A DNA stretch of 28,997 nucleotides from Paramicrosporidium saccamoebae KSL3 (lineage: Eukaryota; Fungi; Cryptomycota): contig MTSL01000199.1 of the NCBI GenBank assembly GCA_002794465.1, positions 1 through 28,997 of the forward strand, written 5' to 3'. The position numbers were made by a program, and so were the translations under genes. The number at the start of each line of letters is the position of its first letter. Within the stretch, counting starts at the first letter, position 1. This document shows positions 1 to 28,997 of the stretch, piece by piece. The notes beneath the pieces were generated by a model, which was not told where the DNA came from, made no database searches, and saw nothing but the letters and a program-made list of their open reading frames with translations.

Positions 1-1284
1 TGGGGGTGGGCAGAGTGGACACTTTTGATCCATCCGTTGAATCAAAAACGGAAATGGATTCAGGGCCAACAACAACAATCCAGGTCCCCACAACGCCTTG
101 TGTGATTGAATTGGCCGTAATCGCAAAGGCCTTTTGTGAGCCAAGGTTGACGACTTTGTTGGATAGGCTAAGCGTGGCTAGCAATCCTGCTTCAGTAGGA
201 AGCAGACTGCAGACGCTGATAGAATCCGGATTGGTGGCCAGTAAAGTACACTCCTCCCAGTTTACGACTCTTCCACCAAGATCGGCAGACTTTTTAATGG
301 CGCCGTCCATGATGACCACATCCGAAACCGACTTGGAATGACCCTACAGAATGAGTTGAGATATTGAAACAGTTAAAGTACAACGTAAACGCCCTTTTTT
401 TCGAGCTCGGGAGAAATGCTAACAAAAGAGCCATCCAGTAATAGAGCCACTAAAGTGGTGCCTTGCAGTCCAAGTCCCAAGATCTGTTGCCCAAGAGAAC
501 ACTCTCGGCAGGTCTTATTATCAAGGCTCCACTTTCTAACAATCCCATCCAGTGAACTCGTAAAAAGAGAGTCCTCGCTCCAAACCACAGCCGTAATGGT
601 TGAGGCGATTGTTAGAGTTTCTGTCAATTCAAACTTCAACGAGGCATCCTCGCCATTGTAAATAAATATTCTACCGTCAGCACCGCCGCTAACAAGAAAT
701 TGTCCGTCTGGACTAAACGCAACGCATGATACAAACCGGGTGTGATTTCGCAACGTCTTGCTCAGCCTGAAGGGCGGTCCGGCGTAGAACGAAACAGTAA
801 AGTCGTCGCTTGCAATCGCAATCCTTCCGGCATGAATGGCCACTGAATTGCAGGCTTTGGTGGGCCCTGCAAGTTCGCCCAGTGATTGTCCGGTTTCAGA
901 GTTTATGACGGCAGCATACATACCGCGTCCCTCGCCGGAAACAGCCACAAATTGGCTGTCAGCGTCCCAGCGGATATCGGCTATGCGACTCGCCAAAACT
1001 CGGCCTTCAAATTTCACAATATGCGACTGAATAGTGCCCACAATGATGCGCAGATTGCCCAGAGCGTCGCCCATTGCATATTTGGTTCCGCACGGAGCCA
1101 TCCTAATAATGCTGGTCTCGTGAGAATGTCTCAACTCTGCAATATCTCCGTCGTTGGCTGGCTTGACGTAGAACGATTTTCCATGCGAATAGATTAGGCA
1201 ATCATCAGTTAACTCAAAGTTAATCGCCCGTCCACGTTCAGTGAGGGGCACTGGCGCAATCAACTTGACCAAAGTGGCTGCCAT
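1..1284 (-). CDS. AIP1: Actin-interacting protein 1 (WD40 repeat, WDR1/AIP1); 3' end runs off the window; intron 344..381
   Basis: N-terminus APVPLTERGRAI resembles AIP1 PxTERG. WD40 motifs include NHTRFVSCVAFSPDG. Removing a 38-nt GTACTT...TAG intron (minus strand 381->344) continues in frame as GHSKSV, the AIP1 second-propeller motif, open to the window edge. An alternative in-phase donor GTTTAC at 390 is possible. Confidence 0.9.
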
Positions 1285-1323
1285 TCCATTGGCTGAGACG
1301 TCCGAGTCTCTTTGTAAACAGCA

Positions 1324-4300
1324 ATGTGGTCAGAGAATGTGCAGGTAGGCCATGGACCGTAAAGTAACCTGCACAGAGGCGACTGCTCAAGTTTGTGTTG
1401 AGACGGACAATGAGCAGATTCATCTGCCTGGAGAGCACCGAGCTGGAGAACTTTGAGCTGCAATGGTCCGAGGGCAAGATTACGATACGTAATGTCGCGC
1501 TAAATGTTGCCGTACTATATAATGGCATTTGGGATGAAATTCTAGTCGTTGAATCGATATATTAACAAGACGCCTGTGGTACTGAAGGAGGGTTCATTGG
1601 CAGAATTGACTATTACACTTGCGAGTCTCTTGGAGGGTGGGGGCGAGATTGCTTTGCATGGGTTGGACCTGAAATGCACGTCAGTCAGCGAGGATAGCAT
1701 GGTATTTTATGATGCAGTGGAAAGTAGTTTGCTGGATGGTAGTGTTGGACGATTTGCCAAGAATTTTGTGGCTGACTTGCGCATTGACGAGTTTCGTGAT
1801 GCGGAAATATGTGATAGTGAGATCAATAAGAGTGAGTCTCACGATGGCGACAAGAATGTAGCTTCTTCCAGCGGGGTGGACTTGTTGGAACAGGCAATTG
1901 GAGCCTTGCTTGGTAAATTCAACCTCGTCATGACAGAAACGAAAATCACTCTGCAAGGACCACAGAATTACCAAATGTTGGCGATCAATGTCCCCCGAAT
2001 AGAGGCATGCCAGACTGCAGGATTAGCCGAGCTCTTCATTGAGGCAATGGAAGGATTTAACGTGAAACTACTGAATCGGGAAAGGGAGCGGGTTATCGTG
2101 TCCATGACAAGGCCGTTTCCCGTATCCATTAATTTTACCAATTTCCTGATATCGGCCAAGAATTCGGCCTTGCTCATCGACATTACTCCCGACGATGTGG
2201 TCTTGTTGCGAGAATTTGCAAGAATCTACAAGTCCCAAGGCTTTGGCACTGATATCCGCCAGCAGTTTGGCTTGGATCTAATGGTTAAGAACCCAGTAAT
2301 CTTACTGAGCTCTAGTCTTGAACTGACTACAGCGAGTCTCCATTTAAAGATGGGGAAGGAATTGTCCTTTGAGATTGACAAGGCGGAAATTCGATACAAT
2401 GATGAGCCAATCCTTGTCTGCCCAAGCGTTCGAAAATCGCTGCCGTCCAAGCTAGAGTTTTCTAAAATTTCCATTTCCAAGCATCCAAAAGTCCTGCTGC
2501 CCTTGTTTGATTCTTATAAAGCAGTATTGAACTCTTCAAAGCATGCAACCTCCTTCACAACCTATCTAAAGATTGATGAGATTGAATTTGACAATGAGCA
2601 TACAGTCAAGATGACAGAGATTGAAGTAAATATGGATTCCAGACAATGGGCCATGCATGTAGGCAAATTTACAGCTGCCGTTAATGCTACGAGGATAGAA
2701 TGCTCCCGAGTGTCAATATTCCGTTCCATTAGAGGATCTCGAGCTGATGATGCCGTTGTTGTCGATGCTAATAGCACTGGCAATACTAACAGCCCTTGCG
2801 GTACTAAAGCTTCCTCGTTGCATTCGCCATTTGCTGAAATGGCGACCGTCATCGAGGGGAGTTTATTTGTCGGAGTAGTAGCTGTGCCTGAAGAGTATTT
2901 TCTGCTTCGTTCCCGGCTCATTGAAGATTCCAACGTGCATTATCATATTTCAGCGGACCAGGTCAACATCAGAGGGTCTGCCATGGCCGAACTGGATGGT
3001 CTACTCAGCCAAGTCGTCACTGAGGGAAACAAGCAAAAAGTGTGTTACACGGCATCCATCCTTCATATGAGTCTAACCGAGGCGCATGTGACGGCTGTCG
3101 CGGAGGGAATCGAAGCGATCCAGTTTTCGAGCAATATGGGATCTGTAACAGATTTACGAATGGACTTGATCGAGTTGTCTACGGAAACTATGCCTTTGGT
3201 GAAACGGGCATTGACAGTGTCGCTTGATCCCCATTTTAAGCCGCTTGTCATTTCCAACCGAAAAACTCTTGGAGAAGCCGAGTGGAGTATGTGCCTCTCC
3301 GGTGCTATCATTTCAATCCCAATCTATGATGACTTGTTTCAGACGCTATGGAAACAGTTTCCGTTTTCCAGTGCGGCAGCTAGCGAAACTATAACAAAAT
3401 GGAATGTTCAATTGAGCTTATGTAGCATTCAGACAAAGCTTCCGGGTGCTTATCAGGAAAAGATTGCTCCACACACACTATATATGGACAAGGCCCGACT
3501 AATTTGTGACGACAAGGAGCCTTTATTGTTGTTTTTGCAGAGGGGAGAGGTGTTCTTTGCACCCGGGCCAGGACTTGTGATGCCAGTAACAGGGCTATTT
3601 GACGAAGGCCATAACTACTGGGAGGAGCAGAATTACGAGGCATTATGCAAGTTTGACTTTTTGCCCATATCTTTAACCCGTACTGATGGCTTCTGGCAGA
3701 TTCGAGTCGAGAATAACATGATCACAGTGGATCTGTTCAAGGATTCGGTTACGACGGTTACGGAATGCGCAAATTTATATTTGCAACTTGTCCGTGATCA
3801 GAGGATCAAGGAGTATCCCAGTCCGTCAACGGACAGTTGTGTTGACAAAGAAGATGGCAAAATGTCATCAGTTCTGGAGTGTATTTATGAAATGGACCTT
3901 GAAGGCGATTTCGGCGGAAATGGTTTTAGTGCATCTCAAGTGGTAGACTCGAACTTGAATCTTGAGAAGAATTCGTTGGACCTTGAGGAAGAATATTACT
4001 CCTATGGTGGAATGGACTCTATCCCAGATGACGATCTGGAAGGAATGATTGAATTGCCGCTTCCAGAAAGCCTTGTCGCGGAGGAAACTGCAGATGCTCC
4101 GAAGACTGCCGAGGGGGAGAATCTGAATTTTGATGATGACTTTTTTGCCACCAAGGTAGAAGATGAAGAGGTTCACTTTCCATTCTCGGAAAGCCAAGAT
4201 GAGATTTTGGCCCGGGTGCAGATTGCCGATTTCTCTATTGCAATTCGCATGCACTCGGGGAGACAGTGGAGTCCCAACCGGAGCAGCCATGTTGGCACAA

Positions 4301-5720
4301 GGCAGGAAACACAGTTTACCCCAGAATTTCGGGAGAGGAGAAGCACCCTGTCCTCATCGGCATCATCAAGATGGTCCAACTTGGGTGGATCTTCAAAAAC
4401 AAGCTCATTCCGGACCATTCCCAAGGATGATTCGGTAGAATTTGTGATCCGGGGACTGAACGCCGAGTTGGATTGGAGTAACCCTTTTCCACCCGAACTG
4501 GTGGCACCAGACATGATCCTCGCTGCCATGAGGATGTCTGTTAAGAAGGTGGAGATTATGGATCATGTGCGATCGTCCAGGTGGAAGACATTTTTGACGA
4601 GAAGGATAGCAAAGGGGGAAACAGGACCGATGATCCAGCTCAAGGTAGAGATGAATTTTGTGGAAAGGGAAGAGCACAAATTGTTGCCTGAAGATCAACT
4701 GGAGGCGACCATCAAGCTGGATGTGGAGCCTCTCCGCTTACACATTGATCAAGACACGTTGTTGTTTATGCTTCGGTTTCTGGACAGCAAGCCGACTCGG
4801 AGAGATGTCAGACCCATGTTTTTTGGTTTACCCTATAACTGTGATTAATTTGTTTAGAAAAGTTTCAAATGTCGGAAATGTCTATCCGATTGGACTATAA
4901 GCCAAAAAAGGTGGATTTCAAAAAGTTTGCCAATGGAAACTTTGTGGAATTGCTGAATCTGTTTGAGCTGGAGGATGCAGAGCTGCAACTGCCGCCAGTG
5001 ACAGTGAGAGGGATCAGCGGCACGGACGGACTGCTTAACAGCGTAATTGGGGCATGGCTGCCATTTGTGCGAAACACCCAAATGCCACAAGTGATGAGCG
5101 GTATTACGCCAGTACGGACGCTCCTTAATTTGGGTGGAGGAATGACAGATTTTGTTCTGCTTCCGATTGAACAGTACAAGAAAAACGGAAGGATATTCCA
5201 CGGCCTGAAGAAGGGAACCCGTTCGATGCTCCACCAAACTGCGCTTGAGACAGCAAGGCTAGGGAAAAAGATTGCAGTGGGAACACAGGTGATCCTGGAA
5301 CAGGCTGATGATCTGATTGAAAATGATCCAAGACGAGAGCTGGAACGATGCGAGCGCAAGCTGCAAGGGGTGGCGACTACCAGTAAATACTCAGCCCCAC
5401 CCTCTGATGCTACAGAGGGACTACTCTCTGCCTATGGGAGTCTGTCCACTGGCATCCGGAGTGCTGCCCAAACTGTCATTGCTGTTCCCATCCAAGTGTA
5501 TGAGCGACGTGGTCCGGGAGGCGCAGTAAAGGCCGTGCTGCGTGCAATGCCCATTGCCGTACTGCGATCAATGATTGGGGCCAGTGAAGCCGTGGGAAAG
5601 GCGCTAATGGGTGTGGAGGGTAGTTTGGATCCGAGTCTGGGTGTGGAAATTAAGCAAAAGTACAAAACGGTGGAGGATCGGTATGTGGACAGCGAACCAA
5701 GCAGTCTTCCTGATCAATAA
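1324..5720 (+). CDS. ATG2: Autophagy lipid-transfer protein ATG2, about 1432 aa; exons 1324-1344, 1377-1511, 1546-4825, 4858-5720
   Basis: The spliced N-terminus MWSENVQRRLLKFVLRRTM...ITIRNVALNVASLN...LKEGSLAELTI is a chorein-N domain. The C-terminus has FFEKFQMSEMSIRLDYKPKKVD, GNFVELLNLF and an ATG_C-like helical tail. Three GT-AG introns (32, 34, 32 nt) all restore frame. Confidence 0.9.
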
Positions 5721-5729
5721 ACTGACCGC

Positions 5730-5874
5730 TGTGACTTGTGATCGGTGATTGGGTATTCGAGGATTATTACGTTATTTGTGAGACCATAAACGGGTCGTTG
5801 GACTGACTGAATAAATTCTTTTCTCGTCTCTTTCCGCTTGACAAGGTCCGTGGTTTTATCCCTACTACGCGACA
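5730..5874 (-). mobile_element. Solo-LTR-like / short dispersed element, copy A (145 nt)
   Basis: The minus strand starts TGTCGCGTAGTAGGGATAAA, contains TCCTCGAATACCCA and ends GTCACA. Both ends match the copies at 7566-7748 and 25039-25188, but the centre is divergent. No TSD seen. Confidence 0.55.
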
Positions 5875-5946
5875 ATATCGCATCTCTAAGCTTTTATTTC
5901 TGTTCCGTTTTACATTCGCCCGCACCAATATTATCTCACACCACAC

Positions 5947-7539
5947 TCAATGTTTATTTAACATTTCATCAAGTTGAGATTTGAGTTTTTGAATCTGAAT
6001 TTGCTGATTCTTTTTTGCTTGTTCCGTTTCTCCGTCGTCGTCAATGTTGTTCTTGCTCTTCACGGCGCCAAAGTCAAGATCCACACCCAAAGCCTCGGCA
6101 GCCTTTTCCTCCCAGCTCTTGTTTCGCGTAGCTTTGCTCTCTTTATTCTCCATTTTTCGGATCTTTTCAGCAAGGGCTGCTGCTTTGCGGTAGTTATCGG
6201 CGTCTGATAGCGACACTTTGGTGTATTCGTGCATCGATATGTTGGCAGAGACTTTGTGGAAGAGGGATGATTCGTGCGGGGCCACCATGGCAATGCTAAT
6301 CCCGACACTGTCAGCACGGGCTGTCCGTCCGCTGCGGTGGGCAAAGACATCCGCCACTTTGGGCACGTGGAAATGCACAATCATCTGCACATTGGGAATG
6401 TCCAATCCTCGGGCAGCCACATCGCTAGTCACCAAAACTGCGTCCGAGTGCGCACGAAACCGATCAAGACTCTTTAACCGCTGACGCTGCTGCATTTGGG
6501 CGTGCAGGGAACCAGCAGGGAGACCGAGAAGCTGCAGGGTAGAGGCAAGATCTCGAACCAGTTCAATAGTGTTGACAAAGACGAGTGTACGGCCTCGACC
6601 GGACTGCTTCAGGATGGCACACAGCCATGTCAATTTGTCGTCGGCAAGACAGGCCAGCTTATAGTGTTCCAGAGACACGGGATTTGCATTTCCAACCTTA
6701 ATGATGGTCGGTTTTCTGTCGTTGAATCGAAGCTTTTTCCTCAGAGCCCCCACTTGCGGCGATAGGGTCGCTGAGAATAAAAAGGTCCTTCTTGCCTTAT
6801 TAGGTTTGCTATGTACCAACTCCAAAATAGTATCGAGGTCTTTAAAATGGCCCTTTTCGCACAGACGATCCGCCTCATCAAGGACTAAATATTGGAGCTG
6901 CGAAAGTTGTGTCTGCAGGGTTGTGCTGGCGGAAAGCACTTCGGCGAGACGTCCCGGCGTACCAATGATAATGTGTGGAGCATAGCCGAGAAGACGTTCC
7001 TGCTTCTCCTGCGATAGTCCACCCACTAATGTCACAGAATGAATGGTTGGTGGAGCGACCTTGTCCAGGTGCTCTTTGATCTGGAGTGCCAACTCGCGGG
7101 TAGGAACCACAATCAGGGCCGCCAGTGTTTCCGTTGGATTGGAGAGAATGTTATGCAGGATGGGGAGTAAAAAGGCAAGCGTTTTGCCGCTGCCAGTGGG
7201 TGCACTTCCCAGGACATCGCGTCGCTCTCCCCCCGTACTGAGCACCGTTGATAACACTTGCTTTTGCACCTCTGTGGGAGTTGTGAATCCTGCACGATGC
7301 AAACCTCCCAGCAGCTCAGGATGCAGGTGATATTCAGCCCAAGCTAAAAGCTCCACCTGCTCACTCTCAACTTTGACAACACAACGGGGTTTCTTAGCAG
7401 GACGCTCATAGGCAGTGGGACGGTTAGTCGATGAGAGGAGGATGGCTGCCTCTTCTGCATCCACTTCTTCTAGAGATATAAACCCCATCTTGCTCAAGGT
7501 CCTATACTCGCTACCCGCATTCTTGTCTGATCCCTTCAT
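5947..7539 (-). CDS. MAK5: DEAD-box RNA helicase MAK5/DDX24 (60S biogenesis)
   Basis: Motifs: Q motif GFTTPTEVQ, Walker A APTGSGKT, PTRELA, DEAD, SAT, TSDVAARGLDIP and HRSGRTARA. The N-terminal GFISLEEVD and C-terminal KSWEEKAAEALG are DDX24/Mak5-like. Confidence 0.85.
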   Translation of the reverse strand: MKGSDKNAGSEYRTLSKMGFISLEEVDAEEAAILLSSTNRPTAYERPAKKPRCVVKVESEQVELLAWAEYHLHPELLGGLHRAGFTTPTEVQKQVLSTVLSTGGERRDVLGSAPTGSGKTLAFLLPILHNILSNPTETLAALIVVPTRELALQIKEHLDKVAPPTIHSVTLVGGLSQEKQERLLGYAPHIIIGTPGRLAEVLSASTTLQTQLSQLQYLVLDEADRLCEKGHFKDLDTILELVHSKPNKARRTFLFSATLSPQVGALRKKLRFNDRKPTIIKVGNANPVSLEHYKLACLADDKLTWLCAILKQSGRGRTLVFVNTIELVRDLASTLQLLGLPAGSLHAQMQQRQRLKSLDRFRAHSDAVLVTSDVAARGLDIPNVQMIVHFHVPKVADVFAHRSGRTARADSVGISIAMVAPHESSLFHKVSANISMHEYTKVSLSDADNYRKAAALAEKIRKMENKESKATRNKSWEEKAAEALGVDLDFGAVKSKNNIDDDGETEQAKKNQQIQIQKLKSQLDEMLNKH

Positions 7540-7555
7540 GGTAACCAGGGTATAC

Positions 7556-7648
7556 TAGTTGGCTATGTGACGTATATGGTTGATTAGTTGGCTATGTGGC
7601 GTAGATGGTTGATTAGTTGGGTATTTGACGTAGAGGGTTGATTAGTTG
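7556..7648. repeat. 29-nt tandem repeat, about 3.2 copies
   Basis: TAGTTGGCTATGTGACGTATATGGTTGAT / TAGTTGGCTATGTGGCGTAGATGGTTGAT / TAGTTGGGTATTTGACGTAGAGGGTTGAT / TAGTTG, head-to-tail with no spacers. Confidence 0.9.
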
Positions 7649-7748
7649 CTGGGTATTTCAGGACATTGAAATGTGTATCCATACTATTCTAGGATTAGCA
7701 ATGAACAACCCCCCTTCCCGTCTGTGGTATTATCCCCACTACGCGACA
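7566..7748 (-). mobile_element. Solo-LTR-like / short dispersed element, copy B (183 nt, 3' end tandemly amplified)
   Basis: The minus strand reads TGTCGCGTAGTGGGGATAA...GGGGGGTTGTTCATTGCTAATCCTA...TAGTATGGATACA...TGTCCTGAAATACCCAGCAACTA...TACGTCACA and is colinear with 25039-25188 over more than 100 nt. Confidence 0.65.
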
Positions 7749-7904
7749 CGACTATGTGTAGGCATTCATGTCACCCCGATTACACTGTACAATATACAAT
7801 AAATGTAAGATAGTACATAGAAAAGATTTTCTTGATAGTTTCAGTAGGTTCAGATGACCCCTACCGAGTCGAATTTTGATTGGCCCAGAGTAGTAATTTT
7901 CGCC

Positions 7905-9701
7905 ATGAACATGAACTACCTCTGCATGGCGTTCCTCTTGGCTGTAGGCGCATCTGGCAGCAAAAAGCTCCTTAGTGAGCCGACTGGTGTTAACACCAGT
8001 ATGTTGCAGATTGAACACTCAGGCGCCCGCACCAAGATGGTTAGTTACTGTTCTGGAGCACATGCCACTCTAGTTACGAGCGGTAACCGTCTCACCATTG
8101 AGGAGAATGGAGCGTTTGTAATGGTGATCCGTGACAAGACATTATTCTACCCAAAGAGCGTCTTTTACGTCAATGATATGCCGGCTACGGAGCCTGCAAT
8201 ACTAGGAGCTGGCCCGGGATCCTTTTGGAATCACATTGGAATGGGCATGCCTTCTGAGGAAGATGACTTGGCTCGCGCCATACGTCTCTCTTTGCAGGAT
8301 GTGGCACATGGCGGCCAGGAAGACGACGATATAGCCGAGGCCCTAAGACGGTCGTTGCAAGATGTCAATGGTGAGGAACGAGAGGAAAAGAGTGAGGAAC
8401 GGGAAGAAGAAAGTGTGGGACGGGAGGAGAAAAGTGTGGGACGGGAAGAAGAAAGTGAAGAACGAGAGAGCAAAAACGAGAGCTTAGGTCCCTCTGATTA
8501 CAGCGAATCGCATGACGAGAATGTTAAAAGTCCCCGCAGGAGTGCCAAATGCCCGCGAACTGTCTTTTTTTTATCCAACGACAGTGAAAGCTCTGCCAGT
8601 ACCAAATCATGCGATGGTAATATCAACAATGGCGAAAAGAGTAGCTCTATTAGTAACGGATCCGAGGTTAGCAGTATTCAATCTTTGGATGCAAGCGGCT
8701 CTTCTGAACTTGTGCCGAGTTTCGAAGAGGTTAGGAGTAACAGTAGAAGTGGAGCGGAAAAAAGAAGCTGCAGCAGCTCAGGCGAGTCGGAGCGCCCGCT
8801 AAAGAGACGGCGCATCGAACCGAAAGCGGCCGCATTGGCACGACCACCTCCTACTGAAACTAAATCAGCGGAAGACGACGCCGTTGAGCATCTCTCTGGA
8901 CGGCCGATGAGTGTCATGGAACGGGAAGGAGTCAACGTCCCATTCAGAAACTCAAAGGGCGCCACAGTGATACTGGAAGAGGGTGATCTGGTGGTGACTG
9001 TGATGAACGTATCTTTAGGCGCACAAATCAAGCTGGCAAGTCTATTGAATATACTCTTCACTGTAGACACTGCTGTCAACATGACTAAGCTGGGGACAAA
9101 CTCCTCTGGTATCGTGCCAGTTCACATTACGGGACAATTCTTCCAGTCCTTCCTCTCCATCAAAGAGCTCGAGGAAAAGACAAAGGGGACGCATCAGCCA
9201 TCCGAGGTCGTCGCCGATCAAAAGTTTGTGATTGACCCAAAGGTGACTTTTCAGGGACGGCCTAGTGGCGTGAGAATGTCACGTCCTGATTCGGAGGATC
9301 TCTTGGTGGCTTTGAATGGATCTCACGCGATCCAGGCATCCGCTACGATGGACAAGGACGGAAAGTCGATTTTGTTGTCGATGAAAGGGGGCGCATGTGC
9401 CCTGTTGGTAAGGAATGGCGACATTGTCAATACAGAGACACTTCCGTACACTGAATCCCAAGAACCGGCTGTTCAGCCTGGCCATAGTTGCACGGAAAAG
9501 ATTGCAGTTGAGGACGAAGATGTAGTCCTCCTGTTTGTGCCAATTGGCGGTAAAGTACAGACGACATTGGGAGCTTGGGCCATGTCTGTTGGGTTTTCTT
9601 CGGACGAAATGAAGGAGTATTCCCAAAAGGCATACGAGTTGCTGGCACCGAAATCGGATGTTGCAGTCCTCATTACTAGGATTTCCAAGGCGCAGCAATA
9701 A
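7905..9701 (+). CDS. Orphan, putatively secreted protein: signal peptide, 2 UIMs, acidic/Ser-rich linker, bipartite NLS, degenerate PP2C(PTC7)-like domain
   Basis: Long uninterrupted ORF with ATG at 7905 (CGCCATG) or 7911. N-terminus MNMNYLCMAFLLAVGASG is hydrophobic. UIMs EEDDLARAIRLSLQD (8256-8300) and EDDDIAEALRRSLQD (8319-8363). KR-x12-KRRR at 8760-8813. C-terminus ATMDKDGKSILLSMKGGACALLVRNGDIV...EDEDVVLLF...KSDVAVLITRI resembles PP2C/PTC7 strands. Confidence 0.75.
   Translation: MNMNYLCMAFLLAVGASGSKKLLSEPTGVNTSMLQIEHSGARTKMVSYCSGAHATLVTSGNRLTIEENGAFVMVIRDKTLFYPKSVFYVNDMPATEPAILGAGPGSFWNHIGMGMPSEEDDLARAIRLSLQDVAHGGQEDDDIAEALRRSLQDVNGEEREEKSEEREEESVGREEKSVGREEESEERESKNESLGPSDYSESHDENVKSPRRSAKCPRTVFFLSNDSESSASTKSCDGNINNGEKSSSISNGSEVSSIQSLDASGSSELVPSFEEVRSNSRSGAEKRSCSSSGESERPLKRRRIEPKAAALARPPPTETKSAEDDAVEHLSGRPMSVMEREGVNVPFRNSKGATVILEEGDLVVTVMNVSLGAQIKLASLLNILFTVDTAVNMTKLGTNSSGIVPVHITGQFFQSFLSIKELEEKTKGTHQPSEVVADQKFVIDPKVTFQGRPSGVRMSRPDSEDLLVALNGSHAIQASATMDKDGKSILLSMKGGACALLVRNGDIVNTETLPYTESQEPAVQPGHSCTEKIAVEDEDVVLLFVPIGGKVQTTLGAWAMSVGFSSDEMKEYSQKAYELLAPKSDVAVLITRISKAQQ
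8373..8470 (+). repeat. Imperfect 21-nt coding repeats (EEKSEER / EEESVGR / EEKSVGR / EEESEER)
   Basis: GAAGAAGAAAGTGTGGGACGG / GAGGAGAAAAGTGTGGGACGG plus flanking variants, read directly from the sequence. Confidence 0.8.
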
Positions 9702-9948
9702 CCATAGAGACTGCGATCCAGTCGAGTCATTCGAGCCATGAATAATGCAATAAATAAACCACTTATTGGTACTGATCGCTCACGGAAATCCATGTATTTG
9801 TCCGAACATTATAATCAGATTTTCACCTTGACGGGAAAAGGCCGCAATAATTACCGACTCACTAATCGCCAAGCCCATCATCAGTAACCACCAGACCCCA
9901 TCAATTAACAAATATTATTGGTTGACAGCCACAGAGCGACACTGCATA

Positions 9949-11193
9949 ATGCTTCCTGCAGTCGTAATTGACAATGGCACTGGGTACGGGCAGCGTGACG
10001 GACGTTGCTAATCCTCGTATAGGTACACAAAGATGGGGTATGCCGGCAATTCATCTCCGCAATTTGTCATCCCAACGACGATAGCCACCCGTCCTAAGGA
10101 CGACTTTGACTTTTACATTGGCGACGAGGCCCAACAGGCCAGCAAAACACACTCACTCCATTATCCCATCCGCCATGGCCAAGTGGAGAGTTGGGACCTC
10201 ATGGAGTCCTACTGGCAGCATTGCTTCTTTCGTCATCTCCGCTGTGACCCCGAGGAACACGCCGTTTTGCTCACGGAGCCGCCATTGAATGCCCCCGAGA
10301 ATCGCGAGTTTACAGCAGAGATTATGTTTGAGAGTTTCAATGTGCCCCAATTGTACATTGGAGTGCAGGCGGTGTTGGCATTGGCGGCCAGTTGGATGGA
10401 TGCACGGGCAACGGACAAGACTGACAATCCGCTCACCGGATGTGTGGTGGACAGCGGAGATGGTGTTACTCACATCATTCCAGTGGTTGATGGCTATGCT
10501 ATTGGAAGCGCCATCAAACATGTGCCCTTGGCGGGACGAGAAGTCACCTTGTTCCTCCAACAGCTATTGCGTGATCGTCCAGACATCAAATTGTCCCCGG
10601 AGGACTCAATGGAGGCTGCCCGACGCATCAAGGAAGACCAATGCTATGTCTGTCCGGATCTCCCTCGCGAGTTTTTAAAATTGGACCAAGACCCCTCCAA
10701 GATTGTGCAGGCTTTTGAACTAGGAAATGGGACCAAGCTGGACGTTGGACACGAACGATTCCTTGCACCCGAGTTATTCTTTAATCCCGAAATGAGCGGA
10801 AATGGCTCCTTTACCACGCCCCTCCCCACTCTGGTGGATGATGTCATCCAGGCCTGTCCTATTGATTGTCGTCGCGGTCTCTATCGTAACATTGTCTTAT
10901 CCGGCGGGTCGACCATGTTCAAGGACTTTGGGAAACGTATGCAACGGGATCTCAAGAGCATTGTGGAGGAGCGACTCTCATACACCAGCAACTTGGATGC
11001 TGTCAACAAGTCGGCCGTACCTCAAGTCAATGTCGTGGCGCATCAGAACCAGCGCTATGCTGTATGGTGTGGTGGAAGTCTGTTTGCATCGATGGATTCA
11101 TTCCCTGCCTATTGCCACACCAAGGCAGAGTATGAAGAATTTGGTCCGTCCATTTGTCGTCAGTCCCGCGTTTTTGGTTCACTTCTATGTTAA
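9949..11193 (+). CDS. ARP3: Actin-related protein 3 (Arp2/3 complex); intron 9984..10022
   Basis: Spliced start MLPAVVIDNGTGYTKMGYAGN. Internal LLTEPPLNAPENREFTAEIMFESFNVPQLYIGVQAVLALAASW and PIDCRRGLYRNIVLSGGSTMFKDFG. C-terminus YEEFGPSICRQSRVFG. The 39-nt intron has a GCTAAT branch site. Confidence 0.97.
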
Positions 11194-11358
11194 TAAACTC
11201 TGTGAGGCTATAATAATAGGGCGAGTTTTAGCGTGGTGGGTTCTAGTGTGGGGTCATTGGCCCGTAAGCCTGCCAATATGCCGATAAATCCGAATCCTGT
11301 AAAGTTGTATGGTGAGTTTGATCCGTCATTTTGGTCCCATAAGTTGGCTTTATGTTGA

Positions 11359-11435
11359 TAGACTCGAATCCAACCTGCCCTCATGGATCGTTGACTTCAC
11401 ACTGGTAGACTCGAATCCAACCCGCTCTTATGGAT
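11359..11435. repeat. 30-nt direct repeat pair (27/30 identical) in the ARP3 / cis-prenyltransferase intergenic region
   Basis: TAGACTCGAATCCAACCTGCCCTCATGGAT (11359-11388) versus TAGACTCGAATCCAACCCGCTCTTATGGAT (11406-11435). Confidence 0.85.
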
Positions 11436-11491
11436 TTATGGGGTTACTTACTCATCAGTAAACTCTACACTACATGCGCGCATGAATGCCT

Positions 11492-12458
11492 TTATTTAGC
11501 AATCCAAGGTGAAGCAGGAGGGGACAGTGGGTCTTTCCACGCCGCGGCCCTAATCTTGTCCCAATATTCTTGGTCTTGCTTTTGGAGGAATGCGGTCCAT
11601 TCTTGTGATTCTTCTTCCGTCTCTTGTCGTTGATGACGTTTCACCTGAATTTGATACCGCAGTAGCATGGGCAGCAAGTGTCGGAGGCCAAAATCAGGCC
11701 AAAACGCATCGACAAATGCAATCATTGGGGACGGTTTCTGGGAGCATTGCCAGGTCAGAAAATCGCTCAGTCGTCTCTCCCCCGAGGTCCTGACGACAAT
11801 GTCGGGAACTCCCACCCACATTAGCTGTGACAGTCGAGATTCGGTGGGAGCAAAGCCTGATTGTAGCAATCTGTTCGAGGCCGACAAGATTTCTGCAGTG
11901 CTGGTGTAGGGGAAGCAAATATTCACAATGTGGTTGGTGTAGTGACGCGTATAGTACATGGCTGAACATGCCGACTTTAGCACTTCATGCGGCAACAAGT
12001 CCAGCTCGCCTACCACTCGAATCCTTACTTGGTGTTGCTTAATCAACTCCCTAAACATTGGACCATTCAACCTCGCCCTACCTATTCTGAACAAGCTCCT
12101 CCAGCTTCTCCGTGGCCAGCCTCATCAGCGTGTCAACCTCTTCCTTGGGCCTCTTGAAATTCTCAATGCTAAAAGCATAAACGGTGACTTCCTTCACCCC
12201 CAATTCCAGCGACCATTTTAGGATCTCCTCAAACTTTCGGGACCCGTGAAGATGACCATCAGAGCGCTTCGCCAAACGCCGTTTGGTGGCATACCGTCGG
12301 TTGCCGTCCATGATGAAGGCGATGTGGGTGGGAATGCGTCCCTGTCGCAGAATTACAAAGACGAGCCGACGAAAGTAGGACGAAAAATGACGAAAAATAA
12401 GAGAGAATGGTTCAAGGAACAGAGCGACGATGTAGCAGACTACATTAACTACGACCAT
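11492..12458 (-). CDS. RER2: cis-prenyltransferase, dehydrodolichyl diphosphate synthase catalytic subunit (Rer2/Srt1/DHDDS); intron 12051..12081
   Basis: Motifs IPTHIAFIMDGNRRYA, EVTVYAFSIENFKRP, PDIVVRTSGERRLSDFLTWQ and FWPDF. A 31-nt GTAGGG...TAG intron joins the two ORFs in frame (QNR-ELIKQHQVRIRVVG). The start is uncertain; first ATG is at 12458. Confidence 0.92.
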
Positions 12459-12681
12459 CGACCCTCGTCGATCTGGATTTATTCTTAAAGTACGCGATTG
12501 TCGTATAGAGGGGAATGATCCCCATGAATTTTGTGGCCCCTTCAAATAACAGCTTACCAATACTTATAAACCGAGTTGGCGATAATGTTTCCACTGCGCA
12601 CCTTTATCCTTCTTCTCCACAATTGGCCTATTCTAAGCAAAAAGTCTGCTGTACCATCCCCCACATCACACAATTGCATGT

Positions 12682-14565
12682 TTAATGCCCACTAGACATT
12701 CGGGAAAGACCCGCTTTAATCTTTGCCTGTCGTAGTTGTGCAGATCGCTGCAATATATAGCTATGAGGATGCATTGTTGACAGGTCGTAATGTTTCCTGG
12801 CCAGCTCTAAATCCTTCTTCATAATGCCAATCTGAGCCCACTCAATGTGTGCAATTGGGACAGCATAGGCATCCTTTGGCAACTGGTCGGCAGCCTGTAG
12901 GACTTGACCTAATAGATCCGCAGCCATGTCGAGCTTGGATTGGGAACGCAGGATGGAAGCCCGCACCAAAAGAATTGTTATCCGCTGGTCGGGACGGACT
13001 CCGCTCCGTTCAGCCTCAACGAGACAATTCAGGACATGGCTCTGATGCTTCTCTTCCATCCGGGAAAATCCATCCCAAACCAACAATAGCTCATATTCCG
13101 GGTAGAATGGGAGCTCTCCGCTGTCAAGAGCTTTTTGTGCACACTGGACTGCATACTTTTCAATAGGCAATCTCCTTCCCGCTATCCGCTTCATTTGCTG
13201 TGGCACCCGCTGCAACAGCTTAAATACTTCCTCTCTCGTCTCGGGCTGAGGATCTTCGGTGTAGTAGGCGGCATGGAGAAAGATTGCCTCCAAAAAGGTA
13301 GAGAAGCAGACACTCCATCTGCTCTCTTCGCTAAGCAAAGTGGCGAGTTCGTGGCATCGCTTCCAGTTGAGACGAAACATGCTCACAGTGAGCAGCTCCC
13401 ATGCGCAGGCGTGGAGCAATTGTGGCCATTCCAAGGCGGATTGCATGGCCAGCGTCTTTTCGAGGATATCTGCAGCCTCGCCCACTTTGTCCGTGAGGAC
13501 ATCAAATCTGGCCTGGTAGTACAGATAGATGGGACTGTTCGGATGTTCAGAAATCCTACTGGAAAGAATATCCGTCACAACTGCAGTCCAGTCGTCGTCT
13601 GCCTCGTCCGAAACCCCACGACGGATTGCAACAGAGTCGGAGAGGACAGTATGATAGAGAAGCAGTATCAGTTCTGCCATTGGAGCCCGCAATCCCTCTC
13701 GACACGATGCAGCCGCCTTCAGTTGCGACAGTCCTACCGATATGCTTCCAGTGTAGCCGAGAAAGGAGAACACTTGGAAAACACGTGGGGGCAGGAGGGA
13801 AAAGAGCATATTTAATAGACCCATTCCCAGAAGAACTCCGCTTTCGTAGTGGACGTCAGGAATGTCCTGAGCGCTGGCAGTTGCCAACTTTGTAAAGGCT
13901 TTGTGGTAAATGACATAGCTGGAGCGAATGTTCAGAGACTCGCGCATCAGCAGCACCCATCCACCAGTCAAATCAGTGGCTACCAGCAGCATTGCATGGA
14001 GCAATGACGCCTCGGCAGAAACTAATTCCACATGCTTCATAATTTGCTCGATTTCGTCTTCGCTCATTGTGGAATCTTCAGAGATGGAATGATCGCTTGG
14101 AGAGTCGGAATTCCTCATTGGACTGGACCTTCTCCTTCGACTGAAAATCCTGGAGAGACGAGAGTAAATGGTAGAGGCGGACATTCCCCTCTTCATCCGT
14201 GCTGCAATTTTGATGGCCAGACTGAGATATTTCTCTGCCTCAGCGACGTCTTCCTCGGCAAATGTCAACATTGCCCGCATCATCAGCAACACGCCCGTTC
14301 CCAGAGCTCCATAGAGCGATGTCTGTCCGTCAGCCAACGGCTGGACGAGAGAACGCGCCTCTTCGAATCGCGCGCCAAGATAGGATGAGAGTGCTCGCTG
14401 CGTGGCATCAATGTCGCTATGCAACTGCTTCAGACCGGACTGCAATGGCGACCCGTCTCGGCTCGTCTCGGATTCCGCTATCAGAGGCGATATGTTTATG
14501 ATGTTGAGAGTAATGTCCGTGTCATTCTCAGAGCCGTCTCGATCAGGCAGTTGAGATGTGGACAT
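12682..14565 (-). CDS. IML2: IML2/TTC39 family TPR-like protein
   Basis: Motifs MRAMLTFAEEDV, SLNIRSSYVIY, SGVLLGMGLLNMLFSLLPPRVFQVFSFLGYTG and IAGRRLPIEKYA are characteristic of Iml2/TTC39. Confidence 0.85.
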   Translation of the reverse strand: MSTSQLPDRDGSENDTDITLNIINISPLIAESETSRDGSPLQSGLKQLHSDIDATQRALSSYLGARFEEARSLVQPLADGQTSLYGALGTGVLLMMRAMLTFAEEDVAEAEKYLSLAIKIAARMKRGMSASTIYSRLSRIFSRRRRSSPMRNSDSPSDHSISEDSTMSEDEIEQIMKHVELVSAEASLLHAMLLVATDLTGGWVLLMRESLNIRSSYVIYHKAFTKLATASAQDIPDVHYESGVLLGMGLLNMLFSLLPPRVFQVFSFLGYTGSISVGLSQLKAAASCREGLRAPMAELILLLYHTVLSDSVAIRRGVSDEADDDWTAVVTDILSSRISEHPNSPIYLYYQARFDVLTDKVGEAADILEKTLAMQSALEWPQLLHACAWELLTVSMFRLNWKRCHELATLLSEESRWSVCFSTFLEAIFLHAAYYTEDPQPETREEVFKLLQRVPQQMKRIAGRRLPIEKYAVQCAQKALDSGELPFYPEYELLLVWDGFSRMEEKHQSHVLNCLVEAERSGVRPDQRITILLVRASILRSQSKLDMAADLLGQVLQAADQLPKDAYAVPIAHIEWAQIGIMKKDLELARKHYDLSTMHPHSYILQRSAQLRQAKIKAGLSRMSSGH

Positions 14566-14606
14566 GTCTACGGACTAAGCTTGACGTTGTCTGTTTAGTC
14601 GTTATT

Positions 14607-14616
14607 ATTGGCCAAT
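14607..14616. promoter_or_regulatory. Palindromic double CCAAT box (ATTGGCCAAT) in the 55-nt IML2/RAM2 divergent gap
   Basis: Perfect 10-nt palindrome giving one CCAAT on each strand, ending 4 nt before the RAM2 ATG. Function is inferred only. Confidence 0.35.
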
Positions 14617-14620
14617 CACA

Positions 14621-15428
14621 ATGGCCGATTGGGAGAATGTCACTCTCCCTGTGCATGTCCACACTGCTGTCCATACCATTGTGCCCATAGCCTATTCTGA
14701 AGAGTACAAAAAGGCCATGGCATACTTTTCGTACGCATGGGAGAAATGCGAGCTGTCTGAACGAGTCTTTCGGCTGACAACACAGATAATTGACATGTGT
14801 GAAGGCCATTACACAGTCTGGTACAACAGTCACATATCGTTCATATCGCAGGCAATACCGAAGGAGGCTGGTTCGTGCCCTCAATATTGACCCCCACCAA
14901 GAATTGGCCTTTATTCGTCAGTACACGGTGGAACGACCCAAGAACTATCAGCTATGGTACAGCCTCCATTATTCTAACCTTAGGCGTCACCGGGAACAGA
15001 TGGTTTCAATGATTGAGACGCCTGAAGTGCTGGATGCCGAGCTGGCAGACTTGGCGCTCGTCCTGCTCGAGGAACCCAAGAATATTCACGGCTGGCAGTA
15101 TCGACAATGGTTGATTCGACGATTCGACGCCTGGGATGGCGAACTGTCCTTTCTAGATGAAATGTTGAGGGGTGATCCATACAACAACTCGGCCTGGAAT
15201 CATCGACTATTCCTGCTAAAGTCGCGTCCAAATCTATTGGCGTTAAAGCAAGAAGTAGGATTCATCAAGGAGATATTGACGATTGATCATTTATCAAATC
15301 GAAGCGTCCTGAATTATGTCAATGGGCTGCTAGTAAATGCCCATGCGGATATTCAAGTTGCATTGCACAATGTATTAGAGTCTTTTGATCTGTTGGAAAG
15401 CTTCAGATCGACCTATATGACGGCTTAG
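14621..15428 (+). CDS. RAM2: Protein farnesyl/geranylgeranyl-transferase I alpha subunit; introns 14821..14851 and 14957..14983
   Basis: IVPIAYSEEYKKAMAYF, then PPTA repeats HYTVWQYRR, PKNYQLWRHR, PKNIHGWQYRQWL and DPYNNSAWNHR after splicing a 31-nt and a 27-nt intron. Confidence 0.92.
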
Positions 15429-15643
15429 TGAAGATGCAATAAAAGTGTAGTAAAAGTGCAATGAGCGTGTAGTAACAGTATGGCAAAGGTATAATAAATG
15501 TGCATCTCATCGTATCCATGGCGGGTCTCTACTACTACGAGAAAGAGTATCTACGGATCGGCCCTCTCTCCCTCAGCAAAGAGTCTGATATTACGAGTGA
15601 GCATGTTTGCAGATTCGTACTACAGCCCCAATCTCAAATCGAC

Positions 15644-16009
15644 TTATTTATTGGTACACAAAACCTTGTCCAATTCCGCTCGAAGGGCACCCTCTAGTTG
15701 TCGAAATGTATCCTCGGTACTACTGACGACGGGCTCTGGCGGGTAGGAGAGGATTATGGGCCTGTTGAAGCGTTTTGACAATCTCCTGCCTGCTGATAGC
15801 GCTGCCTCCATGGCGGTGGTATTGGAATTGGAAAGGGCAACAGTGGCGACACCGTTAGGATGGGCAAGTATCAGGCTGGTTAATAGCGGTGCTTGCGTCG
15901 AATTCCCAACCCAAATGTAAAGGGAGGTATCTTCCCGGAATTCAAACTGAACAGGAACCTTAAACTCGTCGCTGAGGCTGTTGGGTTGCAAATTCAGCAG
16001 CACATCCAT
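15644..16009 (-). CDS. Proteasome assembly chaperone 4-like (PSMG4/PAC4), divergent
   Basis: 121 aa. SLYIWVG...LILAHP...AGRRLSKRFNRPIILSY...LEGALRAEL parallels the PAC4 pattern LFLWVG...LAQRLARKTNKQVFVSY. Recognised by eye only. Confidence 0.65.
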   Translation of the reverse strand: MDVLLNLQPNSLSDEFKVPVQFEFREDTSLYIWVGNSTQAPLLTSLILAHPNGVATVALSNSNTTAMEAALSAGRRLSKRFNRPIILSYPPEPVVSSTEDTFRQLEGALRAELDKVLCTNK

Positions 16010-16027
16010 TGCCCCTGTTCTGTGGAT

Positions 16028-17680
16028 CTACAATTTTATTCTATACATCTTGTTGAGTTTGTTCAATAAATCTTGGGGCTGCCAGTCAGCTACGGCACTA
16101 GCTACAGTGATCAATAGTGAGAGCGGCCTTGGTAGTTCCTCTATTACCTTGGTAGTCAAGACTGACCAGCACTTTTTGAATTCTCTCAAAGCCCCAAGGT
16201 GCTCATCCGTCAATTTAACATTTCGCCAAGGAGGGCACTCATCTGGGTACACCAAAAGCCCACTAACTGACGACAGCTCGACTTGGCTTTGTTTCCTCAT
16301 CCCCAGGCCATCACAGTAATGGAGATAGCCATCCAGATCCGACCATGCAAATTCGGTCCTTGCTGGCATTTTTGAATATGACGTAATCCGGGCCCTCTTA
16401 CTTGCCCATGCCATCGTGAGATCATCCAAAGTTGACAATCCCATTTGATGGAACAAGACATTACAATATCCAGAATGACTATGGAATAAGAGAGAGGTGG
16501 AAGACTCTTCTTACCTTGGTACATCAAGCGCGTAGTGGATCTTTAGGAAAAATATTATTCCAACGACAATGTTGATTGCCACATCGGATGAGCCATTTCC
16601 ACCCAATTCACAATATGTAAAACAGGATTGGTACTTTTCAATAAACGCACAGATCATGGGATCGAAGCAGCCTACAAATAAGAATTTATATTGCCGGCAC
16701 GTACGGGGAAGAGACAGCTCTTGAGAAAAACGCTCGACTAGTCCAACATAGTTGATTGGCTGCAGCTGAATTCCCCCAAACATGACAATATGATAGGCCA
16801 TCTTCCGCGCCAACGTTTCCATCTTCATAGTGTTCGGCAAACTCATGTTCTATGCATAAGTACCGAGTATTATTCTTACTCGTCCCTTGAAAACAATGTC
16901 GATTCTCTTGACCTCAAGGTGTCTCCTCACCGGGTTTGGGATGAGATGTTTTGTATTTGAGTACGGAAGGATTCGGTCAATGACAAGACGACGGAGATCA
17001 GCAATAAGAACGGGAATGCCCATTTCAATCAGTCCAAAGTAGATAATGATCAGCAACGTCTTGGGACTCACCGTCTTTAGTTTCCTACTCAACAGTGAAT
17101 GCTGCGGTGCCCACTTGGGACTTGGAATTACGGGGCCCTTTAGCGGGGAGGGTTCAGTAATATCAGGGCTTGAGGTGCGGTCTGGAGAAAACTGACTGAT
17201 CTCGAGGAAAAGCGATTGACTCTCTGGGTTGAGGCTCTCTTTGTGAAATGCAGACTCCCCCTCGGGATCCAAACTCTCCTCATCATAATCCAGCCCTGCT
17301 GATTTCACAAAGGCCAGCCAGATGCGTCTCACGCATCGATCATAGTCGAGGGACAGTTGAAAGAACTTTCGGATGGCATCCGTCTGAGCTTGCAGCACAT
17401 ACTGCATGGCCAAGAAGAAGTAATACCGATCAACATCGCCGAGACGCACCACATTCGACTCGTCAGTGGTCTCCTCCACCAGTGGAAGCGACTGTGACTG
17501 CGTCCTGCCCCGTTTAATACGACGTCCAACTCCCACACTAGAGTCGAAATCATCTTGTTCCTCTTGCCAAAACTTTTGTGACTGATGTCCAAACTCGCAG
17601 ACAAGGAAACCGGTATCTGTTTTGCGGTAGTTTGTGGAGCGACAGTATGGACATGCTCCCACACTCTGGGACAAGTCCAT
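16028..17680 (-). CDS. RRN7: RNA polymerase I initiation factor RRN7/TAF1B, about 528 aa; exons 17680-16880, 16849-16515, 16478-16028
   Basis: N-terminal zinc ribbon CPYCRS-x9-CEFGHQ followed by an acidic EEQDDFD stretch. Two GTAAGA...TAG introns (30 and 36 nt) link the three ORFs in frame. Confidence 0.75.
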
Positions 17681-17930
17681 AAACGAATAAATAAATGTGA
17701 GGGTTAATGCGATGGCTGAAATAAGTATCCACAAAAGACTAGTGTTGGGCTGGTATAAAAGGGATCGGGACTTTGATCGACAAGATCTCCGGCCTTACAG
17801 TTTGTATTCCCACACCAGTTCAGGGTCTGTGTTCCCGCACAATTTAGCAGAACATCAAAGGGATAATACTATAAAAGACCTTTAGGTTTTACTGTAGATT
17901 GAAACTACATCACTAATCATTCTATGCATT

Positions 17931-18893
17931 TCAGTTCACTGGGTAGAAATGCAAATCCCCACTGTTCTCATATTCGTACATGTCTCGAGCAACTATGCAG
18001 CTTTCACGCACCACTTCCTCGGGATCGTTTTCAAATTCTTGCACAATGGCAAGACACTCGGGAGTGGCGATTGATCCCAATGCCTCGGCACATTCATGAC
18101 GGACCATGGACGCCTCATCAATAATTCGCAGCTGCGTAGCAAGGGCGGGAATGCTGGCGGGATGTTGAAGCTGGCCCAAGACGTAGGCGATTTCGTGTCG
18201 GAAGAGGGCACTGGTGTCGGCAAAGCCCGTGCAGAGAGCCAGGACAGCCTCCTCTGATCCACGATTACGGAGGGTAAACATGGCCTTGTAGCGTTGGTAC
18301 AGACCCAAAGTAGTGTCCATAAGCATGTGTTGTAGGTCAGAAATGTTCATTTTGGTCTTTAGAGCGGGAGCGGGATCAACCGAACCAAAGTCAATTTCGC
18401 CGTCGACCAAACCAGAGTCAATTCCGCCATCAACTGAGCCGGAAATAGCTTCATTATCAGCTTGTTCGGGCTTTGTAATCAGATCGATAGCAATCTGACA
18501 AGTCTCTCGAACGGCCACAGACTCATCATGCAAAAATCGCTCCAATATGGGCAGAGAATCCTTACAGCCAATGGCACCAAGCGCCTCTGCAGCCTCATGT
18601 CGCACAATATCCTCTTGATTCAAGTCACAAAGCACGGAATTCAAAGTTGGGATGGCACTAACAAGACGCATCTGGCCCAGAACATAGGCAACTTCATGTT
18701 TAAGAAGAGCAGAGGGGTCGCTGAACGCTCTGCTGATAATTTCCACCGCTTCATCCGAATTTGCTCCACGGAGGGTAAAGAGGGCACGGAAGCGCTCCGG
18801 AAGCGACGTCTTTCCGCTCTTATTCAGCAACAAGTCGCCAAGAACATCCAAAGAGATCAAGCAGCCAGTGGGCACCATCTCGGGGATCGTCAT
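17931..18893 (-). CDS. LIA1: Deoxyhypusine hydroxylase (DOHH/Lia1)
   Basis: Four His-Glu HEAT motifs: LLKHEVAYVLGQ, VRHEAAEALG, LFRHEIAYVLGQ and MVRHECAEALG. Also ERFRALFTLR and QRYKAMFTLRN. Confidence 0.96.
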   Translation of the reverse strand: MTIPEMVPTGCLISLDVLGDLLLNKSGKTSLPERFRALFTLRGANSDEAVEIISRAFSDPSALLKHEVAYVLGQMRLVSAIPTLNSVLCDLNQEDIVRHEAAEALGAIGCKDSLPILERFLHDESVAVRETCQIAIDLITKPEQADNEAISGSVDGGIDSGLVDGEIDFGSVDPAPALKTKMNISDLQHMLMDTTLGLYQRYKAMFTLRNRGSEEAVLALCTGFADTSALFRHEIAYVLGQLQHPASIPALATQLRIIDEASMVRHECAEALGSIATPECLAIVQEFENDPEEVVRESCIVARDMYEYENSGDLHFYPVN

Positions 18894-18933
18894 AAAGCCC
18901 TGGTCATTTTTCGTTTTATTAAAGGTTCCCTTT

Positions 18934-20164
18934 TTACATTACACCAAGACCAACCCGATTTAGGAGAGCATTCAGATCCCACAATACTAGACGACCATCA
19001 TGGCCTGTAGACGATAGGATCTTGTCCCGGAATCGTAGATCTGATATTCCACTTTGATGGATGACATCTGCGGTGGGCAATGCGCTGGCCCGTTCAGAAT
19101 CACTGACAGATATCCCTTGTGAGTCAAGGGCCTTGAACTTTGCTAGAGCGCCCCCAAACGCTTTGCTTGTGCCTGTGGAGGAGGACTGTGACGTCTTTTG
19201 CTTGGACATGGACTGGAGATTGTTATCAAGAGACCAACCACCGCATCGATCCTTCACAATGAGAATCGGCGATGAATTTCCAAATCCACTTGCTACAATT
19301 GCGGATTCTGAGATGAAAACGATGCGACAAAGAGGCATTCCCGATGGATTTGGGATGGCCGCTTGTTGCCCGGCGCTGAAATCCATCACATAGACATTTC
19401 CGTCATGGCCTGCCATGCCCAAGATATCCCCGCTTGGGGAAAAGGTGAGCGAGTGGATCCAACAGCTATAGTCAAGAGAACCGACGCTTTGATCAAAGCC
19501 TTGTACATCACCCCCAATCCAATTTGGCATGGACAGGTCCTTGTCGACGTTCTTCAGTGGAGTACACAGCACTTCGACCTTTCCAGAGAGTAGCGAAACA
19601 GCCAACAACTTGCCACATGGATGCCAGGAGATGGACAAGACAGCACTCCCGTCCAGCTGCTTCAAATGTTTACATACCCACCAGTCATTTTCCTCTTCGT
19701 AAAATCCCACTGACACGACTCCCTCTGATCCGCCGACGGCAAATTTCATTCCGTCAACAGACCAACGCACGCTGGTGGCAGCACGACGTAGCCTCAGCAG
19801 AACGAGCGTCTGCTTCCACTCCTTTTGGGGTTTGAGACGAGTCCAGACGTACCCATTGCGGTCGGCGGAGACTGTAAGCAGACGGTCGCCTTTGCTGTCG
19901 CTGTGCCAGTCCATTGCTGTGATAATCTGGTCATGCTAATAATGAGCTAAATAGATTGGATTGTACTCCCTCAAGAGTCGTCTCCAGCGTCCATTTGTCG
20001 GAATTTTTAGTGTATATTTGCACCGTCTCATCATTGGGACATATTGCAAGACCTACAGAAAATGTATTCTAAGCATGTGACATACTCTTCCCATCCGAGC
20101 TCCATGCGTGGCAGTTAATGGGACGACCCACAATGTGAAATACCTCAGTTGCAACTTCACTCAT
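18934..20164 (-). CDS. ARC40: Arp2/3 complex subunit ARPC1 (Arc40/p41); exons 20164-20086, 20052-19967, 19935-18934
   Basis: Spliced start ...PINCHAWSSDGKSLAICPNDETVQIY...HDQIITAMDW...TVSADRNGYVW...LVLLRLRRAATSVRWS...SVGFYEEENDWWVCKHLK. Introns are 33 and 31 nt. Confidence 0.95.
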
Positions 20165-20284
20165 GGTTGGCTGTTGTATATAATCCAGACCAATAGTTAG
20201 TGGCGGAATCTTAAAATGCCGCCAATCTTGATTTATTTTATGTGGCGTGCTCTGAACTAGTCGTAGGTCGGGTCAGACATTGAT

Positions 20285-22726
20285 TTAGAGTTCTTCCTTG
20301 TCATGCTCTCCCTCCTTCTTGGGCTCCTCCTTCTCAGTTTTGGCGTCCTTTTCAGTCTTAACGTCCTCTGATTTTTCAGCCTTGACGTCCTCCGATTTTT
20401 CAGTCTTAATGTCCTCCTCCGACTTTTCAGTCTTGGTATCCATGTCAATACTGCCTAAGGAAAGGTCATCTTCGGCTTCAGACTCTTCCTTCTCCGGCTC
20501 AGATGCAATTGGCTCAACCGACAATCCAAGCGCTTGATGCATAAGACGGTCAACACCTTTGGCAAAGACTACGGGATCACGGATAGAGTAGCCAGACCAG
20601 ATCATCATGGAATCAGTAAATGTGCGGAGGATGGTCTTGAGCTCCTTGGTGGCCTTTCCGCTGTTGGCTCTATCTAGAATCTCATGAACTAAAGGATTCT
20701 TGGGATTCAATTCCAAAATCTTCTTTTGCTTGGAGAAGAAGGAGAGCATGGGATCTTCCTGGACAGATGACTGTGCCATAATCAGGCGCTCCATGTTTCC
20801 AGTCCAACCAAATTGGCTGGATTTAAAAGAACCAGGAACATTGGCAGGTCCGGGAACAAATACTACCTTTTCAACAGAATCCTTCAGTGCCTTATCGAGC
20901 CAAGTCTTGGCAGTCTTGTATTTCTCCTCATATTCCTTAATCTCCTTGTCATCATCCTCATCAAGCTTAATGCCATCCTTTGCGATGTTTTCAAACTTAA
21001 AGTCTTCATATTTGGTCATTCGCTCAATAGTATGCTCATCGACGGGATCCGTCATAAGGACGACCTCAATGCCCTTATCGGCAAATCTACCGAGGAAAGG
21101 ACTCTTGTTCACCTCATCAGCCTTTCCTGCCAAATAATAAATGACCTTTTTCGTCTTTTGCGCTTCGGGTAAGCTCTCAATGTACTCTTCAAGAGAACGC
21201 ATCTGTTCGCCCGATTTGGTGGTGCGATAACGGAGAAGCTTGGCGAGCATGGAACGGTTATCCTCGTTCTCGCTAATTTCCATCTTAATGAAGGAGCTGT
21301 AGGCTTCATAGAACTTTTTGTACTTGTCCTTGTCTGCAGCAAGATCATTCATCATTGCAATAGTCTTTTTAAGAACCATCTTGCGGACTCCGCGCAACTC
21401 TGCAGTGTTTTGCAAAATCTCACGGGAAATGTTTAGGGAGAGATCGTCGGAATTGATGACTCCTTTAACAAAGGACAAATATTTGGGAAGGAAATCTTGC
21501 AATTTAGCCGTGACAAAGACTCCACGAACGTGAAGCTTAATATCCAACTCTTGGTCTTTTTGAGAAAATGGAGAGAATGGTGGGCGTTCGGGAATATAGA
21601 GAATGGCACTGAACGATTCGCTCAGGGCAGTCTCGCCGGCAAAGTGGGTATGAGTCATAAACTTGCCATTCTTGTCGCCGGAAAGTTTCTTGTAGAGAGC
21701 CTCGTACTCCTCAAGCTTGACTTCAGATGGGCTACGGGTCCATACGGGCTTGGCACCTTGGCTGATAAGGATATTCTCCATAATGGTCTTTTCTACCTTT
21801 TTGGTCTTTGGCTTCTTTTCCTTCTTCTCCTCTTCCACCTCCACATCGCCATCCTTCTTCTCCTCTTCCTCCTTAGCTTCAGCCTCGGCCTCCTCATCCG
21901 GAACTTCCTCAGTGATAGTCTTGGGCTTGACCAAATAAATACGGTGGCGCTTATGGCCGAAATATTCCTTCATCATCTTTTCAAGCTTGTCGTGTTCCAG
22001 AAAGTCAGTGGCAGTAGGCTTGAGCTTGAGCATTACACGGGTACCGCGCTTCAGGGTGTTACCATTGGGATCTTCAGTGATGTGGAAGGAAGCAGTTGCA
22101 TCAGTCTCCCAGATCCATTGCTTAGGATCGTTGTCGTTCTTGCTGACAACAGCAACCTTTTCAGCAATCAAGAGGGACGAGTAAAAGCCAACACCAAATT
22201 GCCCAATCATTGTCTCAGACTCATTTGTCTTTTTGTTCTTGGCAGAGGCAAATTCCGCAGTTCCGGATTTGGCAATCGTACCCAAAAAGGATTTGAGTTC
22301 GTCATGAGTCATGCCGATACCATTGTCAGTGATGGAAAGAATTCCGTTTTCCTTGTCAACCTCAACGACCACCTTGTAGTTGGCAATATCGTCCATTTCA
22401 CCACCCGAGGCAGTTTTCACTAATTGCGTGTCATATTGTTTCTCGATAGCATCTACAGCATTGGACAAGAGCTCGCGCACAACGGCAGTGTGGTCCGTGT
22501 ACAGGCTGTTGGTAATCATATTCAAGAGACGCGAGACTTCAGCGCCAAATTGATGCTTTTCCTGGTTGCCCGGTTTGTCAGCAAAGACGGATGCATCCAA
22601 TTTAGGATGTGTCACAACGTCTAAATCATTGGACTCATTCTCCTGTTTCGTATGAACATTCAGAATGAGAGAAGCAAGAAGAGCAGCAGTTAAGCCAGCT
22701 GACAACCAACACTTTTGCAGTTTCAT
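20285..22726 (-). CDS. HSP90B1: ER-lumenal HSP90 (GRP94/endoplasmin-like) with signal peptide and C-terminal KEEL
   Basis: N-terminal hydrophobic signal. HSP90 motifs VRELLSNAVDA, DNGIGMT, IGQFGVGFYS, DSDD-like NSDDLSLNISREILQ and LLRYRTTKS. It ends in HDKEEL with no MEEVD. The ATG is at 22726; 22729 is GTG. Confidence 0.88.
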   Translation of the reverse strand: MKLQKCWLSAGLTAALLASLILNVHTKQENESNDLDVVTHPKLDASVFADKPGNQEKHQFGAEVSRLLNMITNSLYTDHTAVVRELLSNAVDAIEKQYDTQLVKTASGGEMDDIANYKVVVEVDKENGILSITDNGIGMTHDELKSFLGTIAKSGTAEFASAKNKKTNESETMIGQFGVGFYSSLLIAEKVAVVSKNDNDPKQWIWETDATASFHITEDPNGNTLKRGTRVMLKLKPTATDFLEHDKLEKMMKEYFGHKRHRIYLVKPKTITEEVPDEEAEAEAKEEEEKKDGDVEVEEEKKEKKPKTKKVEKTIMENILISQGAKPVWTRSPSEVKLEEYEALYKKLSGDKNGKFMTHTHFAGETALSESFSAILYIPERPPFSPFSQKDQELDIKLHVRGVFVTAKLQDFLPKYLSFVKGVINSDDLSLNISREILQNTAELRGVRKMVLKKTIAMMNDLAADKDKYKKFYEAYSSFIKMEISENEDNRSMLAKLLRYRTTKSGEQMRSLEEYIESLPEAQKTKKVIYYLAGKADEVNKSPFLGRFADKGIEVVLMTDPVDEHTIERMTKYEDFKFENIAKDGIKLDEDDDKEIKEYEEKYKTAKTWLDKALKDSVEKVVFVPGPANVPGSFKSSQFGWTGNMERLIMAQSSVQEDPMLSFFSKQKKILELNPKNPLVHEILDRANSGKATKELKTILRTFTDSMMIWSGYSIRDPVVFAKGVDRLMHQALGLSVEPIASEPEKEESEAEDDLSLGSIDMDTKTEKSEEDIKTEKSEDVKAEKSEDVKTEKDAKTEKEEPKKEGEHDKEEL

Positions 22727-22827
22727 CACCTTGAGCGTTCAGCGCGCTAGCCGGGATGGGTCACTTCCCTTATATGCAGTTTCGTCAGGGCAATTACCAA
22801 TAGAATGTGATCGAAAATTCGAGTCCA

Positions 22828-22846
22828 CATGGCTTTTCCCTATTGG
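22828..22846 (-). promoter_or_regulatory. ERSE-like element CCAAT-N9-CCATG upstream of GRP94
   Basis: The minus strand reads CCAAT AGGGAAAAG CCATG about 100 nt above the ATG. Canonical ERSE is CCAAT-N9-CCACG (one mismatch). Confidence 0.3.
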
Positions 22847-23003
22847 TCGGGATTCAGGATTGGCGATGATAGGATAGGAATCGGCTATTATTATTGAGTT
22901 GCCATTGGACTTGGAAATTGCAGATTCACGCTCACGTGTATAACAGGCGCCTTTAATAAAAGTGTGTTCACCCATCAACACACAGTTTTATTCTAAATCA
23001 CAA

Positions 23004-24977
23004 TCAGATGGAAGTAGCACAGAGCTGTAACTCACGAAGGGAGCCGTTAATAGTCCGGCAAGCGTTGATGGTCTCTTGTTGCGAGCATGCATCAGCCAGA
23101 ATACCGGTTCCACTCAACACGGTCAGCTGAAGCTTCTTGATGGCATCATCCAAGCTGGCCAGATGCTTTCGTAATTCTTCTGGTGCATCTCTCTGGCCTA
23201 CTAGAGCATGACAAGTCTGTTGAATCTCGCTGGTACGCGCAAGAGCCTCATCGAGGTGGGATCGCATCTTATCAGGCAGCTCGATTAGCAAGTGAGGGTT
23301 GTGGACGCTTTGGCCTTCTACAAAGTTGCGCAGCGAATGAAAGGCTGCCATAGTCTGCTCCAACTTGTCCCGAATTAAGAGCCGTAGATGCTCAAGATGT
23401 CGTTCTGCAGTCAGATCATTTTCTTCGGGTTGTTGGGTGCTGATTGGGGAAGAAGGGACTTGTGCTCTGGATGCGACGAGTTCGGCAGCATCAACAAGAC
23501 CGCGCACATGACGAGCCAACTGCGAAACAGCCTCTCTTACTTCGCGATCCAGGTTCACCTTTCCACTCATGTCCCTGCAGCTGACAATGCAGTACGATAG
23601 TGCCTGCATGCACTGGGACTTTGCTGAAATCAAATTTTCAACATCAGCGGCAATCCACGGCATACGCTCAGTATCCATCCGCAAAGCCAGTCTCTCGGCT
23701 TCGCGAACCAGCTTTTGCGCATCGGTGCAAAGGTTCTTCAGATTTGACAATTTTTCAGCTTTGGATGAGTTTTCATCATCGAGAGTCTTTAATACGCGTT
23801 CATGGAGCCTGGCAAAGGAAGACCAGATTGTAGTAAACACCCCCACACTGCTCGATGAGTTTGATGAAATTTCTTGACTCTGTGTCTTGGGTGAGACCAA
23901 AGAAGAGGATGCAATCTGTTTTTGAAGCGACATGTAGGCTGATTGAATCGTCTTGATAAGGGCAGCTTGCTCTTCAATCATGAGATCCTTTTCCGCAATT
24001 TTGGTAGCGCACCCAGAATGTTCCTTCTTTGCCGTCATTAAACGACCCTCGAGCTCTTCGACGCGCGCCGAGTGCTTTGCTATCTCGTGGTTCTTAGAAG
24101 GGATAACTTTTTCTTCAAGATGCTTAGTATAATCCTTCAAGCTTCCCACTTCCTGGGCATGGCGCTGCTTCAGCAGCTCCATCTCACTAGTTTGCTCCAT
24201 GCCGATCATCGTGTTCAAGTCCTGGATCAGGGAATCGAGACAGTCAAAGTTAAAAGTTTGTCCCTTGGCCAGACGATCGTCAAGGCGTTGCTGGGTGGGC
24301 TTTATTCTGGGTGCGACTAGGATCTCAGCAGAGTCTTGTCTTTCGAGCGTTTTGGGTGTCGTAAGGGTTGCTGAAAGAACACCCTTTGAAGACTCTGTGG
24401 TAGATTCCTCGATCAGACGTTCCATTTGGGCCATTGATGGGACTATATCCGAGGTCAGGTTGTACGAGCTGTTGTTTAGTCCGGGCAGAGAAGCTAAAGA
24501 GTAGGACAGTTGCTCAAGTTTGTCGTTCAACTGGCTCTCCTGCATCGCTTGCTCCAGTTGGAGTTCGGGGAAACGACGCTCCAGCTCACAGTGAACATTG
24601 GCCACAAGCTGTACAAAACGGGTGGAGACCAGATCGGCCAACTTTTGACGAGCCTGATTCCTCTTTGGCGAGTATTCCAAGCGGATGGCAAGGAACGGTT
24701 CTGCGGGAGAGTGGCTGTTACGACGCTGGATCTCGTCGCAGACATCAGTTAAGAGCTCATTCAGCTGGCCCACAGTCAGACGTTCCAGTTTGCGGGATGA
24801 CGACTTGTTCATCGGGATACAATCACCAGCCAGATATTTGTGCAGGCATCTGTACTGTCCATCCATTTGCTGGCTTCCCTTGGAAAGGGGCAATGCCTCG
24901 TTCGATTTTACATTAGATACGACCGTAATCCTGGCTTTGTTGCTTATCATGTCGATGGGTCCAGGCACAAAGGACAT
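23004..24977 (-). CDS. SPA2: Spa2/GIT-homology-domain polarity scaffold
   Basis: Tandem SHD repeats KLERLTVGQLNELLTDVCDEIQRR...PFL...RNQARQKLADLVSTRFVQLVANVHCELERRFP, then a coiled coil and a helical C-terminus. The start is uncertain. Confidence 0.8.
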   Translation of the reverse strand: MSFVPGPIDMISNKARITVVSNVKSNEALPLSKGSQQMDGQYRCLHKYLAGDCIPMNKSSSRKLERLTVGQLNELLTDVCDEIQRRNSHSPAEPFLAIRLEYSPKRNQARQKLADLVSTRFVQLVANVHCELERRFPELQLEQAMQESQLNDKLEQLSYSLASLPGLNNSSYNLTSDIVPSMAQMERLIEESTTESSKGVLSATLTTPKTLERQDSAEILVAPRIKPTQQRLDDRLAKGQTFNFDCLDSLIQDLNTMIGMEQTSEMELLKQRHAQEVGSLKDYTKHLEEKVIPSKNHEIAKHSARVEELEGRLMTAKKEHSGCATKIAEKDLMIEEQAALIKTIQSAYMSLQKQIASSSLVSPKTQSQEISSNSSSSVGVFTTIWSSFARLHERVLKTLDDENSSKAEKLSNLKNLCTDAQKLVREAERLALRMDTERMPWIAADVENLISAKSQCMQALSYCIVSCRDMSGKVNLDREVREAVSQLARHVRGLVDAAELVASRAQVPSSPISTQQPEENDLTAERHLEHLRLLIRDKLEQTMAAFHSLRNFVEGQSVHNPHLLIELPDKMRSHLDEALARTSEIQQTCHALVGQRDAPEELRKHLASLDDAIKKLQLTVLSGTGILADACSQQETINACRTINGSLRELQLCATSI

Positions 24978-25038
24978 TCCTTATATATGCGGTAGGGTTG
25001 GTGGACACAAACAAGAAACCATCGTTGCTTAGTTACAT

Positions 25039-25188
25039 TGTCGCGTAGTGAGGATAAATAGTATGGACTATCAGGCGGGAAAGGGGGGTTTGTTCACTGC
25101 TAATCCTACTAGTATGGATACATATCTCACTGTCCTCGAATACCCAGCAACTAGGTCTTTTCCAACCTAATCAACCTTCTACGTCACA
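25039..25188 (+). mobile_element. Solo-LTR-like element, copy C (150 nt) with 4-bp TSD ACAT
   Basis: ACAT|TGTCGCGT...ACGTCACA|ACAT: TG...CA ends, imperfect 8-nt terminal inverted repeats (6/8), and homology to 7566-7748 and 5730-5874. Confidence 0.7.
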
Positions 25189-25471
25189 ACATGCACATTG
25201 GCTATAATGCTGGCCTGTTACTACATTGTCCTGTCTCATTTATACTGGCACTTTTCTACACACAATTTCATCCATCAACTGCCAATAATTTACCGGTCGA
25301 GATTCATAATACAAATGAGTCAGTTTCGAACCCAAAAGCATGGAAGGCAATATCACCAGTAGATTCTTCATAGTCTGTCTCATACTTGATGTGGAAACTA
25401 TGGCCATTTAATACGAAATTTGATAGTTAATAAAGGCTGTGCAGGGCTATCATCTATCACTAGACTATTTC

Positions 25472-26581
25472 ATGGGCAAGCCTCGTCATAATCGCCCACG
25501 GCAGTTACTCGAAGAGTGTGACTTTGTAAATCTTTCTCTAGAAACTCCATCAGGAGGGGACGATAATTCGGAAAGCACTAGTCTCTTTTTCGAAGATAGG
25601 CAGGCTACAGAGGTGCAGGTTGAACAAACTCGGCACACTAAACACACCAAAAACACCAAGAGTACTAAGAGCACCAAGAACACTAAACACGCTAGTCATA
25701 GCTCTTCTGATGATGATTCGGGTGCAGAGCAAGATTATATTAGCAACGTTCTAGCAAACAAATCCTCTGACGCGGATGATGACGAGATTTTTGCCAATTT
25801 GGTGAAGGAATACCGATTCCTCATGTCTCCTGGTTCACAAAAGGATATTGAATGGGCCTTGGATGAAAATGCAGAGAGAATTTTAAGAGAGAGAAAAGCT
25901 TCAGATCCAAAGTATGCTGCCATGAAGCAGGAAGAATTTGATGATATCGTAAGCTTTGAGGGAATCTACGGAAAGAGGCAGCGAAAAGGACGGCCGAAAA
26001 AGAGCCATGCTGGGCCCAGTATTGACCATGGTGGTAGATCAAAGAAGGATCGCCACGAGCCTGACTTTGACGTCAACTTTAAACAGTTAAACAGGGAGAT
26101 CAGGGACTTTGTTAAGACTGAGGAGTCTGGGGAAAGTTTTGAACTTGAACCTCACCCTCCAATGGTTAGAAAATTGGTCCATCAGTTGGCCCATATGTAC
26201 GGTCTGCGGAGTAAGAGTAGCGGCCAAGGCGTTGAGAGGTATTGCGTTTTGATCAAGTGCGAAAATACTCGTTTGCCTCGTGATCTAAAGCGCCTCGACA
26301 AGTTTCTAGAAGGGGCCCAAAAGGCTGCTCGGTATGCGGGGAGTGGGAGGGAGAAGGGAAAAGAAAAAGTAAAGGCCAAGCCGACCACTACTGCAGCCCG
26401 AGTGTCGCCTGGAACCGTTATCGGAAGCGAAGCTGCGCCGATTGAAGATGATAATATTGGAAATAAGATGTTGCGGAAGCTGGGTTGGGCGCCTGGACAA
26501 GGACTTGGAAGCGAAAAGGCGGGTAGAACTGAACCGGTGGAGGCCGTCTTTCGTGGAAACCGAGTTGGTTTGGGCCATTGA
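25472..26581 (+). CDS. SQS1: R3H + G-patch protein (Sqs1/Pfa1-like, helicase cofactor)
   Basis: R3H motif PMVRKLVHQLAHMYGLRSKSSGQG. C-terminal G-patch NIGNKMLRKLGWAPGQGLG...PVEAVFRGNRVGLG. First ATG is at 25472. Confidence 0.82.
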   Translation: MGKPRHNRPRQLLEECDFVNLSLETPSGGDDNSESTSLFFEDRQATEVQVEQTRHTKHTKNTKSTKSTKNTKHASHSSSDDDSGAEQDYISNVLANKSSDADDDEIFANLVKEYRFLMSPGSQKDIEWALDENAERILRERKASDPKYAAMKQEEFDDIVSFEGIYGKRQRKGRPKKSHAGPSIDHGGRSKKDRHEPDFDVNFKQLNREIRDFVKTEESGESFELEPHPPMVRKLVHQLAHMYGLRSKSSGQGVERYCVLIKCENTRLPRDLKRLDKFLEGAQKAARYAGSGREKGKEKVKAKPTTTAARVSPGTVIGSEAAPIEDDNIGNKMLRKLGWAPGQGLGSEKAGRTEPVEAVFRGNRVGLGH

Positions 26582-26608
26582 GCATACTCTGTACATTATA
26601 ATATACGA

Positions 26609-27640
26609 CTAATTATCGTCATGAAGGTCTACCAAATTTGCATGCATTTTCAAATATCCTTCCAAAGAATCTGAAGCTGAAGCTGAAGCTGAGGCTGAGG
26701 CTGAGTCTTTCGTAGAATTGTTCGTTTTTGAACAATTGCCTGCCTGCTTAGTAGAGCCATACTTCGTAGGGTTGTCGGCTTGTTGAAAATCATCAAATTC
26801 ATCAGCGTCAGGGCTGTTTTCGTTCGTTGGAGATGGCTCGGCTGATTGAAAATCATCAAATTCATCGAGTCCATCGGGTTCATTAAATTTGTCATTTGCA
26901 TTAGGGCCAATCACAGCGTCCTCCATACCGATCAAATTAATACTTGGCATTTTACAAGCACGAGGTGCAGAAACGGCAACGTTGGGAATGGGCCTGTCGC
27001 TAGGTTCATCTTCGGGAGACAATGGCTCCATTGATGGGGTTGAATTCTTCATCAAGCGAAAGGATGGTTTTTGATAATTTGACAGATCCGAATCATTCTT
27101 TCTGGAAAGCATAATTTTACGATTCTCTCCTGCCTCGCGCCGGGCTGTGCGCAATGCTTCTGGATCCTTCAATAGACTGGTTAGCTTTTCAGCCCTCGTC
27201 TTTACGTTAATCCCTTGATTCTTTCCCTTCGAGTCGGTATATTCGTACTGTGTCAGCATTTTCAGAGTCCTTCCATCCTGCCCAAAATCCTTGGCCATAC
27301 CATTGGCAAACGTATCGGGGCCATGAAGTACAAGATATTCAAACAAAACCAAAGTCTTGTAAAGGTTACGCCATGTAGAGTTTTCATCAGTCCATCTCTC
27401 ATTAATAGCTTGCAAAATATCATGGCGAGCTTCAGCATTATTCAGTTCATGGCATAGAGTGTGCATTTCTTGAGGTGTGCATCCCCATGGGTCATTATTT
27501 GTCATATCCCGAACCTTGAGTTGAGCCTGACTGTAATCTCCCACCATGCTCTTCCTATGAATAATGTTAAGGCAGAATTGAGGAGAGTACACACGATCCT
27601 TGAGGTTGGCCAAGTCTAACAAAGAACGCCAAGATGCCAT
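26609..27640 (-). CDS. ENT3: ENTH-domain epsin-related adaptor (Ent3/EpsinR); probable in-frame intron 27555..27590
   Basis: ENTH motifs YSQAQLKVRDMTNNDPWG, WRNLYKTLVLFEYL and DSKGKNQGINV. The tail has two DEFDDFQ gamma-ear-binding-type motifs and no UIMs, typical of Golgi/endosomal epsins. Confidence 0.85.
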   Translation of the reverse strand: MASWRSLLDLANLKDRVYSPQFCLNIIHRKSMVGDYSQAQLKVRDMTNNDPWGCTPQEMHTLCHELNNAEARHDILQAINERWTDENSTWRNLYKTLVLFEYLVLHGPDTFANGMAKDFGQDGRTLKMLTQYEYTDSKGKNQGINVKTRAEKLTSLLKDPEALRTARREAGENRKIMLSRKNDSDLSNYQKPSFRLMKNSTPSMEPLSPEDEPSDRPIPNVAVSAPRACKMPSINLIGMEDAVIGPNANDKFNEPDGLDEFDDFQSAEPSPTNENSPDADEFDDFQQADNPTKYGSTKQAGNCSKTNNSTKDSASASASASASDSLEGYLKMHANLVDLHDDN

Positions 27641-27821
27641 AATTGATGTATTAAAGAAAAGCGTTTAGTTTTGTGAGATTGTATATCTACCGGCCAGGGG
27701 TAAGGGATCTGTTGAATGCAACAAGAGTATCGCCAAATGGGCTTGATGTCTTTGTAGGCCGTCACTCTCAGTAAGACAAGCTTATTTTTTAGGGTAGCGT
27801 GAGATAGGGCCCTGTGGTAAA

Positions 27822-27903
27822 CCGATCTGCGTTTACAAGGGGGTAATAATTCTGATCCTGGCCGTAGATAAGAATTCTTCGCCCCCTTTTAAACGCAGAT
27901 CGG
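27822..27903. other. 82-nt imperfect hairpin of unknown function (candidate structured ncRNA or palindromic element)
   Basis: Perfect 14-bp outer stem (27822-27835 / 27890-27903), then AAGGGGGT/GCCCCCTT and AATTCT/AGAATT inner stems. Confidence 0.55.
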
Positions 27904-28046
27904 GATACAGTTAGATTCGAGCGAGTCATTGGACGTTATAAGGTACCTCGATTGACCAATTGGACAAGCATGAAACGTGAGCCGGAATTTATTGAAGCAG
28001 ACGTTACAAATGCGATTCAACCAAACAGCAGAGCAAGTAGCACGCC

Positions 28047-28990
28047 ATGATAAGAGACTGTGACTCTGTAAAATCGTCCTCGATAGTTGAGAGGGAGAAA
28101 GTTGAAAACGAGTTTAAGCAAGAAATTTGTCTCGCTTTCGGCTTCACTGACTACGAAGAAGAAAGTAATGTTCTCGGGCTGCTTGAACAGATGATCCTTG
28201 GTGTTAGGAAGGAAAGCTCCCCATTCTATTCGAAGCGCATCGATGCGCTGGTCAACAATTTCCCAGGCTGTGCTTTTGAACCAGCACTGAGGTATCTAGA
28301 GTGGACTGTCTTATGTGTAGAGCGACAGATGGAATGTTTAGCATCCTTCACTTTGTCCCAGGCCATGGATTTGGAGCGTTCCGGTGTGGGAAATTGCCAG
28401 ATGAGGTAGTCACCGAGGGCAACGTCCTGCAGGATTTTACCAGGGAGCTTGGCAATCTTTCGGGTATCGGCATTTCTCTTGACGAGGTAAAAATCTCATG
28501 GAACGTGCGGACCGACAAGCACGCGGAAGACTACGCAACAATACGTGAGTACTTCCTGGACGACGGCCTATTGGGGTGGGATTATGCGCCTAAGAGACAA
28601 ATGCCAGGAGAGAGATGGAGATTGGGCGTCTCTTGGACCTCGCATGAAATGAGTGCTGTCTGCCAGAGAATAAAGATGTGTCCCGAGGGCTACCTTACAG
28701 CTGAGGAGCGGCTTATCCGATGGGGACTCGTGAAATGGTATGGATTGAAGGCCCAGGAATTCCAGCGTGAATACACCAAGCAGCCTGAAGAATGGACACG
28801 GGTCCTTTGCATTCTCGACGTTCGCGAGGAAGATTTCCGGATCATGGAGGAATTTACTGAAAAGATGCCGCTTCTCCATCCGATTTATGACTTGATTCCA
28901 ATCAGAGTATTAGAAGTGATCACCGTGTTTCGGATCATGTTTAGATTGTCACTACGACAGTTTGAACTAGCGAGTGATGATCAAGCGTGA
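28047..28990 (+). CDS. Hypothetical protein; two overlapping ORFs probably joined by a micro-intron near 28380-28409 (or a frameshift)
   Basis: ORF 28047-28409 and ORF ending at 28990 both look protein-like. Phase-compatible GT-AG options are 28384-28409 (26 nt) and 28378-28409 (32 nt). No family recognised. Confidence 0.5.
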
Positions 28991-28997
28991 GTCCGCC

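Follow-up and report, generated by a model that had tools for sequence, protein, structure and literature searches.

The P0001 gene and its place in a conserved block

The window analysed here, a 28,997-nt stretch of contig MTSL01000199.1, derives from Paramicrosporidium saccamoebae, an intranuclear parasite of Saccamoeba. The original prediction had guessed an intracellular or intranuclear rozellid parasite from the DNA alone, and P. saccamoebae is indeed a rozellid that lives in a nucleus. The window harbours the gene encoding protein P0001, which shares a divergent promoter region with Mak5/DDX24 (Table 1).

Table 1. Features of the P0001 gene and its promoter region, in positions of the window
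Feature	Position	Strand	Basis
Divergent promoter region, 315 bp, common to Mak5/DDX24 and the P0001 gene	7540-7853	.	ORF map
29-bp tandem repeat, 3.2 copies, inside the divergent promoter region	7556-7648		
Whole ORF, 615 aa + stop (P0001)	7854-9701	+	Single exon; in-frame stop directly 5′ of M1
Signal-peptide-like segment, M18-A33 (MNMNYLCMAFLLAVGA)	7905-7952	+	Hydrophobic stretch; small −3/−1 residues; kept in relatives
N-domain, beta-rich half-module (aa 35-110), motif NGAFVMVIRDKTLFYP	7956-8183	+	Conserved in P0002, L006 and L011
Acidic disordered linker, ~240 aa (aa 111-349)	8184-8900	+	Composition; no alignment between relatives
UIM1 EEDDLARAIRLSLQD	8256-8300	+	Pfam PF02809 and consensus regex
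UIM2 EDDDIAEALRRSLQD	8319-8363	+	Consensus regex only
Tandem repeat, 21 nt x 5, encoding the run EEREEKSEEREEESVGREEKSVGREEESEERES	8371-8476	+	Repeat search
Bipartite-NLS-like KR-x12-KRRR (KR-SCSSSGESERPL-KRRR), aa 303-320	8760-8813	+	Pattern match
C-domain (aa 350-615), opening with the conserved RPMxxMER motif	8901-9698	+	Similarity to P0002; internal repeats

When 1.84 billion representative proteins were searched exhaustively with phmmer, P0002 was the one true relative to emerge; its gene sits in the same block, ATG2-Mak5-gene-Arp3. Synteny added two partial orthologues, one weak candidate and one short paralogue; among these are the positional orthologues at L006, L011 and L007. The P0001 gene had been described as inserted in this conserved block; since the relatives have this gene in the same place, it is not an insertion. 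Its GC3 of 0.52 is native, so that a foreign origin was rejected as well. Within its block, the P0001 gene is the most diverged, with 25-37% identity, confined to the domains, versus 35-76% for its neighbours.

No orthologue was detected beyond a narrow rozellid clade among the 1.84 billion representatives. In word-indexed homology searches, the whole protein and a two-sequence alignment each retrieved nothing but the query, low-complexity words having probably filled the candidate list, and two metagenome scans yielded no relatives. The repetitive protein P0003 (475 aa, E 3e-6) was discarded as spurious: it consists of one unit repeated five times, and the match is to a 60-aa stretch. At seven other Mak5 loci (L004, L005, L008, L009, L010, L012 and L013), gene calls and an HMM scan did not find the family upstream of Mak5. 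Instead, we found an unrelated partial ORF in L005, Rrn7 in L010 and L012, a same-strand gene in L013 and nothing called in L004, while in L008 and L009 the nearest recognisable upstream gene was an O-FucT gene. Because these loci have different genes upstream of Mak5, the family is not universal in the clade. Our best reading is that it is a small, fast-evolving family restricted to Paramicrosporidium-type Rozellomycota.

The N-terminal segment and the conserved modules

As predicted, the N-terminus of P0001 is hydrophobic: aa 22-35 (YLCMAFLLAVGASG) form the highest hydropathy peak of the whole protein. We used a heuristic check for the Sec-type signal peptide pattern, an uncharged hydrophobic core of about 7-15 aa with small residues at −3 and −1. 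In P0001, where the uncharged stretch measures 12-15 aa, this check recognised the core YLCMAFLLAVGA and then VGA↓S. Cleavage is likely at VGA↓SG, and the segment is 17 aa longer if M1 is used. By the same check, cleavage sites were predicted in P0002 (AGA↓S), L006 (IRG↓S) and L011 (GNA↓S), with cores of 14-16 aa. An equivalent N-terminal segment was found in P0002, L006, L011, L007 and L002x, that is, in every relative detected, and the pattern was found in none of 8 control ORFs of the window (0/8). Since all relatives start with such a segment, entry into the secretory pathway appears to be the conserved trait of the family.

The translation start had been placed at 7905 (M18). The ORF itself opens at M1, 17 codons further 5′, whereas the alignment with relatives favours M18 or M20; the hydrophobic segment is retained whether M1 or M18 is used. 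With four Met codons among the first 25 and a poor context at M1 (C at −3), the real start could also be a downstream Met (M50 or M62), which would turn the hydrophobic segment into an untranslated leader. We regard this as highly improbable. The segment and the next 20 residues align as protein with relatives that are only 25-37% identical elsewhere, which is not as expected of an untranslated leader. Moreover, the residues right behind the predicted cleavage site are conserved (SEPTGVNTSMLQIE versus SEGTGINTNTLEIT), which indicates that the N-terminal segment is translated.

A different location would follow if the N-terminus stayed uncleaved and anchored P0001 in the ER or the nuclear envelope, the remainder of the protein facing the cytosol or nucleoplasm of the parasite. 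The ubiquitin-interacting motifs (UIMs) of the protein would then bind the parasite's own ubiquitinated proteins, and targeting to the inner nuclear membrane would be the role of its nuclear localisation signal (NLS) together with the long disordered linker. Secretion and cytosolic motifs would then no longer be at odds, and no export would have to be assumed. This reading is also in line with the lysines (GSKK) that come after the hydrophobic stretch in P0001, and with the length of that stretch, which is about 21 aa if M1 is the start and 23 aa in L002x. However, the stretches of P0002, L006, L011 and L007 are only 14-16 aa long, short for a membrane span, and have the small −3/−1 ends typical of cleaved signal peptides. 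In addition, the folded N-domain comes directly behind the hydrophobic stretch, and neither the UIMs nor the NLS is found in the relatives. We therefore consider retention in the parasite improbable, and cleavage and secretion of P0001 via the signal peptide likely.

Behind the signal-peptide-like segment, similarity to the relatives is found in two regions. The N-domain is 38% identical to P0002 over 88 aa, matches L006 and L011 with E values of 4e-6 and 2e-6, respectively, and is also matched by the HMM, while the C-domain is 25% identical to P0002 over 265 aa (E 2e-14). In addition, hhalign finds similarity between the N-domain and aa 485-527 of the C-domain (E 2.3e-4). The internal-repeat signals detected within P0001 point to two copies of one unclassified module. 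Residues 350-445 probably complete the first, split copy, and aa ~455-615 probably form the second; the acidic linker seems to be a loop that splits the first copy. Neither sequence nor profile searches gave a Pfam or PDB match for the C-domain, the best match in the PDB searches being a ribosomal protein L25 sequence with an E value of 0.8. AlphaFold2 gave no confident fold (mean pLDDT 34.6 from the single sequence and 32.3 from a four-row alignment).

P0001 had also been called a pseudo-phosphatase, a label that found no support in Pfam, in the PDB or in a profile-profile comparison with PP2C. It would imply a degenerate PP2C/SpoIIE-type fold for the C-domain and would place P0001, as an analogue, beside secreted PP2Cs of parasites, for example PP2C-hn of Toxoplasma. 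This is a claim on the fold only and is compatible with any of the other readings. By eye, the C-domain contains PP2C-like stretches in the right order (RPMSVMER, VMNVSLGAQ, GGACALLVRNGD, DVVLLFVPIGG and SDVAVLITR), in which the metal-binding Asp residues are replaced. The PP2C, PP2C_2 and SpoIIE families (PF00481, PF13672 and PF07228) gave no match at E<=10 in P0001, its C-domain, P0002 or P0005, and none at E<=1 in the remaining relatives. When the C-domain was aligned by hhalign to a PP2C alignment (confirmed by Pfam at 1e-88), the sole match did fall on the expected stretch (LLSMKGGACALLVRNGDIV versus YFINCGDSRGLLCRNRKV). It spans 21 columns with an E value of 0.13 and a probability of 0.4%, in a comparison of low power because both profiles are shallow. 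Furthermore, the motif to which the 'GD' stretch belongs recurs in the N-domain and in the 213-aa paralogue; the stretch therefore resembles a repeated pair of strands rather than a catalytic motif. Taken together, a PP2C fold is quite unlikely.

Ubiquitin-interacting and nuclear-import motifs in the acidic loop

Both UIMs and the bipartite NLS lie within the acidic disordered loop, which consists of 73% disorder-promoting residues, has a net charge of −21 and shows pLDDT values <50 in the AlphaFold2 models. The loop could not be aligned to that of P0002. This, together with the 21-nt repeat, indicates that it changes quickly.

Of the two predicted UIMs, both are present and both fit the literature consensus (acidic-acidic-x-Phi-x-x-Ala-x-x-x-Ser-x-x-acidic), with L139/A142/S146 in UIM1 and I160/A163/S167 in UIM2. 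Pfam accepts the first and not the second. Against PF02809 (cut-off 21 bits), UIM1 reached 23.6 bits within the full-length protein and, as an isolated peptide, 30 bits (E 3.7e-7), whereas UIM2 had no Pfam match at E<=1. In 20,000 composition-preserving shuffles of P0001, at least one strict UIM appeared 18 times and at least two never (0/20,000). The UIM pair is not a chance match. The two copies are identical at 11/16 amino acids and 30/48 nucleotides, and 8 of the 11 identical residues are encoded by different codons; the motif residues have thus been preserved through divergence at silent sites, which points to selection on the UIM motif. The copies are joined by a flexible linker (VAHGGQ), with an Ala-to-Ala spacing of 21 residues, and both AlphaFold2 runs placed helices over them (~aa 136-150 and 158-171) at pLDDT <50.

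The predicted KR-x12-KRRR pattern was recovered at its position and, as a pattern, satisfies the classical bipartite NLS rule (KR, a spacer of 10-12 residues and at least 3/5 K/R). Since such a pattern arises in 349/20,000 (1.7%) composition-preserving shuffles, it is by itself only mildly improbable.

We also searched the relatives for these motifs. UIMs were absent from every relative found, and none, including P0002 and L006, has a bipartite NLS. Within the family, the UIMs and the NLS thus occur only in P. saccamoebae, a species known to inhabit a nucleus. Their absence from all relatives suggests that they are a lineage-specific addition to the disordered loop and not the core function of the family.

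The same distribution bears on a second alternative, in which P0001 is secreted but has a structural or surface role in the parasite, as part of its spore wall, polar filament or cell coat. In that case the conserved modules would account for its function, whereas the UIM- and NLS-like stretches would have neither a ubiquitin nor an importin partner and be by-products of the rapidly changing loop. Conservation across the family covers the signal peptide and both modules but does not extend to the motifs; the repeat-containing loop is quick to change and unalignable between relatives, and the NLS pattern by itself is weak evidence. Moreover, the genome paper identified no polar-filament proteins in P. 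saccamoebae, and such proteins are expected to be fast-evolving (PMC5701793). On the other hand, the shuffles yielded no second strict UIM, UIM1 passes Pfam, and in both copies the motif residues have been retained against a background of many silent changes. Ubiquitin is absent outside cells, and selection on the UIM motif would therefore be left unexplained. We consider a structural or surface role rather unlikely, although less so than retention in the parasite.

A candidate host-nucleus effector and known systems

The best reading of these data is a clade-restricted secreted protein, the P. saccamoebae copy of which gained motifs suited to the host nucleus. In the model that we propose, a cleavable N-terminal signal peptide would take P0001 into the secretory pathway. 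The mature protein would consist of an unclassified alpha/beta module present twice, with the acidic loop splitting the first copy. Once released by the parasite, it would be exposed to the host, and the NLS would hold it in, or carry it to, the host nucleus. There the paired UIMs may bind poly- or multi-ubiquitinated host proteins with avidity, and the core activity of the family would reside in the conserved modules.

Confidence decreases along this chain. Exposure of P0001 to the host is close to an even call, and delivery into the host nucleus, the effector role put forward in the original prediction, is slightly less probable but makes P0001 a plausible candidate; action in the host nucleus that depends on the UIMs and the NLS is doubtful. 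Several observations speak against the effector model. The relatives do without both kinds of motif, so that the conserved function does not need them, and UIM2 (by Pfam) and the NLS (by shuffling) are the less secure matches. Passage past the parasite's own wall and membrane is a step that we infer, and a parasite already in the nucleoplasm has no strict need of an NLS. As a broader and still more speculative proposal, which we think unlikely as a whole, this may be a rozellid-specific secreted family built on an undescribed duplicated module, with the disordered loop as an evolvable platform for host-mimicking motifs, on which P. saccamoebae acquired a tandem-UIM reader and an NLS.

If that broader proposal is true, P0001 would be the first ubiquitin-reading effector of the fungal/microsporidian lineage aimed at marks of the host nucleus, for example ubiquitinated chromatin proteins. 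The text of the genome paper on Paramicrosporidium, an intranuclear relative of Microsporidia, does not mention secreted proteins, effectors or signal peptides (PMC5701793); the P0001 gene is a concrete, testable effector candidate where that paper names none. Should the model hold, it would offer a way in to what the parasite does to the host nucleus, and would mean that host-directed motifs can join an older secreted scaffold through a disordered loop. Should it fail, the family would still be new, as clade-specific secreted proteins with an unclassified fold.

Tandem-UIM ubiquitin receptors include RAP80, ataxin-3, Rpn10/S5a, Vps27 and the epsins, which act in the cytosol or nucleus and are not known to carry a signal peptide. 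P0001 shares with them two short predicted acidic-Phi-xx-A-xxx-S helices near each other, whereas the flanking domains are unrelated. Its Ala-to-Ala spacing is nearer to that of ataxin-3 (about 20) than to that of RAP80 (about 25). Because the UIM linker of P0001 contains Gly-Gly, a continuous helix setting linkage specificity is unlikely. For an anchored protein, the models would be the ER-anchored PPM1L and yeast Heh1/Heh2, inner-nuclear-membrane proteins in which an NLS and a long disordered linker drive targeting. In these proteins a hydrophobic anchor, either N-terminal or the only one, is paired with a domain on the cytosolic or nucleoplasmic side. In contrast, the stretch of P0001 is 12-16 aa long with a signal-peptidase-type end, and no homology to them was detected.

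Toxoplasma gondii PP2C-hn is a rhoptry PP2C delivered to the host nucleus (cited in PMC7793252). With its signal peptide, nuclear targeting and enzyme-like C-terminal domain, this parasite protein resembles what is predicted for P0001; it is a recognisable PP2C from an unrelated parasite and is not known to have UIMs, whereas the P0001 domain has no significant PP2C match. Encephalitozoon EnP1 is a secreted effector that is targeted to the nucleus in an NLS-dependent manner and interferes with host H2B monoubiquitination (PMC11348272). EnP1 and the P0001 candidate come from related parasite lineages and have in common the theme of a secretion signal with an NLS and a link to ubiquitin. EnP1, however, binds histone H2B, has no reported UIM and is not a homologue, while P0001 would read ubiquitin directly via its UIMs.

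The host-exposed proteins of Nematocida carry a targeting signal, are clade-specific, fast-evolving and mostly without Pfam domains, and some occur in the nucleus of the host (Reinke et al. 2017; PMC5423893). They have no sequence similarity to P0001, and their exposure was established by proteomics, whereas here it is inferred from sequence. They also mostly form large species-specific families, an expansion typical of microsporidian host-exposed proteins that the P0001 family, with one paralogue seen, does not show. Their sequence-level properties are nevertheless all shared by the P0001 gene, and with its predicted targeting signal, clade restriction and fast evolution P0001 fits the sequence profile of the host-exposed effector class.

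A fast-evolving gene in a conserved block

Public assemblies contain the product of the target ORF a single time, on contig MTSL01000199.1 (GCA_002794465.1), whose first 28,997 bases make up the window. The genome MTSL00000000, with 3,750 protein models, belongs to Paramicrosporidium saccamoebae (Rozellomycota). This organism is described as living in the nucleus of its host Saccamoeba and forming spores with a polar filament (PMC5701793), in agreement with the original prediction of an intracellular or intranuclear rozellid. When all 1.84 billion representative proteins were scanned with phmmer, the protein encoded by the target gene (P0001) had a single genuine relative: P0002 (649 aa, E 1.6e-11). 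P0003 (475 aa, no locus), matched at E 3e-6 against query aa 85-144, was rejected as a false positive and not homology; it consists of five near-identical 97-aa units, and its score is seemingly inflated by these repeats.

P0002 is encoded on two contigs of JGI metagenomes, and the gene order there is that of the window: WD40, ATG2, Mak5/DDX24, target gene, (Rrn7), Arp3, cis-prenyltransferase, Iml2 and PPTA. The target gene had been regarded as inserted into this block, which the identical order in the P0002 genome contradicts. Judged from the compared sequences, it is instead the fastest-evolving member of the block: the identity between the two genomes is 76% for Arp3, 55% for Mak5, 54% for Iml2, 51% for WD40 and 35% for ATG2, and for the target gene 38% in the N-domain and 25% in the C-domain, with an unalignable middle.

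Further relatives were sought using Mak5 as an anchor, and its neighbours were read in eleven more contigs. Contigs L006 and L011 harbour partial orthologues that are oriented divergently from Mak5, as in the window. Both have the N-domain and an extended acidic region as well as a clear signal segment, and both genes are truncated by the contig end. At the equivalent position in L007 (GCA_047514055.1), a 587-aa gene with a signal-like start matched the profile weakly in two colinear places (E 0.007 and 0.028). Between ATG2 and Mak5, contig L002 of the metagenomic relative also encodes a paralogue of 213 aa, a single module with a hydrophobic N-terminus and no disordered loop; in the window, this position is just a 226-bp gap. 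The gene upstream of Mak5 differs from the target in six contigs, and the 781 bp present in L004 yielded no gene call. Upstream of Mak5, two other rozellid-like contigs (L008 and L009) contain four tandem paralogous genes of ~200 aa each, with signal-peptide-like starts and many cysteines, flanked by Rrn7 and an O-fucosyltransferase gene. These look like a separate secreted family at a locus without the target.

Mak5/DDX24 and the target are separated by a divergent promoter of 315 bp that contains a 29-bp tandem repeat, which may be a regulatory element common to both genes. The Arp3 model, starting at 10033, misses its first exon; with this exon added, the protein reads MLPAVVIDNGTGYTKMGYAGN, a canonical actin-fold N-terminus. 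ATG2 is split into two adjoining ORFs with ~20 bp and stop codons between them, and likewise into two in L006, while L002 has one 1386-aa gene; either the annotation has missed a very short intron or the split is conserved.

Features of the target gene, its neighbours and related loci (window positions unless a contig or aa is named)
Feature	Position	Strand	Remarks
Target ORF	7854-9701	+	615 aa; stop codon just upstream of first ATG
Hydrophobic segment	aa 13-34	+	top hydropathy peak of P0001
N-domain	aa 35-110		conserved in relatives
C-domain	aa 350-615		conserved in relatives; begins RPMxxMER
UIM1	8256-8300	+	EEDDLARAIRLSLQD
UIM2	8319-8363	+	EDDDIAEALRRSLQD
Bipartite-NLS-like KR-x12-KRRR	8760-8813	+	
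Coding repeat	8371-8476		21-nt x 5 (or 42-nt x 2.5)
Promoter repeat	7556-7648		29 bp, 3.2 copies, 90% matches
Arp3 added exon, from ATG	9949-9983		encodes MLPAVVIDNGTG (window 9949-10035)
Arp3 intron	9984-10022		39 nt, GTACGG...TGCTAAT...TAG; in-frame join to 10023
ATG2 ORFs	1549-4848, 4869-5720		
ATG2 ORFs, L006	4615-9202		
Target paralogue, L002	6887-7528	-	
Tandem genes, L009	2719-5663	-	
Tandem genes, L008	1331-4187	-	

Signal segment and proposed repeated module

The annotated start is M1 (7854), whereas the original prediction took M18 (7905). The N-termini of the relatives align with M18-M20 of P0001, and the -3 position is a purine at M18 and M20 and C at M1. The hydrophobic segment is retained from either start. 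Because this segment and the following residues can be aligned with those of relatives (SEPTGVNTSMLQIE versus SEGTGINTNTLEIT), a start further downstream is unlikely, and an annotation artefact is scarcely credible.

The expected hydrophobic N-terminus was recovered, and it is kept in the family. P0002 and the L006, L011 and L007 proteins have an uncharged hydrophobic stretch of 14-16 residues ending in small -3/-1 residues, with putative cleavage sites AGA|S, IRG|S and GNA|S in relatives and VGA|S in P0001. By the von Heijne rules, these features are those of a cleaved signal peptide, whereas a membrane-spanning segment would usually be longer. None of eight other ORFs of the window has a comparable N-terminus. 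By this feature test the start of P0001 is signal-peptide-like, and the protein probably enters the secretory pathway. That it is instead anchored within the parasite, facing the parasite's own cytosol or nucleoplasm, appears quite unlikely. No C-terminal HDEL, second hydrophobic segment or hydrophobic C-terminal tail was found in P0001.

The signal segment, N-domain and C-domain are the conserved parts of the family. With hhalign, the N-domain motif L-x-I-x-x-NGAFVMVIRD-x5-P is found again at aa 485-527 (E 2.3e-4). The stretch ATVILEEGDLVVTVMN with a helix has a counterpart in EKIAVEDEDVVLLFVP, likewise with a helix (E 0.02), and the L002 paralogue aligns with the second unit over 76 columns (E 0.016). 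Each signal is modest, and together they are colinear. We read P0001 as two copies of a ~160-aa module, the first split by a 240-aa loop that is only ~17-23 residues long in the L002 paralogue and the second unit.

UIMs and an NLS-like pattern in the acidic loop

The loop (73% disorder-promoting residues, net charge -21) contains both UIMs and the NLS-like pattern, all located where originally predicted. UIM was the only Pfam family found on whole P0001; as separate peptides, UIM1 exceeded the cut-off of 21 with 30 bits (E 3.7e-7) and UIM2 was unreported by Pfam. Among 20,000 shuffles of P0001, 18 contained at least one strict UIM and none at least two; the bipartite pattern arose in 349 (1.7%). 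A secreted protein with a structural role, in which the motifs are incidental, seems unlikely.

UIM1 and UIM2 share 11 of 16 residues and just 30 of 48 bases, with different codons at 8 of the 11 identical residues; if they stem from a duplication, it would be an old event with the motif residues retained since. Their Ala residues lie 21 residues apart, and VAHGGQ forms the linker. The coding repeat directly after UIM2, with an E/R/K/S-rich product, suggests recent slippage within the disordered loop. No UIM was found in relatives by Pfam or a loose regex, and the bipartite pattern occurs in none of them; other basic clusters are present in L011 and L007 and absent from P0002 and L006. The UIMs and NLS were therefore gained in the P. 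saccamoebae lineage.

Phosphatase claim and proposed function

The additional claim of a pseudo-phosphatase found no support in Pfam, PDB or hhalign. Pfam searches returned no phosphatase family, whether for P0001, its C-domain and P0002 (E<=10) or for the other relatives (E<=1), and PDB sequence and profile searches gave no match. PP2C-like motifs in which other residues replace the catalytic Asp can be aligned by eye, which shows where the idea comes from. However, hhalign against a three-sequence PP2C alignment (Pfam validation 1e-88) covered 21 columns (E 0.13, probability 0.4%), both profiles being shallow, and the matched stretch is the repeated strand pair also found in the N-domain. 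AlphaFold2 models of P0001 had pLDDT values of 34.6 and 32.3. Feature tests assign UIM content to the predicted protein, but do not establish PPM-family membership; a PP2C fold, a side claim compatible with every other reading, is improbable.

We tentatively propose that P0001 is secreted and exposed to the host, and that the motifs in its loop act in the host nucleus. Exposure to the host is nearly an even call, and a nuclear action dependent on the UIMs and NLS is more doubtful. Judging from other tandem UIMs, the pair on its flexible linker would bind ubiquitin chains, or targets with several ubiquitins, through avidity and with no strict linkage choice. The NLS could play a part while the parasite is still outside the nucleus, or in retention after host division. 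Although all its functional steps are inferred, P0001 offers a good starting point for experiments on an intranuclear parasite that has been little studied.

A parasite secreted protein carrying host-mimicking short motifs is an already known kind; within the reach of our searches, neither the family and its module nor the joint presence of signal peptide, tandem UIMs and NLS appears to have been described. P0001 matches the sequence-level profile of microsporidian host-exposed proteins (PMC5423893), which are not homologues. Toxoplasma PP2C-hn, also not homologous, is the closest analogue of the full architecture originally predicted. In the sister lineage, EnP1 is an effector that depends on NLSs for nuclear targeting and acts on a ubiquitin mark (PMC11348272); it is a precedent for P0001, though not a homologue.
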